DNA of 64,000 bases from an uncultured Candidatus Saccharibacteria bacterium (GTDB taxonomy: Bacteria; Patescibacteriota; Saccharimonadia; Saccharimonadales; Saccharimonadaceae). A model generated the notes under the pieces. That model saw only the letters and a program-made list of their open reading frames with translations. It had not been told where the DNA came from and did no database searches. This document shows, piece after piece, positions 1 to 64,000 of this stretch (the stretch's first letter is position 1; each line of letters starts with the position of its first letter). The DNA lies in assembly GCA_946414345.1 (NCBI GenBank), contig CAMKOB010000002.1:6540-70539 (forward strand). The letters run 5' to 3'. The position numbers and the translations under genes were made by a program.

Positions 1-1
1 T

Positions 2-571
2 GAGGAAATATGTGACGACGGTGAAGACGTGGCGATTTGTGTGTTATATGAGGTTGGTGTACAGTTTGGTACACCGATTGAAGGTGCTCGGGGCATTGGT
101 GTTAAATTGGTGTCGATGACGGATGAGCTTCAAGCCTTGGATGCAAATTTGCTTGCAATACTGGACTTGACCGTATTTGACGAAAACAATGAAGTTATTC
201 CAGTTTCCGACAATAATATTGACGCATTCTTTGGCATTCGTAAGAAGGAACTCGGCGATTTAGCAGATGCAGAAGAGCTATATTTCCAGCTTGTTTATAT
301 TAAAGACGGTGTAATTGTCGAGCGTTATGATGTCTCTGATATTGAAGATGATGGTTGGGGCTGGATGTTTGACGTTTCTGGGCTGTCACACTTCTCAAAT
401 TATGGTATCTTGGTTTCGACTACACCAATTGCTCCGAATACAGGTGGGTATACCAATACTGAGGCTGGAAGCTACAGAGATAATACTGCTTTGATTATTA
501 CTGTAACGGTAATGACTGTGTTTTTGACAATTTATAATTCGGTGGCTTACTTAAGAAGAAACAAGAAGTAG
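2..571 (+). CDS. C-terminal part of a secreted, probably cell-wall-anchored protein (5' end lies outside the window) ending in a sortase-type sorting signal
   Basis: Frame 2 is open from nt 2, with no stop before the GTG at 29 used by the ORF track. The C-terminus is APNTG (431-445), a 14-aa spacer, the hydrophobic helix ALIITVTVMTVFLTIY, then an RRNKK tail. This is the tripartite layout of LPXTG-type sorting signals. Confidence 0.6.
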   Translation, partial: EEICDDGEDVAICVLYEVGVQFGTPIEGARGIGVKLVSMTDELQALDANLLAILDLTVFDENNEVIPVSDNNIDAFFGIRKKELGDLADAEELYFQLVYIKDGVIVERYDVSDIEDDGWGWMFDVSGLSHFSNYGILVSTTPIAPNTGGYTNTEAGSYRDNTALIITVTVMTVFLTIYNSVAYLRRNKK

Positions 572-606
572 TTTTCGTTAGTTGTGAGTCTTTGGATAAG
601 CGAAAA

Positions 607-633
607 GTAAAGGGATAATCCCTTTACTTTTTT
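607..633 (+). terminator. Rho-independent terminator
   Basis: Hairpin GTAAAGGGA-TAA-TCCCTTTAC followed by TTTTTT, shortly after the stop at 569-571. Confidence 0.7.
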
Positions 634-642
634 GTAAAAGCG

Positions 643-651
643 TGATATAAT
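643..651 (+). promoter_or_regulatory. Extended -10 promoter element for the rplF unit
   Basis: TGATATAAT, followed by a 27-nt leader with an AAGGA Shine-Dalgarno before the ATG at 679. Confidence 0.5.
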
Positions 652-678
652 GATACAGATATTAACGTAAAGGAAAAT

Positions 679-1215
679 ATGAGTCGTATCGGAAAACAAC
701 CCATCGATATTCCGGCGGGAGTGACAATCACGGTCGGCGACAAAGAGATTACTGTCGCTGGACCGAAGGGTCAGCTCATCGTTCCGGTTCAGCCTATGAC
801 TACTACAAAGGTCGAAGGCACTCAGGTAATCGTTACTCGTAAGGATGACGAACCAAAATCTCGGGCATGGCACGGTTTGCAACGCGCATTGATCAACAAT
901 GCCGTTAATGGCGTGACTAAGGGCTTCGAGAAAAAACTAGAAATTAACGGTGTAGGTTTTCGTCTATCAGGCGGTGGACAAGAAATCGAAATGGCGCTTG
1001 GTTTTTCACATCCAGTGAAATACCGTGCACCAGAAGGTGTCCAACTTACTACCAATAAAATGGAAATTACCGTGTCTGGTATTGACAAACAAAAAGTCGG
1101 CCAGGTAGCGGCGGAAATCCGTAGCCTCAAGAAGCCAGAGCCTTACAAGGGTAAAGGTATTAAGTATGTGGATGAGACGATTATCCGCAAGGCTGGAAAG
1201 GCAGGGAAGAAATAA
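679..1215 (+). CDS. rplF: 50S ribosomal protein L6 (uL6)
   Basis: N-terminus MSRIGKQPIDIPAGVTI and a length of 178 aa. Lies in the canonical L6-L18-S5-L15 order. Confidence 0.97.
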   Translation: MSRIGKQPIDIPAGVTITVGDKEITVAGPKGQLIVPVQPMTTTKVEGTQVIVTRKDDEPKSRAWHGLQRALINNAVNGVTKGFEKKLEINGVGFRLSGGGQEIEMALGFSHPVKYRAPEGVQLTTNKMEITVSGIDKQKVGQVAAEIRSLKKPEPYKGKGIKYVDETIIRKAGKAGKK

Positions 1216-1544
1216 TGAATAAGTCAATGAGAGCAAATCGTACGCGTGCAAAAATTCATGGTACGAGTGAAAGGCCACGCCTAACAGTGCATTTTTCCAA
1301 TTTGCACATTACGGCGCAGGTAATTGATGATGACAAGAAGACTACGCTTGCCTATGCTACGACGGTCGGTGCCAAAATGACTGGTACCAAGACTGAGCGT
1401 GCTGCTAAAATTGGTGAAGAAATCGCCAAGAAAGCAAAGGCCGCCAAGGTAAAGAAAGTCGTTTTCGACCGTGGTTCTAAATTATATGCTGGTAGAATGT
1501 CTGCTTTAGCTGACGCTGCTCGCAAGGAAGGATTGGAGTTTTAA
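1215..1544 (+). CDS. rplR: 50S ribosomal protein L18 (uL18)
   Basis: RPRLTVHFSNLHITAQVIDD and C-terminal FDRGSKLYAGRMSALADAARKEGLEF. TAATG stop/start overlap with rplF. Confidence 0.95.
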   Translation: MNKSMRANRTRAKIHGTSERPRLTVHFSNLHITAQVIDDDKKTTLAYATTVGAKMTGTKTERAAKIGEEIAKKAKAAKVKKVVFDRGSKLYAGRMSALADAARKEGLEF

Positions 1545-1545
1545 T

Positions 1546-2340
1546 ATGGCAGAAGCTGAGAAAAAAGCCCCAAGAGTAATTAATAAGTCTGGCACCCTTA
1601 AAATGGACGATAAGGTCGCTGAGACCAAGCAGATTCGCGACATTTCTGGTAAAAAGATGGACCGAAGGAATCGCCGTGATCGTGTTAAGGCTGATGCCGG
1701 TGCGAAGGAATATGATGATATTACTATCGCAGTGGATCGTGTATCTCGTACAGTGGCTGGTGGCCGCAGAATGAGATTCAAAGCTTTAGTTGCAATTGGG
1801 AATCATAAAAACAAAGTTGGTATTGGTGTTGCAAAAGGTAATGATGTGACAACCGCTGTAGCAAAAGCTACATCTAAGGCGAAGAAGTCAATGATTACGT
1901 TCTCAATGAATGGTGAGACGATTTGCCACGAGACTCGTACTAAGGTGACCGGTGCAGATGTTTTGATGAAGCCGGCTGCTCCTGGTACTGGTATTATCGC
2001 TGGTGGTACAGTGCGTGCGATTATGGGTCTAACTGGCGTGAAGAACTTGATTTCGAAATCGCTTGGTTCGACTAATAAAGTAAACATCGCTTATGCAGTA
2101 ATTGATGGTTTACGCGCTCAGGTGCCACGTAATCAGTGGACTGGTAAAAAAGCCGAGGCTACCGAAAAGCCAGTGGTGAAGGCTGAAGCTAAAGTTGCTG
2201 AGAAGGTGGTTGCTAAGAAGCCAGCTGCTAAGGTTGAAAAAGCTGAGGCTAAGCCAGCTGTTAAGAAAGCTACCACCAAGAAACCAGCCGCCAAAAAACC
2301 AGCTACTAAGAAAGCTGCTCCAAAGAAGGAGGATAAGTAA
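1546..2340 (+). CDS. rpsE: 30S ribosomal protein S5 (uS5) with N- and C-terminal extensions
   Basis: Core RVSRTVAGGRRMRFKALVAIGNHKNKVGIGVAKG...GTGIIAGGTVRAIMGLTG. It is 264 aa because of a charged N-terminal extension and a Lys/Ala/Pro-rich C-terminal tail (AKKPAAK-type). Confidence 0.95.
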   Translation: MAEAEKKAPRVINKSGTLKMDDKVAETKQIRDISGKKMDRRNRRDRVKADAGAKEYDDITIAVDRVSRTVAGGRRMRFKALVAIGNHKNKVGIGVAKGNDVTTAVAKATSKAKKSMITFSMNGETICHETRTKVTGADVLMKPAAPGTGIIAGGTVRAIMGLTGVKNLISKSLGSTNKVNIAYAVIDGLRAQVPRNQWTGKKAEATEKPVVKAEAKVAEKVVAKKPAAKVEKAEAKPAVKKATTKKPAAKKPATKKAAPKKEDK

Positions 2341-2804
2341 TGAAATACAATGAATTAGTGGTTGAGAAGAACACTCGCCCATCACGTAAAGGTCGTGGTA
2401 TTTCGGCTGGACAGGGTAAAACCGCTGGACGTGGTACTAAAGGTCAGAAGGCTCGTACTGGTCATCGCAAGATGCCAACCGGTTTCATGGGCGGTCAGCG
2501 TGCTATCATGCAGGCTGTGCCAAAGCTCAAAGGTTTTAAGAGCTTTCACGCTAAGGCCGAAGTGGTCTATACAGATCGTTTGAACGATTTGAAGGGTAAG
2601 ATTGATAACTTTACTTTGGCGGAAAATAGTTTGATTTCTAGCCCATATGTAAAGGTAAAAATCATTACCCGTGGCGAATTGACTGCAAAACTTGATATTG
2701 AGACACAATTCGCTTCAAAGACTGCAATTGCCGCTATCAAGAAGGCGGGCGGATCATTCAAAAAAGTTGCAATCTTGCAAAAATCCGCTAAAAAAGCTGA
2801 ATAA
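2340..2804 (+). CDS. rplO: 50S ribosomal protein L15 (uL15)
   Basis: N-terminus RKGRGISAGQGKTAGRGTKGQKARTG. Starts in the TAATG overlap with the rpsE stop, so no rpmD gene can lie between them. Confidence 0.95.
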   Translation: MKYNELVVEKNTRPSRKGRGISAGQGKTAGRGTKGQKARTGHRKMPTGFMGGQRAIMQAVPKLKGFKSFHAKAEVVYTDRLNDLKGKIDNFTLAENSLISSPYVKVKIITRGELTAKLDIETQFASKTAIAAIKKAGGSFKKVAILQKSAKKAE

Positions 2805-2817
2805 TAGCTTAAAAATT

Positions 2818-2852
2818 CAAAATAATCTCTAGAAATAGAGATTATTTTGTTG
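2818..2852 (+). terminator. Rho-independent terminator after rplO
   Basis: 13-bp stem CAAAATAATCTCT / AGAGATTATTTTG with loop AGAAAT and a T-rich 3' side. Confidence 0.7.
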
Positions 2853-2867
2853 TATAATGTATTCATT

Positions 2868-3581
2868 ATGAATGAAGCGGAGTTAAAAACAAGTACAAAA
2901 CAGCGGGTGGTTATTAGTTTAATTGCAGTAATAATGCTGGGTTCGGTAATTGCGGGTTATGTGGCAATTATAGCGAATGGTGGCCCTAAATCGACAAATA
3001 CGGAAATTACCGACGAGAAGGCGCAGGAGTATTATGAGGCTTATGCGGCAAAGCTCGATGAATTTAAAACGGCAACGGCGAGCGATTTTGCGAAATTTTC
3101 TGGCCAACTTGGTGCGGTGGCAGCATATGATGAGACGGCTGCGAATAGCAATGGTGTAGCTACGAAAGAGCTAGTAGTAGGTGATGGGCGAGAGCTTGCT
3201 AGTGGTGACACAAATTATCTGGCTTATTATGTAGGTTGGTGTGCTGATGGTACGATTTTTGATTCGTCGCTTGACGACACTGAAAATCCAACATCGTTTA
3301 CGAATGCCTTGGATGCATCACAAGGAATGATTGAAGGTTGGAACGAAGGCGTAGTGGGAATGAAACTGGGTGGAATTCGTAGAATTACGATTCCGGGTGA
3401 AAAGGCCTATGGCTCATCGCGTGAGATTTGTGGTGGGTATGATAAGCCATTGCGCTTTTTGGCGATGGTGGTGGCGAACGAAGAACCATTTGCGACGGTT
3501 GTACGAGAGCTTGAGACGGCATACATGAAGGTGCAATATGCCAATTATGGCATTGATTACGAAGCAGCAATGAGCAGGTAG
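2868..3581 (+). CDS. Membrane-anchored FKBP-type peptidyl-prolyl cis-trans isomerase
   Basis: N-terminal TM helix VVISLIAVIMLGSVIAGYVAIIA. FKBP core YVGWCADGTIFDSS...GMIEGWNEGVVGMKLGGIRRITIPGEKAYG. ATG 2868 is preferred over TTG 2847 because TATAAT (2853-2858) lies 9 nt upstream. Confidence 0.85.
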   Translation: MNEAELKTSTKQRVVISLIAVIMLGSVIAGYVAIIANGGPKSTNTEITDEKAQEYYEAYAAKLDEFKTATASDFAKFSGQLGAVAAYDETAANSNGVATKELVVGDGRELASGDTNYLAYYVGWCADGTIFDSSLDDTENPTSFTNALDASQGMIEGWNEGVVGMKLGGIRRITIPGEKAYGSSREICGGYDKPLRFLAMVVANEEPFATVVRELETAYMKVQYANYGIDYEAAMSR

Positions 3582-3608
3582 TTGATTTTAGTTTAAGCTG
3601 AGTGACGA

Positions 3609-3638
3609 TTGACGTTGTTTTTTTGAGTGTGCTATAAT
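3609..3638 (+). promoter_or_regulatory. Sigma-70-type promoter of FISUMP paralogue A
   Basis: TTGACG, an 18-nt spacer, then TGCTATAAT (extended -10). Confidence 0.6.
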
Positions 3639-3683
3639 ATAACCATAAAGTTTATAAACACAAACACAAAAAGGTAAAGACAT

Positions 3684-5498
3684 ATGTCATCAAAACTTCT
3701 TATTAACGTAAATGACGCTAGTCCATCTGTAGTGCCAGACACTAGTGCACCAGATACTGGTATGTTTAGTGCCTCCCATGCAGATGGAGTGCACTTTAAT
3801 ACTAGTATGATTTTGCCAATTATTGGTATCGCTGTTTTAATAATTGCTATTATCGCAGGAACGATTGTAGCGGCTTCTCGTCGCAGAAAAGTAAATCGTT
3901 TTACTACGCATACTAATAAACACTTAGTGGCTAAACTAACTACATTATCCGTAGTAGTACTACTTGGTGCGCTGGCTGTAATGAATCTAGACAAACTTTC
4001 TAATCTAGCTAGTGCAGTACTTCTGGTAGATGATTTAAAAAACAATGATGACAATAGTCTTACTATTACGGCTAGTGATATCAAGATTGATGTAGATTTA
4101 AATGACAAAGCAGTCTTTGCTGCTGGCGAAAGTGTAGTTACTGTAGATTCTGCTACTGAGGCTGGATACACATTAATGGCTTATGTAGATAGTACTGCTA
4201 CAGACCTAAAGAATGAAACTAATAAATCGTCTACTAGTACTATTACTATGCTAAACACTACAGACTTCAAGAACCCAACAGCTTTAACTAATAATACATG
4301 GGGTATTGCCACTACTAAACCAACGGACCAAACATCGGAAGTCTTTACTGGCCTTCCTACTACACTAGACACTGCTATGACATTAAAGATTACAGACGAA
4401 GCTACAACTGCTAATGATAAATCTACCTTCTACTATGGCACTTATATTACTCCAGACCTAGATTATGGTACTTATTCTGGTACTACCATTACTTATATTG
4501 CCATAGCCAATGTAACCGAACTGTGCAATCCAAATGCTACTACCATTGACGATGCGGTATGTATGCAAGATTTTGCTGGACCTAATCGTAACCAGATAGT
4601 TGATTCTATGACACCAGAAACCCAATATACACTCATAGACAAACGTGATGAGAAAAGCTATACGATTGCGAAACTTCGAATCAACTTAGGGAGTGTAATG
4701 AGAGGTTCTCATGACGATTATGCTGTTTGGATGACTCAAAACCTAGATCTCGACCTCGATTCTAATACTACATACACCAACGAGGACACAGATTTAGGTT
4801 TCAACTTGCGTACGGGTGAATATGAAACCGCTTCTTGGGCTCCGAGCCGTTCTACTTATACTAGCACAAATACTTTCAAGCATGATTGGTGTATTGGTGG
4901 TGAATGGGTTTCTAATGATTCAGAAATGCAAGGTACACACTGTTCTAATTTTGTACTAGAATCTTATGATCCGGGTGATTATTATTGGAATGGTGTTGTT
5001 CGTAGTGGCGACTTTTCTGCCAATGGTATTCCGCAGCATCATTTAGGTAATTATTACAACTGGAATGCTGCTGTAGCAATGAATGATACTTCTAATGTTT
5101 CTCATTCTGTTGAGCTGGGGCAATCTATTTGTCCCACTGGTTGGACTCTTCCTACAGGCGTTTACTCCTTCTTTCGTTTGTGGTATTCTTATGATTTGGA
5201 TGAATATTCTTATAGCCCAAGAGATCTGGATGCTGCTGGCGAGCTTAATACTGCTCTTTGGCTTGAGCCACTTTATTTCAATATGAGTGGTTTTTTCGAT
5301 GGCGAATTGAGCCATATTTCGTTTGGAGGATTTTTATGGAATTCATTGTCTTCAATTAAAGGAGAAGCTTCTAGCGCTGGTTTCCAGGAATGGAATGCTG
5401 TGTCTGCCCCAAATGGTAGAGCTTACCGTGGTCTCGGTGTTTCTGTCCGTTGTGTCGTCCGCTCAGGAGAGATGTTTAGCTTAGTGCCATTGGGTTAG
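3684..5498 (+). CDS. Surface protein, paralogue A: N-terminal sorting-signal-like module, shared beta-rich module, FISUMP (Fibrobacter succinogenes major paralogous, TIGR02145-like) C-terminal domain
   Basis: In-frame TAA at 3675-3677 fixes the ATG at 3684. C-terminal signature VWMTQNLDLDL...HLGNYYNWNAAVAMN...SICPTGWTLPT...GVSVRCV. The N-terminus is PDTG, a TM helix, RRRK, then a second TM helix. Confidence 0.8.
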   Translation: MSSKLLINVNDASPSVVPDTSAPDTGMFSASHADGVHFNTSMILPIIGIAVLIIAIIAGTIVAASRRRKVNRFTTHTNKHLVAKLTTLSVVVLLGALAVMNLDKLSNLASAVLLVDDLKNNDDNSLTITASDIKIDVDLNDKAVFAAGESVVTVDSATEAGYTLMAYVDSTATDLKNETNKSSTSTITMLNTTDFKNPTALTNNTWGIATTKPTDQTSEVFTGLPTTLDTAMTLKITDEATTANDKSTFYYGTYITPDLDYGTYSGTTITYIAIANVTELCNPNATTIDDAVCMQDFAGPNRNQIVDSMTPETQYTLIDKRDEKSYTIAKLRINLGSVMRGSHDDYAVWMTQNLDLDLDSNTTYTNEDTDLGFNLRTGEYETASWAPSRSTYTSTNTFKHDWCIGGEWVSNDSEMQGTHCSNFVLESYDPGDYYWNGVVRSGDFSANGIPQHHLGNYYNWNAAVAMNDTSNVSHSVELGQSICPTGWTLPTGVYSFFRLWYSYDLDEYSYSPRDLDAAGELNTALWLEPLYFNMSGFFDGELSHISFGGFLWNSLSSIKGEASSAGFQEWNAVSAPNGRAYRGLGVSVRCVVRSGEMFSLVPLG

Positions 5499-6865
5499 TA
5501 AGAGAAGAGTGATTCATAGTAGAGTTTAAGTTCTTCGGCAATGAAGTCGTCGTCTTCGTAAATAGCGTTGAGACTCTGGAGGAATTTGGCGGATTGTTTC
5601 TCGAGGCGTGATTTGCGATAAGATTCCCATTTTTTCATTTCAGTTTCGCTAAGACTTTCGGGGTAATTGCGGCCTTTGTAGTGTAATAACAAATCTGGTA
5701 AGCGTTCATCGTCGAATTCGGGATGAAAATCGGCGAGTTTTTTGCTATCTGCGTTGCGAACGGCGGAGACTTTGACACGGTCAGTGTCATTTAGGAAGCC
5801 TTCATAAATGGCTTGTTCTGGCTCTTCGGCGGGTGGGAATTTGTCGGCTTCGGCTTCGTTGATGGTCCGCATTTTTTCGGCGAATTCTGGGTGAGCCATG
5901 AGTGATTTATAATTCTCATTAATTTTTTCACGAGTGAGACCAATTTTGGTCCAGCCGTCATTTTTTTCTAATACGCTGATCGGTGCGATAGCTGGGCATT
6001 TATTGAAGCAGAGTTCTTTGATAATTGGAAAAAAAGAACCGTTTGTTTTTGAATCTTCTGGAATGGTATTTGCAAGTATTTCGTCTAGATTATATCGTAA
6101 GTTCCAAACAAGCACATTGCCATTACGAGACGTGGTAATGGGCGCGACGACGGTTGTTTTGTTGAATTCAGATGAATATCGACCGCTCGTATAGACGATG
6201 GGATTCTTATTATTCAAATTGACGTATTGTTGGATGACTTTTTTGTCGCGGAGCTTGAAGAGGAAATTAAATATCTCTGGTTGTTTTTCTTTGATTAGTT
6301 TGGCGACGGCTATAGTTGCATAAACGTCGGAAAGGGCATCGTGGGCGTGTTCGTGTTTCATGCCATTAAGTTTAGTGATAAGTTCTAGGCGGTTGGTGGC
6401 TTTGCCGCTTTTTGTAACAGGCCATTTGATGCCGTCTGGACGCAAGGCCCTCACCATACGTACGACATCTAAGATATCCCAACGACTGCGGCCATCTCTC
6501 CATTCCCATTCGTACGGGTCGTAAAAATTACGCCATAAAATAGCACGCATGAATTCGTCGTCAAAGCGAACGGTATTGTAGCCGATTGCGATAGTGTTTG
6601 GTGTAAAGATATCTTCTGTGACAATACGGCAAAACTCAGCTTCAGTATAGCCATCTTCCAATGTTTTTTGTGGGGTGATTTTGGTAACCATGATGGCTTC
6701 GGGGCTTGGCAGGGCATCGGGTGTCATTTTGACTAAGATATTGACTGGCTCGCCAATGGGATTTAAATCTAAATCAGTTCTTTGGCCGGCAAATTGCATA
6801 ATGCGGTCGGCACGAGGGTTGAGCCCGCTGGTCTCTAAATCATAGAAGAAAAAGGTTTTATTCAT
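5495..6865 (-). CDS. sbcB: Exodeoxyribonuclease I-like DEDDh 3'-5' exonuclease
   Basis: FFFYDLETSGLNPRADRIMQFAG (Exo I motif), HDALSDVYATIAV (Exo III motif), ~456 aa. Start moved to ATG 6865 (MNKTFFFYD), 6 nt downstream of TGCTATAAT. Confidence 0.85.
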   Translation of the reverse strand: MNKTFFFYDLETSGLNPRADRIMQFAGQRTDLDLNPIGEPVNILVKMTPDALPSPEAIMVTKITPQKTLEDGYTEAEFCRIVTEDIFTPNTIAIGYNTVRFDDEFMRAILWRNFYDPYEWEWRDGRSRWDILDVVRMVRALRPDGIKWPVTKSGKATNRLELITKLNGMKHEHAHDALSDVYATIAVAKLIKEKQPEIFNFLFKLRDKKVIQQYVNLNNKNPIVYTSGRYSSEFNKTTVVAPITTSRNGNVLVWNLRYNLDEILANTIPEDSKTNGSFFPIIKELCFNKCPAIAPISVLEKNDGWTKIGLTREKINENYKSLMAHPEFAEKMRTINEAEADKFPPAEEPEQAIYEGFLNDTDRVKVSAVRNADSKKLADFHPEFDDERLPDLLLHYKGRNYPESLSETEMKKWESYRKSRLEKQSAKFLQSLNAIYEDDDFIAEELKLYYESLFSY

Positions 6866-6871
6866 GACTAA

Positions 6872-6880
6872 ATTATAGCA
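6872..6880 (-). promoter_or_regulatory. Extended -10 (TGCTATAAT) 6 nt upstream of the sbcB ATG (leaderless)
   Basis: The reverse complement of ATTATAGCA is TGCTATAAT. The gap to the ATG (6865) is 6 nt. Confidence 0.55.
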
Positions 6881-6912
6881 TGAAAAAAAATCGATAAAAA
6901 ACATAAGAATTA

Positions 6913-6921
6913 TGTTATAAT
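6913..6921 (+). promoter_or_regulatory. Extended -10 (TGTTATAAT) 6 nt upstream of the ldh ATG (leaderless)
   Basis: TGTTATAAT at 6913-6921 and ATG at 6928. No Shine-Dalgarno is possible in a 6-nt gap. Confidence 0.55.
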
Positions 6922-6927
6922 CTAGTC

Positions 6928-7842
6928 ATGGATAACAACAAAGTTATGATTGTGGGCACTGGTAATGTTGGTGCTTCGATTGCTTATGCTATTACGCAGC
7001 AAAGAACTGCGGTGAATGAGATTATTCTGACGGATGTATTGGCGAAAGATGCTGAAGGTGAGGCGATGGACCTGAATGATGCACTTGCGGTAGCGCCAAG
7101 CTATGTAAAGATTTGGAATGGTATTTACAAGGATGCACATGATTGTGATATTGTTGTGATTGCGGCTGGAGTCCCGCAAAAACCTGGTGAAAGCAGGTTG
7201 CATAATTTACGGAAGAATGCAAATATTTTGCAGGGGATGATTCAGCAGATTATGGCAAGCGGATTTAGTGGCATTTTTTTGGTAGTTACTAATCCGGTAG
7301 ATGTGATGACTTATCTAACGATGAAGTTTTCTGGCTTGCCAAGTGAACAAGTAATTGGCTCTGGTACGTTGTTAGATTCGGCGAGATTGCAAAAACGAAT
7401 TGCTGAGTATTTGAACATTAATCCTAAATCAGTGCATGCTTACCAAGTGGGTGAACATGGTGATTCGGAAGTGACGCTGTGGTCTTTGGCTAATGCGGGA
7501 GGCGCAAAAATCTCCGAGATGTTACCGCGTGAGACTTTGAATGGTATTTCAGATTTTGTGAGAAATGAAGCGTATGATATTACCGAGAAAAAAGGTGCTA
7601 CGCAGTATGGTATTGCGACTTGTGCGGTGCAAATTATTAATTCGATTTTAAATGATGAATTAAGGGTTTTACCGGTTTCGTCATTTGATAGCTTTTCGGA
7701 TACTTATTATGGTTGGCCAACCGTTGTGGGGCGAGAAGGTGTGGTGCGACGTTTGGATGTAAAATTATCGGAAAAGGAGAATATTGATTTGCAAAAATCG
7801 ATAAATGTGTTATCTAAAGCAATTAAATCTGTTAAGATGTGA
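6928..7842 (+). CDS. ldh: L-lactate dehydrogenase
   Basis: Rossmann N-terminus VMIVGTGNVGASIAYA, VVTNPVD, and the catalytic region QVGEHGDSE. 304 aa. Confidence 0.9.
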   Translation: MDNNKVMIVGTGNVGASIAYAITQQRTAVNEIILTDVLAKDAEGEAMDLNDALAVAPSYVKIWNGIYKDAHDCDIVVIAAGVPQKPGESRLHNLRKNANILQGMIQQIMASGFSGIFLVVTNPVDVMTYLTMKFSGLPSEQVIGSGTLLDSARLQKRIAEYLNINPKSVHAYQVGEHGDSEVTLWSLANAGGAKISEMLPRETLNGISDFVRNEAYDITEKKGATQYGIATCAVQIINSILNDELRVLPVSSFDSFSDTYYGWPTVVGREGVVRRLDVKLSEKENIDLQKSINVLSKAIKSVKM

Positions 7843-7885
7843 TATAATATATATAATGATTGTCAAATAAAATAAGGAAGAAAAA

Positions 7886-8725
7886 ATGGAGCCAACAAAT
7901 ACAACAACACCATCAGCAACACCTAATGCGCCGTCTGATTTGCCTTTGCCGCCAGAACTACCTACTCTACCATCGGACCCTCCTGCTTTAAACCCGATTT
8001 CTCCGATGGAACCAGAAGCGCCTGTTGCCCCAGAGGCTCCTGTTGCCCCAGAGGCTCCTGTTGCCCCAGAAGCTCCTGTTGCTCCAGAGGCTCCTGTTGC
8101 CCCGGAGGCGCCTGTTGTTGAACCGGTGGCTCCAGTGGTTCCCGAGGTTCCAGCCGCTGAGCCAGCTGCTCCAGAAGCTCCTGCTGTTGAGCCAACTACT
8201 CCTGAGTCGCCAGCTGCGGCGGCTACAGCTCCAGATTTGTCTGACGTGGTGCCAGAAGCTTCCGCTGTTTTAGAAACACTTCAGACTTCAACTCTTGAGC
8301 AAGCTGTCAGTCCTGATGCACCGGCCGCTTCAATTGAATCGCCCGTTGCGGCTACGCCTGCAGATTCTGGTGCCAATACGTCTTTTGGCGCGATGGACCC
8401 GATTACGATGCCAACTCCGGCTAAAGCTCCAAATCCTGAAGAGGAAGAACTCAAGTCGCCTTTAAAGGCGGCAGAGCCAGTGCCTGGTTCAATTGGTAGT
8501 GCGATTTCGGTTCCATCTGAGACTGGTGCCATTGGTGCGGCTCAGGGTTTACAGACGTCAAGTATGGCCTATAATGATCCCAAGACTCAACAAAATAAAG
8601 CAGACGGTAAGTCGGCAAAAAAGAAAATGAGCAAGAGCACTTTGATACTTTTGGGTGTGCTTGGCGTTGTTGTAATTGTAGTTTTGGTAGTAGTATTAAT
8701 TCAAATGTTGGGTTCGGGCAAATAG
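7886..8725 (+). CDS. Pro/Ala/Glu-rich repeat protein with a single C-terminal TM helix (tail-anchored)
   Basis: AAGGAAG Shine-Dalgarno. Six PEAPVA repeats. C-terminus KKKMSKSTLILLGVLGVVVIVVLVVVLIQML. Confidence 0.7.
   Translation: MEPTNTTTPSATPNAPSDLPLPPELPTLPSDPPALNPISPMEPEAPVAPEAPVAPEAPVAPEAPVAPEAPVAPEAPVVEPVAPVVPEVPAAEPAAPEAPAVEPTTPESPAAAATAPDLSDVVPEASAVLETLQTSTLEQAVSPDAPAASIESPVAATPADSGANTSFGAMDPITMPTPAKAPNPEEEELKSPLKAAEPVPGSIGSAISVPSETGAIGAAQGLQTSSMAYNDPKTQQNKADGKSAKKKMSKSTLILLGVLGVVVIVVLVVVLIQMLGSGK
8012..8119 (+). repeat. Six in-frame tandem copies of an 18-bp unit (CCAGAGGCTCCTGTTGCC-like) encoding PEAPVA
   Basis: Units at 8012, 8030, 8048, 8066, 8084 and 8102, differing by a few synonymous or near-synonymous changes. 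Confidence 0.9.
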
Positions 8726-8737
8726 TTTAGGAGGATA

Positions 8738-10153
8738 ATGAGTAAAGTATATATTACGACGGCAATTCCGTACGTAAATGGTCAGCCACACATTGGACAT
8801 GCGATGGATTATTGTCTTGCGGATGTTTGTGCGCGTTATAATAATTTGATTGGCAATGAAGTGCGCTTGCAGGCTGGTACTGATGAGCATGGTGGGAAGA
8901 TTTTTAAGAAGGCAGAAGAGCTCGGCAAGCCTGTGGAACAGTATGTAGCGGAGAACGCCGAGAAATTTCAAAATTTTATTCATTCTTTGGGGGTAGAATA
9001 TACTGACTTTGTGCGAACTACAGATGAAGAACATCAAAAACGTTGTCAAGAAATCTGGAAGCGACTTGAATCACATATTTATAAGGCGAAGTATGAAGGT
9101 TGGTATTGTACTGGTTGTGAAAGATTCGTGACCGATAAAGAAGTTGAAGAGAATAATGGAGTTTGTCCTGACCATCAGAAACCTTATGAACAGCTTTCGG
9201 AAGAGAACTATTATTTTAGGATTTCGGATTTTAAAGATCAAATTAAGAAGGCGATAGAGTCTGATGAACTGTTGATTTTGCCCGATTTTCGTAAAAAAGA
9301 GATGCTAAAATTGCTTGATGAATCGCCTGATGTTTCGGTTTCGCGTTCGTCTGAACAATTGACTTGGGGTGTACCGGTGCCGGATGATGATTCACAGGTG
9401 ATGTATGTGTGGATAGATGCGCTATCTAACTACCTTACGGTTTTGGGGTATCCGGATGTTACTGTTGAGGATTGGTGGCCTGCGCAGGCTCAATTTGTAG
9501 GTAAGGATATTTTGAGATTTCATGCAATAATATGGCCAGCGATGCTTCTTGGCCTCGGTTTACCTTTGCCACACTATTTAGTATCTCATGGAATGGTGCT
9601 TGCAAATGGCCAAAAGATGTCGAAGTCAATTGGAAACGTGGTTGATCCGATGGAAGTGATTGAAAAACATGGTATAGATGGATTCCGCTATTACTTCTTG
9701 CGTCACATTGATACTTTTGCGGACTCAGATTTTACCTGGGAAAAATTTGATGAAGCATATAATAATGAACTTGCGAATGATTTGGGTAATTTAGTGCAAA
9801 GGCTCGCAACTTTGGCTGCAAAGAATAATTTCAAGCTTAGTGAAGCTTTTAATCCTGAGATTCCGCAGGAATATCGTGAGCTAATGGATAACTTTGAATA
9901 CTCAAAAGCGATGGATTATGTTTGGGAAATATTACAAGGATTAAATCGTCGAATAGATGAGGAAAAACCATGGAGTCTTGCAAAAAATGGTGAAAAAGAA
10001 AAATTGGACATGTGTCTAAAAAATCTTATCTGTAAATTACTTAATGCTAATTATTTGCTTTCTCCGTTTCTGCCCAATGCGACTGAGAAAGTATCGGCAG
10101 TATTTGCTAATCCGATAACACCGCCCGAAATACCTTTGTTTCCAAAACAATAA
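8738..10153 (+). CDS. metG: Methionyl-tRNA synthetase (short form)
   Basis: PYVNGQPHIGHAMD (HIGH), CTGCERF...CPDH zinc knuckle, GQKMSKSIGN (KMSKS). GGAGG Shine-Dalgarno. Confidence 0.95.
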   Translation: MSKVYITTAIPYVNGQPHIGHAMDYCLADVCARYNNLIGNEVRLQAGTDEHGGKIFKKAEELGKPVEQYVAENAEKFQNFIHSLGVEYTDFVRTTDEEHQKRCQEIWKRLESHIYKAKYEGWYCTGCERFVTDKEVEENNGVCPDHQKPYEQLSEENYYFRISDFKDQIKKAIESDELLILPDFRKKEMLKLLDESPDVSVSRSSEQLTWGVPVPDDDSQVMYVWIDALSNYLTVLGYPDVTVEDWWPAQAQFVGKDILRFHAIIWPAMLLGLGLPLPHYLVSHGMVLANGQKMSKSIGNVVDPMEVIEKHGIDGFRYYFLRHIDTFADSDFTWEKFDEAYNNELANDLGNLVQRLATLAAKNNFKLSEAFNPEIPQEYRELMDNFEYSKAMDYVWEILQGLNRRIDEEKPWSLAKNGEKEKLDMCLKNLICKLLNANYLLSPFLPNATEKVSAVFANPITPPEIPLFPKQ

Positions 10154-10185
10154 AAAAATAGCCCCTTTGGTGGGGCTATTTTTTA
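10153..10185. terminator. Bidirectional terminator between convergent metG and the MIP channel gene
   Basis: AAAAA-ATAGCCCC-TTTGGT-GGGGCTAT-TTTTTT, with an A-run and a T-run flanking an 8-bp stem. Confidence 0.75.
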
Positions 10186-11118
10186 TTCTTCGCCGGAAAG
10201 CTTGGAAGTAAAGTCAGATAAGTAGAAGCCGACAACTCCACCAATCATTGGGAAGAGAGCGTAGATTGAGAGTGCTTGGCAAACGCCACCCAAAATCTCG
10301 CCGAAGTTTTCGCCTGCAGTTGGAAAGATTTGAAGCATCAAAGCAGCTGCTGGATTGAATATGAAATTGCCTGTAAGGTTGCCGAAGAATGCTGCGGATA
10401 CAATGTAACCAATGAAGGTTGCTGTTACCATGCCACCTACTACGGTCGTAGCAAAGGTGAATACGCTGCGCTTGTATTTGAGACCACGTGCAAAGAAGAA
10501 TCCGATAATGATAGCGCCCAGTAGCTCCACCATTGTGAAAATCCAGAATTGATTTTCGCCAACAGCGGTCATAGTTGGTACGTCCATTGCTCCTTCGCCG
10601 CCGGCAACATGGAATGAATTAAAAATGAGCCAGCCGAGCCAGGCACCGATAACTTCTGCAATGATATACATGAAGCCACGAATGACTGAGATGCGGCGAG
10701 ATGCCATCATACCCACAACGATTAGTGGGTTGAGGCAAGCACCTGAGAATGCATAAATTGCGATGAAAATTGCAATTAGCGCAAAGGTGTACATTGCCAT
10801 GTTATGGATACCGATTAGTGAGAATGAGAATAGGAGAAGTGTGATGAGTGCTACACCTATAATTTCACCAAGTAGCGCACCGTAGAACTTATGATTTTTG
10901 AAGATAGTGAGAATACTCTCTTTTTCTTCGTATTTTTTAGCAAAGAAACCACTAAGACAGGATTTTTTGGCTTTTGGTGCTGTAGTGACATCTTTTTCTT
11001 CTGTATGGGTTTTGATAGCCTCGGATACTGGCTTTTCGACAGTTTTCGCGGCAGTTTTAGGTTTGGTCGTTTTGGCTTTTGCAGTCTTTGACGACGTCTT
11101 AGGCTTTTTTGTTGCCAT
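10183..11118 (-). CDS. MIP-family channel (aquaporin/glycerol-facilitator-like) with a basic N-terminal extension
   Basis: Multiple hydrophobic helices. Half-motifs SGACLNPLIVVG and GNFIFNPAAAL (NPA boxes). ~70-aa Lys/Thr/Ala-rich N-terminus. Confidence 0.8.
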   Translation of the reverse strand: MATKKPKTSSKTAKAKTTKPKTAAKTVEKPVSEAIKTHTEEKDVTTAPKAKKSCLSGFFAKKYEEKESILTIFKNHKFYGALLGEIIGVALITLLLFSFSLIGIHNMAMYTFALIAIFIAIYAFSGACLNPLIVVGMMASRRISVIRGFMYIIAEVIGAWLGWLIFNSFHVAGGEGAMDVPTMTAVGENQFWIFTMVELLGAIIIGFFFARGLKYKRSVFTFATTVVGGMVTATFIGYIVSAAFFGNLTGNFIFNPAAALMLQIFPTAGENFGEILGGVCQALSIYALFPMIGGVVGFYLSDFTSKLSGEE

Positions 11119-11163
11119 CTTTCCTCCTTAAATAATATTTACTCTATTATAGCACACTATTTA

Positions 11164-11172
11164 TGTTATAAT
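11164..11172 (+). promoter_or_regulatory. Extended -10 (TGTTATAAT) 6 nt upstream of a small ORF
   Basis: TGTTATAAT, then GAAAAA, then the ATG at 11179. Confidence 0.4.
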
Positions 11173-11178
11173 GAAAAA

Positions 11179-11343
11179 ATGGGAATAATGTTGACTAAAG
11201 AAGATGATAAAAACGCTGAATTATCACGGCGAATTAATGCCGATTTGCGCGCAAAGATGGACACGCAATCTAAAATGGAAGACCCGGATTTTGTAGAAGG
11301 TTCGGCTTATATGGAAGACTTTTTGAAGAATATTAAGATATAA
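11179..11343 (+). CDS. Hypothetical 54-aa acidic protein
   Basis: ORF below the track cutoff: MGIMLTKEDDKNAELSRRINADLRAKMDTQSKMEDPDFVEGSAYMEDFLKNIKI. It has the same TATAAT-N6-ATG geometry as neighbouring leaderless genes. No homology recognised. Confidence 0.35.
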   Translation: MGIMLTKEDDKNAELSRRINADLRAKMDTQSKMEDPDFVEGSAYMEDFLKNIKI

Positions 11344-11346
11344 ATA

Positions 11347-11355
11347 TGGTATAAT
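11347..11355 (+). promoter_or_regulatory. Extended -10 (TGGTATAAT) 7 nt upstream of the pheS ATG (leaderless)
   Basis: TGGTATAAT at 11347-11355 and ATG at 11363. Confidence 0.55.
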
Positions 11356-11362
11356 ATAATAT

Positions 11363-12322
11363 ATGAACGAGTTGGAGTCTTTAAAAAAAGAATTAAAGGA
11401 TTTGAATGCGCAATATGCTCAGATTCGTGATATTGCACCAGAGGAGCGGGGAAAATTTGGTCGTGAATTAAATGCACGAAAGATGGCGATATTAGAGAAA
11501 ATTCGTGTTGCTGAGGAGGCCGCGCTTGATGTAGCGGTGGAGCCTCTTGATGTTACGGCGCCATGTGGTGTGAATGAACCTTTGCCAACTACTTATTCGG
11601 TATTTCAGGGTTCTAGACATCCGTTGATGACGGAGCTTGACAGGGTTGTGTCGATTTATCAGATGATGGGCTTTGATGTAGTAGAATCTCGACAACTTGA
11701 CGATGAATTTCATATGTTTGATTCTTTGAATTTTGCTAAGGAACATCCGGCTCGAGATGGTTATGATACTTTTCGTACGGAAGAGGGGTTGATACCACCA
11801 GCGCATACTTCCACAATGCAACATCGGGTACTTAAGATGTATCGTGATAAATTAGCACAAGGTGGAGAAATTGCCGTTGTGGTGCCAGGTAGAGTATATC
11901 GGAATGAAGATGTGGATGCAACGCATGAGCATACTTTTTATCAGTGTGAAGGAGTGTATGTGTCACGTGATTGCACGATGGGCGATATGCTTGGAATTTT
12001 GAGAGAATTCTTTGAAAAATATTATGAACAGAAATTGAACATTCGAACACAGCCTGGCTATTTTCCATTTACGGAACCTTCGCTGGAATTTTTGATTGAA
12101 AAGCCCAAAGCTCTAGGTGGCAAAAAGGGTGATTATTTGGAAATGCTGGGCTGCGGGATGATTCATCCTAATGTTCTAAAAATGGCTGGAATTGATCCGA
12201 ATGAGTATCATGGTTTTGCATGGGGTGGTGGAATTGACAGGTTGGTGATGCTACGCTACGGCTTGATGGACGTGCGACACTTTGAGTCGGGGGATCTCAG
12301 ATTCTTAAGGGAAATTAAATAG
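11363..12322 (+). CDS. pheS: Phenylalanyl-tRNA synthetase alpha subunit
   Basis: Class II motifs HPARDGYDTF, GRVYRNEDVDATHEHTFYQCEG, FPFTEPSLEF, GCGMIHPNVL. Confidence 0.95.
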   Translation: MNELESLKKELKDLNAQYAQIRDIAPEERGKFGRELNARKMAILEKIRVAEEAALDVAVEPLDVTAPCGVNEPLPTTYSVFQGSRHPLMTELDRVVSIYQMMGFDVVESRQLDDEFHMFDSLNFAKEHPARDGYDTFRTEEGLIPPAHTSTMQHRVLKMYRDKLAQGGEIAVVVPGRVYRNEDVDATHEHTFYQCEGVYVSRDCTMGDMLGILREFFEKYYEQKLNIRTQPGYFPFTEPSLEFLIEKPKALGGKKGDYLEMLGCGMIHPNVLKMAGIDPNEYHGFAWGGGIDRLVMLRYGLMDVRHFESGDLRFLREIK

Positions 12323-12335
12323 GGTTAGGAGGAAT

Positions 12336-14711
12336 ATGAGAATATCGTTAAATTGGCTAAAAAAATATGTTTCGGTACCAGTTTCAAATGAAGATTTGAT
12401 ACGTTTAATTGGTGCGAGATTAGTGGAAGTTGAAGGTGTAATTGACGAAAGTGCTAAATATAATAATATTTATGTAGCAAAAGTAGTAAGTGCCGAAAAG
12501 ATACCTGACACACATTTGACTCTTTGTCAAATTTATGTTGGTGATAAAGAAATTGATAAGGTTGAAAAAAATGAAGCTGGTTTGGTGCAAGTGGTGTGCG
12601 GAGCGCCAAATGTACATATTGGGATGTTGGCTGCTTGGATTGCTCCTGGGGCTATCGTACCTGTCTCAGTACATGAAGATGCTCCATTTGTGATTGGCAA
12701 ACGTAAAATGCTTAACAAATATGATTCGTTTGGTATGCTTGCCGGTGCGGACGAGTTGGACTTTGGTGGTGATCATTCGGGGATTGTAGAAATTAATCCA
12801 TCGGAGGCGCAGCCAGGTGATTTGTTGTCGGATGTGTTTGAATTAAACGATTTAATATTGGAGATTGAAAATAAATCTTTAACGCATCGACCGGATTGTT
12901 TTGGTATTATTGGTTTTGCTAGGGAAGTGGCAGGGATTTTGGGTGAGAAGTTTGATGAACCAGAATTCTTGACGGAAGAAAAGGTATTCCCGAAAGGGTT
13001 CTTTGCTAAGTGGGGAAATGGAATTCGGGCTAAGAAATCTGAGCTAACCGTGAATATTGCCAACCCAGAGATTTGTCCGAGATATAGTTGTGCGGTGATT
13101 AAGGTGGTTGAGCCAACTGCAGAAGATAAGTATTTGTCAGAAATGAAGATTCTTTTGGCAAAATCTGGAATGCAAAGTGTTTCAAAGATTGTTGATATCA
13201 CAAATTATTTGATGTTGCTTACTGGGCAGCCGTTGCACGCTTTTGATTACGATAAGTTTTTGGCTGTGGGTGGGAGCGAAAAACCAATTGTTAATGTGAG
13301 ATTGGCGTATGGAGGTGAGACGATTGAACTATTAGACGGCAAAGAAATCGTTTGCGTGCCGAGCGATATTTTAATTACTTCAAATGATGTACCGGTGGCG
13401 ATGGCCGGCGCGATGGGTGGTAAGAATACGGAAATTGACGAAAGCACAAATAATGTGTTGCTTGAGTCAGCGTCGTTTAGCTTGTTTAATCTTCGCAAAA
13501 CGCAGATGGAGCATGGTATTTTTAGTGAAGCGATTACAAGATTTACAAAGGGCGTACCGGCAGGTGGTACATTTAACGTGCTTGCTGAGGCGATTAAGGA
13601 AATTAACGGTAAGCCACTTGATGCTTGCGATGCGTTTGTAGGATGGAAAAAACCTCAGGAGGTAGTCGTTTCGGTGAGCGAAATAAATGCTTTGCTAGGG
13701 ACTGATTATAGCAAAAAGTTGATTATAGAGACGCTTTCTAATGTAGGATTTGATATTGAGAGTAGTGGTGATGTTTTGACGGTTTGGGCAAAAGTTTGGC
13801 GAACGGATATTCATATCAAAGAAGATATCATTGAAGAAGTGGGCAGACTACTTGGATATGATAATATTGAGCCAACGTTGCCGCGTCACGCCACGGCTGA
13901 GAAAAATCGGATGTTGGAATTAAAGTCGCATATTCGTGAAATAATGAAAGAATATGGTGCGAATGAAGTGTTGACTTATAGTTTTGTGAGCGAAAGGTTA
14001 CTGAAGAAGGCTGGTTTGGATGCAAATAATTCATACAAAATTGTGAATTCGATTTCACCGGATTTGCAGTATGTGAGACAAACGATTGTGCCGAGTTTGC
14101 TTGAGAAGGCTTATTTGAATCAGAAGTTGCCAGTAGATAAATTTGCGATTTTTGAAGTGAATAAAGTTTATCAAAAGTGCTGGGGCATGGATGATGAAAA
14201 CGTGCCGGTCGAGAGAATGCAAATGGGCTTTGTAGTAGCAGAACGCAAAACCACTGGTGACGCTTATTATAAGGCAAAATTCTTTGCGGAGAAGATGCTT
14301 GAAGAGCTAAATATTAAGGTGAAGTTTTTGCCACTTCGAAGTTTGGCGGCGGATGCGTTGCCGTTTGAAAATAAGCGGGCGGCTGAGATCTGGACGCTTG
14401 ACGATCAGTATGTTGGTGTGGTGGGTGAGTTTAAAAATTCGGTGCGTAGGAATTTTAAATTGGCGGAATATTTGGCTGGATTTGAGTTGGGTGTTGACTT
14501 AATTAATCAGTTGGCTGGTATTCGTGCGGTAAAAAGTGATTTCGAAGTTAAAGATCAGATTGACGAGACTGTCACAACTGATAAGAAGTATGCTGAAGTT
14601 TTGGCTGAAGTGAGTGGTAAATATCCTAATGCGGTTATCACGCCGGTTTCGATTTATCAGCCAGAAGGCGCTAGTAAAAAGAATATTACTTTTCATATCG
14701 AAAAATACTAA
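12336..14711 (+). CDS. pheT: Phenylalanyl-tRNA synthetase beta subunit
   Basis: MRISLNWLKKYV N-terminus, tRNA-binding domain, B3/4 and B5 regions, 791 aa. GGAGG Shine-Dalgarno directly after pheS. Confidence 0.95.
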   Translation: MRISLNWLKKYVSVPVSNEDLIRLIGARLVEVEGVIDESAKYNNIYVAKVVSAEKIPDTHLTLCQIYVGDKEIDKVEKNEAGLVQVVCGAPNVHIGMLAAWIAPGAIVPVSVHEDAPFVIGKRKMLNKYDSFGMLAGADELDFGGDHSGIVEINPSEAQPGDLLSDVFELNDLILEIENKSLTHRPDCFGIIGFAREVAGILGEKFDEPEFLTEEKVFPKGFFAKWGNGIRAKKSELTVNIANPEICPRYSCAVIKVVEPTAEDKYLSEMKILLAKSGMQSVSKIVDITNYLMLLTGQPLHAFDYDKFLAVGGSEKPIVNVRLAYGGETIELLDGKEIVCVPSDILITSNDVPVAMAGAMGGKNTEIDESTNNVLLESASFSLFNLRKTQMEHGIFSEAITRFTKGVPAGGTFNVLAEAIKEINGKPLDACDAFVGWKKPQEVVVSVSEINALLGTDYSKKLIIETLSNVGFDIESSGDVLTVWAKVWRTDIHIKEDIIEEVGRLLGYDNIEPTLPRHATAEKNRMLELKSHIREIMKEYGANEVLTYSFVSERLLKKAGLDANNSYKIVNSISPDLQYVRQTIVPSLLEKAYLNQKLPVDKFAIFEVNKVYQKCWGMDDENVPVERMQMGFVVAERKTTGDAYYKAKFFAEKMLEELNIKVKFLPLRSLAADALPFENKRAAEIWTLDDQYVGVVGEFKNSVRRNFKLAEYLAGFELGVDLINQLAGIRAVKSDFEVKDQIDETVTTDKKYAEVLAEVSGKYPNAVITPVSIYQPEGASKKNITFHIEKY

Positions 14712-14736
14712 TTTATTTGTTTTTTGATGTTGTTTA

Positions 14737-14745
14737 TGGTAAACT
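14737..14745 (+). promoter_or_regulatory. Extended -10-like element (TGGTAAACT) 6 nt upstream of the ftsE ATG
   Basis: TGGTAAACT at 14737-14745 and ATG at 14752. Confidence 0.4.
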
Positions 14746-14751
14746 TATTTT

Positions 14752-15717
14752 ATGATTTTGTTTGATTCTGTTACGAAAGTTTACCCTGGTGATAAGGAGC
14801 CGGCGCTAGATGACGTGTCGCTTCATATCGAACCAAATGAATTTGTGTTTTTGGTGGGTAAATCTGGTGCTGGCAAATCTACCTTGATGAAGATGATTAC
14901 AAAGGAAGAGGTTCCTGATAACGGGAAGATTATTGTTGGCGGGATTGACCTAGATTATGTAAAAAAACGTCATATCCCTAGCTATCGGCGACGACTTGGG
15001 GTGGTGTTTCAGGATTTTAAGCTTTTGCCGCGACGGACAGTTTATGAGAACGTAGCTTTTGCGCTTGAAATTGCAGGGATGAGCGGTAGAGAGATTCGGA
15101 ATACGGTGCCAAAAGTTTTGGAATTAGTTGATTTGTTAGATCAGGCGCGGAAATTCCCCGATCAGCTTTCTGGTGGACAAATGCAAAGAGTTTCGATTGC
15201 GAGAAGCGTGGCGAGGCAACCTAAGATTTTGATTGCGGATGAGCCGACGGCAAATCTTGATAAGCTGACTACTGAAGAAATTATTGATTTGTTGAAGAAA
15301 ATTAATGATTTTGGTACGACTTTACTTGTAACAACGCACAATGAAAACATTGTTAATAATTTACAAAAGCGTGTGATAACAATGAAGGGGGGCAAGATTA
15401 TAAATGACCAAAAGAGTGGTGGCATATATAAGTTGGATGATGTGCAAGTGCCACAAAAGCCACAAAGAATTATTCAGATACCTGGTCATGCTTTGAAGCA
15501 AGATTTGGCTGTAAGGCCAATTCGGGTAACTGTTACTCCAATGCCAAAACCAGTTACGCCAAAGCCAGTTACGTCAGCGCCGAAGCCGGCTGCCTCGACT
15601 ACCAAAACGGTAGCTTCGAAGCTTACTACTACAGTGTCGAAAACTAGTTCCACGCAAAAGTCTAATTCGACGACGAAGCAGGCGGCCAAAAAGACGACAA
15701 AACGGAGGATAATATAG
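14752..15717 (+). CDS. ftsE: Cell-division ABC ATPase FtsE with a Pro/Thr/Lys-rich C-terminal tail
   Basis: Walker A GKSGAGKST, signature LSGGQMQRVSIARS, Walker B ILIADEPT. ~95-aa tail (PKPVTPKPVTSAPKPA...). Followed by ftsX. Confidence 0.9.
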   Translation: MILFDSVTKVYPGDKEPALDDVSLHIEPNEFVFLVGKSGAGKSTLMKMITKEEVPDNGKIIVGGIDLDYVKKRHIPSYRRRLGVVFQDFKLLPRRTVYENVAFALEIAGMSGREIRNTVPKVLELVDLLDQARKFPDQLSGGQMQRVSIARSVARQPKILIADEPTANLDKLTTEEIIDLLKKINDFGTTLLVTTHNENIVNNLQKRVITMKGGKIINDQKSGGIYKLDDVQVPQKPQRIIQIPGHALKQDLAVRPIRVTVTPMPKPVTPKPVTSAPKPAASTTKTVASKLTTTVSKTSSTQKSNSTTKQAAKKTTKRRII

Positions 15718-16742
15718 TGGGTAAGGAAGAAGAGAAAAAATTAAAAAAGTCTACTAAGAAAAGTTTGAAAGCAATCCGGAAGACTAATATAAAACATCCG
15801 ATTCGTGAAGAAGGACGAATTTTGAAGTATGGTACAAAAGGCTTTGCGAGAAATATTTGGCTTTCAGTGGCAGCAACGATCGTAATGACAATTACGCTGA
15901 TTATTCTTTTTGTGACTATTGTGGCTAGCGTGATTTTAACAAATACCGCTGAGATGATGCGAGATAAAATTGATATTACGATTTATTTTAAACCTAATAC
16001 GTCGGAAAAAGACCTGAATCAGCTGTCTGATATTATCAGCAAGGATTCAAACATTAAGAGCGTGGTAATATCGACTTCTGAGCAAGAGTATGATAAGTTT
16101 GTCGAGGAAAATGCTGGCAGTGACGATATTCTTGAAGTCCTTGATGACGAAATGAAGGCTTTGATGATTTCCAAGATGCAAGCAACGATGAGAATTAAAG
16201 TATATAATGTAGATAATCTTGATAGTATCCGCGAAATTGTGGAAACGGATGAAAAATTTCAGGCTGCGCTCGATTCGGAAATGTCACCGACGTATGACGT
16301 GAACCAGGTTGAAATTGCTACGATCACAAAATGGGCGCAGATTGCACGGATGAGTGGTTTGATACTTGCTAGTGTGTTTTTGGCGATTTCAATTTTAATT
16401 ATTTTTTCTACAATTAGAATGGCGATTTTCTCACGACGTGAGGAAATCTATATGATGAGGTTGGTTGGTGCAGATAAAAGATTTGTGCGAGGGCCGTTTT
16501 TGGTGGAGGCAGAAATTTGCGGCATTATTGCTGGTGTACTTGCGGCGACTGCTTCATATTTTGGATTTATGTTCTTGGCGCCTAAGTTGGCTGGTTATGG
16601 TATTGATGTAACTGTCATTTCTGACATTTTGAGTTCAAATAAGCTGATTTTAGTTTATTTGATTTTTATTGGACTTGGCGTGTTTATTGGCCGTGCGTCG
16701 GCGCATCTTGCTGTGGGGAAATATTTGCATAAAAGTTCATAA
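15717..16742 (+). CDS. ftsX: Cell-division permease-like protein FtsX
   Basis: GTG start overlapping the ftsE stop. One N-terminal TM helix, a large extracytoplasmic loop and three C-terminal TM helices, with the MRLVGA motif. Confidence 0.85.
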   Translation: MGKEEEKKLKKSTKKSLKAIRKTNIKHPIREEGRILKYGTKGFARNIWLSVAATIVMTITLIILFVTIVASVILTNTAEMMRDKIDITIYFKPNTSEKDLNQLSDIISKDSNIKSVVISTSEQEYDKFVEENAGSDDILEVLDDEMKALMISKMQATMRIKVYNVDNLDSIREIVETDEKFQAALDSEMSPTYDVNQVEIATITKWAQIARMSGLILASVFLAISILIIFSTIRMAIFSRREEIYMMRLVGADKRFVRGPFLVEAEICGIIAGVLAATASYFGFMFLAPKLAGYGIDVTVISDILSSNKLILVYLIFIGLGVFIGRASAHLAVGKYLHKSS

Positions 16743-16756
16743 TTTTATTATGGTTA

Positions 16757-16765
16757 TGATATAAT
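16757..16765 (+). promoter_or_regulatory. Extended -10 (TGATATAAT) 6 nt upstream of ATG 16772 (leaderless)
   Basis: TGATATAAT, then AAAAAT, then ATG. Confidence 0.5.
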
Positions 16766-16771
16766 AAAAAT

Positions 16772-18034
16772 ATGAAAACAAAAACTACTGACAAAGTGAG
16801 GTACAGAGTCGGACGACGTATTGCTATGGTCGTTGTGATTTTTGTAGTAGTTTCGGTAGTGACACTGGGGGCAAATTACAATTACAATCTTGGAGTGGAG
16901 GCGATTTCGCCAGCTTGTTATAATAGTCCTGATTGTATGGCGGCTGTACAGGCTGAAGAGGAAGCAAACGCTAATGCGGCGGCGGCTCAGAATGCTTCTA
17001 ATATGTATCAGATGAAAGTAAATGAATTAACTTCGCAAATTGCCTATACGGAAAGAATGATTGCTGAGTCACAAGCGCGAGTTGAAGAATTGAATGTACA
17101 AATAAAAGAAACTGAAGCTAAATTGCTCGAGGAGCAAGAAGCGCTTGTGGAACTTTTGATTAATACGCATTTTGAAGGCGATTCGGAACCAATCACTATA
17201 CTAGCGGGTGCAAATTCTATTTCGGATTTGGCTGAGAAGCAAGCGCGTGCTGAGGTGGTAAAACAACAAATCAGTGTGACGGCTATAAAAATTAAAGAAG
17301 CAAAAGCAAAGCTTGAGGTTGACAAAATGGAAGTTGAAACTCAACTTGAGTCGCAAAAAGAATTGAAAGAGGAGTTAGCTGCAACGCGAGCGGAGCAACA
17401 GCAATTGGTGACTAAATATGCCAATGATGCGGCGGCTTACGAGCAAGCTGCATTAGCAGCGATTGATGCGCAGCGTGAAGCGGAATTGGCTGAAATTGAG
17501 AAGCACCCGGATTTGTATCAGGGTGGTGGGTATACTGGGTATAATACTTTTCCATGGCAGGATATTTGTCCTGAGAGTAATTTGGTCGGTATAGCTTATC
17601 TAGAAAATGCAGTGTATGTGCCGGGTGGTGGTTCTTACGCTTTGGGTGCGATGTGTCAATGTACGAGCTATGCTGGTTGGAAAGTTTGGGATAGATATCG
17701 GATTGCAGTGAACTGGGGTTGGAATCACGCCTACGCTTGGGATACTGCCGCAAGAAATGCTGGTTATAGGGTAGACAATATCCCGGAAGCTGATTCTTTG
17801 GGTCAATCTTCGGATGGTTATTATGGCCACGTTTGGTGGGTGGAGAGTGTAAATAGTGATGGTTCGGTGAATGTGACTGAATACAATAATCCTTATGCAA
17901 CATGTCTCTATCAAACTGGTGGTGATTTGAATTATTGTGGCTGGCATTATTATGAATATCCATCTGGTGATTTTGGTTCCCGTACAATGTCGGCGGCGGT
18001 TGCGGCGCAGTATAATTATGTTCATTTTAGATAG
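16772..18034 (+). CDS. PcsB-like peptidoglycan hydrolase: TM anchor, long coiled coil, C-terminal CHAP domain
   Basis: Heptad-rich region QMKVNELTSQIAYTERMIAESQARVEELNVQIKETEAKLLEEQ. CHAP motifs CQCTSYAGWKVW and GHVWWVESVNSDGSVNVTEYN. Lies immediately after ftsEX. Confidence 0.8.
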   Translation: MKTKTTDKVRYRVGRRIAMVVVIFVVVSVVTLGANYNYNLGVEAISPACYNSPDCMAAVQAEEEANANAAAAQNASNMYQMKVNELTSQIAYTERMIAESQARVEELNVQIKETEAKLLEEQEALVELLINTHFEGDSEPITILAGANSISDLAEKQARAEVVKQQISVTAIKIKEAKAKLEVDKMEVETQLESQKELKEELAATRAEQQQLVTKYANDAAAYEQAALAAIDAQREAELAEIEKHPDLYQGGGYTGYNTFPWQDICPESNLVGIAYLENAVYVPGGGSYALGAMCQCTSYAGWKVWDRYRIAVNWGWNHAYAWDTAARNAGYRVDNIPEADSLGQSSDGYYGHVWWVESVNSDGSVNVTEYNNPYATCLYQTGGDLNYCGWHYYEYPSGDFGSRTMSAAVAAQYNYVHFR

Positions 18035-18039
18035 TCTTG

Positions 18040-18048
18040 TGCTATAAT
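18040..18048 (+). promoter_or_regulatory. Extended -10 (TGCTATAAT) 7 nt upstream of ATG 18056 (leaderless)
   Basis: TGCTATAAT, then TATATAC, then ATG. Confidence 0.5.
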
Positions 18049-18055
18049 TATATAC

Positions 18056-19246
18056 ATGAGTAGTAAAGTAGAGTGGAAAGCAAAAAATATTAATCTTGGT
18101 GGTGCGATTGTCATTGCTGCAGCATGTGCCGTGATTGGTCTTGTGATTGGATTGACGGTGCAGAATTTTGATGTGCTTTCCTTGATTGGTCTTGGTGGTG
18201 AGGATTCTTACCGGGGAAATTGGTCACAGCTTGATGAAGTTTACGGAAGGTTAATGAGCAATTATAATGGTGAAATTGATTTTGGTGCTGTAGTTGAGGG
18301 GGCAAAGAAGGGGATGGTTGAGGCTTTGGGCGATCAATATACGGTTTACATGACTCCGGAAGAAAACAAGAGCTTTATGGATGATTTGCACGGGAATGTA
18401 GGAAGTGGAATTGGTATTGAGATGGGGTTACGCGATGGCTATGTACGAGTGTTGAGAACTTTGCCAGATAATCCGGCGCGTAAGGCTGGTATTTTGGCTG
18501 GTGATATTATTTTTAAAATTGACGGAGAAGAAGTCTGGCAGTTGTCTTCAGATGAGATTGCGAGTCGAGTGCGCGGTGCTGATGGCAGTGACGTAGTGGT
18601 GACGGTGGTGCGTGACGGTGAAGAGCTGGATTACGCGATGAAACGTGAGGCGATTAATAATGTATCTGAATATGTTGAGTTTGATGGTTCGACGGCTATT
18701 GTAACCGTGACAAGATTTGATAGCGATACTGGAAAGCTTGTTCAAAAAGAGGCTGAGAAATTTGCCGAAAAAGGCATAAATAAAGTGATTTTGGATTTAC
18801 GTAATAATGGTGGCGGATATGTATCAGCGGCACAAGAAATGCTAAGCCTTTGGATTGATGGTCAAATTGTTTATAAGCAACAGTCTAAGAATTCTGGTGA
18901 TACGGTAAGTTATGCATCGAGCGGTCGGGCGATATTGAAGGACATGAAGACGATTGTGTTAATTAACGGTTCAACAGCTTCGGCGAGTGAAATTGTGGCA
19001 GGCGCTTTGCAAGATTATGGTAAGGCAACGATTGTAGGTGAACAAAGCTATGGCAAGGGTGTGGTGCAGACTTTGCTTAATCTTTCAAATGGGGCGACGC
19101 TCAAAGTGACAACGGCTGATTGGTATACTCCGAATGGTAATTCGATTAGTCAAGCTGGGATTACGCCAGATATTGTAATAGAGCGGACCTATGATGATAT
19201 TAATAAGATGATTGATCCACAGCTAGACAAGGCTAAGGAGCTTTAA
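18056..19246 (+). CDS. ctpA: S41 family C-terminal processing (tail-specific) peptidase
   Basis: TM anchor, PDZ region GIGIEMG...AGILAGDIIFKIDG, and S41 core LDLRNNGGGY...GSTASASEIVAGALQD...GKG. Confidence 0.9.
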   Translation: MSSKVEWKAKNINLGGAIVIAAACAVIGLVIGLTVQNFDVLSLIGLGGEDSYRGNWSQLDEVYGRLMSNYNGEIDFGAVVEGAKKGMVEALGDQYTVYMTPEENKSFMDDLHGNVGSGIGIEMGLRDGYVRVLRTLPDNPARKAGILAGDIIFKIDGEEVWQLSSDEIASRVRGADGSDVVVTVVRDGEELDYAMKREAINNVSEYVEFDGSTAIVTVTRFDSDTGKLVQKEAEKFAEKGINKVILDLRNNGGGYVSAAQEMLSLWIDGQIVYKQQSKNSGDTVSYASSGRAILKDMKTIVLINGSTASASEIVAGALQDYGKATIVGEQSYGKGVVQTLLNLSNGATLKVTTADWYTPNGNSISQAGITPDIVIERTYDDINKMIDPQLDKAKEL

Positions 19247-20515
19247 GTGCGAATTGTAATTGCTACGGCAGTATATCATCCAATGATAAATGGGGTGGCA
19301 GTATTTGCGCATAATCTTGCGATGGGGTTAGTATCGCGTGGAAATGAAGTGGTGGTAATTTGCCCGTCGCGTACTGGCAAAAATTATGTTTTGATGGAGG
19401 ATGGGGTGGAGGTGCATTATCTGCGATCGGTGCAGGTGAAGGTTTACCCAGACCAAATTCATGATGTGCCGGACAAGAAAACTTTTCTGGGCGTAAAACT
19501 ACCGACTTTATATCGGCATGGTTTTAGGGTTTCGGTGTTTCCAGCGATTGAGGTGAGAAAAATTTTGGATGATTTTTTGCCGGATGTGGTACATGTGCAG
19601 GTATCTGATCCGATTGGACTTTCGGTGGTTTCTTATGCGCGAAAAAATGGTATTCCAGTGGTGACGACAGAACATAACCAACCGGAGGTTTTGACGGAGC
19701 CATTAAGGGTGCCGAAGCTAGTGAAAAAGCCAGTGGATGCTTTGCTGTCGGCGTATTTTGTAAATCGGCAGAGTAAGAGTGATTTTGTGACGATGCCAAC
19801 TAAGAAGGCGATTTATAAATTGTTGGAGGGGAAGGATATTAAGGTGCCGGTAGCGGCGGTGTCGAATGGGGTGGATTTGTCGGCTTTTCGGCCAGGGAAG
19901 GTTTCAAGTACATTTTACAAGAAATATGGTGTGCCTTCGGGTCGGCCAGTGGTTTTGTATGTTGGGCGAGTAGATCCAGAAAAGAATGTAGGTTTAGTGA
20001 TTGAAGCTTTCAAATTAACTCTTGCCAAAGTGCCGTCGGCTGTTCTTCTGATTGTAGGGGATGGAGTAGACAAAGCTAGACTGATGGGCTTGGTGGAAGA
20101 AGATTCTTTACTAAAAAAATCTGTGATTTTTGCTGGCCGAGTGGTGCCACCAGATTTGTATGAGATGTATCGTTTGGGTTCGGTTTTTGCTACGGCTTCG
20201 GAGATTGAGACGCAGGGAATTGTGCTTGTGGAAGCGGCGGCGTCTGGTTTACCTTTGATTGCGGTGGACAAAGGTGCCGTAAGTGAGATTTGCGTAAATG
20301 GGGAAAATGGATTTTTATGTGAGCCAGGTGATGTCGCAGGGATTGCGGAAGCGATGGTACGTGTCTTGTCGGATGACTCATTGCGTAAGAAGTATTCGCA
20401 GCGGTCGGTAGAGATTGCGACGGAACATGATTTTGAAAAGACTTTGGATAAGTTTTTGAATATATATCGGCGGGTAATTAAAATGAAAAAAGCAGAGGAA
20501 TCTCCTCGGGAATAA
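19247..20515 (+). CDS. GT4-family (GT-B) glycosyltransferase
   Basis: N-terminus RIVIATAVYHPMINGVAVFAHNLA. C-terminal domain LYVGRVDPEKN...ASEIETQGIVLVEAAASGLPLIAVDKGAVSEI. GTG start abutting the ctpA stop. Confidence 0.85.
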   Translation: MRIVIATAVYHPMINGVAVFAHNLAMGLVSRGNEVVVICPSRTGKNYVLMEDGVEVHYLRSVQVKVYPDQIHDVPDKKTFLGVKLPTLYRHGFRVSVFPAIEVRKILDDFLPDVVHVQVSDPIGLSVVSYARKNGIPVVTTEHNQPEVLTEPLRVPKLVKKPVDALLSAYFVNRQSKSDFVTMPTKKAIYKLLEGKDIKVPVAAVSNGVDLSAFRPGKVSSTFYKKYGVPSGRPVVLYVGRVDPEKNVGLVIEAFKLTLAKVPSAVLLIVGDGVDKARLMGLVEEDSLLKKSVIFAGRVVPPDLYEMYRLGSVFATASEIETQGIVLVEAAASGLPLIAVDKGAVSEICVNGENGFLCEPGDVAGIAEAMVRVLSDDSLRKKYSQRSVEIATEHDFEKTLDKFLNIYRRVIKMKKAEESPRE

Positions 20516-20530
20516 TATCAGAAACGAAAG

Positions 20531-20564
20531 CGGGCGCTTCTTGCCTTGCGGCTTGAAGCGCCCG
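20531..20564 (-). terminator. G+C-rich hairpin terminating the minus-strand two-gene cassette
   Basis: 10-bp stem CGGGCGCTTC/GAAGCGCCCG with an inner GCC/GGC helix, 9 nt after the TGA at 20573-20575. On the minus strand it is followed by CTTTCGTTTC. Confidence 0.55.
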
Positions 20565-20572
20565 TGCGGGGG

Positions 20573-21097
20573 TCAGTTGGTACTGTTGAATGCTGCCTCG
20601 ATGTGCTCTTTGGCCAACTCTTCGCAACACATTGCTCGATCCTTATGGATGAGAGCGAGACGGCGATTGCCGTCGTAGTCCTTCTCCGTATGGCTGAGTT
20701 CTCTAGCGACGATTGCATGTGCGATATACGCGAAGAGGATGCCAACCAGGATGGTAATTCCTGCATAGAGCAAGATAGCCTTAAACGTGTCAGAGTTGCT
20801 GAGATTCAGGCTGAGCGCATCTCGTATACAAATGTTGATGCACTCGATTGTCGCGATGATGCCGGTCCCGAGCACGATGTGCGGGGTGAACCGGCGCAGC
20901 TTGTCTGCCTTGCGGCTGTTCTTTTCAGCTTTTGCTGAGTTTGCCTCTGCGTCCGCCTTATGTTTGGCGGCGTCTTTCTGCAGCCTTTCGGCCGCGAGCA
21001 AGTGCTCGTCAAACTTGGAAGCCTTTGGGACGAAGTCGAACGTGACCTTGTCGGTCATGTCGATGTCTTCTCGATTTAACCTTATAAGTTTACCCAT
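20573..21097 (-). CDS. Hypothetical 174-aa protein: charged helical N-terminus, two TM helices, ~45-aa C-terminal helical region
   Basis: AAGGAG Shine-Dalgarno 6 nt upstream of the ATG. TM1 ~aa 70-91 (FTPHIVLGTGIIATIECINICI), TM2 ~aa 105-131 (FKAILLYAGITILVGILFAYIAHAIVA). G+C well above background. Confidence 0.65.
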   Translation of the reverse strand: MGKLIRLNREDIDMTDKVTFDFVPKASKFDEHLLAAERLQKDAAKHKADAEANSAKAEKNSRKADKLRRFTPHIVLGTGIIATIECINICIRDALSLNLSNSDTFKAILLYAGITILVGILFAYIAHAIVARELSHTEKDYDGNRRLALIHKDRAMCCEELAKEHIEAAFNSTN

Positions 21098-21118
21098 TTT
21101 TTACTCCTTATTCTGTAG

Positions 21119-21295
21119 TTATGCCGCATAAGGATATGCGGTATCTTCGGGTTCTTTTTTCTTGGGTTTCTTTGTGGGTTTTCTGGGTTCTCTAGGTTCT
21201 CTGGGTTCTCTGGGTTTTTCGAGCGGCCATTCGAACTCCGGCCAATTCTCGTCGGGTTCTTGTTCTTCCGCCCTGGGGCGGTACTTGCAACTCAT
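21119..21295 (-). CDS. Hypothetical 58-aa Pro/Arg/Glu/Lys-rich protein (below the ORF-track cutoff)
   Basis: Own translation: MSCKYRPRAEEQEPDENWPEFEWPLEKPREPREPREPRKPTKKPKKKEPEDTAYPYAA. GGGAGG Shine-Dalgarno 8 nt upstream, and a consensus promoter upstream of that. Confidence 0.5.
   Translation of the reverse strand: MSCKYRPRAEEQEPDENWPEFEWPLEKPREPREPREPRKPTKKPKKKEPEDTAYPYAA
21176..21220 (-). repeat. About five tandem 9-bp units (GGGTTCTCT-like on the plus strand) encoding (K/E)PRE repeats
   Basis: GGGTTTTCT GGGTTCTCT AGGTTCTCT GGGTTCTCT GGGTTTTTC. Confidence 0.8.
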
Positions 21296-21337
21296 ACTAC
21301 AAACCTCCCGTTTTATTAATGTGCGATTTATGATTAC

Positions 21338-21366
21338 ATTATACCATACTAGGGCATAATTGTCAA
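21338..21366 (-). promoter_or_regulatory. Consensus sigma-70 promoter of the two-gene cassette
   Basis: The minus strand reads TTGACA, a 17-nt spacer (ATTATGCCCTAGTATGG), then TATAAT, with TG at the extended -10 position. Confidence 0.7.
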
Positions 21367-21403
21367 TAGCGATTATGGTTATTTGGGAGGTTTATAACAG
21401 GGG

Positions 21404-23674
21404 TTAGACCACAATGTTTAAGAGGTGGGCTTTTTTGACAAAAATCGACTTTTTGACGCCATTTTTAGTGTATTTGGCGACTTTTTCATCAGAGAGAGCT
21501 AGAGAGGTGATTTTTTCTTCATCTTCGAGATCTTCGGTTTTTACGGTGAGTTTGGCGCGGAGTTTACCATTGACTTGGACTATTACTTCTACCGTGTCAG
21601 AGGTGAGATATTTTTCATCCCACTTGGGCCATTCGTCATCTGTATCGAGCCTTTCGAGCATTTCGGAGGCTAGATGCGGAGCGAAAGGTTTCAAGAGTTT
21701 AGCGAGGGCAATGAGATCTTCTTTGCTAGCGCCCTGTTTATAGAGTTCATTAACATATTCCATTAGGGCTGCAACTGCGGTGTTGAAATTGCATTTGACG
21801 ATGTCAGTGGTGACTTTTTTTATCGTTTTGTTACGGATAATAATGTTGTCTGCTTTGGAGATATTGCCAAGTAGGCTCCAACAACGGTTAAGGAAGCGAT
21901 AAACGCCACCGACAGAACGGGGATCCCAGGCGGCATCAAGCTCGACTGGACCGATGAACATTTCATAGGTACGAAGTGTGTCGGCGCCATAGCCATCATT
22001 GATAACGTCGAGTGGGTCGATGACGTTGCCTTTGCTTTTACTCATTTTTTTGCCATCTGGGGCGTTGATGTAACCATGATAGATAAGTTTTTTGATTGGT
22101 TCACGGAATGGTAAATAACCTTCGTCGGCGAAGAATTTGCACCAGAATCTGACATATAACAGATGGGCGACGGCGTGGTCGGCACCGACGTAGATATCGA
22201 CTGGTTCCCAATATTTGATGGCTTTTTCGTCCCAGGCGTGTTTTTTGTCGTGTGGTGAAGCGTAGCGCCAGAGGTACCAAGATGAACAAGCGTAGCCATC
22301 GAGTGTGTCGGTTTCGCGGGTCATTTCTTCTACTTTGCCAGTATCTTCGTTGTAGAGCTCGACTTTGAGCCAATCTTTGGCTTTGGCAAGGGCGGAATGG
22401 CCGGAATTATCGGGCCTAAAATCTTCTACTTCTGGAATAAGAACGGGGAGTTGATCTTCTGGAATTGGATGAGGATTACCTTCTTTGTCGTAAGCGATAG
22501 GAATTGGACAACCCCAGTAACGTTGACGAGAAATGAGCCAATCACGCATCTTGTAAGTGATTTTGGGGGTGCCATAAAGATCACGGTCGACAAATTCGGC
22601 TTCAACGATGGGTAGGTCGAATTTTTCGGCAAATTCGCGGTCGCGATCGTCGTAGGCTGGAACTGCCATGATGGCGCCTGTGCCATAGCCGGCGAGTACG
22701 TAGTCGGCGACGTAGACTGGGATTTTTTCTTTGGTGGCAGGATTAATTGCGTAGGAGCCGGTAAAGACGCCGGTTTTTTCTTTGTTTTCTTGGCGCTCGA
22801 TTTCGGATTTTTTGAGAGCGGCAGTTTTGTAGGCTTTGACTGCTTCTTTGGTGTCGTCATTGGTTAAAGCGTCTAGACTGGGGTATTCTGGAGCGACCAC
22901 TAAGAAGGTAGCACCGAGAATGGTGTCTGGACGAGTGGTGAAGACTTTGATTTTGGGTGCACCACCGACAATTTCGAAATCGATTTCGGCACCGGCAGAG
23001 CGACCAATCCAATTTTTCTGCATGGTTTTGATTTTGTCAGGCCAGTCGAGAGCGTCGATTTCAGAGAGTAATTCGTCGGCATATTCGGTGATTTTGAAAA
23101 ACCACTGTTTCATTTTTTTCTTTTCGACTTCATGACCACAGCGCCAGCATTTGCCGTTTTCGACCTGTTCGTTGGCGAGAACGGTTTGGTCTTCTGGACA
23201 CCACCACTGGTAGGATTCTTTTTGGTAGGCGAGGCCTTTTTTGTAAAGCTGGAGGAAGCACCACTGAGTCCATTTGTAGTAATCTGGGTCGGAGGTGTTA
23301 ATTTCGCGGTCCCAATCGATGGCGTAGCCGAGGCGCTTGGCTTGCTTGCGGAAATTATTGATGTTGATTTTGGTTACTTCTTGAGGTGCGGTGCCAGTTT
23401 TGATGGCATAATTCTCGGCGGGGAGACCAAAGGTATCATAGCCGAACGGGCGCATGACGTTGTAGCCTTGCTGGGCATAGAAGCGTGCAAGGACATCAAC
23501 AATAGTGAAGTTACGAACGTGGCCAACGTGTAGGCCGGCGCCAGATGGATAAGGGAACATCTCAGCGATGTACATTTTTAGGGTGTCTGGTTTTTCAGTG
23601 GCTTTGAACGTTTTGTTGTCGGCCCAAATTTTTTGCCATTTTTGTTCTATTTTGAGCGGTTCGTATCTTTCCAT
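21404..23674 (-). CDS. leuS: Leucyl-tRNA synthetase
   Basis: PYPSGAGLHVGHVRN (HIGH), KMSKSKGN (KMSKS), 756 aa. Confidence 0.97.
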   Translation of the reverse strand: MERYEPLKIEQKWQKIWADNKTFKATEKPDTLKMYIAEMFPYPSGAGLHVGHVRNFTIVDVLARFYAQQGYNVMRPFGYDTFGLPAENYAIKTGTAPQEVTKININNFRKQAKRLGYAIDWDREINTSDPDYYKWTQWCFLQLYKKGLAYQKESYQWWCPEDQTVLANEQVENGKCWRCGHEVEKKKMKQWFFKITEYADELLSEIDALDWPDKIKTMQKNWIGRSAGAEIDFEIVGGAPKIKVFTTRPDTILGATFLVVAPEYPSLDALTNDDTKEAVKAYKTAALKKSEIERQENKEKTGVFTGSYAINPATKEKIPVYVADYVLAGYGTGAIMAVPAYDDRDREFAEKFDLPIVEAEFVDRDLYGTPKITYKMRDWLISRQRYWGCPIPIAYDKEGNPHPIPEDQLPVLIPEVEDFRPDNSGHSALAKAKDWLKVELYNEDTGKVEEMTRETDTLDGYACSSWYLWRYASPHDKKHAWDEKAIKYWEPVDIYVGADHAVAHLLYVRFWCKFFADEGYLPFREPIKKLIYHGYINAPDGKKMSKSKGNVIDPLDVINDGYGADTLRTYEMFIGPVELDAAWDPRSVGGVYRFLNRCWSLLGNISKADNIIIRNKTIKKVTTDIVKCNFNTAVAALMEYVNELYKQGASKEDLIALAKLLKPFAPHLASEMLERLDTDDEWPKWDEKYLTSDTVEVIVQVNGKLRAKLTVKTEDLEDEEKITSLALSDEKVAKYTKNGVKKSIFVKKAHLLNIVV

Positions 23675-23680
23675 TTCTAT

Positions 23681-23689
23681 ATTATACCA
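23681..23689 (-). promoter_or_regulatory. Extended -10 (TGGTATAAT) 6 nt upstream of the leuS ATG (leaderless)
   Basis: The reverse complement of ATTATACCA is TGGTATAAT. The gap to the ATG (23674) is 6 nt. Confidence 0.55.
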
Positions 23690-23745
23690 TTTTTTTGGAG
23701 AAAATAAAAAAATAAGAGTGGGTTAGCGTGAGATTTTGAGTCTAG

Positions 23746-23955
23746 CTATAATAGTTTTTCGGCTTTTAAAGCTTTTTTGATGGCAGGTCGGTCAAAACCA
23801 ACAATTTTTTGATCACCAATTATTGTAACTGGTACAGACGAAATGTCATCTCTAGAAGAAGCGTCGAGCTCTTCATATTTAACACCGAGATCGTCGAGCC
23901 AATCCATCAAAGTGTGACAGTATATACAAGTTGGGGTGGTGTAAATTTTAATCAT
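23746..23955 (-). CDS. Glutaredoxin/NrdH-like small redoxin
   Basis: 69 aa with a CIYC active-site motif at residues 10-13 after a beta-strand (MIKIYTTPTC), a thioredoxin-fold layout. Confidence 0.8.
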   Translation of the reverse strand: MIKIYTTPTCIYCHTLMDWLDDLGVKYEELDASSRDDISSVPVTIIGDQKIVGFDRPAIKKALKAEKLL

Positions 23956-24458
23956 AGGTTTATTATACCATACATAGCGATGCCGGCGGCAACAGAAACG
24001 TTGAATGATTCTTTTTGGCCTCGCATTGGAATCTCGACAAACAGGTCAATTATATCATAGAGTGAATTATTGATACCTTTTACTTCTTCGCCAAGTACTA
24101 GTATTATTTTCTCTTTTAAATTTCTTTTCAGCTCTGTGCTTCCAAGGCGATATAAATTTGATACAGTAATGTTATTTTCTAGGCCGACAATTTGCCACCC
24201 CTGTTTGTGGCGATTTTTAAGGTCTAAAAATATATCATCCGACGCATATATATCCAATAAATCTTCTGCTCCAAGTGCAGTTTTATGAATCTCTTTGTCT
24301 AATTTGTCTCGTAGATGAGGAAGCAGTTTTTTGTCGTGTACTTTTGGAGTATAACCTGATAGAATGACCTCTTTGGCGCCAAAACCTTCTGCAGTGCGGA
24401 GGATTGCGCCGACATTATAACAAGAACGAATATTGTGCAGTACTACTATGAATTCCAT
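23952..24458 (-). CDS. SpoU/TrmH-family RNA 2'-O-methyltransferase
   Basis: NIRSCYNVGAILRTAEGFG, LVLGEEVKGI, IPMRGQKESFNVSVAAGIAMY. Start moved to ATG 24458 (MEFIVVLHN). Confidence 0.85.
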   Translation of the reverse strand: MEFIVVLHNIRSCYNVGAILRTAEGFGAKEVILSGYTPKVHDKKLLPHLRDKLDKEIHKTALGAEDLLDIYASDDIFLDLKNRHKQGWQIVGLENNITVSNLYRLGSTELKRNLKEKIILVLGEEVKGINNSLYDIIDLFVEIPMRGQKESFNVSVAAGIAMYGIINL

Positions 24459-24466
24459 ATCACATA

Positions 24467-24475
24467 TGATATAAT
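24467..24475 (+). promoter_or_regulatory. Extended -10 (TGATATAAT) 7 nt upstream of ATG 24483 (leaderless)
   Basis: TGATATAAT, then ATTTTTT, then ATG. Confidence 0.5.
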
Positions 24476-24482
24476 ATTTTTT

Positions 24483-25040
24483 ATGAAAAAGCAACTATTG
24501 CAATCTTTGAATCGCGATTTTTTGGTGGAGAATGCGGAGATTTTTGATATGCTTTTGACTGGACAGGTAGCAACGGTGCCAACCGAAACAGTTGAGGGTT
24601 ATGCGGTGTATCTTGAGTCTGAAAAAGGTATACGCGATTTAATGCGAATAAAAGATCGAGATTTTAATTCAGGGAAGGTTTTTACTTTGGTGCCGGAATC
24701 GAAAGAAGTGATCTCTCAGTATGCTATTATACCGAAAGTGGCGGAAAATTTAATAGATAACTATATCCCTGGCGAGTTAACGCTGATTTTGCCTAAAAAT
24801 CCAAATTTTCGACATTTTTATTACGACCATTTTGAAACGATAGGTATTAGAATTCCGGATCACGATTTATTTAAATATATTGGAAAGGTGGTGGGGCCGG
24901 TGCTTTTGACGTCGGCTAATCCTCGGGGCGGAATTCCAAAGTCGATTACAGGACATAAACCTTCTACGATTGTGGATTTTACTGGTAGTAAACCGAAAGT
25001 AATCCGGCAAGGTAATTTGAGGCTTGATGGAATCGACTAA
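24483..25040 (+). CDS. tsaC: L-threonylcarbamoyladenylate synthase (TsaC/YrdC/Sua5 family)
   Basis: VPTETVEGYAV, GELTLILP, IGIRIPDH, GPVLLTSANPRG, STIVDFTG...VIRQG. Start taken as MKKQLLQ. Confidence 0.85.
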   Translation: MKKQLLQSLNRDFLVENAEIFDMLLTGQVATVPTETVEGYAVYLESEKGIRDLMRIKDRDFNSGKVFTLVPESKEVISQYAIIPKVAENLIDNYIPGELTLILPKNPNFRHFYYDHFETIGIRIPDHDLFKYIGKVVGPVLLTSANPRGGIPKSITGHKPSTIVDFTGSKPKVIRQGNLRLDGID

Positions 25041-26035
25041 AGCTGGACTGTGGACTGGGCTTTGTCATTGTAGCATATTTCACCTAGATAGGCTTTTTTT
25101 AGGTCTTCTGTGTTGTATTCGCCACAAGATGCTGCTACTAATGAAGTTCTAAAGTATTGCCATTCGGAGTATGGACTAGTTCTGTAGAACTGAGAATTCC
25201 CGTCGTTTGTCGAAACAATGATGGTTTGATATGGCTTAAATTCGCTATCTTTGATTTTGATACCTAAACTAATCATTTTTTCTGGATATTTGTTAGTTTT
25301 CTTATAATATGCGGCCTCAAGTGCGAGAAGCAGTGCTTTTTCTTCTTCGGTTAGCCAAGTCCAGCTGGTTTTGGCGCAGGAAACGTAAACATTTTCTGCT
25401 CCAGTTTTTTCGTTGGTGACAGCATATACACCACAGACAATCTCTTTTTCGTTGTTAATATATTCATAAGTTGTAGGCATTGGTGCAGAGGTGGCGTGCG
25501 GCATCTCGCCGACTAGTTTGTAGCCGTTTTCTGCAAGCGTGGCTTTGACTTTTTCCATATCTGTGGCGATGGTTTTGGCGAGGCTTAGACGTAGGTTGAT
25601 ATGCGTATTAAAACCCTCTGGAACATAGAAAATTTCAAGATTGCTGTTGGTGGTAATGGCAGAGGAATTTTTTTCGACATTTGTGGCTAGAATGTTTAGA
25701 ATTTCGGTTACTTCTTCGTTGCCTTCAACTGTGTTGATGTCGATATTTTGGGCGTAGCCTCCATCTGAATCATCGTCATCAGTAGTGCTATGTGACGGAA
25801 TACCACTAGTTTGGCTTTCTTTTTTAGGCAGGAATGATACGATACCAAAGACAATTGCCAGGAGAGCAAATAGGCCGGTGGTGATACTTAATATGACAAT
25901 TTTTCGGCTAGAATTATCTGGCCCGCTTGCAATGACTTGTTTTTCCGGGTCCGTTGTCGTTGTGCTCGACTCAGTTGTTGTTGGTGCGCCAACTGTTGGA
26001 TCGGCTGGCGTTTGTATATTATTATTGTTTTCCAT
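25037..26035 (-). CDS. Hypothetical membrane-anchored extracytoplasmic protein
   Basis: AAGAGGAA Shine-Dalgarno. Thr/Ser-rich N-terminus, one TM helix (IVILSITTGLFALLAIVFGIVSF), and a ~250-aa outside domain with 4 Cys. No family recognised. Its stop overlaps the convergent tsaC stop. Confidence 0.6.
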   Translation of the reverse strand: MENNNNIQTPADPTVGAPTTTESSTTTTDPEKQVIASGPDNSSRKIVILSITTGLFALLAIVFGIVSFLPKKESQTSGIPSHSTTDDDDSDGGYAQNIDINTVEGNEEVTEILNILATNVEKNSSAITTNSNLEIFYVPEGFNTHINLRLSLAKTIATDMEKVKATLAENGYKLVGEMPHATSAPMPTTYEYINNEKEIVCGVYAVTNEKTGAENVYVSCAKTSWTWLTEEEKALLLALEAAYYKKTNKYPEKMISLGIKIKDSEFKPYQTIIVSTNDGNSQFYRTSPYSEWQYFRTSLVAASCGEYNTEDLKKAYLGEICYNDKAQSTVQL

Positions 26036-26161
26036 CCCATTCCTCTTAATGCTTATTTTTATTATAGCACAATTTTATGAAAAAACTTTTTTAATTTGTT
26101 CTTGCGAAGTTGAAAAAATGTGGTATAATGGACCAAAGTATCTATTAATTAAGGAGCTAAA

Positions 26162-26332
26162 ATGCCTGAACCTAAAAAACAGAGTAGCCCACGAAAGACA
26201 GGGCTTCGTCGTAGTCATCTGCGATTGAAATTGGCACGACGGGTGAATAAGACATCCCCAGTGAAGGTCTTTGAAACAAAAAAGAAGACCCCAAATCTTA
26301 AAGTAAAAACAGTTAAGAAAAAAGAGTCATAA
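26162..26332 (+). CDS. rpmF: 50S ribosomal protein L32 (bL32)
   Basis: Own translation: [33 protein letters not shown]... (56 aa). AAGGAG Shine-Dalgarno, and TGGTATAAT upstream. Confidence 0.8.
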
Positions 26333-26333
26333 A

Positions 26334-26957
26334 ATGGCAAGCAATCGACATTTAGGTAGAGTAATAGTTCTGCAAAGCTTATATGAATATGAGCTTAGGG
26401 AGCTTGCTGGTGACCAAGAAGTCGATCTTGACACTATCATTGCGAAAGACATTGAGCCATATGAAAAAACTCTCGGTGACACGGAGTTTGTATATGGTTT
26501 GGCGCACAAAGTAAAAGAAAATTTTGAAACTTTGGATAAGGCGTTGCAGCCAATGGCGCCAGAATGGCCGATTAGTTCGATTTCGGCAATTGATAGAAAT
26601 ATACTCAGGATGGGACTTTATGAGTTATCAGAATGCGGAGATAGTATTCCGCCACGGGTAGCCATAAATGAGGCTGTAGAGCTCGCAAAAGCGTTTGGAT
26701 CTGAGAATTCCTCGAAGTTTATAAATGGAGTACTTGGGACGGCTTATAAAGAGCTCGGAATCACAGAAGAAGATAATTATGAACCAAGAGACAAATCCGC
26801 TGGAAAAGGCGGTGAGGAACGTAGCGAACGAACAAAACCAGCAAAAAAAGCTAAATCAACAAGCGACGAGTCAACAGAAGTTGAAGCAGCGGCAGATGAT
26901 GGAGCGACAGAGGCTGGTGAATCAACGGTTGAGGGAGCAAGCGGAACGCAGGCGTAG
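26334..26957 (+). CDS. nusB: Transcription antitermination factor NusB with an acidic/Ser-Thr-rich C-terminal tail
   Basis: [45 protein letters not shown]...KFINGVLG. ~65-aa tail beyond the NusB fold. Confidence 0.85.
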
Positions 26958-27006
26958 GTTGCTTCTTGCCAATCAACAGAGATTGCGAGAAGCAAAAGCG
27001 CGGGCA

Positions 27007-27600
27007 ATGAACCAGCACGTGGCTGCGGCTCATATACGAGAAGAAGCCGAGCCGCGAGAGGCTAGATTAAAAGTTCCTGAAGCTTTGCCGACTGAAAATG
27101 AGGTCAAGGAATCACCTTTTAAAAAATTGACTTCAGCGGTTTTTCGTAGAAAAGTTCCTATTCAAGAAATTGTGCGAGAGCCTACTTCTGGTGGGATTGT
27201 TTTTCGCATGACACCGGATGAAAAAGATATTGAAATTTTATTAATCCAGGATTCAAAAGGACGTTGGACTATTCCGAAGGGACATATTGAGCCGGGCGAA
27301 ACTGCAAAAATGACCGCGCGACGTGAAATTGAAGAGGAAACTGGTCTTAAGAATGTTGATATTTTATCTTGGCTTGGTAAGATTCATTTTAAATATCGTA
27401 GGGCGGATAAACTAGTGTTAATGACGACGCAGATTTATTTAGTGCAGGCGATGGATGTTAAGGAACGTCCAATGGGTGAAAAATGGATGAAGGGGATACA
27501 ATGGTTCCCCTTCGCGGAAGCCCTTAATTTAATAGAGTATGAAGATATTGAGAAGTTGATGTTAATCGCTAAAAAACGGGTGCGAGCGGGCGACTTTTAG
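27007..27600 (+). CDS. Nudix hydrolase (start uncertain: in-frame ATGs at 26725, 26779, 26896/26899 and 27007)
   Basis: Nudix box GHIEPGETAKMTARREIEEETGL. 27007 is the first ATG that does not overlap nusB. Upstream in-frame sequence encodes a Gln/Arg-rich coiled-coil-like stretch. Confidence 0.7.
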   Translation: MNQHVAAAHIREEAEPREARLKVPEALPTENEVKESPFKKLTSAVFRRKVPIQEIVREPTSGGIVFRMTPDEKDIEILLIQDSKGRWTIPKGHIEPGETAKMTARREIEEETGLKNVDILSWLGKIHFKYRRADKLVLMTTQIYLVQAMDVKERPMGEKWMKGIQWFPFAEALNLIEYEDIEKLMLIAKKRVRAGDF

Positions 27601-27623
27601 CTTTATTTTGTTTTAAAAAAGTG

Positions 27624-27629
27624 TATAAT
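27624..27629 (+). promoter_or_regulatory. -10 box (TATAAT) 6 nt upstream of the rnc ATG (leaderless)
   Basis: GTGTATAAT, then TAAGCT, then the ATG at 27636. Confidence 0.45.
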
Positions 27630-27635
27630 TAAGCT

Positions 27636-28370
27636 ATGAAAGAAAGCATAAAGAATATTGATGTTGCGCCTTATCAAGAATTTGCGCGTGAGAAATTGGG
27701 TTTTGATTTTAATGATATTTCGCTTTTAGTGACTGCTCTTACGCACCGCAGTTATGTAAATGAACATAGGGCAACGGTGCATTCCCATAATGAGAGGCTA
27801 GAATTTCTTGGTGACGCGGTATTGGAGCTGGTGACATCGGATTATTTATATCGGAATTATAATGAGCCTGAGGGTGTAATGACAGCGTTACGTTCGGCTA
27901 TGGTGCGAACTGAGTCGATTGGTGATTCTGGGTATGCTTTAGGCTATGAGCCATTGGTGCGCTTATCTCATGGGGAGAAAAAAGGTTTAGAGCGAGCACA
28001 CGATGTGATTATGGCGGACTGTTTTGAAGCGGTGATTGGTGCAATTTATTTGGACCAAGGTTATGATACTGCAAAAGATTTTATATATAAGCATATTATT
28101 GTAAAAATCGATGAAATTATTGAGGAAGGGACTTGGCGTGATGCGAAGTCTTATGTACAGGAATTGGCACAGAAGATTGATGGTTCGACACCTGTTTATC
28201 ACACTTTGCATGAAGAGGGACCAGATCATGATAAGATGTTCCAGGTTGGTATTTTTGTGAATGATAAAATGATTGCGATGGGGGCGGGACACTCAAAGCA
28301 AGATGCGCAGACGCAGGCGGCGCGCGAAGCTGTAAAGGTATATAAAAAGCGTCAAAAAGATTCAAAATAA
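27636..28370 (+). CDS. rnc: Ribonuclease III
   Basis: Signature NERLEFLGDAVLELV, plus a C-terminal dsRBD (PDHDKMFQVGIFVNDKMIAMGAGHSKQDAQTQAAREA). Confidence 0.95.
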   Translation: MKESIKNIDVAPYQEFAREKLGFDFNDISLLVTALTHRSYVNEHRATVHSHNERLEFLGDAVLELVTSDYLYRNYNEPEGVMTALRSAMVRTESIGDSGYALGYEPLVRLSHGEKKGLERAHDVIMADCFEAVIGAIYLDQGYDTAKDFIYKHIIVKIDEIIEEGTWRDAKSYVQELAQKIDGSTPVYHTLHEEGPDHDKMFQVGIFVNDKMIAMGAGHSKQDAQTQAAREAVKVYKKRQKDSK

Positions 28371-28405
28371 TTTTTGAAGTTTTTGGTTGTTTAAAGGGGT
28401 AAACC

Positions 28406-28433
28406 TTGATTTTTTTGAAAAGTATGCTATAAT
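28406..28433 (+). promoter_or_regulatory. Promoter of the orphan gene at 28479
   Basis: TTGATT, a 16-nt spacer, then TGCTATAAT. Followed by a ~45-nt leader with AAAGGGGG before the ATG. Confidence 0.5.
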
Positions 28434-28478
28434 ATAAGTATATATTAGTGCTGTCGATAATATAAAGGGGGAATAATA

Positions 28479-29111
28479 ATGGCAGGGCAGATTAAGAAAA
28501 CGAACGGAGAGTATGAAGACATCATACGCAAGCTCTTCGCAGGTCAAGAAGGTGCTCTTATAAAGCTTGCCAAGATGCGTCGTGTTCAGTATGAACTCAG
28601 TCTGTGGCAAAGATACGATTTGCCTCTAAGCGAAGTACCAGCGAAATATAAACGTTATTTTTCCGAGAAATTCCTCAAGAAGGCTCGTATCGATGAGGTT
28701 TCCTATCGCACGCTTTCGGAAGCATTTCAGAAATTAAATGTTGCAGTAGGGATTGATGTTCCTGGGAAGCCTACTGGGTGTTATGCTCGGTGTTTAAGTC
28801 TCGTCGGTGAACTTAATGAAGCATTAACACGAAATAAGCTTCGTCCGATTGAGAATCCCAGGAAGTTTATCGATCGAATGACCTTTGATATCGAAGTGGT
28901 TACGGGTGCAGATGGAAGACCGGCAGTGGATAAACCCTATCATTCGCCGATTTGTCATTTTCACGATGAAGAAAATCGTCAGGTTTTTTGGAAGTTATTG
29001 CAGATTATTATGCGTTTTAAACTTCGTATATCGATGTATGGTGTCTTTGAGATTATGCGTATTATACGTCGCGAGGCCGTAAAGGCCCCTCCCAAGGATG
29101 GGGAGCCGTAA
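28479..29111 (+). CDS. Hypothetical 210-aa protein, no family recognised
   Basis: Has its own promoter, Shine-Dalgarno and terminator. Contains CYARC (CxxxC) and CHFH clusters. Confidence 0.6.
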   Translation: MAGQIKKTNGEYEDIIRKLFAGQEGALIKLAKMRRVQYELSLWQRYDLPLSEVPAKYKRYFSEKFLKKARIDEVSYRTLSEAFQKLNVAVGIDVPGKPTGCYARCLSLVGELNEALTRNKLRPIENPRKFIDRMTFDIEVVTGADGRPAVDKPYHSPICHFHDEENRQVFWKLLQIIMRFKLRISMYGVFEIMRIIRREAVKAPPKDGEP

Positions 29112-29130
29112 GGCTCCCCCTTTTTATTTT
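29100..29130 (+). terminator. Rho-independent terminator overlapping the stop of the orphan gene
   Basis: GGGGAGCC-GTAA-GGCTCCCC followed by CTTTTTATTTT. Confidence 0.75.
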
Positions 29131-29140
29131 GTGATTATTG

Positions 29141-29149
29141 TGTTATAAT
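29141..29149 (+). promoter_or_regulatory. Extended -10 (TGTTATAAT) of rpsP
   Basis: Followed by a 29-nt leader with AAGGAG before the ATG at 29179. Confidence 0.5.
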
Positions 29150-29178
29150 GGGGAAGTTAATAATTTTAAGGAGAAAAT

Positions 29179-29538
29179 ATGCTTGCGATTCGTATGCAGC
29201 GTAATGGCCGATCACATCTCCCGATGTATCGGATAATCGTCCAAGAAGCGCAGCGTCACCCTTTGTCTGGGCGCGTTGTAGCTGAGGTCGGTAATTACAA
29301 CCCAGCCACTAAGGCACTCGTCCTTGATAAAGAGGCGGTAAATAAGTATCTTAAAAACGGTGCTCACCCATCTTCTCGTGTTGCTTATATTCTTGAGAAG
29401 AATGGCATTAAATTGCCGGATTGGTATAAAAAAGTACCTGCGAAGTCTGTTAAAGCTAAGCATGCAGATAAACTTCGTAAGAATCAACCGAAAGAGGAAG
29501 CTCCGGCAGAAGTACCTGCCGAGACGCCGGCTGAATAA
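29179..29538 (+). CDS. rpsP: 30S ribosomal protein S16 (bS16)
   Basis: MLAIRMQRNGRSHLPMYRIIV...GNYNP N-terminal signature, with a Lys/Pro/Glu tail. Confidence 0.95.
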   Translation: MLAIRMQRNGRSHLPMYRIIVQEAQRHPLSGRVVAEVGNYNPATKALVLDKEAVNKYLKNGAHPSSRVAYILEKNGIKLPDWYKKVPAKSVKAKHADKLRKNQPKEEAPAEVPAETPAE

Positions 29539-29548
29539 AATAAAAATT

Positions 29549-29572
29549 GACCCCTTTACGGGGTCTTTTTTT
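29549..29572 (+). terminator. Rho-independent terminator after rpsP
   Basis: GACCCC-TTTAC-GGGGTC followed by TTTTTTT. Confidence 0.75.
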
Positions 29573-29587
29573 ATTTATTTTCCAGCC

Positions 29588-29616
29588 AAAAAATCACCGC
29601 AACGAGGTGATTTTTT
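29588..29616. terminator. Second, bidirectional-looking hairpin
   Basis: AAAAAATCACC-GCAACGA-GGTGATTTTTT. Confidence 0.55.
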
Positions 29617-29815
29617 AGACATATACAAGCTCTCAACTTTTGTGTTTTAAAACTCTCTAAGCCGACTCGCAGTTAGTTAGCTTAAGTTTTATTATACAGG
29701 TGCGGTTTAATAATGTCAATAGTTTTTTCTTAAATAGTTTTCCACATCAAAATGGTATGTTTACTTTACAAGTTGTGTTATAATATTTTTAAATAACTTT
29801 AACAATGGAGAAAAT

Positions 29816-30277
29816 ATGGCTACTATTGACCAACAATTCGTAGAATATATCGTAAAAACCTTAGTCAACAATCCAGATAAAGTATCGGTGGACCGAAAAA
29901 TTGATGAGAAAGGTGTTTTGCTGTCGCTTACCGTTGATCCAGAAGATGTGGGTAGAGTGATTGGAAAGCGTGGCGTAACGGCGCAATCTATTAGAATGCT
30001 TCTTAGGGCCCTTGGGACCAAGCAAGATGCGCGTTACAACTTGAAAATTGTAAATACTGATGAAGATGGTGAGCCGCGTGAAAAGCGTAAAGCTCCCGAA
30101 TCAGAGCCAAAGGCTGAAGAAGAAGCTCCAGTGGACGAGCCTGAAGAGAATGATGAGTCTGAAGAAGCTGAAATCGATGAAGAAATCGAAGATGATGATG
30201 AAGCGTCTGAGGAGACTTCTGATCTTGCCGAAAAAACTCGTGCAGAATTAGCTGATTTAGACGATTTGGACATATAA
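29816..30277 (+). CDS. khpA: KH-domain RNA-binding protein (KhpA/YlqC, UPF0109-like) with a ~75-aa acidic tail
   Basis: VGRVIGKRGVTAQSIRMLLRA (GXXG KH motif) in the first ~75 aa. The rest is Glu/Asp-rich. Usual position after rpsP. Confidence 0.8.
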   Translation: MATIDQQFVEYIVKTLVNNPDKVSVDRKIDEKGVLLSLTVDPEDVGRVIGKRGVTAQSIRMLLRALGTKQDARYNLKIVNTDEDGEPREKRKAPESEPKAEEEAPVDEPEENDESEEAEIDEEIEDDDEASEETSDLAEKTRAELADLDDLDI

Positions 30278-30306
30278 TTATTTATTAAAATATTGTCAAA
30301 TTTCTA

Positions 30307-30335
30307 TTGATTTTTTTGGAACGGTGATATATAAT
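30307..30335 (+). promoter_or_regulatory. Candidate rpoBC promoter
   Basis: TTGATT, a 17-nt spacer, then TATAAT. It would give a ~115-nt leader. Confidence 0.45.
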
Positions 30336-30457
30336 TCTTTATAAGAAGTGGTGTGCTTTGTTTTTAGTACTATGGGCGAGCTGGCGACTTGTCAGAGGAA
30401 AACATGGCAGTAATCTTCGGCGCTAAGATTAATAACAACACTAAAAAAAGAGGTAGA

Positions 30458-33400
30458 ATGGCTACAACAAAAAAGGTAGGTGAGAGAGTATTTTTCACCG
30501 AAGGTGACCAAGCTCTCCCAATTCCTGATTTGATTGCACATCAAAAGGATAGTTGGGATGACTTTGTCAAAAATGGCCTGAGAGAAGTTTTTGCTGAACT
30601 AAACCCGATAGACGACTATACGGGACAAAAATTATCTCTTCGGTTTAAAGATTATTATTTTAAAGAGCCAAAGGAAACTGAGCAGGTTGCGAAGTATAAT
30701 TTGGCTACCTATGAGGCACCACTACATGTTTTGGTGGAACTCGAAAATAAAGTGACGGGCGAGAAGAAAGAACAGGATATCTATTTTGGTGACTATCCTT
30801 GGATGACCGAACGCGCAACTTTTGTAATCAATGGTACGGAACGTGTAATCGTATCGCAATTGATTCGTTCGGCGGGTGTTTTCTTTAATGCTGAAACGAT
30901 TGGAGTGAGGCGCTATTATGGTGCGAAAATCATTCCTGGTCGTGGTGCATGGCTAGAGTTTGAAACTGCGGTGAATGGATCGATTAACGTGAAAATTGAT
31001 CGCCGCCGTAAGCTTCCAATCACAACTTTCCTTCGAGCTCTTGGCATGAGTAAATCTGATATCAAAAAGAGCTTTGAAAAGGTTGATGTTGGTGATACTA
31101 AATATATTGATGTTACGCTTGAGAAGGATACGACTTCTAGCCAAGGTGAAGCTTTGCTTGAAGTGTATCGTAGGATTCGCCCAGGCGATTTAGCAACGGT
31201 TGAGAACGCGAAATCAATGATTGAGCGAATGTTCTTTGACCCGAAACGTTATGATTATTCTGAAGTTGGTCGTTTTAAGATTAATCGTAGACTTAAATTA
31301 GATGCTCCAAATAAACCACAATACCGCACTCTTCAGATGGCTGATGTGGTGGCGATTATTTCGGAGATTATTCGTTTGAACAATACGCAAGATGCTCCAG
31401 ACGACATCGACTCGCTTTCAAATCGTCGAGTAAAACTAGTTGGTGAATTGGTTCAGAGACAGTTCCGTCTTGGTATGCTTCGCTTGCAACGAAACATCCT
31501 TGACCGTATGTCGATGGCAAATCCAGCTGACGTTACACCGTCACAATTGCTTAATGCAAGACCAGTCGTCGCTGCGGTAAAGGAATTCTTTTCTACCTCA
31601 CAACTTTCGCAGTTGATGGACGAAGTCAATCCATTTTCAGAGCTTGCCCACAAGAGGCGTCTATCCTCAATGGGCCCTGGTGGTTTGACGAGGGAACGTG
31701 CAGGGTTTGACGTGCGCGATGCTCATCCGACTCACTATGGTCGTATTTGTACTGTGGAAACACCGGAAGGTGGTAACGTGGGTTTGGTGTTGAACTTTGC
31801 AACATATGCCAGAATTAATAAATATGGTTTCATTGAAGCACCGTATCGTGTAGTAAAAAATGGCAAAGTGACAGATGAAATTGTCTATGTCGATGCTGAA
31901 ACTGAGAACGATATGATTATCGCTGATGCTTCGGTAAAATTGGACAAAAATGGTAAATTTGTAGAAGATTGGGTATCGGCTCGTGTGCATGGAGCGCCAG
32001 CGCACGTGGAAGCAAAAAGAGTTACCCACATTGATGCAGCTCATAAGGAAATTTTAGGTGTTTCTGCATCTTTAATTCCATTTGTAGAAAAGAACCGTGT
32101 TGACCGCTCTTTGATGGCTTGCGCAATGCAGAAACAGGCAGTACCTTTGCTTCGTCAAGATAATCCAATCGTTGGTACTGGTATTGAAGGTGAAGTTGCT
32201 AGAAATACCTCACAATTGATTACAGCCGAAGGTGCTGGTGTGGTGAAAAAAGCTGATGGCGTTTCAGTTATTGTAACTTATGACAAGGGTGGCGACAAAG
32301 AATACAAGCTGCAGCATTTTGAAAAAACTAACGATGATCGTTGTTATAACCAACGTTGTGTTGTGGCTCGTGGACAAAAAGTGAAGAAGGGCGATATTCT
32401 TATTGAGGGCGCTTCGATTCACAATGGCGAGCTTGCGCTTGGACGTGATCTATTGGTTGCATTTATGCCGTGGCGTGGTTATAACATGGATGATGCAATT
32501 GTGATTTCAAATCGTTTAGTTGAAGATGATACTTTGACGTCGATTAACATTAAAGACTTCGATGTTGAAGTGCGTGAGACTAAACTTGGCCCAGAGCAAG
32601 TGACGCGAGATATCCCAAATGTTTCTGAACATTCTTTAAGACATCTTGGTGAAGATGGTATCGTGACTGTTGGTGCTGAGGTAAAAAATGGCGACATCCT
32701 AGTTGGTAAGATTACACCAAAGGGCGAGCAAGAGCTTTCAAGTGAGGAACGATTACTTCGCGCAATCTTTGGCGAAAAAGCTAAGGATGTACGTGACACT
32801 TCGATTCGGATGAATGGTTCTTCGACTGGTAAAGTGGTGGATGTCCGTATTTATACCCGTGAACAAGGACATGAATTAAAGGCTGGCGTTATCATGCAGA
32901 TTAAGATTTTCGTTGCAGAAATGCGTAAAATTGGCGTAGGTGATAAGTTGGCTGGTCGTCACGGTAATAAAGGCGTGGTGTCTAGGGTTCTTCCGGTTGA
33001 AGATATGCCATTTATGGCAGACGGTACGCCAATAGATATTGTATTGTCTCCAATGGGCGTGCCAAGCCGTATGAACTTAGGACAGTTATTTGAAACCCAT
33101 CTTGGTATGGCAGCAAGAGCTCTTGGTTACACTGTGGCAACACCATCATTTAATGGTGTGCCAGATGAAATCATTAGCGATGAGCTCGAAAAAGCAGGCT
33201 ATGCTCGTGATGGTAGAATTCAATTATTTGATGGTTTGACTGGTGAGCCATTTAACGAAAGGACTTCTGTTGGTGTGATGCATATGCTAAAGCTTCACCA
33301 TATGGTGGAAGATAAGATCCATGCTCGTTCGACTGGTCCATATACGATGGTAACGCAACAGCCACTTGGTGGTAAAGCACAGAATGGTGGCCAGCGGTTC

Positions 33401-33874
33401 GGGGAAATGGAGGTCTGGGCACTCGAAGCTTATGGTGCAGCTACTACATTGCAGGAAATGTTGACTATTAAGTCAGATGACGTTTACGGTCGTGCAAAAG
33501 CTTACGAGGCAATCATTAAGCATGAACCAATTGAAGGTCCGAAGCTTCCAGAAGGTTTCAACGTGCTTGTGAAAGAGCTTCAAGGTTTAGGCCTTAAAGT
33601 TGACTTACTGGATCACGGTGAGTCTGCAGATGCAGGTGATGTAATCGAAAAGACCTCACGTGAAATTGAAAAAGACAAAGATGATGCTGCTATTTATGAT
33701 CAGCACAAAAAAGATACAAAGCCAGAAATTCTCGACCTCGATGATGAAGAGGCTGAAGCAATGATGGCGGAAGAAGGTATCGAAATAACAGAGGCAGACG
33801 ATCTGGAAGATGACTCGGATGTGGGGGTTGAAGAGTTAGACGAAGGTATTGTTGACCTCGGAGAGGAGTTCTAA
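30458..33874 (+). CDS. rpoB: DNA-directed RNA polymerase beta subunit
   Basis: Conserved blocks GRFKINRRL, SQLSQLMDEVNP, RRLSSMGPGGL, GRHGNKGVVSRV, GGQRFGEMEVWALEAYGA. ATG 30458 is preferred (AGAGG Shine-Dalgarno) over the TTG at 30389. Acidic C-terminal tail. Confidence 0.97.
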   Translation: MATTKKVGERVFFTEGDQALPIPDLIAHQKDSWDDFVKNGLREVFAELNPIDDYTGQKLSLRFKDYYFKEPKETEQVAKYNLATYEAPLHVLVELENKVTGEKKEQDIYFGDYPWMTERATFVINGTERVIVSQLIRSAGVFFNAETIGVRRYYGAKIIPGRGAWLEFETAVNGSINVKIDRRRKLPITTFLRALGMSKSDIKKSFEKVDVGDTKYIDVTLEKDTTSSQGEALLEVYRRIRPGDLATVENAKSMIERMFFDPKRYDYSEVGRFKINRRLKLDAPNKPQYRTLQMADVVAIISEIIRLNNTQDAPDDIDSLSNRRVKLVGELVQRQFRLGMLRLQRNILDRMSMANPADVTPSQLLNARPVVAAVKEFFSTSQLSQLMDEVNPFSELAHKRRLSSMGPGGLTRERAGFDVRDAHPTHYGRICTVETPEGGNVGLVLNFATYARINKYGFIEAPYRVVKNGKVTDEIVYVDAETENDMIIADASVKLDKNGKFVEDWVSARVHGAPAHVEAKRVTHIDAAHKEILGVSASLIPFVEKNRVDRSLMACAMQKQAVPLLRQDNPIVGTGIEGEVARNTSQLITAEGAGVVKKADGVSVIVTYDKGGDKEYKLQHFEKTNDDRCYNQRCVVARGQKVKKGDILIEGASIHNGELALGRDLLVAFMPWRGYNMDDAIVISNRLVEDDTLTSINIKDFDVEVRETKLGPEQVTRDIPNVSEHSLRHLGEDGIVTVGAEVKNGDILVGKITPKGEQELSSEERLLRAIFGEKAKDVRDTSIRMNGSSTGKVVDVRIYTREQGHELKAGVIMQIKIFVAEMRKIGVGDKLAGRHGNKGVVSRVLPVEDMPFMADGTPIDIVLSPMGVPSRMNLGQLFETHLGMAARALGYTVATPSFNGVPDEIISDELEKAGYARDGRIQLFDGLTGEPFNERTSVGVMHMLKLHHMVEDKIHARSTGPYTMVTQQPLGGKAQNGGQRFGEMEVWALEAYGAATTLQEMLTIKSDDVYGRAKAYEAIIKHEPIEGPKLPEGFNVLVKELQGLGLKVDLLDHGESADAGDVIEKTSREIEKDKDDAAIYDQHKKDTKPEILDLDDEEAEAMMAEEGIEITEADDLEDDSDVGVEELDEGIVDLGEEF

Positions 33875-33875
33875 T

Positions 33876-36800
33876 ATGGCGTGGATGGATAATTTTATTA
33901 GCGCTTCAGATTTCGACTCAATTCGTTTGTCAGTAGCAAGTCGTGATGACATTTTGAATTGGAGCTACGGTGAAGTAACTAAGCCAGAAACGATTAATTA
34001 TCGGACTCAAAAGCCAGAGCGGGATGGTTTGTTCTGCGAAAGGATTTTTGGTCCAACTAAGGATATTAATCCACATGATTCTAAAATTAAAGGTGTAAGG
34101 AGTCGTGAGGCGGCGGTAGATAAGGAAGGTAATCTTGTCACTAAATCTATTACTCGTCGTGAGCGTATGGGGCATATCGCTCTTGCGGCGCCAGTGGCAC
34201 ATATTTGGTTCATGCGTGGGATACCTTCGGCCTTAAGCTTGTTGCTTGATATGACTGTCAAAAATATTGAAAAGGTTGTATATTTTGCAACATATTTAAT
34301 GACAGATGTCAAGTCAGATGAGGTAACGAGAATTCTTGGTGAGCTAGAAAATACTACAGTTGCGGCACGTGAAGCGATTACTTTGTGCTATAAGAAAGAA
34401 AAAGAAGCTAAAGACGCGAATGTTAAAGCACTTGAAGATGCCGAGGAAAAAGAGCTAGCTGATCTCGAAAACGATTACAAATATCGTAAAGGTTTACTTG
34501 AATCATTTAAAAAAGGTAACGTGATTACTGAAGTGGACTATCGTAATCTTCCTGAAGAATATGAAGATTTGATAACAGTTGAAATGGGTGCAACTGCCAT
34601 CAAGAAAATGCTTGATGAGATTGATCTCGACAAGTTAATTGAAGATTTGCGTGCCGAGGAAGAAGAAGCTAAGGGTCAGAAAGAGAAGAAGATTCAAAAA
34701 CGCTTGAAGACTCTTGAGGGCATGCAAGCTGCTGGAATTCGACCAGAAGATTTGGTTTTGACTGTGATTCCGGTCATTCCACCGGATCTTCGTCCGATGA
34801 TTGCTCTTCCTGGTGGACGTTTTGCTACTTCTGATTTGAACGATTTGTATCGTCGGGTGATTAACCGTAATAATCGTTTGAAGAAGTTGATTGATTTGAA
34901 CGCTCCGGAAGTGATTTGCCGCAACGAAATGAGAATGTTACAGGAAGCTGTTGATGCTTTGATTGATAATTCGGCAGCTCATGGTAGTCGTGGTGCAAGC
35001 TCTTCAAACGGTCGCCGTAAGCTTAAATCACTTTCCGATTTGCTTAAAGGTAAGCAGGGGCGTTTCCGCCAAAATCTTCTTGGTAAACGCGTTGATTATT
35101 CAGGCCGTTCGGTAATTGTGGTAGGCCCAGAACTTACTCTTAACGAGTGTGGTTTGCCAAAACAAATGGCGCTAGAATTGTTTAAGCCATTCGTGATTTC
35201 ATGGTTGATTAGTCACGAATACGCAACTAATATTCGTTCTGCTTCTAGGTTAATCGAAGCAAAAGAAACTGTAGTTTGGGATGCTCTTGATGAAGTAATT
35301 CAAGGTAAGTATGTACTATTAAACCGTGCTCCATCTTTGCACCGTTTGTCTGTGCAGGCATTCCAGCCAAGATTGATTGAGGGCAAAGCTATCAAACTTC
35401 ATCCATTGGTAGCATCAGGTTTTAACGCCGACTATGATGGTGATCAGATGGCAGTACATCTACCGCTTTCTGATGCAGCACAAAAAGAAGCAAAAGAGTT
35501 GATGTCTGCTTCAAAGAATTTGCTGAAGCCGGCAGATGGTGCTCCAGTGTTAGCTATTTACCAGGATGTGGTGCTTGGGGCCTATTATCTTACTTATGAT
35601 AAGCCTGGTACCGATACTGGTAAGCCAAAAGCTTTTTCGTCGGTTTATGAAGCTGAAATGGCTTACGATCAGGGAATCATTAGACTTCAAACTCCAATTC
35701 GTGTGTTTGCGAAGAAAGAAATTCGCAATACTACACTTGGTCGCGTAATCTTCAACGAGATTTTACCAAAAGATTATCCTTACGATAACTCGGTGCAAAC
35801 AAAAAAGAATCTGTCTAAGGTGATGGCCAATATCTTCGACCTTTATGGTGCAGAGGTGATGGTTAAAACTGCAGATGCTTTGAAGGATCTTGCATTTGAA
35901 TATGAAACGATCGCTTCAATTTCTACAGCGAAGGATGATTATCCAACCTATGATGAGATTGATGACTTTATCGCAGAAGGTGATGCAAAGACTGCTCTTA
36001 TTCAGGAACAGTATAATGACGGTCTCGTGACAGATGAGGAACGTTATAAATTAACGATTGCCAACTGGCGAGATATCGATAAGAAAATTTCTGAATTCTT
36101 ACAAGACAAACTTGCTGAAATGGATACCGATATTGCGGTGATGGTGAACTCTGGCGCCCGTGGTAATATTTCCAACATCAAACTTGCTTCGGCGGAGATT
36201 GGTATCATGGTGGATATTAACAACAATGAGATCGAGCTCCCTGTTAAATCTTCTTATAAGAAAGGTCTTAACACGCTTGAATCATTCATTGCGACGCGAG
36301 GTGCTCGTCAAGGTCAGGTGTCTACGGCTTTACGTACTGCTGACTCTGGTTATCTGACTCGTCGTCTCGTGGACGTATCACAAGACGTCTTTACGACTGA
36401 TGAAGAAGCTGAAGACCCTGGATTCGATGTCTACAAGAATGAAAGCGAATTATCTGGTATTAACTTCGTAGCTCGTATCGCTGGTCGTTATACGGCTGAT
36501 GCAGTGCCGGGCTATTTGGAGGCTGACCAGCTAATTACCAAAGAGGTTGCGGAGCAAATTGATGCTGATCCGGCAATTGAGTCAGTAAAAATTCAATCTG
36601 TGCTTACTACTACTGCTACTGAGGGTGTACCACGTAAGGCTTATGGTGTGGATATGTCCACGCGTGAGCTTGTAGCAGCCAACGAGCCTGTAGGCGTGAT
36701 TGCTGCACAATCTCTCGGTGAGCCTGGTACGCAGCTAACGCTTGATACTAAGCATGGTTCTGGTGTAGCAGGTTCTGGTGCTATCGCGCGAGGTCTTCCT

Positions 36801-37709
36801 CGTGTAGAGGAGCTTCTTGAGGCTCGCACACCGAAAGGTCAGGCATATGTTTCACCAATCGATGGCGTTGTAGAAGTTTGGGAAGATGGCAATCATTATG
36901 TCGTGCAAATCTCTTCACAAGCTGGTGGTTCGGAAAAGTTTAAGCTTGATGGCCGTAAGCCTGCAGTGAAGGATGGTGCAAGCGTAAAAGCTGGTGATAT
37001 ACTAGCTCGAAAGTCTGGTGACAAGCCAACCATTAAAGCCCCGTATGATGGTGTAGTTGAACTCGTCAAAGATGCTGTCATACTCGTTGAATCGACTGGT
37101 GCAACTTCTAGGATTGAAATTCCTGGTGACGCTGAGCTTGTTGTGAAATCTAATGACTCAGTTAAAGCTGGTGATAGACTCACGACTGGTTCTTTGAATT
37201 TGCAAGATTTGATGAAATATAAAGGCATTGAAGAAACTGAGCGATATATTATGAACGAAGTTCTAGCAGTGTATTCAGCTCAAGGTCATGAGATTTCACC
37301 AAAGCATTTGGAAATTCTAGTTCGCCAAATGTTCTCTAGGGTACGAATTGAAGAACCTGGTGATTCAGAATTTGTTTCTGGCGATATAACTTCTAAGGCA
37401 TCGGTGGCAAACGCAAATCGTGAGCTCGAGGCAGAAGGTAAAGCTCCAGCAACCTATACGCAATTGTTGCTTGGTATTACCAAAGTTTCTATCTTCTCTG
37501 ATTCGTTCTTGTCAGCGGCATCGTTCCAGGATACGACTCGCGTGCTTATTAATGCTGCAATTAATGGCCGCGTAGATCGTTTGAGGGGTTTGAAGGAAAA
37601 CGTGATTATCGGTCGCAAGATTCCAGTAGGAACTGGTGTGACACCAATTGAGTCGCTAGAAACTCCTGAGGGCCATACGCCAACAGAACAAGATTTAGAA
37701 AACTTGTAA
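33876..37709 (+). CDS. rpoC: DNA-directed RNA polymerase beta' subunit
   Basis: NADYDGDQMAVH catalytic motif, RRVINRNNRLKKL, GKRVDYSGRSVIVVGP. The ATG at 33876 follows GGAGAGGAG and the rpoB stop. Confidence 0.97.
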   Translation: MAWMDNFISASDFDSIRLSVASRDDILNWSYGEVTKPETINYRTQKPERDGLFCERIFGPTKDINPHDSKIKGVRSREAAVDKEGNLVTKSITRRERMGHIALAAPVAHIWFMRGIPSALSLLLDMTVKNIEKVVYFATYLMTDVKSDEVTRILGELENTTVAAREAITLCYKKEKEAKDANVKALEDAEEKELADLENDYKYRKGLLESFKKGNVITEVDYRNLPEEYEDLITVEMGATAIKKMLDEIDLDKLIEDLRAEEEEAKGQKEKKIQKRLKTLEGMQAAGIRPEDLVLTVIPVIPPDLRPMIALPGGRFATSDLNDLYRRVINRNNRLKKLIDLNAPEVICRNEMRMLQEAVDALIDNSAAHGSRGASSSNGRRKLKSLSDLLKGKQGRFRQNLLGKRVDYSGRSVIVVGPELTLNECGLPKQMALELFKPFVISWLISHEYATNIRSASRLIEAKETVVWDALDEVIQGKYVLLNRAPSLHRLSVQAFQPRLIEGKAIKLHPLVASGFNADYDGDQMAVHLPLSDAAQKEAKELMSASKNLLKPADGAPVLAIYQDVVLGAYYLTYDKPGTDTGKPKAFSSVYEAEMAYDQGIIRLQTPIRVFAKKEIRNTTLGRVIFNEILPKDYPYDNSVQTKKNLSKVMANIFDLYGAEVMVKTADALKDLAFEYETIASISTAKDDYPTYDEIDDFIAEGDAKTALIQEQYNDGLVTDEERYKLTIANWRDIDKKISEFLQDKLAEMDTDIAVMVNSGARGNISNIKLASAEIGIMVDINNNEIELPVKSSYKKGLNTLESFIATRGARQGQVSTALRTADSGYLTRRLVDVSQDVFTTDEEAEDPGFDVYKNESELSGINFVARIAGRYTADAVPGYLEADQLITKEVAEQIDADPAIESVKIQSVLTTTATEGVPRKAYGVDMSTRELVAANEPVGVIAAQSLGEPGTQLTLDTKHGSGVAGSGAIARGLPRVEELLEARTPKGQAYVSPIDGVVEVWEDGNHYVVQISSQAGGSEKFKLDGRKPAVKDGASVKAGDILARKSGDKPTIKAPYDGVVELVKDAVILVESTGATSRIEIPGDAELVVKSNDSVKAGDRLTTGSLNLQDLMKYKGIEETERYIMNEVLAVYSAQGHEISPKHLEILVRQMFSRVRIEEPGDSEFVSGDITSKASVANANRELEAEGKAPATYTQLLLGITKVSIFSDSFLSAASFQDTTRVLINAAINGRVDRLRGLKENVIIGRKIPVGTGVTPIESLETPEGHTPTEQDLENL

Positions 37710-37719
37710 TAATTCTGGC

Positions 37720-37749
37720 AAAAAACAACCACATATGTGGTTGTTTTTT
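37720..37749 (+). terminator. Rho-independent terminator after rpoC
   Basis: Perfect palindrome ACAACCACAT/ATGTGGTTGT flanked by an A-run and TTTTTT. Confidence 0.75.
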
Positions 37750-37795
37750 GTTAGGATGTGTGATATATTTGTATGTAGACAGATTGAGAGGTTTT

Positions 37796-39223
37796 ATGCA
37801 TTTTACGACGATTTTCAAATCCCTAAAAAATAAAGATATGCTAAAAAGAGTGCTAATTATTTTTGGTATTTTGGTTGCTTATAGACTGTTGGCACAGATT
37901 CCGGTTCCAATGGGTGATGCTGCGACTTTTAAGGAAGCAGTTTCTAATTTGATGCAGAAGTCCGACTTTTCAAATTTTTTGAATCTAATTTCTGGTGGTG
38001 GCCTGGCGTCATTTAGCATTATCCTGGTTGGTCTTTCGCCATATATTACCGGTTCAATTGTAATTCAGCTACTTACAAAGGCAATACCTCGTTTAGAAGA
38101 ATTATCTAACGATGGTGAGACTGGTCGTCGTAAGATTAACCAGTGGACGAGAATGCTCACTGTGCCTCTTGCGATCGTTCAATCGATTGCTTATATTTTC
38201 ATACTTTATCAAACAACAATTTCGGCAAATCTTTCGGCGGATTTCGTGCCGACAACTGGCGACTGGATTCTATCAGTTGTAGCGATGACTGCAGGTTCGG
38301 TGATTTTGATGTGGATGGGTGAACTTATCACTGAACAGGGTATTGGTAACGGTATTTCAATGATTATCTTTGCTTCTATCATTTCACAAATGCCAACGAC
38401 GTTTGCATCGCTTGGTTCTATGCTTGCTGACACCGAGACTTATGGCAAATTGAATTTGTTCGGTACGGAATTTCCAGTTAATGGTGTAGCTTTTTGGATT
38501 GTGTTAGGATTCATTATTGCATTGATTGTGGTGATTTATATATTGGTAAAGCTAAATGAAGCGCAGAGAATTATAACGATTAATTATGCGAAGCGTGTAC
38601 ACGGTAATTCGTCTTATGGTGGGATTCGTTCTATTCTACCAATTAAGCTTATCGCAGCTGGTGTAATTCCTGTAATTTTTGCGACCGCCTTTCTGTCGTT
38701 GCCAGCCCTGGTTGGTCAGGTAATTACATCGATTGATTCTGACAATGAAATTGGTGCAAAGCTCGTTTCGATCTTTTCGGCGCCAAGTGCTTCGAATTTT
38801 TCCACTCAGTATCCTGATGGATTAACGGCACAGTGGTTTATTTACCCTGCTGTGTATTTTGTGTTAGTATTTGCGTTTACTTATTTCTATACTTCTATAA
38901 TATTTAATACTAAAGAAATTGCAGATAATTTGCAGAAACAAGGTGCGTTTATTGAAGGTGTTCGTCCTGGCATTAAGACGGCGGAATACTTGGGTAAAGT
39001 CGTAAATCGCCTTGATCTATTTGGTGCTTTGGCTCTTGGTCTAATTGCTATGCTTCCTTTCGTAACGGATTTTGTGTTCATAATGGCGATTGGTTATCCG
39101 GTGGGGCTTTCAATCTCTGGTACTGGACTTCTTATCGTAGTGACGGTGGCGTTGGAGAATCTAAGGTCGGTGGATTCTAGAGCTCTAATGATAACTTACG
39201 ATGATTTCAAAAATGAGTCTTAA
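37796..39223 (+). CDS. secY: Preprotein translocase subunit SecY
   Basis: ~10 TM helices with GISMIIFASI and typical N-terminal LKRVLIIFGILVAYRLLAQIPVP. ATG 37796 follows a GAGAGG Shine-Dalgarno. Confidence 0.95.
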   Translation: MHFTTIFKSLKNKDMLKRVLIIFGILVAYRLLAQIPVPMGDAATFKEAVSNLMQKSDFSNFLNLISGGGLASFSIILVGLSPYITGSIVIQLLTKAIPRLEELSNDGETGRRKINQWTRMLTVPLAIVQSIAYIFILYQTTISANLSADFVPTTGDWILSVVAMTAGSVILMWMGELITEQGIGNGISMIIFASIISQMPTTFASLGSMLADTETYGKLNLFGTEFPVNGVAFWIVLGFIIALIVVIYILVKLNEAQRIITINYAKRVHGNSSYGGIRSILPIKLIAAGVIPVIFATAFLSLPALVGQVITSIDSDNEIGAKLVSIFSAPSASNFSTQYPDGLTAQWFIYPAVYFVLVFAFTYFYTSIIFNTKEIADNLQKQGAFIEGVRPGIKTAEYLGKVVNRLDLFGALALGLIAMLPFVTDFVFIMAIGYPVGLSISGTGLLIVVTVALENLRSVDSRALMITYDDFKNES

Positions 39224-39911
39224 ATTGGGTGTGAGCTGGAAAAGAGTAATTCAATGGGTGGCAATAACCGCTGTAGTGGTGTTTGTCGGTGCTTGTTTTA
39301 TTAGATTAATGGTTTGGGAAGATAATTATTATCGCGAAATGGAGGGGAGTGAGCGAGACGTTATTGCAAAAGAGGCGGTAGTTGAAAAAGAAATAGAACC
39401 TTTGATTGAGGAAGAGCCTACTGAACAAGAAATCTATGAATATTGGGTGGCTCCAGATAGGCCTAGGTATCTTTCAATTGCAAAGTTAAACATTTATAAC
39501 AGACGCATTATTCCCGTAGGAATTAATCCTACTGGTGAGTTGGCTACGCCTAATAATATATTTGATGTTGGCTGGTATGAATCTTCTGGAAAACCAGGAG
39601 CTGGTGGGACAATGTTGATTGACGGGCATAATGGTGGTCCGAATGTTTATGGAGTATTTAAATTTTTGCCTGATCTTCAAATTGGCGATTTTATTACTAT
39701 AGAACGCGGAGATGGTTTGCTGTTTCAGTATAAAATTGTTGAAAATAAGGCAGTACTATTAGATGAGGCTGACAAATATATGGCTACAGCTTTACGCTCT
39801 CCGGAACCTGGTCGCGAATCTTTGACATTGATTACTTGTACTGGCGAGTGGTCGGATCTTAGATACACATATTTATCTAGGCAATTTACTAGAGCAGTAC
39901 TTGTTGAATAA
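39201..39911 (+). CDS. Sortase-family transpeptidase (class F-like by motif pattern)
   Basis: N-terminal TM anchor. Catalytic His in TMLIDGHNGG, Cys in LTLITCTGEW, and a downstream Arg (SRQFTRAVLVE). If ATG 39201 is used, the ORF overlaps the last 23 nt of secY (alternative start ATG 39213). Confidence 0.85.
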   Translation: MISKMSLKLGVSWKRVIQWVAITAVVVFVGACFIRLMVWEDNYYREMEGSERDVIAKEAVVEKEIEPLIEEEPTEQEIYEYWVAPDRPRYLSIAKLNIYNRRIIPVGINPTGELATPNNIFDVGWYESSGKPGAGGTMLIDGHNGGPNVYGVFKFLPDLQIGDFITIERGDGLLFQYKIVENKAVLLDEADKYMATALRSPEPGRESLTLITCTGEWSDLRYTYLSRQFTRAVLVE

Positions 39912-39965
39912 TGAATTAACCCCCGATTGCTCGGGGGTTGTTTGATAAAGGTGGGGAGTGTTGGC

Positions 39966-40589
39966 TTATTTAAGTTCCACATTATGATATTTTGCCATCA
40001 TTTTGACGGTTCTTTTGAGCATTGTTCGTACTGTATGAAGCATGTCCGATAATTCGGGGTATTCGTACTTTGCCTCTTTTAGAGTTGGCATCAATAGTTC
40101 ATGCGTTTCGATAATGTTTTTGACAATTGCTTCTTCTGACAAGGCGCCATCGGCGTCATTTAAATTGGCATAGCGGTCAAATGCTTTGCAAATGATGGCT
40201 TCTTTTGAATCTAAAAGTTCATGGAAGTACCGTCTTTTCGTTTCAATTTTTTCTTCGCCATGAAAAGGGCGGATTGTCATCATTTTGACGCCATGACGCA
40301 CGACTTCATTGACCGGTAAAGCGGATAACGGAATATTGCAGTCTTCGCAAACGTCGTGGAGTAAGATTGTTGCAATTATTTCGTCGGTTGCACCTTTGCA
40401 AGCGATGGCGTCGCACGCCATAGCTAGCGGATGCACTATGTATGGTGCACCGTTTTTACGTGTCTGTCCTGCGTGTGCTTTCCAAGCGAAGGCTAATGCG
40501 GTTTGCGACTGTTCAAATCCCGGGCCATCTAATCTGCCGCGGAGGTATGTGAACATTTTTTCTACGTTTGGCTCGTATGCATTTGTCAC
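39966..40589 (-). CDS. HD-domain protein of the RelA/SpoT hydrolase type (small alarmone hydrolase-like)
   Basis: APYIVHPLAMACDAIACKGATDEIIATILLHDVCED matches the (p)ppGpp-hydrolase HD-domain pattern. 207 aa with no synthetase domain. Confidence 0.75.
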   Translation of the reverse strand: MTNAYEPNVEKMFTYLRGRLDGPGFEQSQTALAFAWKAHAGQTRKNGAPYIVHPLAMACDAIACKGATDEIIATILLHDVCEDCNIPLSALPVNEVVRHGVKMMTIRPFHGEEKIETKRRYFHELLDSKEAIICKAFDRYANLNDADGALSEEAIVKNIIETHELLMPTLKEAKYEYPELSDMLHTVRTMLKRTVKMMAKYHNVELK

Positions 40590-40711
40590 TCAAATTACCA
40601 CCTTTTTAACGTTCTCCCCACCTTTATGTATTTATACCATAAATATGTTGTTTTTGCAAATATAGAAATAAAAAAATGTAAGAAAAATCTATTGTAAATG
40701 TGCTTTAAATG

Positions 40712-40720
40712 TGCTATAAT
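40712..40720 (+). promoter_or_regulatory. Extended -10 (TGCTATAAT) of the infA-alpha operon
   Basis: 13 nt upstream of the infA ATG, with no Shine-Dalgarno in between. Confidence 0.5.
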
Positions 40721-40733
40721 GAAATGGTAATTT

Positions 40734-40958
40734 ATGGCTAGTCAAAAGGAAGTGATTAAGCTCACAGGCACTGTTGTTGAAGCATTGCCGAATACCCAGT
40801 TTCGGGTTGAACTCGAGAATGGTCATGTTATTGTTGCCCATATGAGTGGGAAGATGCGAAAAAACTATATTCGTCTCGTCCCGGGTGACAGAGTAGAGGT
40901 TGAGTTAACCCCTTACGATCTTACAAAGGGTAGAATCAGCTTCCGACTCAAAGATTAA
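40734..40958 (+). CDS. infA: Translation initiation factor IF-1
   Basis: 74 aa, S1-like: [65 protein letters not shown]. Confidence 0.97.
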
Positions 40959-41014
40959 TATTAACGTGTTGTATTTTTTTACAACACACTAACAGGAAAG
41001 GGTATTTTGACACT

Positions 41015-41131
41015 ATGAAAGTACGTGCAAGTGTTAAAAAAATCTCGCCTGATGACATCATAGTTCGCCGGAAGGGTGTACTAAGAGTCATCAACAAGAA
41101 AAAACCTAAGAATAAGCAAAGGCAGGGTTAA
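41015..41131 (+). CDS. rpmJ: 50S ribosomal protein L36 (bL36)
   Basis: Own translation: [38 protein letters not shown] (38 aa). Canonical position between infA and rpsM. Confidence 0.9.
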
Positions 41132-41133
41132 AA

Positions 41134-41520
41134 ATGGCTAGAATTGCTAGCGTTGTGATACCTTCCGAAAAACAAGTGTGGATTGCCCTCACTTATGTTT
41201 ATGGTATTGGTCGCACAACAAGTAAAAAAATCCTTGCGGAGGCTAAAATCGAGCCTACCACTCGGGTGAAAGATCTCACCGAGGCTGAAGAACAAAAAAT
41301 CAACGACATTATTTCCGCGAAATATCATGTTGAAGGTGATTTGAGGCGCCTCGTGAGCAATAATATTAAACGCTTAAAGGATATCAATTCATATAAAGGT
41401 ATCCGCCACAAGGCTAAATTACCAGTCAACGGCCAACGTACTCGTACGAATGCACGTACTCGTAAGGGTAAGGCGATCGCGGTCGGTGGTACACAACCAA
41501 AAGCAGCAAGTAAAACATAG
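41134..41520 (+). CDS. rpsM: 30S ribosomal protein S13 (uS13)
   Basis: [34 protein letters not shown] and [26 protein letters not shown]. Confidence 0.97.
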
Positions 41521-41529
41521 GAGTAAAAT

Positions 41530-41973
41530 ATGGCAGAAGAAGAAGTTAAAACTACTACTGCAGCTGAAACTACTGTTGAAGCATCCGCTCCAAAAGCTAA
41601 AGCTGCGAAAAAAGGTAAAAGAATTGTCAATGCTGGTCAAGTACACATTCAAGCAACCTTTAACAACACAATTATTAGTGTCACCGATAAAACCGGTGCA
41701 GTATTATCTGCTTCGTCCGCTGGAGCTAATGGTTTCCGTGGTTCGAAGAAGGGTACAGCGTTTGCGGCAGGTGTAGCGGCTGAAAAAGCTTTAGACTATG
41801 CTAAGAAAAATCACGCATTAAACTCTGTAGATGTGTTTGTGTCTGGCATTGGTTTAGGCCGTGATGCCGCGGTTCGTGCAGTTTCTACTGTTGGCATTAA
41901 GATTGATTCAATAACAGATGTAACCCCGATTGCGCATGGTGGTGTGCGTCCTAAGGGAGAAAGGAAACCATAA
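41530..41973 (+). CDS. rpsK: 30S ribosomal protein S11 (uS11) with a short N-terminal extension
   Basis: GQVHIQATFNNTIISVTDKTGAVLSASSAG...GFRGSKKGTAFAA...PIAHGGVRPKGERKP. Confidence 0.97.
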   Translation: MAEEEVKTTTAAETTVEASAPKAKAAKKGKRIVNAGQVHIQATFNNTIISVTDKTGAVLSASSAGANGFRGSKKGTAFAAGVAAEKALDYAKKNHALNSVDVFVSGIGLGRDAAVRAVSTVGIKIDSITDVTPIAHGGVRPKGERKP

Positions 41974-42590
41974 TGGCACGCGATAATTCTCCAGTTGGTA
42001 AGCAAAGCCGACGTGAAGGTTTTGCGCTTGCGCCAAAAGCGCATAAAATAATGGCCAAGAAATCTGGAATTCCAGGTGAGCACGGCGATATGCGTGCGAG
42101 GGGTGGTAGCCTATATTTGACTCAGCTTCGTGAGAAGCAGAAAGTTCGCCGAATGTATGGTTTGCTTGAAAAGCAATTTGCTAAGCTTATGCGTGAGGCT
42201 GTTAAAGCTGAGGGCTTGACTGGCGAAAAATTGCTCGAATTTCTTGAGAGAAGGGCTGATAACGTAGTATTTCGTGCTGGCTTTGCGACGACCCGTCGTC
42301 AAGCTAGACAGCTTGTTTCTCATGGACATTTCACTTTGAACGGTAAACGAATTGATGTACCTTCGATTCGTTTGAATCCAGGTGATGTGTTGGAAGTTCG
42401 CGCAAAATCCCAAAAGACTGAATATTTCAAGAATCTTCCTAACATCATGGGTGCGGCAGGAGCTACTCCTTTGTCATGGCTTAAAGCTGATGGCAAAAAA
42501 ATGAAAATTGAAATTACTGGTTTGCCAAAGCGCGAAGAAGCTGAGGCTGGTATAAATGAACAATTAATCGTTGAGTACTACTCACGTTAA
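41973..42590 (+). CDS. rpsD: 30S ribosomal protein S4 (uS4)
   Basis: YLTQLREKQKVRRMYGLLEKQF and S4 domain RADNVVFRAGFATTRRQARQLVSHGHFTLNGKRIDVPS. Confidence 0.97.
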   Translation: MARDNSPVGKQSRREGFALAPKAHKIMAKKSGIPGEHGDMRARGGSLYLTQLREKQKVRRMYGLLEKQFAKLMREAVKAEGLTGEKLLEFLERRADNVVFRAGFATTRRQARQLVSHGHFTLNGKRIDVPSIRLNPGDVLEVRAKSQKTEYFKNLPNIMGAAGATPLSWLKADGKKMKIEITGLPKREEAEAGINEQLIVEYYSR

Positions 42591-42601
42591 GGAGGATATA
42601 A

Positions 42602-43552
42602 ATGACAACAAAAAATATTCACGAAGCAAGTTTAGCAGATGTCAAGGAAATTGGCGAAAATAGTGCTGAATTTGTGATCAAGCCACTTTACCCTGGGTAT
42701 GGTAATACGCTTGGTAACTCGCTTCGCCGTGTGCTTCTTTCTAGCGTGAAGGGTGCAGCGATTACAGCGTTTTCGATTGAGGGCACAACTCATGAATTTA
42801 CATCTATTCCTGGTGTACGTGAGGATGTGGTGGATATCATGCTTAACCTCAAAAATATTCGTTTTAAGGTGCATACTGATAACCCAGTAGAGCTTACCCT
42901 TGAAATGAAGGGTGCTAATCAGTCTGAAAAAGATGGTGATAAGCGTGTGATAGCTGGTGACATTAAATTGCCGGCTGAGGTAGAGATTTCTAACCCAAAT
43001 CAAGTAATTTGTCATATTGATGATCCGAAGTATACGCTTAAGATGCATTTTGTAGTTGAAGCTGGACGTGGTTATCTTACGATCGACAAGGCTTCAGAAG
43101 AAAGAATTCACTCTGATATGATTGCGGTGGATGCGGTGTTTACACCTGTTCTTCGTGTTCGCTACAAAGTTGAAAACACGCGTGTTGGTCAGGATACCAA
43201 TTTACAACAATTGACCATTACAGTTGACACTGATGGTACGATTACGCCACGGGAAGCTTTTGAAGAGGCGGCAGCGATTTTGATTAATCAATATACTGCT
43301 TTAGCTGGTTCGACTCGTTTAGAGTCTACTCCAGCTCCAGGTAGTAATAAAGAGGAGGAAGATGCAGGTTTGATGCTTCCAATTGATGAACTCAATCTTT
43401 CTGCTCGTACGGCTAACGCATTGCTTAATAATGATATTAAAACTATTCGTGATCTTGTTACTTTATCTGAAAGTGATTTGAAGGATCTTAAAGGTTTTGG
43501 TAGCAAGGCGTTAGACGAAGTTAAAGAAAAGTTAACGGAGTTAAATATTTAA
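42602..43552 (+). CDS. rpoA: DNA-directed RNA polymerase alpha subunit
   Basis: GYGNTLGNSLRRVLLSS N-terminal domain, and C-terminal domain LNLSARTANALLNNDIKTIRDLV. Confidence 0.97.
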   Translation: MTTKNIHEASLADVKEIGENSAEFVIKPLYPGYGNTLGNSLRRVLLSSVKGAAITAFSIEGTTHEFTSIPGVREDVVDIMLNLKNIRFKVHTDNPVELTLEMKGANQSEKDGDKRVIAGDIKLPAEVEISNPNQVICHIDDPKYTLKMHFVVEAGRGYLTIDKASEERIHSDMIAVDAVFTPVLRVRYKVENTRVGQDTNLQQLTITVDTDGTITPREAFEEAAAILINQYTALAGSTRLESTPAPGSNKEEEDAGLMLPIDELNLSARTANALLNNDIKTIRDLVTLSESDLKDLKGFGSKALDEVKEKLTELNI

Positions 43553-43553
43553 T

Positions 43554-44018
43554 ATGCATCGCCATAGTTATAAAGGCCGAAAATTTGGTCGTGAAACCGA
43601 CCAGAGATTGGCGCTTAGGCGCGCTCTGGTTTGCTCCCTCATTAGAGAGCAAAGTATCACCACGACTCTGGCGCGTGCGAAGGAAATTCGCCGCATAACT
43701 GAGAAGTTGGTGACGATAGCAAAGAAGGGTGGCCTTGCTAATAGACGTTTGATTATTTCACGTCTTAACGACATAGACACTGCAAATCTCTTAGTAGATG
43801 TAGTGGCACCACAGATTACGCGTAATTCTGGCTATCTCAAAATCGAGAAGGCTGGATTCCGTCGTGGTGATAATGCCGAGATGGGCACGATTAGTTTTGT
43901 AGATGAAATCGATTTCGAGAAATTTGCAAAGCCTGAGAAAAAAGAATCTAAAAAAGTAACCACTAAGGCTGAAAAGCCTGCGAAGGTTGCTAAGACTACT
44001 AAGAAGGAGGAGAAGTAA
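43554..44018 (+). CDS. rplQ: 50S ribosomal protein L17 (bL17) with a Lys-rich tail
   Basis: MHRHSYKGRKFGRETDQRLALRRAL...TTLARAKEIRRITEKLVT. C-terminal KKESKKVTTKAEKPAKVAKTTKKEEK. Confidence 0.95.
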   Translation: MHRHSYKGRKFGRETDQRLALRRALVCSLIREQSITTTLARAKEIRRITEKLVTIAKKGGLANRRLIISRLNDIDTANLLVDVVAPQITRNSGYLKIEKAGFRRGDNAEMGTISFVDEIDFEKFAKPEKKESKKVTTKAEKPAKVAKTTKKEEK

Positions 44019-44443
44019 TGAAAACTTATTCACAAAAATCTTCCGATATTAAGCGTGATTGGTGGGTGATTGACGCTTCAAGTATGCCACTCGGTAAGCT
44101 TGCAGTAGTTATTGCTGATAAGTTGATGGGGAAGAGTAAAATCACTTACACTCCACATATCGATAATGGTGATTACGTGGTTGTAGTGAACGCTAAGAAT
44201 CTAAAGGTGACTGGCGAGAAAATGACTCAGAAGAAGTACTATCGCCATAGCCAATTCCCAGGTGGTCTCACTGAATTGAAACTTGAAGAAGTGATCGAAA
44301 AGAATCCTGCAGTGGCAATTCGTGAAGCTGTTAAGGGAATGATCCCAAAGAACAAATTGGCTGCTGATAGAATGGCTCGTCTCCGTGTATTTGATGGAGC
44401 AGAGCATGCTCATGTAGCACAAAACCCAAAGGAGATTAAGTAA
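44018..44443 (+). CDS. rplM: 50S ribosomal protein L13 (uL13)
   Basis: RDWWVIDASSMPLGKLAVVIADKLMGK...GDYVVVVNA...KKYYRHSQFPGG. Confidence 0.97.
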   Translation: MKTYSQKSSDIKRDWWVIDASSMPLGKLAVVIADKLMGKSKITYTPHIDNGDYVVVVNAKNLKVTGEKMTQKKYYRHSQFPGGLTELKLEEVIEKNPAVAIREAVKGMIPKNKLAADRMARLRVFDGAEHAHVAQNPKEIK

Positions 44444-44844
44444 TGGTAGACGCAAAGAAATATATCTATGGACTAGGCCGTCGCAAATCTGCGACTGCTT
44501 CAGCCCGTCTCTACAAGGGTAAGGGTGAAATTACTATCAACGGTAAGCCAGCTTTGGAGTACTTATCTGGTAATAAGACTTATCTAGCTGAGATTACCGA
44601 CCCACTGGCTATCACTGAAAAACAGAAGAACTACGATATTACTATCATGGTAAAAGGTGGTGGTTTGTCTGGTCAGGTAGATGCAATTAAACTTGCAATT
44701 TCGAAGGCTCTTGTGCTTGAAGCGCCAGATCTTCGTCCTGTACTTAAAAAGGCTGGATTCACCTCGCGTGATCCACGCGAGAAAGAGCGTAAGAAATACG
44801 GTCTCCGCTCTGCTCGTAAGAAAGAACAGTTTAGCAAGCGTTAA
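44443..44844 (+). CDS. rpsI: 30S ribosomal protein S9 (uS9)
   Basis: GLGRRKSATASARL...GGGLSGQVDAIKLAISKAL...TSRDPREKERKKYGLRSARKKEQFSKR. Confidence 0.97.
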   Translation: MVDAKKYIYGLGRRKSATASARLYKGKGEITINGKPALEYLSGNKTYLAEITDPLAITEKQKNYDITIMVKGGGLSGQVDAIKLAISKALVLEAPDLRPVLKKAGFTSRDPREKERKKYGLRSARKKEQFSKR

Positions 44845-44855
44845 ATTTTGCAGAG

Positions 44856-44890
44856 AAAACGAACCGGATGTCATGTCTGGTTCGTTTTTT
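44856..44890 (+). terminator. Rho-independent terminator after rpsI
   Basis: AAAACGAACC(G)GA...TC(T)GGTTCGTTTTTT imperfect hairpin with a T-run. Confidence 0.7.
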
Positions 44891-44906
44891 GTTGACTATT
44901 TTACTG

Positions 44907-44935
44907 TTGACTTTTGAAATTAATCACCCTATAAT
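44907..44935 (+). promoter_or_regulatory. Near-consensus promoter of FISUMP paralogue B
   Basis: TTGACT, a 17-nt spacer, then TATAAT. Confidence 0.65.
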
Positions 44936-44984
44936 TGTAAGTATAAAGTTTATAAACATAAAAATATAAAAAGGCCAAATTTAT

Positions 44985-46814
44985 ATGTCATCTAAATTAT
45001 TAGTTAATGTAAATGATGCCACTCCTAGTGTAGTGCCAGATACTGACGTGCCGGGCGCTACAACGCCAGATACTGGTATGTTTAGTGTCTCTCATGTAGA
45101 TGGAGTGAGCTTTAATACTAGTATGATTTTACCAATTATTGGTATCGCTGTTTTAATAATTGCTATTATTGCAGGAACGGTTGTAGTAATATCTCGTCGC
45201 AGAAAAGTAAATCGTTTTACTACACATACTAATAAGCATTTAGTGGCTAAACTTACTACATTATCCGTAGTAGTACTACTAGGTGCACTTGGAGTAATGA
45301 ATGCAGATAAACTAACTAGCATGGTTAACGCAACAGCTGATGATTCGGAAGACAGCCTTACTATTACGGCTAGTGACATTAAGATTGATGTAGATTTAAA
45401 TGATACCGCAGTATTTGCCACTGGAGAGAGTGTTGTTGCAGTTAATTCTGCTACTCCTTATGGCTATACACTAATGGCTTATGTAGATAGCGCAACTACG
45501 GATCTTATTAATGAAACAAACACATCATCTACTAGCACTATTGATATGCTAGATTCGCTAGAGCCTACAGTACTTGCCGATAATACTTGGGGCTTTGCTA
45601 CTACTAGGCCAACAGACCAAACCTCAGCGGTATTTACTGGTATTCCCAACACATTAAAGGAAGCTACCACTCTAAAATATACAGAAGAGCCTACAACTGC
45701 CAATGATGAGTCTACTTTCTATTATGGTACTTACGTCACGCCAGACTTAGACTACGGTACTTATTCTGGTGTTACGATTACTTATGTTGCAATAGCCAAT
45801 ATTTGTAATCCGCTAGCTACTAATATAGGTGAAGCTGTTTGTTTGCAAGACTTTGCTGGACCGAATCGTGACCGAATAGTTGATTCTATGACACCAGAAC
45901 GACAATATACGCTCATAGACAAACGAGATAAGAAGCCTTATACGCTTGCAAAGTATCCTGCTCTTGGTCACGCACGGAGCCAGACGCCTGTTTTTCAAGT
46001 ATGGATGACTCAGAACCTAGATTTAGACCTAGATTCTAATATTACATATACCAACAAGGATACGGATCTTGGTTACAATGCACAAACCAAACAATATGAA
46101 ACTGCATCTTGGATCCCAAGTACTTCTACTTATATTACAAATGATAAAACTTGGAGAGGTTCTTATACTACACCAGAGTCATATGATATAGGAAACAAAT
46201 ACTGGAATGGTAGAATTGATGAGGGTAATGGTGGATATGGTGCGATTTGGGGTGATTACTTTCAGACCTGTAGTTGGGAATCTGAATACAGACCATTTAA
46301 TTGCGATGAATCTCTTAACCCAACTTCATACTTTGTTTCGTCTAATGGTATTCCGCAATATCATCTAGGTAATTACTACAACTGGACTGCGGCTGTGGCT
46401 ATGAATGATAGCTCTAGCTATAATGACGGCCAGTTGATAGAACAGTCTATTTGTCCAACTGGTTGGACTTTGCCGCGGGTGGGATCTGGCGAAGATACAT
46501 TTAATACGCTATGGATGTATTATGGACTTGTGGGTGGATGGAATTCTTATAATGAGGATTATAGTTTATGGATGGAACCGCTTTACTTTGTTGCTAGTGG
46601 CGGATGGTATGGTTATTTGGGTTATGTTGGGACTGGTGGAGATTATTGGTCGTCAGCAACAGATGATAATCAATATGCCGGCGTTGGGATTTTTAATACG
46701 CGTGTTTATACTCCATCGTTTAGCGGAGGTGGTAATCGTGATACTGGCATTTCGATTCGTTGTATGGCTCGTCCGGTTTCCTCTTCTTTGTCGAGTATCG
46801 ACGCTAACGCTTAA
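44985..46814 (+). CDS. Surface protein, paralogue B: N-terminal sorting-signal-like module, shared beta-rich module, FISUMP C-terminal domain
   Basis: The N-terminal ~310 aa are close to paralogue A. C-terminal VWMTQNLDLDL...HLGNYYNWTAAVAMN...SICPTGWTLPR...GISIRCMAR. Confidence 0.8.
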   Translation: MSSKLLVNVNDATPSVVPDTDVPGATTPDTGMFSVSHVDGVSFNTSMILPIIGIAVLIIAIIAGTVVVISRRRKVNRFTTHTNKHLVAKLTTLSVVVLLGALGVMNADKLTSMVNATADDSEDSLTITASDIKIDVDLNDTAVFATGESVVAVNSATPYGYTLMAYVDSATTDLINETNTSSTSTIDMLDSLEPTVLADNTWGFATTRPTDQTSAVFTGIPNTLKEATTLKYTEEPTTANDESTFYYGTYVTPDLDYGTYSGVTITYVAIANICNPLATNIGEAVCLQDFAGPNRDRIVDSMTPERQYTLIDKRDKKPYTLAKYPALGHARSQTPVFQVWMTQNLDLDLDSNITYTNKDTDLGYNAQTKQYETASWIPSTSTYITNDKTWRGSYTTPESYDIGNKYWNGRIDEGNGGYGAIWGDYFQTCSWESEYRPFNCDESLNPTSYFVSSNGIPQYHLGNYYNWTAAVAMNDSSSYNDGQLIEQSICPTGWTLPRVGSGEDTFNTLWMYYGLVGGWNSYNEDYSLWMEPLYFVASGGWYGYLGYVGTGGDYWSSATDDNQYAGVGIFNTRVYTPSFSGGGNRDTGISIRCMARPVSSSLSSIDANA

Positions 46815-46932
46815 GTCTAGTTCTATTTTACTTGCCACTTTTTTCTATAGGTACTGTTGAAAGATGGGGTTGTTGGTCTATTCCGGAGTTTTATGGTATA
46901 ATATATCTAAGGTGGGAGTACTTTGAGAAGGA

Positions 46933-47727
46933 GTGATTTTTTTGAATAGTTTTTCCAATTCGGCTGGAATTTGGAAGGCTTACCAACTTTTTGCAACGAC
47001 TAGTGCGGTGCGACGCAAAGGAGTTGAGCTAGTGGGTATGACGGCGCCGACGCCGGATGGCGTGCCTGAGCCTCAAGATGCTCTTTATTTCCGTGGCGAG
47101 TCTGATCTTGAGCATCAAGCCAAAGTTGCTTGGTTGGTGGCTGCGTTTGTCGGTTGTTATGGCAATAATTTTTTCCAGTTGTATGAGCCGAATTCTTCGA
47201 TTGAACTGTGGTCAGTGATGATGACTGCGCTTTGTCACGATGTTGGCGAGGTTGCGATGGGCGATGTGCCGGATGATGGTAGCGAGGAACATAGTGCTAA
47301 GCTCGAGAAAGAGCGCGCCGTCTTTGGTGACATGCTGCGTTTCTTGCCGGCGGATTATTCCATTCCTCTGCAACTCGACTATTGGTTTTTCCAGGATTTG
47401 GATGGCCATAATGGGCGAGCAATCTATGCTTTGGATAAGTTGGAAGCAATCCTGACGCTGCTTTATTATGAGAAGCATGGCTGCACTGGTAGGATTTCGT
47501 CCAAGCTTGAGCCGACCGAGGCAGACAAGTACTACATGCGTGTAACTCGTTCTGATACAGCGGCGGACTGCTGGGCGGCCCACATGTGTGCGCACATTCG
47601 GAAGTTTCCGGAATCGATCAAATGTCCGGTGCTCGGATTGCTTGATGCAGCTGTGTTGGATGTACGCGGTGTGCCTTTCTCTTGGCGTAAGCGGGACATC
47701 TTGCCGTTTGAAAGAATGAGAAGATAA
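46933..47727 (+). CDS. HD-superfamily metal-dependent phosphohydrolase (YfbR-like pattern), G+C-rich
   Basis: LCHDVGEVAMGDVPDDG (HD...D), with an upstream His region EHQAKVAWLVAAF. The AAGGAG Shine-Dalgarno ends at 46932, so the real start may be the TTG at 46942 rather than the GTG at 46933. Confidence 0.7.
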   Translation: MIFLNSFSNSAGIWKAYQLFATTSAVRRKGVELVGMTAPTPDGVPEPQDALYFRGESDLEHQAKVAWLVAAFVGCYGNNFFQLYEPNSSIELWSVMMTALCHDVGEVAMGDVPDDGSEEHSAKLEKERAVFGDMLRFLPADYSIPLQLDYWFFQDLDGHNGRAIYALDKLEAILTLLYYEKHGCTGRISSKLEPTEADKYYMRVTRSDTAADCWAAHMCAHIRKFPESIKCPVLGLLDAAVLDVRGVPFSWRKRDILPFERMRR

Positions 47728-47740
47728 TCACTCTCACCCC

Positions 47741-47773
47741 AAACCTCCCGAATGAAGAATTTGGGAGGTTTTT
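47741..47773 (+). terminator. Terminator after the HD gene
   Basis: AAACCTCCC, a 13-nt loop, GGGAGGTTT, followed by TT. Confidence 0.6.
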
Positions 47774-47812
47774 CCTGGAAATGTGATATAATATTAGTAG
47801 TACTTTGTAGTT

Positions 47813-47888
47813 GGGGTGTTAGCTCATCTGGTAGAGCGCAGCTATGGCATAGCTGAGGTGGCGAGTTCGAGCCTCGCACACTCCACCA
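47813..47888 (+). tRNA. tRNA-Ala (anticodon GGC)
   Basis: Hand-folded cloverleaf. Acceptor GGGGTGT/ACACTCC with G3:U70, anticodon stem CAGCT/AGCTG, loop ATGGCAT, T-arm GCGAG-TTCGAGC-CTCGC, encoded CCA. Confidence 0.9.
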
Positions 47889-47919
47889 TATTTAATATAG
47901 CTGTTTGGCTATTTTTTTG

Positions 47920-49293
47920 TTATTTTATTCCAGGGACCGGGAAACGGGTTGCAAGAGATTTGACATCATCGTGAATCTTAGTGAATTCTGTAGAGTAGTC
48001 TGCTAGGTGGTCTTCGGTTTTCGCTTTGACGCAGAGGTCGGCGACTTGTTTCATGTAGCCTGCGATTTCTTTCATTTCTTTTTCGCCGAGGCCGCGGGTA
48101 GTGATGGCGGGAGTGCCGAGGCGCACGCCGGATGGGCGGAAGGCCCCTCCTTTATCGGTGGGGAGTGCGTTGGCGTTCAGTGTGAGGCCGACTTCATCAA
48201 GGGCTTTTTCGTAGATTTTGCCATCAATGCCGAAGGATTTTTGCATATCTACTAAAATTAAATGATTTTCGGTGCCACCGCCTTGCAACGTAAAGCCGAG
48301 ATTGATTAGCTCATCGGCTAAAACTCTGGCATTTTTGACGATATTTTTGGCGTAAGTTTTAAAACTTGGTTTCAAGGCTTCACCGAATGCAACGGCTTTA
48401 GCGGCAATAATGTGCTCTAATGGGCCGCCCTGGGTACCAGGGAAGACGGCACGGTCGATTAGGATTGGGATATTCTTTAATAATTTCTCTGGTTTCTTTA
48501 GTGGAGAAGCGACGTTGCCTTTGCTTAATATTAAACCACCACGTGGTCCGCGAAGGGTTTTGTGAGTAGTGGTAGTCATTACGTCGAAGCCGAAGTCCAA
48601 CGGATTATCGTGAACGCCACCGGCGATGAGGCCAGCAACATGCGCCATATCGGCCATTAATAGTATCTCGTGACCGTGTTTTTTGGCGGCTTTTTCGCGG
48701 ATGCCTGCTACGCGCTTGAAATCTGGTACTTTCATAAAGGCTGAGTAGCCAACTAAGATGATTTTTACATCGTTCTCGAGAGCTTTTTTCTCCATGTCGT
48801 CGTAGTCGATGTCACCACTTTTGTCGACACCGTAGCCGATAAAGTTGTAAACATGGGCCGATAGTGTAACTGGGGCACCGTGTGTCAAATGGCCGCCGGC
48901 TGGTAGAGACATGCCTAGCACAGTATCGCCCGGTTCGAGCCAAGCGTAGTATACTGCTGTGTTTGCCTGAGCGCCGGAGTGTGGCTGAACATTGGCGTGG
49001 TCGGCATGAAATAGTTTACAGGCACGATTAATGGCGAGGCGTTCTATACGATCTATGTTAACTTGACCTCCGTAATAACGGTAATTCGGCAGTACTTCTT
49101 GTGCTATTTTGTCCTCTGACCACTCGTTTATCCCTTTAAAACTAGGATAACCTTCGGAATATTTATTTGTTAAAATGCTGCCCATGGCCTTTAGGACGGC
49201 TGCAGAGACGTAATTTTCGCTAGGGATGAGTTCTAAACCTTCGCTTTGGCGGGTTTTTTCTTCGTTTATTAAATTAAATACTAAATCTTTCAT
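47920..49293 (-). CDS. glyA: Serine hydroxymethyltransferase
   Basis: LELIPSENYVS, GYPSFK...YYGG, and the PLP site VMTTTTHKTLRGPRGG. Confidence 0.95.
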   Translation of the reverse strand: MKDLVFNLINEEKTRQSEGLELIPSENYVSAAVLKAMGSILTNKYSEGYPSFKGINEWSEDKIAQEVLPNYRYYGGQVNIDRIERLAINRACKLFHADHANVQPHSGAQANTAVYYAWLEPGDTVLGMSLPAGGHLTHGAPVTLSAHVYNFIGYGVDKSGDIDYDDMEKKALENDVKIILVGYSAFMKVPDFKRVAGIREKAAKKHGHEILLMADMAHVAGLIAGGVHDNPLDFGFDVMTTTTHKTLRGPRGGLILSKGNVASPLKKPEKLLKNIPILIDRAVFPGTQGGPLEHIIAAKAVAFGEALKPSFKTYAKNIVKNARVLADELINLGFTLQGGGTENHLILVDMQKSFGIDGKIYEKALDEVGLTLNANALPTDKGGAFRPSGVRLGTPAITTRGLGEKEMKEIAGYMKQVADLCVKAKTEDHLADYSTEFTKIHDDVKSLATRFPVPGIK

Positions 49294-49294
49294 T

Positions 49295-49771
49295 TTAATC
49301 CTTTCTTGTATATTTATTGATAGTGTATTTTAATTCATTTTCGGTGCCCGCCTTGATTGTTTCGCAAGTGTAGTCGTCGTGGTGGAATTCGGGGAAGAAG
49401 GTGTCGGCGGCGGGGTTGGAGGCGTCCACTTCGGTGAGATAGAGGGTTTTTGCATAGGGTAGGAATTGATGGTAAACGGTGCCACCGCCGATGACGAAGA
49501 TTTCCTCGTCGGTATCTTTATTTTTATTGACATAGGATTGTAAATCGGTGATGGTTTGGTCGGCCTCTGGGATTTCGTGCCTCGAGACTACAATATTAGT
49601 ACGGTTTTTGAGCTTGCCGGGGAGCGAGTCCCAGGTTTTGTGGCCCATAACTACTTTATGACCATTGGTAGTTTCGCGAAAAAATTTCATGTCGTCTTTG
49701 AGACGGAAAATTAGTTGATTTTTGTGCCCCAATTCGTGATTTTTACCGATTGCTGCAATAATACTAAACAT
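49295..49771 (-). CDS. folA: Dihydrofolate reductase
   Basis: IIAAIGKNHELG...LIFRLKDDMKFFRETT...VVMGHKTWDSLPGKLKNRTNIVVSR...IFVIGGGTVY. Confidence 0.9.
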   Translation of the reverse strand: MFSIIAAIGKNHELGHKNQLIFRLKDDMKFFRETTNGHKVVMGHKTWDSLPGKLKNRTNIVVSRHEIPEADQTITDLQSYVNKNKDTDEEIFVIGGGTVYHQFLPYAKTLYLTEVDASNPAADTFFPEFHHDDYTCETIKAGTENELKYTINKYTRKD

Positions 49772-49772
49772 T

Positions 49773-50738
49773 TTACTCCGTAACTGGCATCTTGATGGTG
49801 CCGAGATTCTTATAATTTTCGAGGCGGATGTCTTTTAAGGCGCGGGAATTGTCAAAAGCATGGAAATCTTTGATATCTGGATTAAGCCAGAGGGTAGGTG
49901 CCGGGGGAAGCGTGCCGTTTTTAATTGCTTCGTCGTAGCGGGCGATTTGCTCCTTGATGCCATCGATTTGGTTTTCGTAAATGTGGGCATCATTGGTGAT
50001 AAAGGTGAATTGACCGGGGCGGACACCGACACATTGGGCGATTAGATAACAGAGAACGGCGTATTGGGACACGTTAAATGGCAGCCCTAGAGGTACATCA
50101 GAAGAGCGAGAAGTGACTAACAGATTGAGGCGGCCGTCGGTGAGATTCCACTGAGAATTCCAGACGCAGGAAGGCAAAGCAGCCGTCTCTAGCCATTCGT
50201 TTTGCCAGAGCGACAGAACCATTCGGCGATTACCTGGGTTTTGCTTTAATGTTTCTATCAGATTATCGATCAGATGATATCTGTTAACAATCCAGCCATA
50301 GGCGGTGCCGATAGTGTGAGCAAAGTCCGACTTCGGTTCATTAGGATGGTTTTTTGCGAAGATTTTGTTGATGTTTCGTCCCTGATATGTTCCGTCTTCG
50401 GCAATCTCCCATTCATTCCATATTTTGATATTTCGATCGTGCAACCAGCGTACATCGTTGCTGGCGACTTGGTAAATCCAGAGTATTTCTAGCGTAGCGG
50501 TTTTGAAAGCTACTTGTTTGGATGTAAGTATTGGAAACTCTTCTTCGAGGTCGAATTGTAATATTTGATGAGGTAAGCGGACGGTTTTGGCTTCTGATGA
50601 CCCTTGTGCGGTGTGGTCTGGGATAGCAGAGGCGGCGGTTTTACCACGATGATCGGACTTTTTGTAATTGGTGATTTTCTCCCCCTGTTTCAGGATGCGT
50701 CTACATAAATCTATGTATTGGTCATCAAATTTGCTCAT
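49773..50738 (-). CDS. thyA: Thymidylate synthase (ThyA, long form)
   Basis: RRMVLSLWQNEWLETAALPSCVWNSQWNL and FITNDAHIYENQ. ATG 50738 follows a GGAGG Shine-Dalgarno. Confidence 0.9.
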   Translation of the reverse strand: MSKFDDQYIDLCRRILKQGEKITNYKKSDHRGKTAASAIPDHTAQGSSEAKTVRLPHQILQFDLEEEFPILTSKQVAFKTATLEILWIYQVASNDVRWLHDRNIKIWNEWEIAEDGTYQGRNINKIFAKNHPNEPKSDFAHTIGTAYGWIVNRYHLIDNLIETLKQNPGNRRMVLSLWQNEWLETAALPSCVWNSQWNLTDGRLNLLVTSRSSDVPLGLPFNVSQYAVLCYLIAQCVGVRPGQFTFITNDAHIYENQIDGIKEQIARYDEAIKNGTLPPAPTLWLNPDIKDFHAFDNSRALKDIRLENYKNLGTIKMPVTE

Positions 50739-50818
50739 TTTACCTCCGTTTTTTACAGTATAACAAAAATACAGGGAGTTTGCAAGCACCTCTATCTCTT
50801 AGAATTATGATATAAGCA

Positions 50819-50847
50819 TTGACTTTTTGAGGTATGTATGATATAAT
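50819..50847 (+). promoter_or_regulatory. Near-consensus promoter upstream of the sortase-like gene
   Basis: TTGACT, a 17-nt spacer, then TATAAT, with TG at the extended -10 position. Confidence 0.6.
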
Positions 50848-50907
50848 AAAAGTATTGCAAACGTGAAAATGTTTGTGTTATAATTGAAATAAGCATTGGG
50901 AGTTATT

Positions 50908-51603
50908 ATGCGAAAAAGTAGAGTTTTATTGGCGATATTTGCCGCTAGTTTTATCGGCATAATGTCGAATCCAGAGATGTTGACAGCATCTGATTCTGTT
51001 GCTGTGCTTGGTTTAAGCAATGATAACATCGTTGAAACTGTCGTAAAGGCTGAGCCTGTGGTGGCTGATGTTGGTGAAGAAATTGATGAGCCGACTGAGC
51101 CTGTTGAAGCGATTGTTCAAGAGGTAGTCTACTCTGAACCAGTTTATGAGGAACCTGTTTATGTTGAGCCGGCCCACGAAGAGCCAGTCTATCAACTTCC
51201 ATCTAGCTATATTCAAATTAATGGTCTCACTATCCCTCTTGAATATACTGACACAACAGCGGAAAATGCTGGAAATGCGCAATTAGCATGGTATTATAAA
51301 ACCGGTAAGCATATTTATGGTCACAATCTTGATTATGTGTTTGGTTCTTTGGACTGGGCGCACGATGGTGGCTATTTGGATGGTATGCCTTTTACGGTAG
51401 TGATGGACGGTGTAGCAAGTTATTATACTGTTGCTACGCATCGTGTGTATGATCGTTTAGATGCATATACACTAGGTTATAATGGTGATACGCTCAGTAT
51501 GTATCCGATTGTGAATGCTAAACTTGATGGCACTTATTATCGTATGACAATTATGACCTGTTATAATGGTAGTTCGCAACGTCTGGTGCTTTATGCTAAC
51601 TAA
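50908..51603 (+). CDS. Second sortase-like protein: signal peptide or anchor, acidic EPVY-repeat linker, sortase-type core
   Basis: GGGAG Shine-Dalgarno before ATG 50908. His in KHIYGHNLDYVFGSL, Cys in YRMTIMTCYNG, and Arg 7 residues later (SSQRLVLYAN), which is the H...TLxTC...R order of sortases. Confidence 0.6.
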   Translation: MRKSRVLLAIFAASFIGIMSNPEMLTASDSVAVLGLSNDNIVETVVKAEPVVADVGEEIDEPTEPVEAIVQEVVYSEPVYEEPVYVEPAHEEPVYQLPSSYIQINGLTIPLEYTDTTAENAGNAQLAWYYKTGKHIYGHNLDYVFGSLDWAHDGGYLDGMPFTVVMDGVASYYTVATHRVYDRLDAYTLGYNGDTLSMYPIVNAKLDGTYYRMTIMTCYNGSSQRLVLYAN

Positions 51604-51617
51604 TATATGTTTGTGAC

Positions 51618-51650
51618 GAAAATAGCCCTTTTATGGGGCTATTTTTGTTT
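51618..51650 (+). terminator. Rho-independent terminator
   Basis: AAAATAGCCC-TTTTATG-GGGCTAT followed by TTTTGTTTGTTTTT. Confidence 0.7.
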
Positions 51651-51691
51651 GTTTTTATGATATAATGGTTATAGTAAAATAAGGAGAAGCT

Positions 51692-52642
51692 ATGTGTACT
51701 GGGGTGAGATTTAGTGATGATAAAGGAAATATGTATTTTGGTCGTAATTTGGATTGGTCGACTGGCTATGGTCAAAAAGTTGTTGTAACTCCACGTAAGT
51801 TTTTGTATGCCTCGGCCTTTTTAGGTGCTCAAATATCAAAGCAGGGTGCAATTATTGGTATGGCGATTATTGAAGAAAATACACCTCTGTATTTTGATTG
51901 CGCTAATGAGTCTGGTCTTGCGATTGCAGGTTTAAATTTTCCGGGTTACGCAAAATACGAATCAAACGCAGTTGAAGGTAAGACAAACGTGGCGGCTTAT
52001 GAGTTTCCACTTTGGGTGGCAATGAATTTTGCGACAGTCGATGAGGCAGAAAAAGCTTTGAAAAACGTAGCAATTGTGGCAAAGCCAATAAATGATAAGT
52101 TTCCAGTTTCAGAGCTACATTTTATTATTGGTGATGGCAAACGTTCAATTGTTGTTGAATACACAGAGGCAGGAATGGAGATTTACGACAATAATATAAA
52201 TGTTCTCACCAACCAGCCTGGTTTTGCTTGGCATAAGGAAAATTTACGTAATTATATGAATGTAATACCTCAAATGCCTAAGAGAATCTATTGGGATAAA
52301 GAAGAATTAACCCCGTTTGGTAGCGGTTCTTTGATGAGAGGTATGCCAGGCGATTATTATTCGTCTTCTAGATTCGTACGCGTCGCTTACCTTAATTCAC
52401 ATTATCCAGTTAAAACGACGGAAGCGGAGAATGTGTCGCGATTATTCCATACTTTAACTGGCGTAGCGATGATTGATGGCGCGGCAAAGATGCTGGATGG
52501 CAATTATGAAATTACGATTTACACGGGTGGTTATTCGGCTGCGACGAAGACTTATTATTATAATACTTACGAAGATCCAGCAATTCAGTCTGTATCGATG
52601 ACCGATTATGATCTAGATTCTGCTGAATTGGTACAGGTGTAG
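51692..52642 (+). CDS. Ntn-hydrolase of the choloylglycine hydrolase / penicillin V acylase (linear amide C-N hydrolase) family
   Basis: MCTGVRF with the nucleophile Cys at position 2, FGRNLDW, 316 aa, no signal peptide. AAGGAG Shine-Dalgarno. Confidence 0.85.
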   Translation: MCTGVRFSDDKGNMYFGRNLDWSTGYGQKVVVTPRKFLYASAFLGAQISKQGAIIGMAIIEENTPLYFDCANESGLAIAGLNFPGYAKYESNAVEGKTNVAAYEFPLWVAMNFATVDEAEKALKNVAIVAKPINDKFPVSELHFIIGDGKRSIVVEYTEAGMEIYDNNINVLTNQPGFAWHKENLRNYMNVIPQMPKRIYWDKEELTPFGSGSLMRGMPGDYYSSSRFVRVAYLNSHYPVKTTEAENVSRLFHTLTGVAMIDGAAKMLDGNYEITIYTGGYSAATKTYYYNTYEDPAIQSVSMTDYDLDSAELVQV

Positions 52643-52643
52643 G

Positions 52644-53378
52644 ATGAAAAAAATAATTTTCACGATTTTGCTTTTAGCTATTCTCGTGGGTATAGGATTT
52701 TGGGGTTATAATGCCGTCATTAATCGTGAAATTAACATTAACAAATTATTTTTGAGCGGTCAGGTTATTGGGGTGGACGTGTCGTCTTACCAGATTGATG
52801 TGGATTTTGATGAACTTAAAAAACAGGGAATTGAATTTGCTTATATCAAGGCTACAGAGGGTTCTACTCATGTCGATTCGAGCTTTAAAGAGAAATGGAA
52901 AAATGCGCTTGAGTCTGAATTGGCGGCTGGCGCCTATCATTATTTTATTTATAATGTGAGTGGAGCGGAACAAGCAAAGAATTTCATTGAGACCGTGGGT
53001 GAATTGGATAGTAGGCGTTTGATTCCGGCTGTAGATATGGAATTAACAATGGCAGAAGTGCAGAATCCTCCTGCCGTTGATGATGTGGTACGGGGATTAA
53101 AGGCGTTCTTGGCGGTAGTGGAAGAAGAATATGGGGTGAAGCCTTTGATTTATGCGCAGAAGGATTATTACGATAAATACCTTGCGGCAGATTTTGCTAG
53201 CTATCCACGGTGGGCGCGAAATGTGTTTTATCCAGTGTTTATGGATATTGGAAATGAATGGGCGGTTTGGCAATTTAATGATAAGGGTGAATTAAGTGGC
53301 TATACTGGTGAAAGATATATTGATTTAAACGTAGTTAATTCTGCGGTTGGTGTCGAAGGGTTAAGATATAATAATTAG
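52644..53378 (+). CDS. Membrane-anchored GH25-family muramidase (lysozyme)
   Basis: N-terminal TM helix, GVDVSSYQIDVDFDELKKQGIEFAYIKATEGSTHVDSSF, and a C-terminal DLNV motif. Confidence 0.85.
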   Translation: MKKIIFTILLLAILVGIGFWGYNAVINREININKLFLSGQVIGVDVSSYQIDVDFDELKKQGIEFAYIKATEGSTHVDSSFKEKWKNALESELAAGAYHYFIYNVSGAEQAKNFIETVGELDSRRLIPAVDMELTMAEVQNPPAVDDVVRGLKAFLAVVEEEYGVKPLIYAQKDYYDKYLAADFASYPRWARNVFYPVFMDIGNEWAVWQFNDKGELSGYTGERYIDLNVVNSAVGVEGLRYNN

Positions 53379-56171
53379 TTAAGTGCGTACGCAACGTATA
53401 TATAAGCCATAGCTTCTGTCGTAATCCCCTTTATTTGTGATAAGTGCATTGCCGTTATAATATAGTCCATAGCGATTTACTTCTCCATTTGCAGCAGCCG
53501 ACCACCATCTCCCAAAGTTCGTGCCATAATTTGCTCCATCCCTATAACTTCCACCCGTAATTGGTGAAAATAGATTTTTAGAGGTCTCTGTTGTGGAGGA
53601 TAGACTATTTACCAAACCAGCTTGATAGTACGTATTGTATCCTGGTAGATGCCAGCCTGCCGGACAGATGTCTTCCGTTGCTGTCCCATTATTCGAACTT
53701 CCAACAATCGTTTTTGCTGTGGTTGCAACGTAATTGTACCAGACTCCTGTTGTGGCACTACTTGAATCTTGACACATCGGTAGTTCGTAACTGTTCCCGG
53801 AACTCAAACTTCCTTCGCATACATTAACGCTTTCGTAAGTACTGAAATTAGAATCCTGCGAGTTCACTTCACCAGTAATACGTAGATTTTGTGTCATCCA
53901 ACAAGCCCCGTGTATGTATCTTACTTTGTAATCATTTCCGTCGCGTTTATCATATACTTTAAAATCTGTTTCTGTGGCTGCAATTTGACATGCATTTTTT
54001 GTGAGATCTTGTATATATATTGGCTGTTCTGTTGTGTCTTTTTTCAATTTACATCGAATATTATACCCATTGCGTCGGCCAGTATTGTCTCCTGTGGCAA
54101 TGCTGCTTCTGTTAATACCAAGAAAGTATACTGATGGATTTCCTAGAGTTGTCGATGACCACCAACCACCATATTGTCCTTGATTTGAAATGGGCCCATA
54201 ATAGGTTTTATTGCCGGAAAGTGGTAAGCGTAAGGCAGTTCTATATTTTGTTACACCATTATAGGCATTAAATAAAACTTTGTATTCTGCATCTGAACTT
54301 GATCCACCTGTTGGGATTTCCCAGCCTGACGGGCATATATCTTCGCTGATTTGATTTATGTCTGGTGTTCCAGCATCTGTGCCATTTCCGTAGCAATACG
54401 AGCCCGCGCTGGCTGCACAATAATTATAATATGCTCCATATTTCCAATTTGAAGCTTCCGCTAAAGGATCATCGGAAGTAACACTATTTATTGACGAAAT
54501 ATTTACCATTGGTGCTGAGTATGAATATGTCTCTTGGTCTGACCAATTTGAAAGTGTTAAACCGGATGTGGCATAGTTACCGCTTGGGTCAGTTTCTGGA
54601 TCACGTATACTGGTTCCTTTAAGATAATTTAATGTAACTGTGGTGGCATTTGTATTACTGGCCGATAGAGTGCCTACGATTGTACTGTCTGTAAGGTCGA
54701 GCGCTAGATTGTCTGCTAACCAAATATTGCCATCTTTTAGTTTTGTTACGGTATATATTGTTCCATCACGATTGTCTGTTAGTGTCGTGGTTGATCCATT
54801 ACAAACTGAATTTAGAGTTATTTGGTCGATTGAATACGTCTGCATTATGCTGGTTCCGGATGGAAGTGGTATACACTCAAATTTACTTTCGAGCACTAGT
54901 GCGCCATCTCCTTGTCCTATTGTGTAATAAGCATTTATACTTGACGTAGAACTTAGGGACGAGTTGGTGTTGTTATCATTTTTAAACCAGCTGTCGAAGC
55001 TATAACTTGTGTCGAATACTGGATATAAATAATAATTATCCAAATATGTAAGTTCGCTGCAAGTAAATATATCATTATTATTTGTGCATGGGATAGATGC
55101 GTCGCTCCCCTCTTTTTTAACTGATAGGTTTGTTACATTGCTATCTGCATTTATTATCAAATTATAACGGTTTTTTGTCCAGGTTGCATATAATATAATA
55201 TTTGCATTATTGGTTGTTTTATCGATCCCAAAATTTGTATTGCTTGCATATTCTGTACCCGTGCAGGTTAATCCGTTGTTTGATACTGTACCGAGGCACC
55301 ATTTATTGAACGTATAACCAGCTCTTGTGGGTGCCAAATTTGGTATTGTTATGTTTGCTTGTGTCGTATTTCCATTTATGCTATCGGGTAGATTCTCCAC
55401 TGTGTTGTCACCTGTATTATCATTGAAAGTAATGTTGTATGTGATTGGGTTTGCGACATATTCTAGTATGAAAGTGTCATTGGTATAAGTTCCGGCTGAC
55501 TTGGTATAGTTCACTCTAACCCCTAGACCAATAGTGTAGTCATCTGCATTGCTAATACCATCGGCACTATTTGCTGCGACAGTACTATTAATAATGACGG
55601 CATGGTTATCGGCTGGTGAAGGATAGTAGTTGGTGGTATTTGAAATTGAATTATAATAGCTCGGAATATATCCCCATCTATTGTTTAGCGTTTGCCCAGT
55701 TACTTCTGGCGATGAGAATAACTCGTACGTAGTTGAGGATGGGAGTGTATTGATAGAGCCTTCGTGATTATTTGTCAGATTTGTGTTGTTACTGTTTGAT
55801 TTTAATGTGAGCGTATAACCACTATAATTATTTGTACTAATACTAAATTGGGCTTTTTCGCTTTCGTTGCTAGTCGCAAAAGTTCCGTTTTTTGAGCTGA
55901 CGGCTAAGTATACAGATGCCGTTGGTTTTACGATATTGAATGTTATTGTTGGTTCTGTTGCCGTGCCTACTATGGCTTCGACATTTCTTGAACTTACGCA
56001 TATAGGATTAATTGTTGCAAGGAGTAATAAGGTTAGTGTTACAAGGGAAGCTATGCAGATTTTTCGTGTTTTATGCGTATTTGTAATTAGTTTGCAAAAT
56101 GAACTGTCTGATTTCTCGACTTTTCTATAACCATTCTCAACAAAATATTTATTTCTATTAAACACTTCCAT
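53379..56171 (-). CDS. 930-aa surface protein: signal/anchor, shared beta-rich module, InlB-B-type (Flg_new-like) repeat(s), two tandem FISUMP domains
   Basis: FISUMP 1 ~aa 441-708 (IWLADNLALDL...YYNYCAASAG...CPSGWEIPT...YNIRCKL). FISUMP 2 ~aa 719-930 (CWMTQNLRITG...WYNYVATTAK...CPAGWHLPG...LYIRCVRT). The repeat runs AGYTFNKWC...ILYATW. Confidence 0.8.
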   Translation of the reverse strand: MEVFNRNKYFVENGYRKVEKSDSSFCKLITNTHKTRKICIASLVTLTLLLLATINPICVSSRNVEAIVGTATEPTITFNIVKPTASVYLAVSSKNGTFATSNESEKAQFSISTNNYSGYTLTLKSNSNNTNLTNNHEGSINTLPSSTTYELFSSPEVTGQTLNNRWGYIPSYYNSISNTTNYYPSPADNHAVIINSTVAANSADGISNADDYTIGLGVRVNYTKSAGTYTNDTFILEYVANPITYNITFNDNTGDNTVENLPDSINGNTTQANITIPNLAPTRAGYTFNKWCLGTVSNNGLTCTGTEYASNTNFGIDKTTNNANIILYATWTKNRYNLIINADSNVTNLSVKKEGSDASIPCTNNNDIFTCSELTYLDNYYLYPVFDTSYSFDSWFKNDNNTNSSLSSTSSINAYYTIGQGDGALVLESKFECIPLPSGTSIMQTYSIDQITLNSVCNGSTTTLTDNRDGTIYTVTKLKDGNIWLADNLALDLTDSTIVGTLSASNTNATTVTLNYLKGTSIRDPETDPSGNYATSGLTLSNWSDQETYSYSAPMVNISSINSVTSDDPLAEASNWKYGAYYNYCAASAGSYCYGNGTDAGTPDINQISEDICPSGWEIPTGGSSSDAEYKVLFNAYNGVTKYRTALRLPLSGNKTYYGPISNQGQYGGWWSSTTLGNPSVYFLGINRSSIATGDNTGRRNGYNIRCKLKKDTTEQPIYIQDLTKNACQIAATETDFKVYDKRDGNDYKVRYIHGACWMTQNLRITGEVNSQDSNFSTYESVNVCEGSLSSGNSYELPMCQDSSSATTGVWYNYVATTAKTIVGSSNNGTATEDICPAGWHLPGYNTYYQAGLVNSLSSTTETSKNLFSPITGGSYRDGANYGTNFGRWWSAAANGEVNRYGLYYNGNALITNKGDYDRSYGLYIRCVRT

Positions 56172-56257
56172 TTATGTATGACCTTAATGCTTTCTATTAT
56201 AACACACTTTTTTGTTTTGTGTAAAAAACATAACAATTTTTTATAATTTCAAAAGTA

Positions 56258-56279
56258 TCAAAAAAAGCCTTTATGGCTT
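56258..56279 (-). terminator. Hairpin plus T-run immediately after tRNA-Ala(CGC)
   Basis: The minus strand reads AAAGCC-ATAAA-GGCTTT followed by TTTT. Confidence 0.5.
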
Positions 56280-56355
56280 TGGTGGAGTATGCGGGACTTA
56301 AACCCGCGACCTCCGCAATGCGAATGCGGCGCTCTATCAGCTGAGCTAATACCCC
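56280..56355 (-). tRNA. tRNA-Ala (anticodon CGC)
   Basis: Hand-folded. Acceptor GGGGTAT/ATACTCC with G3:U70, anticodon stem CCGCA/TGCGG, loop TTCGCAT, T-arm GCGGG-TTTAAGT-CCCGC, encoded CCA. Confidence 0.9.
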
Positions 56356-56379
56356 ATGTTTTTATTTTATCATGAAATG

Positions 56380-56388
56380 TGGTAAAAT
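56380..56388 (+). promoter_or_regulatory. Extended -10 (TGGTAAAAT) 6 nt upstream of the trpS ATG (leaderless)
   Basis: TGGTAAAAT, then GAAAGT, then the ATG at 56395. Confidence 0.5.
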
Positions 56389-56394
56389 GAAAGT

Positions 56395-57405
56395 ATGAAA
56401 ACGATTTTAACAGGGATAAGAGCAAATTCAGAATTAACGCTCGGCAATTATTTAGGAGCTTTGCTTCCGATGGTGCGACTAGCAAACGAACATTCAAGTA
56501 AAATGAATGTGAATATTTTTGTGCCAGATTTGCATTCGATTATTTCTGATGTGGATGGCAACTTAAGGTCCAACACAATTCGAACTTTAAAGTATTATTT
56601 GGCGGCGGGGCTTGAAATAAATAATAATGTGCATATTTATCGCCAGAGTTATGTTCCGGCACACTCGGAACTCTGTTGGATTCTGAATTGTGTTGCAACA
56701 ATGGGCGAGATGGGCCGAATGACGCAGTATAAGGAGAAGTCAGAGGGCAAGGCGTCTTGCAATGTCGGTATTTTTGATTATCCTGTTTTGATGGCGGCAG
56801 ATATTTTACTTTATTCGGCTGAGTATATACCGTTGGGCGAGGATCAGTTCCAACATATTGAGTTGGCTCGCAATTTAGCAATTCGTTTTAATAACCGATT
56901 TGGCGACATTTTTGTGGTGCCAGAATCGACGGTGCAACAGATTAAATTTATGGGCGTAGAACAGGGTATCAGAATTCGTGATTTATTAAACCCTGATAAA
57001 AAAATGAGTAAGTCAACTAAAGCGGAAAACTCCAAAATTATGCTTGACGATACTCCTGAAAAGGCTACAAAGAAAATCATGTCTGCAACAACCGATTCGT
57101 TAGGTAAGGTAAGGTTTGATATGTGGGCGCAGCCGGGTATTTCGAATCTACTCGTAATTGAATCCCTTGTTACTAATACTCCTCTTGCGGATGTGACTGC
57201 ACGCTGGGCGGGCGAAACGCGCTACGGAGATTTAAAAAAGCAGGTTGCAGCAAGTGTATCTGTGATGCTAGCTGATTTTCAGGAGAAACTGGCTGGAATT
57301 TCGGATGAGGTAGTGTTAAAATTGCTCGATGAAGGTGAAGCTTATGCTAACAAAGTAGCAAATGTTAAGCTGCTTGAAGTGCAAAAAGCGTTTGGACTAA
57401 GATAA
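56395..57405 (+). CDS. trpS: Tryptophanyl-tRNA synthetase
   Basis: TGIRANSELTLGNYLGAL, GEDQFQHIELARNLA, KMSKS. 336 aa. Confidence 0.93.
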   Translation: MKTILTGIRANSELTLGNYLGALLPMVRLANEHSSKMNVNIFVPDLHSIISDVDGNLRSNTIRTLKYYLAAGLEINNNVHIYRQSYVPAHSELCWILNCVATMGEMGRMTQYKEKSEGKASCNVGIFDYPVLMAADILLYSAEYIPLGEDQFQHIELARNLAIRFNNRFGDIFVVPESTVQQIKFMGVEQGIRIRDLLNPDKKMSKSTKAENSKIMLDDTPEKATKKIMSATTDSLGKVRFDMWAQPGISNLLVIESLVTNTPLADVTARWAGETRYGDLKKQVAASVSVMLADFQEKLAGISDEVVLKLLDEGEAYANKVANVKLLEVQKAFGLR

Positions 57406-57406
57406 C

Positions 57407-58285
57407 ATGATACGGACGGGGAAAAAATTTAGTAAACCAGAGATGTCGCGAGTGATCAATGGTGATAAAGAGCTAAACGTTGAACAGGAAAAACCGGTAA
57501 AGAAACGTTTGGATTTGATCTTGGCTGAAATTTATAAGAGCTACAATCGTTCTACTTTGCAGAAATTTATAAAAAGTGGTTTTGTGAAGGTAGACGGTGA
57601 ATTAGTCACGAAACCCTCTGCAACTTTTGAAGATGGTGTTTATATTGATTTGGTTGTACCTGAGGAATTGCAAAAGACTGATTTAAAGCCAAAGATTATT
57701 TTTGAGGATGATAATGTGTTAGTGGTGAATAAGCCAGTTGGATTGTTGTCTGAATTTAAGGGCCAGTATTGTCCTGAAGCAACGCTCGCCCAGTATGGTT
57801 TGATTGTGCACCGCCTTGACCGTGATACTTCTGGTGTGATTATTCTTGCAAAAAATGAGGAGGCTCAATCTTATTTGCGTCGACAGTTTCAAGAGCGCAA
57901 AGCGCATAAAAAATACCTTGCTATAGTTTCGGGTCGGCCAAAGCTTGATGAGGCGCGGCTTGATTTGCCGATTATTCGTAATCTCAAACGCCCAACTACG
58001 TTTTTGGTTGATGCAAATGGTAGACCTTCGGAGACTTTTTATAAGGTTTTGAAGTCAGATGGTAAGCATTCTTTAATTGAGCTTCGCCCGACGACTGGTC
58101 GAACGCATCAATTGCGTGTACATATGAAATATCTCGGTCATCCAATTGTGGGAGACAAGGTTTATGATGGTGAACCATTTGAAAGACTTTGTTTACATGC
58201 TGCTGAACTAGAAATTACATTGCCGGGTGGCGAGCGACGTACTTTTACTGTGCCGATGCCGGAGATATTTAATAATGTTTTTTAG
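57407..58285 (+). CDS. rluD: RluA/RluD-family pseudouridine synthase with an S4 domain
   Basis: S4-like KRLDLILAEIY...FIKSGFVKVDGELV, catalytic HRLDRDTSGVIILAKN, and GRTHQLRVHM. Confidence 0.9.
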   Translation: MIRTGKKFSKPEMSRVINGDKELNVEQEKPVKKRLDLILAEIYKSYNRSTLQKFIKSGFVKVDGELVTKPSATFEDGVYIDLVVPEELQKTDLKPKIIFEDDNVLVVNKPVGLLSEFKGQYCPEATLAQYGLIVHRLDRDTSGVIILAKNEEAQSYLRRQFQERKAHKKYLAIVSGRPKLDEARLDLPIIRNLKRPTTFLVDANGRPSETFYKVLKSDGKHSLIELRPTTGRTHQLRVHMKYLGHPIVGDKVYDGEPFERLCLHAAELEITLPGGERRTFTVPMPEIFNNVF

Positions 58286-58937
58286 TTCAGTCGATAAAAT
58301 CCCTAGTATTGCTAGTAAAGTAGGATGTGCAGTTTTTGTGGTGCCTTCGAATATAGAAATTTTGATTAAAAATGCTTTGATTTTGAAGCCAGATACTAAG
58401 TCGGTGATTACAATTGAACAAGTGCGTGACGTGTTGGCTAGATTGTCTGTGAGACAAACTAGTGACGTCTTTATTTTGATTCGACCAGCTGAAACTTTAG
58501 GCCTTGAAGCGGCAAATGCGATGTTAAAAAACCTAGAAGAGCCTGGCGATAAGGTTCATTTTGTCTTGATTACTGATGCACCAAGTCAGTTGCTGCCGAC
58601 GATTTTGTCGCGTTCGGCAGTGTATTTTTTGAGGGAGACACGTTCGCTTGATTCTGCAGTTGAGGCGGATAAGAAAGTTCTCGATATTGCACGGCGTTTA
58701 GTGGTGGCAAAACCTGTAGATCTACCTGCACTTGCGGAAGAAATATCTAAGAAAAAAGAGGGTGTGAGGGCATATGTTCTTTCTATTCTTGATGCGGCAA
58801 TTGAAATACTTTACAAATCTTATTTTAAAACTGAAAAAGACGCGTTTTTGAATAAGATTCCAAAGTTTTTGGCGTGTTATGAGGCAATTTCGAATAATGG
58901 ACATGTGAAATTGCATTTGGTGGCGGATTTGATGTAG
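58275..58937 (+). CDS. holB: DNA polymerase III delta' subunit-like clamp-loader protein (short)
   Basis: ANAMLKNLEEPGDKVHFVLITDAPSQLLPTILSRSAVYF (sensor-1/SRC region). The ATG at 58275 overlaps the rluD end. Confidence 0.75.
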   Translation: MFFSSVDKIPSIASKVGCAVFVVPSNIEILIKNALILKPDTKSVITIEQVRDVLARLSVRQTSDVFILIRPAETLGLEAANAMLKNLEEPGDKVHFVLITDAPSQLLPTILSRSAVYFLRETRSLDSAVEADKKVLDIARRLVVAKPVDLPALAEEISKKKEGVRAYVLSILDAAIEILYKSYFKTEKDAFLNKIPKFLACYEAISNNGHVKLHLVADLM

Positions 58938-58941
58938 GTTG

Positions 58942-60312
58942 CTATCTAATTACGCATCGGATAAATGAACCATTCCCGCGATGATAGCCCACAGTATCGA
59001 ACTCTCCATTATTATTATTTATACTGAGCCCGCTGTTAACGTAGGATGTCCAATAGTAGCCCGTGGTGCCAAAATTAAAGGATGATCCAAACCACCATCC
59101 TCCAGATATAAAATACGCTGGAGCTAGATTTGCGTTCCCGGAAGTTCCGGCGGTTAAATCAAGATCAGTTTTTAATTTGTCAAAAGTTTTATTGCCAGTA
59201 ACAGTTGGCAATCTCCACCCGGACGGGCAAATTGATTGATCAATATCGCCTTGCCTTATATCTTCGCTATTGTTGAGCGCGACTGCGGCTGTCCAGTTAT
59301 AATAGTTACCTATATGGTAGTGTTTGTCATTCCCACACGCGATGGTCCCTGCATTGAGTGTAGTTACCCTTATTGTATTGTTCCAACATAGCTCACCCGG
59401 ATCATAAGATTCGGGAGTAGTATCCGTATTGTTCCATGTAGTATTTTCGGTCTGATATGTTGCGATTTCTGCTGTCCATTTAGCGTTTGCATTCGGTGTA
59501 GAGCCATGGCCTATATCGGTGTTGGTGTAGGTATAAAAATTTTCAGTGGTTATGATGTTGTGATCTAGGTTTTGCGTCATCCAAACATTACCGTCGGCGA
59601 GTTTGGCGACGTAATATTCTTTTTCGTCTCGACTATCTTTTAGTTGATATTGTTGATTTAGAACCATTGAATCTAGTACTTCGATCATTTCGCTGCTAGT
59701 CAAAGTAGCGAAATCTTGCATATACTCGAGATTATTGATATTGGCTGGTATTGGATCGGGGGCACAGGTGCTAATAAATGTTACTGTGTCTGTATAAGTG
59801 CCTGGCTTAGTGGCGGGTGTGAGCTTGGCGGCAAAATATACATCTATACTGAGTGCGGTAGAACCAGTGTCTTGGGCGTAAGTGGTAATTGGATTGTTTG
59901 TTGTAACTGCACTATAATCACCGTTGGAGCCTACACGGTATCCCCAACGATCGTTAGTAAAATTCGTTTCTGATACAGTATCGGATAGTGTGGCGATAAT
60001 ATTGTTGCCAGAGGTCAGATTGGTTGAGCTAGTGGTCATAGTGACGGTGCATGTGTTGCCAGTATTGGTGTAAGTATTAATTGTGGCATAATCACTGGTA
60101 AATGCGCCGTTGACGCTTGGGACGATTTCTAGGGCAACATTGTTGGCGCTAATTTCAACTGTCGAGGACGGCGTGATTGTGGCGCTCATGTCAATACTGG
60201 AACTGAGTGCGTTGGTTATTCCGGTATTGTAAGAATGGTCTGCTGCATTTGCTACGCCGATTAAGACCGCACTTATAGCAAGTGTATTATAAATAGCTCT
60301 TGATAACTTCAT
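58942..60312 (-). CDS. Surface protein, paralogue D: classical signal peptide, shared beta-rich module, one FISUMP domain
   Basis: MKLSRAIYNTLAISAVLIGVANA|AD. NDRWGYRV...KPGTYTDTVTFISTCA. VWMTQNLDHNI...HIGNYYNWTAAVALN...SICPSGWRLPT...GSFIRCVIR. Confidence 0.8.
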   Translation of the reverse strand: MKLSRAIYNTLAISAVLIGVANAADHSYNTGITNALSSSIDMSATITPSSTVEISANNVALEIVPSVNGAFTSDYATINTYTNTGNTCTVTMTTSSTNLTSGNNIIATLSDTVSETNFTNDRWGYRVGSNGDYSAVTTNNPITTYAQDTGSTALSIDVYFAAKLTPATKPGTYTDTVTFISTCAPDPIPANINNLEYMQDFATLTSSEMIEVLDSMVLNQQYQLKDSRDEKEYYVAKLADGNVWMTQNLDHNIITTENFYTYTNTDIGHGSTPNANAKWTAEIATYQTENTTWNNTDTTPESYDPGELCWNNTIRVTTLNAGTIACGNDKHYHIGNYYNWTAAVALNNSEDIRQGDIDQSICPSGWRLPTVTGNKTFDKLKTDLDLTAGTSGNANLAPAYFISGGWWFGSSFNFGTTGYYWTSYVNSGLSINNNNGEFDTVGYHRGNGSFIRCVIR

Positions 60313-60319
60313 ATCTATA

Positions 60320-60328
60320 ATTTTACCA
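60320..60328 (-). promoter_or_regulatory. Extended -10 (TGGTAAAAT) 7 nt upstream of ATG 60312 (leaderless)
   Basis: The reverse complement of ATTTTACCA is TGGTAAAAT. Confidence 0.45.
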
Positions 60329-60350
60329 TAATTGGTTTAAATCTAATAGA

Positions 60351-62189
60351 TTATAATATGAATTCTGGGTTGTTATTGCAGTCATAGCCAATAAAATCAT
60401 ACCAACCCCATAATGGTCTTACTTTTCCTAGCGGATATTTATAGTCTTTTTCTAGTTTAATTCCGTAGCTATTACTTATTCCCATGAGCCCGCAAATAAT
60501 TTCTTTATGTGTTTTTTTATTATCTAGCATGAACTCGTCTTTTATTCTAAAAAAATATGATGTTTTGGGGTAATATAAATCGATTCCTGAAGTCCATAAT
60601 CTTGCAGAATAAATATAATTATGCTCTTTATAGCTTAGGTTTGGATCTGGTTTGTTTTCTTTTAGTATTTTGGCATGACAAAATAAAAAGCCATTCGAAA
60701 TAAACGGTGTTTTATATGGGTATTTCTTTGTTTTAATAGTATTAGAATTATTTTGTTTAAGAACTGGGAGAAAATCATCGAATTTATCAAACTCTTTTTC
60801 TGCATTTAAGTAGGGTGCGAAACTAGTCGTGTTTGGCGGTGCTCGCCAGATCCAATTTGTGAGAGCTGAGTTTTGTCCACATTCACCAATGGTGCTTATT
60901 ATTTCTTTATCCCAACCCGGTATAAATCTCGTACTTGAATCTATAATAACTGTATAATAATTTTCTAGACAATTGACAAGTTTCGATAAGATTTCGCTAT
61001 AATGTGAATCTTCGCTAAATTGAATTAGATGTTTAACGTATTCGTTTTTAGCTGGATTGTCTATTTTTTTTGTTGTTCCTATTACGAATTCTATTTTTCG
61101 TCCAGTTGTATTCTTTATGCAAGAATTAATGCATTCTTCGTATTGTCCAAATAAATCTATTATTACGATTTGAACTACATCTGTAGTCTTGTCTAATGAC
61201 TCATTTTTTCGTATCCGATCTTGGTTCATTGAGATTTTTTTGTAAAGAGATTTATTTTCGAATTGTCCAGTTTCGCAATTCATATAGATAATTCTTTTAG
61301 TAAAATTTATTCCTGCGAATTCTTCAAATTGCTTTAGAGAGCGCTCTTTTCCTAGACCATATTCATCTATTCCAGTGTCGTATTGTGCTGATTTTAATAA
61401 AAGTTCAAATTTCTGTGCCTCTTTTTTGATGTGATTTCCATTGTTAATTGGTGTAACTCGATCTTTACGTTGGTATTTGTGGTAGATATAACATTTGTTT
61501 GGACAATAATTGTTCCAGCCATGAGTGTAGTATCTAATCGCCATTGGTAATTCGTCGCCAAGGTAAAACATTTCTGGATCTTCTATTATTTCTCTGCGAA
61601 GTTTTGCAAAAGTAAATAAATTACCTCCGGCGATGAACGGGCTTTTTATTGATTTCTCGGTGCCGGTATTTTGCATAGTTGAACAACGGTATTCCAAAAA
61701 AGAGCTCCCATTTTTATAAAATCTTTTGCCGTGGTTTACAATTGGACAGTTCGAACTTGGAGCGTCAAATTTCGCGTCATCAATTGGCAGTTTTTCCATT
61801 TCTTCGGTGAGGCTCGGTGGGTAGAATGATATGATCGCTTTTTTGTCTTTAAGAGATAATAGAAGCTCAATCATTTTTGTATCCCAATGTTTACAGAATT
61901 TCATGTGGGCGTCAATTTGCCAGACATATTCTTCGTCTTTAATTAATTTTTGACATAGATATCTTGCATAACATATTCCTCTTGCATCGGCCTTTCCAAG
62001 ATGTTTAACTCTGCAGTTCTTTATTTTTTTAAGATTTTCTAATTCTTCAAGATCGTCGCTTTGGTGGCAAATTGCAAATGAAACACGTTCTGGTCTATCA
62101 GCTTGGCATAGTGCGCTTTTTATCGTGGTCATTAAATCTGGATCGCAAAATGCTGCTATTTCGATAACGATTTTCTCTTTTTGGTGCAT
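60351..62189 (-). CDS. Cytoplasmic glycosyltransferase with two tandem GlcNAc-transferase-like (PF11397-like) domains, AT-rich
   Basis: Domain 1: IEIAAFCDPDLMTTIKSALCQADRPERVSFAICHQ...ARGICYARYLCQKLIKDEEYVWQIDAHMKFCKHWD...FIAGGNLFTF...GDELPMAIRYYTHGWNNYCP...IYHKY. Domain 2 is a degenerate copy: IDSSTRFIPGWD...FISNGFLFCHA...YIYSARLWTSGIDLYYP. No signal peptide. Confidence 0.7.
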   Translation of the reverse strand: MHQKEKIVIEIAAFCDPDLMTTIKSALCQADRPERVSFAICHQSDDLEELENLKKIKNCRVKHLGKADARGICYARYLCQKLIKDEEYVWQIDAHMKFCKHWDTKMIELLLSLKDKKAIISFYPPSLTEEMEKLPIDDAKFDAPSSNCPIVNHGKRFYKNGSSFLEYRCSTMQNTGTEKSIKSPFIAGGNLFTFAKLRREIIEDPEMFYLGDELPMAIRYYTHGWNNYCPNKCYIYHKYQRKDRVTPINNGNHIKKEAQKFELLLKSAQYDTGIDEYGLGKERSLKQFEEFAGINFTKRIIYMNCETGQFENKSLYKKISMNQDRIRKNESLDKTTDVVQIVIIDLFGQYEECINSCIKNTTGRKIEFVIGTTKKIDNPAKNEYVKHLIQFSEDSHYSEILSKLVNCLENYYTVIIDSSTRFIPGWDKEIISTIGECGQNSALTNWIWRAPPNTTSFAPYLNAEKEFDKFDDFLPVLKQNNSNTIKTKKYPYKTPFISNGFLFCHAKILKENKPDPNLSYKEHNYIYSARLWTSGIDLYYPKTSYFFRIKDEFMLDNKKTHKEIICGLMGISNSYGIKLEKDYKYPLGKVRPLWGWYDFIGYDCNNNPEFIL

Positions 62190-62284
62190 AGTTATATTTT
62201 AGCATTATTATTGTATGCGTCAATTGATGATATCATATTTGGTTATCTAGTGGTTTTTTTATTTTTATGGTATTATATGAATAT

Positions 62285-62944
62285 ATGGTAGCGATTATTG
62301 TTATTTTGTTTGTTTCTATATATTTGGCTTTTTTCTTTCCTTTAGAGCCGAAGCCAGAGAAGAAGGAAGAAAAGTCTCCTAAGCATAATGCCCAGATGAA
62401 AAAACTTTGGCAAGTGGCTACTACTGCAATGCGAGAACGAAAGCCTTTCCGTGCGGAAAAAGCATTGTTGACGATTTTGAAATTTGATGAAAAGAATGCT
62501 TCTGCTTACAATCGTTTAGGCATTCTGTATGCAAAAGATCAAAGATACGATGAAGCGGTGGAGTGTTTTGAAATTGCGCAGTCACTGGATAATAATCCTG
62601 CGTCTATACATAATGCTGGATTAATCTATCTTGAAATCGGTCAATACGAAAAAGCTGCGATGGCTTTTCGGCAGGCAATTGAGCTTGAGGGAGATGTGCC
62701 TGCGCGTTATATGGCTCTTGCTAAATCGGAAGAAAAACTAGGGAATTACAAAAAAGCTGTCGATGCGCTTGAGAGTGCTTATGAGCTTGATCCAAGCGTG
62801 GCAATCCTCCGTCAGATCCTGGCTATTTATGAATCGACTCAAGACAACGAGGCTATTATGGCGACAACTGCTAGAATTGAAGAGCAAATAATGCGTGATA
62901 GTGAAGCTAAAAAACGACGTGCGCGCCGCTTGGCTAGATCTTAG
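62285..62944 (+). CDS. Membrane-anchored TPR-repeat protein
   Basis: N-terminal TM helix VAIIVILFVSIYLAFFF. At least 3 TPR units (AYNRLGILYAKDQRYDEAVECFEIAQSLDNN...). Start taken as ATG 62285, downstream of TGGTATTAT. Confidence 0.75.
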   Translation: MVAIIVILFVSIYLAFFFPLEPKPEKKEEKSPKHNAQMKKLWQVATTAMRERKPFRAEKALLTILKFDEKNASAYNRLGILYAKDQRYDEAVECFEIAQSLDNNPASIHNAGLIYLEIGQYEKAAMAFRQAIELEGDVPARYMALAKSEEKLGNYKKAVDALESAYELDPSVAILRQILAIYESTQDNEAIMATTARIEEQIMRDSEAKKRRARRLARS

Positions 62945-63007
62945 TTTTATTAAAATCACGTTGATTTTTTAGTGTTTTTGATATATAATTATTGAGTACC
63001 TATTTGT

Positions 63008-63092
63008 GCTGGAATCGTCTAGTGGCAATGACAAGAGACTGTAAATCTCTCGCCTTCGGGCTTCGTAGGTTCGAGTCCTACTTCCAGCACCA
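63008..63092 (+). tRNA. tRNA-Tyr (anticodon GTA), long variable arm
   Basis: Acceptor GCTGGAA/TTCCAGC, anticodon stem AGAGA/TCTCT, loop CTGTAAA, 14-nt variable arm CGCCTTCGGGCTTC, T-arm GTAGG-TTCGAGT-CCTAC, encoded CCA. Confidence 0.9.
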
Positions 63093-63111
63093 TTTTTGTT
63101 TAATAATAACC

Positions 63112-64000
63112 CTATTCTTCTTCCCATAGTGCGTAGAGCGTATGATCTTCATTGTTTGCTACTGTCGTATTGTTGTCTACGAGAGATGATTTACCCGCAA
63201 TAAACGGGGTATTTCCTCTTGCGTCTGGATAGAAATAGACATTGTTATTCCCATATGTATCGTACAGCCCAATTATGCCGTCCGACACTCTATAGCAAGG
63301 TATGAAATTTGCGATATCACTATCATTGTCTGATATTCTAAATTCGTACAGTGTAATTTTTGCATAATAATTGGGGTTCCCATTGTTGTTCCCAGCAAAT
63401 ATATAAATCTCTCGGTTGTTTGATGTGTCTAGTGTTTCTGTACCTATATCGTAAATTAGTGCGTCATTAAGTAATGATTTTCTATTATTTAGATAGTTTA
63501 ATTTTATTGTATAAATTGTTCCTTTTTCAATATCTTCCTGGCTAAAAGTATTATTGTTCCATCCGTAGTAAATTTTATTACTTTGATTTCCAACCCACAT
63601 TCTTGTATTTGTAGCCTGTCTTGAGCCAAAATAGATTACATCATCTGTAGTATTATTACTTGACGCTACGGCGTATATCCCTTTTGTATTATTTGCTTGA
63701 ATTCCCGTGTTGATATATTGTGCACCGCTAGAAGTAATACTTGTTAATTTTATATATTCGTCATCTAAAAATGTATCAACCCATCCCTTAAAGACATATC
63801 CAGCTTTTTCAGGAGTTGGTAGGTTATTGTAACTTAGACCAGCTATATATTCTCTACCGTCAATTTCATTGCCTCCACGGGTATCAAAGCTTACTTCCAC
63901 CTTCTTTTTCCATACCGCATATAAAATGTGGTTTTTATGCATATTCATAATTGTTGATGTGCTTATTGGCAAATCATTGTCAGCTCCTTTTAAGAATTCT
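63112..64000 (-). CDS. C-terminal part of a surface protein: InlB-B-type repeat, ~200-aa beta-rich (lectin/jelly-roll-like?) module, then another repeat. The N-terminus lies outside the window.
   Basis: The frame stays open from the TTG at 63972 to the window edge. Repeats HILYAVWKKKVEVSFDTRGG...AGYVFKGW and HTLYALWEEE. Confidence 0.65.
   Translation of the reverse strand, partial: EFLKGADNDLPISTSTIMNMHKNHILYAVWKKKVEVSFDTRGGNEIDGREYIAGLSYNNLPTPEKAGYVFKGWVDTFLDDEYIKLTSITSSGAQYINTGIQANNTKGIYAVASSNNTTDDVIYFGSRQATNTRMWVGNQSNKIYYGWNNNTFSQEDIEKGTIYTIKLNYLNNRKSLLNDALIYDIGTETLDTSNNREIYIFAGNNNGNPNYYAKITLYEFRISDNDSDIANFIPCYRVSDGIIGLYDTYGNNNVYFYPDARGNTPFIAGKSSLVDNNTTVANNEDHTLYALWEEE

Follow-up and report, generated by a model that had tools for sequence, protein, structure and literature searches.

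The closest described counterparts of the locus reported here are the streptococcal Zmp proteases, in which an LPXTG motif is followed by two transmembrane (TM) segments and a second signal-peptidase site (PMC3518915). The group consists of M26 zinc metalloproteases (IgA1 protease/ZmpA, ZmpB, ZmpC, ZmpD and SSU0879 of S. suis) with an 'atypical amino-terminal LPXTG' domain, for which Bender & Weiser (2006) put forward an N-terminal LPXTG model, as given in PMC3518915. When sortase A (srtA) is knocked out, both IgA1 protease and ZmpB become depleted, and their surface retention is sortase A-dependent (PMC13604702). In the Zmp literature consulted, the N-terminal fragment is given no role in strand complementation.

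Other systems keep polypeptides together by means of a single strand. SEA and GAIN domains of eukaryotic surface proteins are autoproteolysed, after which the pieces stay joined by a strand that is embedded in the sheet of the other piece. Chaperone-usher pilins (Fim, Pap, CFA/I, Csu) carry an N-terminal extension with alternating hydrophobic residues, and Saccharibacteria reportedly form donor-strand-exchange pili (Pam pili; bioRxiv 10.64898/2026.03.03.709456).

Here we analysed a stretch of 64,000 nucleotides (hereafter the window) from an uncultured Candidatus Saccharibacteria bacterium, in which the N-terminus of gene A harbours a module of this kind. The module is a case of the N-terminal LPXTG-type signal already known from the Zmp proteases, and the statement in the original prediction that no N-terminal sortase signal had been described therefore does not hold. 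New are the lack of a leading signal peptide and a cargo of one strand. For Zmp as described and for the module alike, two hydrophobic segments come after the motif, and a second signal-peptidase site lies behind them. However, Zmp proteins open with a genuine signal peptide, often of the YSIRK type, and carry a cargo of tens of residues, whereas the module has no signal peptide and its cargo is a strand of about 10 residues plus a linker. In addition, the Zmp motif is LPXTG and that of the module [VAT]P[DN]TG, and Zmp proteins occur in Bacillota with an M26 protease body, whereas the module occurs in Saccharibacteria in front of a beta-sandwich and a FISUMP region.

The leader of the module has the alternating hydrophobic residues of the chaperone-usher extensions, and the sandwich finds its best Foldseek matches among these pilins, albeit below significance. 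Donor-strand systems polymerise, whereas the strand of the module would tether the body, since after processing it would be a separate wall-linked peptide. A cut chain held by one embedded strand is also what SEA and GAIN domains have in common with the proposed module. In contrast to the module, for which removal of a TM hairpin by two separate enzymes is proposed, these domains cut themselves within a single domain, and there is no sequence or evolutionary relationship.

Gene A and its paralogue

All elements that the original prediction had described at the N-terminus of gene A were recovered by translation and an ORF check (Table 1), and the in-frame TAA at 3675-3677 ahead of the gene was confirmed. 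Gene A is 100% identical to P0001, encoded on a 74-kb Saccharibacteria contig. Its sorting signal occupies aa 23-72 of 604, with about 530 residues downstream, and residues 1-22 have no hydrophobic core, so that no signal peptide lies ahead of the motif. A second copy of the module is present in paralogue B, in which the PDTG codons are located at 45066-45077 and an in-frame stop lies six codons 5′ of the start. The PDTG-encoding sequence CCAGATACTGG was found at 3750-3760 (A) and 45066-45076 (B), two matches compared to a chance expectation of 0.25. Within the first 20 codons, about nine synonymous and two non-synonymous changes separate A from B, which indicates that the leader is translated.

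Table 1. Positions in the window of gene A, its N-terminal module and related features
Feature	Coordinates	Strand	Remarks
Canonical C-terminal sorting signal of another surface protein	431..568	+	APNTGG, 17-aa spacer, TM, RRNKK, stop
Putative -10 box TATAAT	3633-3638	+	Read from sequence
Conserved 5′-UTR block ATAAAGTTTATAAACA	3645-3660	+	Common to A and B (upstream alignment)
Gene A	3684..5498	+	ORF, 604 aa: N-terminal anchor module, beta-sandwich, FISUMP-like domain
Leader strand SSKLLINVND, aa 2-11	3687..3716	+	Proposed donor strand; AlphaFold2 strand E2-11
Acidic linker, aa 12-22	3717..3749	+	Includes a degenerate VPDTS copy
PDTG sortase motif, aa 23-26	3750..3761	+	Proposed cleavage T25/G26
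Motif-TM1 spacer, aa 27-41	3762..3806	+	15 residues
TM1, aa 42-64 (M42-A64), hydrophobic part of the sorting signal	3807..3875	+	Hydropathy; AlphaFold2 helix
Basic loop, aa 65-84 (SRRRKVNRFTTHTNKHLVAK), predicted cytoplasmic	3876..3935	+	Begins S65-RRRKVNR72
TM2 h-region, aa 85-100 (L85-M100), and c-region ending ASA, aa 109-111	3936..4016	+	
Beta-sandwich, aa 126-276, proposed acceptor of the leader strand	4059..4511	+	pLDDT >90
C-terminal FISUMP-like region, aa 277-604	4512..5495	+	Ends the protein, without C-terminal anchor
Sortase gene (LTLITC), candidate processing enzyme	39201..39911	+	Overlaps the secY 3′ end
Paralogue B	44985..46814	+	609 aa; same module at aa 1-116 (44985-45332)

Comparison with C-terminal sorting signals and spread of the module

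The module shares motif, spacer, hydrophobic helix and basic tail with canonical C-terminal sorting signals. However, the latter sit at the C-terminus, whereas the module is N-terminal and precedes another signal peptide and some 500 residues. Its motif belongs to the same class as the C-terminal signals of the lineage (VPDTGVF, AVPNTGVG, LVPDTGAF and IAPNTGGY), and the spacer of the C-terminal signal in the window is similarly long to that of gene A. An HMM was built only from the N-terminal PxTG-TM1-basic segments and run on 1013 ORFs. It matched C-termini end to end (E = 3.2e-7, 1.2e-6 and 4.2e-4), and the match at 1.2e-6 was the C-terminus encoded at 431-568, to which the first residues of gene A had been likened. 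PF00746 (Gram_pos_anchor) and TIGR01167 gave no match to the module at E <= 1; they also miss the C-terminal signal of the window itself, so that this lineage is not covered by these models. The assignment of the N-terminal segment as a sortase-type tripartite signal is supported, and cleavage is predicted from its sequence.

Two sortases had been assigned to the window. The gene at 39201-39911 is recognisable as such (PF04203, E = 5e-15; PDB 4d70 sortase, E = 1.5e-4) and is closest to a class F sortase, with a score below the cut-off, whereas the ORF at 50896-51603 gave neither a family match nor a PDB match. When both candidates were used in tblastn searches, no sortase gene was found within 4 kb of the module genes in 34 loci.

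The module is also present in homologues of gene A. An exhaustive profile search yielded 110 cluster representatives, nearly all of which align at residues 1 to ~118. In total, well over 100 protein clusters with hundreds of relatives possess the N-terminal module, including most members of a second subfamily, and all organism-named clusters belong to Candidatus Saccharibacteria. More than 100 divergent clusters have the start Met at an equivalent position, and a C-terminal anchor is absent from 11 of the 12 module-bearing proteins inspected. In an alignment of 18 divergent modules, P23, T25 and G26 are the sole invariant columns, and about 146 sequences define the motif class [VAT]P[DN]TG, with V, T or A at -1 and D or N at x. 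Residues after G26 are M/L/V/Y and then F, without oligo-Gly. The spacer varies from 5 to 19 aa across the family and the whole leader from 15 to 89 aa across homologues, the length of the linker being variable. The net charge of the leader is negative in 134 of 146 sequences and averages -3.25, compared with a mean of +6.4 in the loop. These values fit the topology that had been claimed (N-tail out, RRRK loop in, body out), which is predicted from charge and hydropathy.

Rare variants with a long N-terminal cargo (P0160, P0199 and P0048) have their own signal peptide. Two candidates for natural split genes were rejected, namely P0195, which is a frameshifted fragment, and P0190, a genuine 75-aa mini-ORF that precedes a complete module gene and because of this position is probably a recombination remnant. 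A gene-fusion artefact was considered as the origin of the module and was rejected. A type IV pilin (class III) signal was likewise dismissed, given the acidic leader, the 15-aa spacer between Gly26 and TM1 and the lack of Glu5.

Structural models of the leader strand and the second hydrophobic helix

AlphaFold2 models were compared for gene A and P0082, which share 34% identity. Residues 2-11 form a DSSP strand with a pLDDT of 96 in gene A and 95 in P0082, whereas motif and spacer remain below 50 in both members; in gene A, the mean over blocks of 10 residues drops to 72 in the linker compared to 96 in the strand. Positions L5, I7 and V9 (i, i+2, i+4) are hydrophobic in all 89 distinct leaders. 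The 22-residue leader, which had been regarded as disposable, surpasses all other parts in both conservation and model confidence. The pLDDT and DSSP values suggest that the strand docks onto the sandwich. A mutual information/APC analysis compared leader with body columns in 109 sequences (effective number ~80), and its highest-ranking pairs lay scattered. An isopeptide-forming strand was rejected, as Asn at position 8 is not universal.

Within the sandwich G161, W206, Y264 and G266 are invariant. The top Foldseek matches of the P0082 model are donor-strand-complemented chaperone-usher pilins (CS20, FimF, FimG, the PapG pilin domain and CfaE); these matches are weak, with a best E of 7e-3, probabilities of 0.93-0.96 and target-normalised TM-scores of 0.35-0.5. 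The gene A model scores lower, and neither model matched anything in the PDB at E <= 0.001. The sole family matches to the gene A body are of the FISUMP type (TIGR02145/PF09603), both below curated cut-offs, with TIGR02145 scores of 34.4 bits for A and 39.7 bits for B against a cut-off of 41.65. PF09603 matches in many relatives, and Peptidase_M26 has no match in the gene A body. Among the genes adjoining A and B, no chaperone or usher gene was noticed.

Modelling of the hairpin returned helices at residues 43-67 and 79-105. The reading of the second helix as the h-region of a signal peptide is borne out by homologues that lack the module: TM2 and the AxA site align column for column with their classical signal peptides, and A111 (position -1) is at least 90% conserved. 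V/A/T/S occupy position -3 in 91 of 109 sequences, and Ala is found at -1 in 62/91 (about 68%); the AxA column is not universal across the aligned sequences. For gene A, a signal peptidase I site is predicted at A111/V112. The basic loop belongs to two signals at once: it is the charged tail of the sorting signal and also provides the second signal peptide with its n-region.

A possible route to the cell wall and alternative explanations

We propose that aa 1 to ~111 form a self-excising N-terminal wall-anchor module and that the body is kept by strand complementation, a reading that we regard as evenly poised between right and wrong. TM1 would act as a reverse signal-anchor that brings the short acidic N-tail to the outside. 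TM2 would export the body in the manner of an ordinary Sec signal peptide, while the basic loop would remain cytoplasmic. On the basis of the AlphaFold2 models, the amphipathic leader strand may then dock into an incomplete pilin-like beta-sandwich at the front of the body. A housekeeping sortase would cut [VAT]P[DN]T/G and move strand and linker onto peptidoglycan, a step suggested by the identity with the C-terminal signals of the lineage. The wall-linked leader peptide expected on the stem peptide is MSSKLLINVNDASPSVVPDTSAPDT, and the PDTG peptide VVPDTSAPDTGMFS is a candidate substrate of the sortase at 39201-39911. Signal peptidase I would cut after AxA (A111/V112), as the alignment with classical signal peptides suggests. 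The original prediction gave this cut little weight, listing cleavage by signal peptidase alone as an outcome that would speak against it, whereas the sortase cut and the cut after TM2 would together remove the hairpin altogether. The hairpin (G26-A111) would be left behind in the membrane as waste, and the adhesin-like body would be held non-covalently on the wall by the covalently anchored donor strand, with the FISUMP-like C-terminal domain pointing outward and its C-terminus free. Somewhat more tentatively, Saccharibacteria may fix a donor strand of about 10 residues to the wall and hang an expanded adhesin-like family on such plugs after self-excision of the hairpin.

It is unlikely, in our judgement, that the hairpin remains as a wall-to-membrane staple or plain anchor, in which signal peptidase does not cut, sortase may or may not cut, TM2 is a signal-anchor and the fold is completed by the N-strand, whether free or attached to the wall. 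The two confident TM helices with their strongly basic loop, the AxA site that is not universal and the folding of the uncleaved chain by AlphaFold2 with the strand in place would all suit such an anchor, whereas the alignment of TM2 and AxA with the cleavable signal peptides of homologues and the conservation of A111 argue for removal. A hairpin without sortase cleavage would also leave the invariance of P, T and G and the identity with C-terminal signals without explanation. Improbable as well is sortase-mediated ligation, in which Gly26 would be an acceptor for other substrates, or signal peptidase would create an N-terminus to which Thr25 is joined in cis, with the hairpin spliced out. Sortases are known to take N-terminal amine nucleophiles (in-vitro assay: PMC13604702), and both ends would be outside and close together. 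However, the residues after the AxA site are unconserved (V, T, A, E and gaps) and offer no conserved nucleophile, and the residues that follow G26 do not form oligo-Gly. Moreover, with Gly26 as acceptor the best-conserved part, the leader, would be discarded, and no support was found for the idea that Gly26 serves as a ligation acceptor on a membrane-embedded protein.

We also consider it quite improbable that PxTG is unrelated to sortase and either forms a structural turn or is recognised by a different protease, with the module being an unusually long signal sequence. The missing PF00746 and TIGR01167 matches and the gene neighbourhoods without sortase linkage would fit this view, but the same two models overlook the C-terminal signal of the window, the N-signal HMM retrieves true C-terminal signals and the tripartite architecture is complete. 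Hardly credible is an annotation artefact in which translation really starts downstream (at M27, M42 or a GTG at V82), leaving the part before it as an untranslated remnant of the 3′ end of a neighbouring gene. P0024 is indeed called from M42 and frameshifted fragments such as P0195 exist; against this stand the predominance of synonymous changes in the leader, the Met conserved across the divergent clusters, the in-frame stop just upstream with the conserved 5′ UTR, and a pLDDT of 96 for residues 1-10.

If the proposed mechanism is true, a sortase substrate need not carry a C-terminal tag, and a bare beta-strand could be the anchored cargo and the plug for a released protein. This would be a third mode of wall display besides covalent C-terminal anchors and wall-binding domains, and anchoring at the N-terminus would leave the C-terminal binding domain free. 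It would also provide a testable account of the N-terminal LPXTG, a puzzle of long standing, in pneumococcal IgA1 protease and Zmp virulence factors, and could explain their surface retention. In episymbiotic Saccharibacteria, such a large and expanded set of surface proteins may mediate host attachment. The signal class is missed by current anchor HMMs and gene annotation, and module proteins are at present annotated as 'hypothetical' or 'InlB B-repeat-containing'. One ruminant MAG contains at least 17 matching loci.

Organisation and spread of the N-terminal module

The surface-protein gene A and its paralogue B share the N-terminal arrangement that the original prediction had described for gene A, with a leader, a PxTG motif, a spacer, a first hydrophobic stretch (TM1), a basic cluster and a second one (TM2; see table). 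The in-frame TAA at 3675-3677 was indeed present and closes the gene A frame upstream, and paralogue B has an equivalent stop upstream of its start. Over the first 20 codons, the two leaders differ by approximately nine synonymous and two non-synonymous changes. By these comparisons the leader appears to be translated and under selection. Upstream of both genes, a 16-nt block, ATAAAGTTTATAAACA (3645-3660 for gene A), is conserved in the 5′-UTR, flanked by a TATAAT box on one side and a ribosome-binding site on the other; it may be a common regulatory element.

Positions of the features discussed and values from the census of 146 module sequences
Feature	Position or value	Remark
Gene A	3684-5498	604 aa; ORF with N-terminal module
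Leader, gene A	M1-A22	
Sortase motif, gene A	P23-D-T-G26	nt 3750-3761
Spacer after motif, gene A	15 residues	
TM1, gene A	M42-A64	first hydrophobic stretch
Basic cluster, gene A	S65-RRRKVNR72	
TM2, gene A	L85-M100	second hydrophobic stretch
Predicted signal peptidase I site, gene A	ASA111/V	
Paralogue B	44985-46814	609 aa; ORF with N-terminal module
Predicted signal peptidase I site, paralogue B	VNA116/T	
secY	37748-39223	
Sortase	39201-39911	the one recognisable sortase in the window; start overlaps the secY 3′ end by 23 nt
RGIG7166 family loci	L004-L016, L021, L023	
Leader length (census)	15-89 aa	median 25 aa
Leader net charge (census)	mean -3.25	negative in 134/146
Motif position -1 (census)	V, T or A	
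Motif residue x (census)	D (83) or N (47)	
Spacer, motif to TM1 (census)	5-19 aa	
TM1-TM2 loop charge (census)	mean +6.4	

Approximately 45 of the best 120 full-length homologues have the same N-terminus, at identities down to 30-37%, and the remaining ones carry ordinary signal peptides instead. When 18 divergent modules were aligned, P23, T25 and G26 were the sole invariant columns. Related genomes, in which it had been proposed to look for N-terminal PxTG-TM modules, do contain them: an HMM run exhaustively against 1.84 billion representatives had 110 clusters as matches (E ≤ 1e-3), nearly all at residues 1 to ~118 of proteins of 500-1600 aa, and a second subfamily (MSNITLNIVEPG...VPNTGLFTHGIGGPEATII) has ~100 further members, the named ones all from Saccharibacteria or Saccharimonadaceae. 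Judged by sequence, the N-terminus of A and B is a conserved module and not an accident. Under the positive-inside rule, the charges found in the census fit the predicted topology (N-terminus out, loop in, body out).

The window (41.5% GC) comes from a Candidatus Saccharibacteria contig, and the closest homologues bear the same name. In a search of GTDB species representatives, all related loci (34/34) came from MAGs of Saccharibacteria or Nanosyncoccus, the majority of ruminant-gut origin. The module family appears strongly expanded, as expected of variable surface adhesins. At least 15 loci on several contigs match it in RGIG7166, a Candidatus Saccharibacteria bacterium MAG from water buffalo, while A, B and P0015 bring the paralogues on the window's contig to at least three. 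In L001 (1-9715), the gene of a 1631-aa module protein (P0200) lies immediately downstream of a type IV pilus cluster encoding PilM, PilB- and PilT-like ATPases, PilC and a prepilin peptidase. The window also encodes a 930-aa protein (53379-56171, minus strand) that combines a Listeria-Bacteroides repeat with a classical signal peptide but lacks the N-terminal module; its C-terminal part is related to A and B, with a FISUMP domain above the Pfam cut-off.

Relation to C-terminal sorting signals and sortases

The canonical C-terminal signals in related loci read VPDTGVF..., AVPNTGVG... and LVPDTGAF..., and the window's own reads IAPNTGGY...; as in the N-terminal module, the motif is followed by a long spacer, a TM helix and a basic tail. 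An HMM built from the N-terminal PxTG-TM1-basic segments alone matched these C-termini over its full length (E = 3.2e-7, 1.2e-6 and 4.2e-4 among 1013 ORFs), which bears out the likeness originally noted for gene A. PF00746 and TIGR01167, both curated anchor models, matched neither the N-terminal nor the C-terminal signals of this lineage. These sequence matches indicate that the N-terminal segment is the sorting signal of this lineage.

Two sortases had been proposed in the window, of which one is recognisable. Its nearest class is F, although at 69 bits it is far below the NCBIfam cut-off of 166. Since it overlaps secY, it appears to be co-transcribed with this translocon gene; rpoB and rpoC lie directly upstream of the pair. 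The other candidate (50896-51603) matched nothing in Pfam, NCBIfam or the PDB, nor did BLASTP show any similarity to the first. The encoded protein (235 aa) has a signal-anchor at its N-terminus, and its GHN...MTIMTC...R spacing recalls the sortase catalytic triad; either this is a sortase-like protein that has diverged strongly, or the resemblance is coincidental. Elsewhere in the window, a 279-aa Pro/Ala-rich protein (7886-8725) with approximately six tandem APEAPV repeats ends in a hydrophobic tail anchor after KKKMSK, without a sortase motif, and ribosomal protein S5 (264 aa; 1546-2340) is extended by ~60 aa at its N-terminus and ends in a long tail rich in Lys and Ala.

Leader strand, signal peptide and proposed mechanism

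All leaders start with Met and two to three residues, followed by h-x-h-(N)-h, and the three hydrophobic positions are I, L, V, F or M in 89/89 distinct leaders. AlphaFold2 modelled residues 1-10 of gene A at pLDDT 96, with a strand at E2-11, and the sandwich (126-276) above 90; the motif and spacer were below 50 and both TM helices intermediate. The homologue P0082 (34% identity) repeated this result (pLDDT 95, strand E2-10). The leader is thus modelled as a structural strand. DSSP calls a strand only where hydrogen bonds pair it with another one, and in the gene A model sheets occur in the body alone; we therefore infer that the leader strand docks onto the sandwich. A mutual-information test of this docking gave no usable signal. 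Foldseek returned no significant match for either model. The top 20 for P0082 were mostly donor-strand-complemented chaperone-usher pilins (CS20, FimF, FimG, the PapG pilin domain, CfaE and CsuE; E = 7e-3 to 7.5e-2, probability ≤0.96, below significance), which were found at lower ranks for gene A. Eleven of 12 module-bearing proteins whose C-termini were inspected end in a FISUMP-like domain without a C-terminal anchor; P0191 has an additional C-terminal TM helix.

In a full-length alignment, homologues without the module have classical signal peptides that line up with TM2 and the AxA after it, as expected from the original reading of TM2 as a signal-peptide h-region. Ala111 is ≥90% conserved in both groups; in module-bearing proteins, position -3 is V, A, T or S in 91/109 and position -1 is Ala in 62/91 aligned sequences. 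By this alignment, TM2 is a putative signal peptide.

We propose that TM1 and TM2 would insert as a hairpin, exposing leader and body, and that the leader strand, as predicted, would complete the sandwich. Sortase would cut between T25 and G26 and join strand and linker to the wall, and signal peptidase I would cut between A111 and V112, which would dispose of the hairpin and leave the body held on the wall-bound strand as a plug. Alternatively, the hairpin might stay uncleaved by signal peptidase and serve as the anchor, sortase might ligate G26 or the new N-terminus, or PxTG might have a role independent of sortase. A mis-called start codon is effectively excluded: the leader differences between A and B are mainly synonymous, HMM matches in nearly all of the 110 clusters begin at residue 1, and the first ten residues of gene A are modelled at the high pLDDT of 96.

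Known N-terminal signals and variants of the module

The statement that no N-terminal sortase signal had been described does not hold, as such signals are established in streptococcal cases including SSU0879 of S. suis, for which the literature gives the same description (PMC2705793). In addition, IgA1 protease and ZmpB are depleted from the proteome of a sortase A (srtA) knockout (PMC13604702). The Saccharibacteria module has the layout of these streptococcal proteins, but it has no leading signal peptide, its anchored cargo is one strand plus linker, motif, phylum and body all differ, and it adds predicted strand complementation. In the literature searched, "N-terminal sorting signal" was nowhere paired with sortase. 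Saccharibacteria were recently reported to have donor-strand-exchange pili, in work where this module family is not described (bioRxiv 10.64898/2026.03.03.709456); by analogy, strand complementation of a donor-strand type is plausible in this phylum. The observation of an N-terminal sorting signal is confirmed, with strong statistical and evolutionary support, and its interpretation is partly supported. N-terminal sortase signals are known but obscure, and the strand plug would be a specific, testable mechanistic addition.

In P0160 and P0199, a classical signal peptide and an extra domain of ~90-110 aa precede the strand or PxTG, and in P0048 (2-kb contig, possibly chimeric) a lipoprotein signal peptide precedes the PxTG unit. 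Each of these variants resembles two secreted proteins whose junction is a sorting signal plus a signal peptide. Long N-terminal cargo thus seems to bring its own export signal, whereas the short acidic leaders have none, which would fit TM1-driven translocation of the N-tail. P0195 was ruled out as a stand-alone module ORF, being a frameshifted fragment. P0190, a 75-aa ORF of strand, linker, PDTG, TM and KRR only (L039 898-1125; also L040 and L041), is identical on eight contigs and shares 20 nt with the beginning of a complete gene that encodes 1060 aa and bears the module; because of this position directly in front of a family gene, it is probably a recombination remnant.

Follow-up and report, generated by a model that had tools for sequence, protein, structure and literature searches.

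On the minus strand of a Nanosyncoccus (Saccharibacteria) chromosome, the segment from 20516 to 21403 is an autonomous transcription unit, in which a strong promoter of the type standard for the genus is followed by a leader, an open reading frame of 174 codons (ORF174) and an intrinsic terminator. Positions are those of the window, which is the whole 64,000-nt stretch of DNA that was analysed, and the features of the unit are collected in Table 1. Judged from its substitutions, ORF174 is a genuine gene under purifying selection, and alignment with the closest relatives indicates that it is a very divergent allele lying between near-identical flanks. On balance, the locus is probably an old, accessory and resident hypervariable cassette which encodes a membrane-anchored helical hairpin facing the cytoplasm and which has a putative function in conflict or specificity. 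The evolutionary and anatomical description of the locus can be held with good confidence, while the function proposed for ORF174 is a doubtful guess.

Table 1. Features of the transcription unit, in window coordinates
Feature	Position	Strand	Basis or detail
Promoter-upstream element CCCCTGTTATAAACCTCCCAAATAACCATAATCGCTA, from leuS stop codon to -35 box	21367..21403	-	alignment A5
Sigma-70-type promoter	21338..21366	-	TTGACA, 17-nt spacer, TG, TATAAT
Leader motif GCACATTAA, 13 nt past -10 box	21316..21324	-	motif count downstream of strong promoters
Shine-Dalgarno sequence GGGAGG	21304..21309	-	read from sequence; now serving ORF58
202-nt indel relative to sister contigs, carrying ORF58 and creating the second Shine-Dalgarno sequence	21109..21310	-	alignment A2, blastn breakpoints
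ORF58, 58 aa, proline- and charge-rich, low-complexity	21119..21295	-	ORF reading
In-frame 9-nt tandem repeat, (P-R-E)n in ORF58	21175..21216	-	4.7 copies
Second Shine-Dalgarno sequence AAGGAG	21104..21109	-	read from sequence
ORF174, 174 aa	20573..21097	-	three-lineage alignment, intact frame
Codons of predicted transmembrane helix 1 (residues ~73-96)	20810..20881	-	hydropathy and AlphaFold2
Codons of predicted transmembrane helix 2 (residues ~101-129)	20711..20797	-	hydropathy and AlphaFold2
Intrinsic terminator, hairpin (20531-20564) and T-rich tail	20519..20564	-	folding energy; inverted repeat I2

The signals that delimit the unit are where the first-pass annotation had placed them. The promoter, including the TG at the extended -10 position, matches the consensus at 12 of 12 positions and is the sole such site between 19500 and 22500; it is kept with one substitution in the sister contigs L001 and L002. 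A count over 1.08 Mb of Nanosyncoccus loci gave 75 promoters of this architecture. Similarity in the promoter spacer was dropped as evidence of homology since strong promoters throughout the genus share the consensus TTGACTTTTT-N-GTGTGnTATAAT, as those 75 sites show, and only DNA upstream of the -35 box was therefore used for this purpose. That upstream element is 96-98% identical in L001 and L002, clearly homologous in L015, and matched by a shorter homologous stretch in L029 and L045. It also carries an anti-Shine-Dalgarno-like CCTCCC which is complementary to the GGGAGG of the unit (inverted repeat I1). Downstream of the promoter, the leader motif belongs to a pattern, G[TC]AC[ATC]TTA[AG], that follows 16 of 74 strong promoters where 0.53 occurrences would be expected, mostly at 7-13 nt after the -10 box. 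A structured leader RNA was considered and rejected, as the fold of the 263-nt leader is no more stable than those of its shuffles (z -1.35), and Rfam and tRNA scans detected no RNA elements in or near the cassette.

Both ribosome-binding sites described earlier are also present, GGGAGG at 8 nt upstream of the ATG of a 58-codon reading frame (ORF58) and AAGGAG at 6 nt upstream of the ATG of ORF174, the product of which was correctly described as a protein with two transmembrane helices (2-TM). From the comparison with relatives, GGGAGG appears to be the ancestral Shine-Dalgarno sequence of the unit; it stands immediately upstream of a 175-aa gene in L001, L002 and L003, and the AAGGAG of ORF174 is absent from these three contigs. 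At the other end of the unit, the G+C-rich hairpin is followed by a T-rich tail and folds with -29.2 kcal/mol (z -3.2 versus shuffles), and the terminator sits 16 nt past the stop codon of the converging gene for a GT4 glycosyltransferase (GT4). L001 has a better T-tract after the hairpin (GTTTTTATTTCT) than the window, where this tract is imperfect (GCTTTCGTTTCT). The stem GGGCGC..GCGCCC and the T-tract are conserved in L001-L003 and L015, and a similar terminator occurs in L045.

The reading frame of ORF174 is intact across three lineages, with dN/dS values of 0.20 (window and L001) and 0.26 (L001 and L003). Differences at the first, second and third codon positions are 0.29, 0.22 and 0.45, respectively, third-position changes being dominant, and this purifying selection implies that ORF174 is likely expressed. 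Conservation is uneven along the protein, the N-terminal peptide being 80-84% identical versus 52-58% in the transmembrane helices and the C-terminus. Two ORFs on the plus strand, 20546-20938 and 20787-21131, were rejected as real genes since it is the frame of the minus strand that the substitutions respect, and since G+C-rich DNA can be expected to contain long antisense ORFs.

ORF174 is an orphan. The first-pass annotation recognised no family for either protein, and Pfam, PHROGs, PADLOC and NCBIfam indeed gave no above-threshold match for ORF174 or ORF58. A word-index search of 5.8 billion protein clusters yielded a family of only three members, all at the site between leuS and GT4, the matches to ORF174 being P0002 and P0003 (62-63% identity). 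When 1.84 billion representatives were searched exhaustively with an HMMER profile, the single addition was a weak match, P0004, a 500-aa repeat protein in which eight tandem transmembrane units share RKFxPHxxLG...IRD. Because each of these units scores only ~10 bits, P0004 was not counted as evidence and was treated as a short-motif or transmembrane-bias match. Peptide and DNA pattern scans of metagenome and viral collections found no ORF174, BLAST against phages and plasmids gave no match for the cassette, an exact look-up of the protein from the window in a contig index returned no record, and a literature search found no description of the locus.

Comparison with relatives covered, for each of them, ~6 kb around leuS, so that 'empty site' in what follows means the site and not the genome. 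The order leuS, ORF, GT4 is found in L001, L002 and L003, and the closest relatives, whose leuS is 95% identical, carry the ORF at the same site. Measured over 90 nt, identity to L001 is 96-98% through the leuS 3' end and the promoter, 48-72% within the ORF, 84% at the terminator and 90-94% at the GT4 3' end, and dS is 1.40 for the ORF versus 0.51 for leuS. Targeted hypermutation as a source of this divergence was rejected since dS of the ORF between L001 and L003 (0.27) is below that of GT4 (0.43). No second copy of any ORF174 segment was found in the window. The slot is a plastic site at the 3' end of GT4, and alleles may be exchanged there by homologous recombination in the conserved flanks.

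Hypervariable allelic cassettes are strain-variable immunity, specificity or surface loci which are exchanged by homologous recombination between conserved flanks. The locus resembles them in the sharp change of divergence at the ORF borders (48-72% identity inside versus 90-98% in the flanks), in a synonymous divergence of the ORF that is far deeper than that of the adjoining genes, and in its patchy presence with alternating cargo at one chromosomal site. It is unlike them in that it holds a single small gene and in that the modelled ORF174 protein is almost unexposed outside the cell, so that the usual drivers of such variation (recognition by antibodies, of phage receptors or by bacteriocins) are not obviously applicable. 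The likeness is drawn from a comparison of lineages.

ORF58 and ORF174 had been taken for a two-gene cassette, a unit that does not stand: ORF58 is absent from every related copy that covers this part, namely L001 and L002, where the promoter and Shine-Dalgarno sequence drive the 175-aa gene directly. The L003 contig begins only ~20 nt before the ATG of its 175-aa gene, and its Shine-Dalgarno-to-ATG junction is the same as in L001 and L002. ORF58 lies in a 202-nt indel which is seen only in the window lineage and which captured the original ribosome-binding site of the unit. The borders of the indel are ambiguous by a few nt because GGAGG-like motifs occur at both ends, and the ends form a 6-nt inverted repeat, TGTAGT...ACTACA. 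The indel could be a gain or a loss, and a search of the rest of the window and of 83 loci turned up no DNA similar to it. ORF58 is built of degenerate NAACCCNNN 9-mers (Tandem Repeats Finder; repeat family D1), and its tandem repeat has a period of 9, 90% matches and a score of 70. With a GC3 of 0.475 and a G3 of 0.22 it has the same G3 excess as ORF174. The word-index search of 5.8 billion protein clusters returned only ORF58 itself. It is probably translated since it inherited the promoter and the Shine-Dalgarno sequence. A read-through fusion of ORF58 with ORF174, which share a frame, is excluded by two in-frame TAA codons between them. As far as the related copies indicate, ORF58 is not a conserved partner of ORF174, and it is most likely a leader ORF that arose recently, possibly de novo.

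Convergent ORFs for 2-TM proteins also lie directly after GT4 in L015, L029, L030, L034 and L045, and they look unrelated in sequence to ORF174. The position and orientation next to GT4, together with a strong promoter and terminator of its own, are common to the ORF in these loci, in the window and in L001-L003, and in L030 and L034 the ORF stays beside GT4 though leuS has moved. The ORF is the gene with the highest GC3 of its own locus in L015, L029, L030 and L034, and also in L001 (z 2.1-2.7). Its G3 is 0.22-0.37 versus 0.10-0.15 in the co-oriented leuS of L001, L015, L029 and L045, and 0.22-0.25 in L030 and L034, where leuS is inverted and not co-oriented. Structures were modelled for two members only, ORF174 and the L015 protein, and the latter (mean pLDDT 80) is predicted to form the same two-long-helix hairpin as ORF174, with helices at residues 10-108 and 114-207.

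Similarity in sequence between these ORFs is faint. In a six-frame database of 28,000 segments from all loci, the top non-self matches of the ORF174 profile were the L045 and L034 counterparts, and weak reciprocal matches link them (E 0.5-6), which may reflect shared architecture and composition rather than ancestry. An hhalign comparison of alignments A1 and A3 gave a probability of 38% over TM2 and the C-terminus only, and z values from windowed shuffles between subfamilies, at 0.7-3.2, were inconsistent. Shuffle and six-frame profile comparisons found no sequence link between the L029/L042 proteins and the others, and a search of the 5.8 billion clusters with the L015/L030/L034 family found only the three query proteins. 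When the junction of GT4 and leuS was checked in relatives, as the first-pass annotation had proposed, the cassette was missing from the site in many. The site is empty in nine species, in which leuS is 74-84% identical and the gap between leuS and GT4 is -8 to 81 bp, and L008 and L009 have a minimal unit of promoter, Shine-Dalgarno sequence, 23-aa ORF and terminator. This 23-aa ORF was considered as a remnant of the ORF174 N-terminus, which it resembles in EDx..KVTx, but a profile search with the N-terminus did not support the connection. From position, fold and composition, we infer that the different-looking 2-TM ORFs are hyper-divergent counterparts of one old cassette, which some lineages have lost.

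The composition of the cassette had been called clearly foreign, and the four lines of sequence counted by hand for that claim were counted correctly (0.517, 0.583, 0.367 and 0.383 G+C). The 888 bp contain 49.7% G+C versus 41.6% in the window and lie at the 98.7th percentile of equal-sized windows; ORF174, at 51.8%, is at the 99th percentile of 525-bp windows, and other places in the window reach 57%. Its GC3 of 0.657 is the highest of 60 genes in the window (z +3.9) and its codon usage is the most atypical (z -3.7). Part of its C3 is replication-strand bias common to all minus-strand genes, and the anomaly specific to ORF174 is a G3 of 0.24 versus 0.109 +/- 0.018 in the other minus-strand genes (z +7.3). 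The deviation in GC3, codon usage and G3 is real, but strongly promoted ORFs deviate in the same way genus-wide: 49 strongly promoted small ORFs in these genomes have a mean GC3 z of +0.86, and 24% of them exceed z 2. Within the genus, a high GC3 characterises strongly promoted small genes as a class. Much of the atypical G+C can be put down to replication-strand skew and promoter class, and on its own it is a poor guide to foreign origin here.

It is possible, though not likely, that the cassette or its coding part was imported horizontally from a higher-G+C or mobile pool, either in the ancestor of the clade of the window and L001 or repeatedly, into this one slot in different species with replacement of the earlier cargo. 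Beyond the extreme GC3 and codon usage, import would account for the absence from ORF174 of the G3 skew that all other minus-strand genes share, which is expected for DNA that has not equilibrated with its position. The family is confined to one small clade, the site in the next relatives is empty or rearranged, and the cargo varies among species. However, the acquisition from a high-G+C, actinobacterial donor that had been proposed finds no donor homologue in any database searched, and neither donor nor mobile-element homologues were found in the 5.8 billion clusters, the 1.84 billion representatives or the phage, plasmid and viral collections. The borders lack an integrase, a tRNA and long direct repeats; leuS and GT4 lie on either side, and the distance to the closest tRNA is 26 kb. 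Both promoter and terminator are of a native type and have homologues in other species, as has the promoter-upstream DNA in L015, L029 and L045.

A recent acquisition is not supported either, as a sister lineage in which synonymous sites are saturated relative to the window has the gene at the same site with a still higher GC3 of 0.75; the anomaly persists between lineages separated by saturated synonymous divergence. It also follows the background GC3 of the genome (0.47 in the low-GC3 L034, 0.75 in L001), which argues against import since foreign DNA that had not ameliorated would not track the background. The positional counterparts share the GC3 and G3 anomaly, one of them is modelled with the same fold, and strongly promoted ORFs generally have raised GC3. 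The persistent excess of G3 and GC3 could still reflect repeated import from a shared mobile gene pool. Taken together, the observations favour a resident hypervariable locus over a recent island from a high-G+C donor.

The AlphaFold2 model of ORF174 (mean pLDDT 81.4) and hydropathy agree on two hydrophobic helices, at residues ~73-96 and ~101-129. In the model, the conserved N-terminal peptide (residues 1-25) is followed by long helices at 26-96 and 101-173 which are predicted to pair as a hairpin, with the membrane-spanning parts at the turn; a conserved RRFTPH motif precedes the first transmembrane helix. The matches from fold searches of PDB and BFVD were all long helical hairpins of a generic kind, none with E < 1e-3 (best E 0.28 in PDB and 5e-3 among viral structures), such as the colicin R-domain, YscO, SmhB/AhlB and internal virion proteins. 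A tight helical hairpin would hold the protein in the membrane, with both termini inside and almost nothing outside, and an antiparallel two-helix stalk of ~45 residues would reach into the cytoplasm. The tip of the stalk would be the best-conserved part, the N-terminal peptide MGKLIRLxxEDxIDMTxKVTFDFxPK, which may bind a cytoplasmic or membrane-proximal partner, the transmembrane hairpin serving mainly as an anchor.

For the resident cassette, the pattern of alleles suggests a role in specificity or conflict, for example in the exclusion of phage or foreign DNA or in a strain-specific interaction. A bolder version of this proposal, which we regard as rather unlikely, is that the Nanosyncoccus chromosome has a conserved promoter-terminator slot beside a glycosyltransferase gene, with ancient co-circulating alleles of the hairpin that would be an undescribed conflict or specificity determinant of these epibionts, acting for example inside the cell against phage or incoming DNA or in the recognition of strain-specific partners. 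Balancing or diversifying selection would maintain the alleles and natural transformation would swap them, and ORF58 would be a de novo gene birth in progress, from 9-nt slippage repeats that captured the resident ribosome-binding site.

Alternatively, ORF174 could be a fast-evolving accessory of the envelope or of cell division, tied to GT4 and the cluster of FtsE-FtsX, CHAP hydrolase and S41 protease, for instance by anchoring a peripheral enzyme in the membrane or by regulating it, with only the architecture of the hairpin protein under constraint. This is consistent with the 2-TM ORF keeping its place beside the GT4 3' end even where leuS is rearranged (L030 and L034), with the upstream genes, which encode FtsE, FtsX, a CHAP protein, an S41 peptidase and GT4, and with an architecture that is kept while the sequence is free to vary. 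It is nevertheless improbable. Being convergent to the GT4 cluster, with a promoter and a terminator of its own, the gene is not co-transcribed with it; it has been lost from the site in at least nine species that retain GT4; and deep allelic divergence within near-identical flanks is unexpected for a housekeeping accessory protein.

Another explanation is that the site is a nursery of genes, in which anything between a resident promoter and terminator is transcribed and small ORFs unrelated to one another arose independently from inserted or non-coding DNA, these being the ORF174 type, the L015/L030/L034 type, the L029 type, the L045 type, the 23-aa ORF of L008 and L009, and ORF58. Every family is an orphan, the families lack significant sequence similarity to one another, L008 and L009 have the minimal unit with its 23-aa ORF, and ORF58 visibly consists of 9-nt slippage repeats in a 202-nt indel that took the resident Shine-Dalgarno sequence. 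This is very improbable, since independent births would not be expected to converge on a layout of 170-230 aa with a charged helix, two transmembrane helices and a second charged helix, nor on the same predicted fold and the same G3 and GC3 signature. The weak reciprocal similarities between families and the clear purifying selection on ORF174 also argue against it.

Scarcely credible is the two-gene toxin-antitoxin, toxin-immunity, abortive-infection or holin-like module suggested by the first-pass annotation, with ORF174 as a membrane-damaging effector and ORF58 as its partner: the compact, strongly promoted layout, in which a small charged peptide comes ahead of a small 2-TM protein, and a non-significant fold resemblance to alpha-pore-forming toxin hairpins and 2-TM defence effectors are outweighed by ORF58 being a singleton in an indel of the window lineage only, by relatives that lack it and have the 175-aa gene alone behind the same promoter and Shine-Dalgarno sequence, by the lack of PADLOC, PHROG, Pfam, NCBIfam, phage or plasmid matches, by the absence of adjoining endolysin or phage genes, by transmembrane helices that are the least conserved part, and by a constitutive consensus promoter which, on an unneutralised membrane toxin, would be lethal.

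Known systems provide partial likenesses to the proposed hairpin protein. ORF58 and ORF174 are small, adjacent and behind one strong promoter, as are type II toxin-antitoxin and bacteriocin-immunity pairs, but they are not co-conserved and belong to no known family, and ORF58 is a singleton composed of repeats. Class II holins and pinholins are small phage proteins with two transmembrane helices and both termini inside. ORF174 resembles them in its two transmembrane helices, predicted topology and charged C-terminal tail; it differs in its 72-residue cytoplasmic N-terminal domain and total of 174 aa, in a locus between leuS and GT4 with no endolysin, phage context or PHROG match, and in a constitutive consensus promoter and least-conserved transmembrane helices. 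The 'SMODS and SLOG-associating 2TM effector domain' is likewise small and helical with two transmembrane helices, and two viral 2TM effector proteins were among the fold-search matches, at ranks 28 and 32 (E ~0.1, TM-score ~0.3). Unlike 2-TM nucleotide-signalling effectors, however, ORF174 has no adjacent sensor or nucleotide-synthase gene, and PADLOC defence-protein models gave no match to the cassette at E <= 1. Chlamydial inclusion-membrane (Inc) proteins have a bilobed hydrophobic hairpin with coiled-coil tails on one membrane face and are type-III-secreted into the host membrane. The modelled ORF174 resembles them in that its 2-TM hairpin is tight and both of its ends extend as long helices from one side of the membrane, but it has no sequence or significant fold match to them and nothing points to export.

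Saccharibacteria are epibionts with reduced genomes, most of whose accessory genes are uncharacterised. Should the reading as a conflict or specificity gene be wrong, the locus would be a lineage-specific orphan membrane protein of modest interest. ORF58 offers a concrete candidate for a newly born ORF. The locus is compact and easy to find, and its conserved flanks are amenable to PCR. A real, strongly promoted gene which occurs as deep alleles, as counterparts of the same fold, or not at all would provide a handle on strain-level selection in organisms that are hard to culture.

The unit between leuS and GT4, the converging glycosyltransferase gene, has all the parts described for it in the first-pass annotation, and all are on the minus strand: a promoter, two Shine-Dalgarno (SD) sequences, ORFs of 58 and 174 aa (ORF58 and ORF174) and a hairpin. 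The promoter was the only site in a 3-kb scan to match at 12 of 12 positions, the hairpin lies 16 nt past the GT4 stop codon, and Rfam and tRNA scans revealed no RNA family or tRNA within or near the unit. The leader also carries a motif, G[TC]AC[ATC]TTA[AG], that is found downstream of 16 of the 74 consensus strong promoters in Nanosyncoccus loci (0.53 expected), the loci besides the window being L015, L020, L021, L024, L028, L042, L045-L048, L053, L076 and L080. The motif lies mostly 7-13 nt past the -10 box, where transcription probably starts or has just started, and possibly serves one class of transcripts as a conserved element of the start site or leader. DNA just past the leuS stop codon (AACCCCTGTTATAAACCTCCC) and the SD and start region of ORF58 (GGGAGGTTTGTAGTATGAGTT) are 76% complementary over 21 nt (inverted repeat I1). 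Given its position upstream of the promoter, the first arm could mask the ORF58 SD only in transcripts that read through from leuS. A perfect 7-bp hairpin, CCGCATA-TCCT-TATGCGG (inverted repeat I6), covers the 3'-terminal codons of ORF58; roughly 12 nt separate it from the ORF174 SD downstream, and no T-tract comes after it.

Features of the leuS-GT4 junction in the window
Feature	Position	Strand	Evidence or remark
leuS	21404-23674	-	end at 21404; minus-strand reading of 20300-21700 and ORF list
leuS patch	21808-21885		indel-rich
I1, first arm	21385-21405		just past leuS stop
Promoter, TTGACA-17 nt-TATAAT, TG at extended -10	21366..21338	-	37 nt past leuS end
Leader motif	21316-21324	-	
Indel relative to sister contigs	21109-21310		202 nt; alignment A2
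SD GGGAGG	21304-21309	-	ahead of ORF58
I1, second arm	21289-21309	-	
ORF58, 58 aa	21119-21295	-	ORF list
I6 hairpin	21121-21144	-	
SD AAGGAG	21104-21109	-	ahead of ORF174
ORF174, 174 aa	20573-21097	-	ORF list
Terminator hairpin (T-rich tail follows)	20531-20564	-	-29.2 kcal/mol, z -3.2 against shuffles
GT4 gene	19247-20515	+	Pfam Glycos_transf_1 and Glyco_transf_4; converging

Among 5.8 billion protein clusters, the only relatives of ORF174 were P0002 and P0003 (62-63% identity), and ORF58 matched nothing but itself. An exhaustive profile search of 1.84 billion representatives added for ORF174 only a weak match to a tandem-repeat membrane protein. This protein, P0004 (L084 4191-5693, ENA sample ERZ2606005), is a 500-aa singleton in which 8 units of about 62 aa follow one another in tandem. 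Every unit has one hydrophobic helix and the motif KFGPHAWLGL...IAIRDT, which weakly resembles RRFTPHIVLG...ICIRDA around the first transmembrane helix (TM1) of ORF174; P0004 has no Pfam family and its adjoining genes are unannotated. Searches of Pfam, PHROGs, PADLOC and NCBIfam yielded no family for ORF174 or ORF58, phage, plasmid, viral and metagenome scans gave no match to the cassette, and a literature search found no published description of the locus.

P0002 and P0003 are encoded on three sister contigs (L001, L002 and L003) whose gene order is that of the window: SpoU, Sua5, glutaredoxin and leuS, then a 175-aa ORF, then GT4, an S41 peptidase, a CHAP protein, FtsX and FtsE. The promoter region is nearly identical in the window and the sister contigs. 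On the latter, GGGAGG stands directly 5' of the 175-aa gene with no ORF58 between, and the window differs by a 202-nt indel with GGAGG-like motifs at its borders. All of ORF58 lies in the indel, which also gives rise to the second SD. No related DNA occurs elsewhere in the window or in the 83 loci compared. Most of the indel consists of degenerate NAACCCNNN 9-mers, among them an in-frame tandem repeat of 4.7 copies, and its ends carry an inverted repeat of 6 nt, TGTAGT...ACTACA. Whether the indel is a gain in the window or a loss in L001/L003, ORF58 is, as judged from these alignments, not an obligatory partner of the 2-TM gene. The proposal of a two-gene module of the toxin/immunity type is not supported by the sister contigs, which lack ORF58 and have the 175-aa gene directly behind promoter and SD.

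ORF174 itself is, on sequence grounds, a real gene. Differences from L001 at codon positions 1, 2 and 3 are 0.29, 0.22 and 0.45, dN/dS is 0.20 for window-L001 and 0.26 for L001-L003, and the frame is intact in all three lineages. The adjoining genes have dN/dS of 0.03-0.10 and protein identities of 84-96%, against 62% for ORF174. In 90-nt windows, nucleotide identity to L001 is 96-98% across the leuS 3' end and promoter, 48-72% in the ORF174 coding region, 84% at the terminator and 90-94% at the GT4 3' end, and synonymous divergence from L001 is 1.40 for ORF174 versus 0.51 for leuS. Read most simply, these values mean that the ORF174 alleles of the window and L001 diverged long ago and that recombination would have placed them within flanks shared more recently. 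Local hypermutation at ORF174 was ruled out, as dS between L001 and L003 is lower for the ORF (0.27) than for GT4 (0.43). Within leuS, a patch with 54% identity to L001 and 12 gap columns lies amid sequence that is 90-98% identical.

A leuS search collected 80 species-representative loci, all from Candidatus Saccharibacteria or Nanosyncoccus and mostly from ruminant gut, with leuS 65-85% identical. No homologue of ORF174 or ORF58 was detected in these 80 loci by tblastn. The site is empty in nine species, where leuS abuts GT4 (gap of -8 to 81 bp), and holds different cargo in others. Several species have a convergent 2-TM ORF just 3' of the GT4 stop codon, the position referred to here as the slot: L015 (208/214 aa), L030 (226 aa), L034 (166/181 aa), L029 (135 aa, with a relative in L042) and L045 (about 170 aa, broken by an assembly gap). 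Those of L015, L030 and L034 are mutually related (tblastn 1e-6 to 1e-8; alignment A3), and in L030 and L034 leuS is rearranged with the slot ORF still beside GT4. All of the slot 2-TM ORFs are preceded by a consensus strong promoter and an SD and followed by a terminator. The window, L001 and L015 share homologous DNA from the leuS stop to the -35 box, CCyCTGTTATA..CCAAATAACCAyAAkC, and in L029 and L045 a smaller part of it is homologous. This DNA does not belong to the generic promoter consensus, a common element present 75 times in 1.08 Mb. The terminator stem GGGCGC..GCGCCC is common to the window and L015, with a similar one in L045, and in AlphaFold2 predictions ORF174 (helices 26-96 and 101-173; mean pLDDT 81) has the fold of the L015 protein (helices 10-108 and 114-207; mean pLDDT 80). 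We infer from upstream DNA, terminator, composition and fold that the ORFs of other species are tied to the window unit, although no homology at the sequence level could be demonstrated from one subfamily to another: hhalign gave a probability of 38% and windowed shuffles gave z scores of 0.7-3.2. In a six-frame database of 28,000 segments from all loci, the two best non-self matches of the ORF174 profile were the L045 and L034 counterparts, and weak reciprocal matches link L034, L030, L045 and ORF174. In a rough leuS tree the empty-site species fall between carriers, so that the unit was either lost or gained more than once. Rival explanations of the unit include its repeated import out of a mobile pool and independent gene birth in a transcribed slot.

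Other occupants of the leuS-GT4 region were also observed. L008 (3452-3693) and L009 (4621-4863) have a miniature unit in which a weak promoter (TTGAAT-17-TACACT) and a double SD precede a 23-aa ORF (MEVSIEDVKVTIKLKITPATKQK), with a terminator behind it. The terminator region (TCAACCCCACT) and the 5' end of the unit (AGTGGGGTTGA) are complementary. The unit could represent a remnant, encode a small RNA or specify a micro-protein. In L013, leuS and GT4 are separated by a 3.1-kb insert (8403-11562) whose ORFs, on the strand opposite leuS, contain internal repeats. In L026 a 294-aa G+C-rich (0.52) ORF adjoins GT4 (3395-4279), and the SpoU and glutaredoxin genes are relocated.

The G+C content of the unit had been read as foreign and as fitting acquisition from a high-G+C donor. 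The hand counts behind that suggestion were correct on recount, and the 888-bp cassette has 49.7% G+C against 41.6% for the window (98.7th percentile), with other stretches of the window reaching 57%. Among 60 window genes ORF174 has the highest third-position G+C (GC3 0.657, z +3.9) and the most atypical synonymous codon usage (z -3.7); ORF58, with GC3 of 0.475, is less unusual. Replication-strand skew at third codon positions is extreme throughout the window, as in leuS (minus) versus GT4 (plus). Minus-strand genes have third-position G (G3) of 0.09-0.15 and third-position C (C3) of up to 0.43, and plus-strand genes have little C3 and more G3 and third-position T; GT4 of L001 has G3 of 0.47 and C3 of 0.05. 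GC3 is therefore strongly dependent on orientation, which confounds simple calls of G+C islands, and the high C3 of ORF174 is in part a strand effect. Its real oddity is a G3 of 0.24 (z +7.3 among minus-strand genes), an excess that ORF58 shares (0.22).

The same anomaly recurs in other lineages. The slot ORF is the top-GC3 gene of its locus in L001, L015, L029, L030 and L034 (z 2.1-2.7), and G3 is 0.22-0.37 in all slot 2-TM ORFs of the compared species. Where leuS is co-oriented with the slot ORF (L001, L015, L029 and L045), its G3 is 0.10-0.15; an inversion of leuS has ended this co-orientation in L030 and L034. Slot-ORF GC3 tracks the genome background, from 0.47 in low-GC3 L034 to 0.75 in L001, and the anomaly is kept across lineages with saturated synonymous divergence. 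GC3 is also raised in 49 ORFs behind strong promoters (TTGAC[AT]-N14-TGnTATAAT) in 83 Nanosyncoccus loci and the window (mean z +0.86, median 1.12; z > 2 in 24%). These ORFs are mostly small (130-230 aa), and several start with a common ...FEExDDxRTW motif, suggesting another strongly promoted paralogous family. Because the anomaly persists, tracks the background and is common to strongly promoted ORFs, an un-ameliorated import from a high-G+C donor is disfavoured. Candidate causes of the raised G3 and GC3 are a mutation bias that is linked to transcription and opposes the replication skew, biased gene conversion where the locus recombines, selection on codons, and a shared mobile pool.

Hydropathy and the structural model both predict that ORF174 folds as a tight hairpin of helices. 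With basic residues (KLRRF) ahead of TM1 and an outer loop of only about 4-15 residues, an N-in, C-in topology is predicted, and the halves of the two long helices that face the cytoplasm would pack into an antiparallel stalk. The best-conserved part is the N-terminal stretch of 25 residues (80-84%), for which model confidence is low. The transmembrane helices and C-terminal helix are the least conserved (52-58%), a pattern that fits a membrane anchor with a cytoplasmic interaction module. Fold searches returned generic helical hairpins only, none with E < 1e-3. A pore former with constrained transmembrane faces does not fit, the transmembrane helices being among the least conserved parts. A rival view of function is that ORF174 is an envelope accessory protein linked to GT4 and FtsEX.

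The earlier interpretation holds in part. The unit is accessory, compositionally odd and self-contained and encodes novel proteins, with GC3 and G3 outliers, a promoter and terminator of its own, and no family matches. With respect to function, the preferred though doubtful reading is that ORF174 would be a membrane adaptor that faces the cytoplasm and acts in specificity or conflict. As to origin, a cassette that is old, resident and hypervariable is better supported than an island acquired recently from a high-G+C donor.
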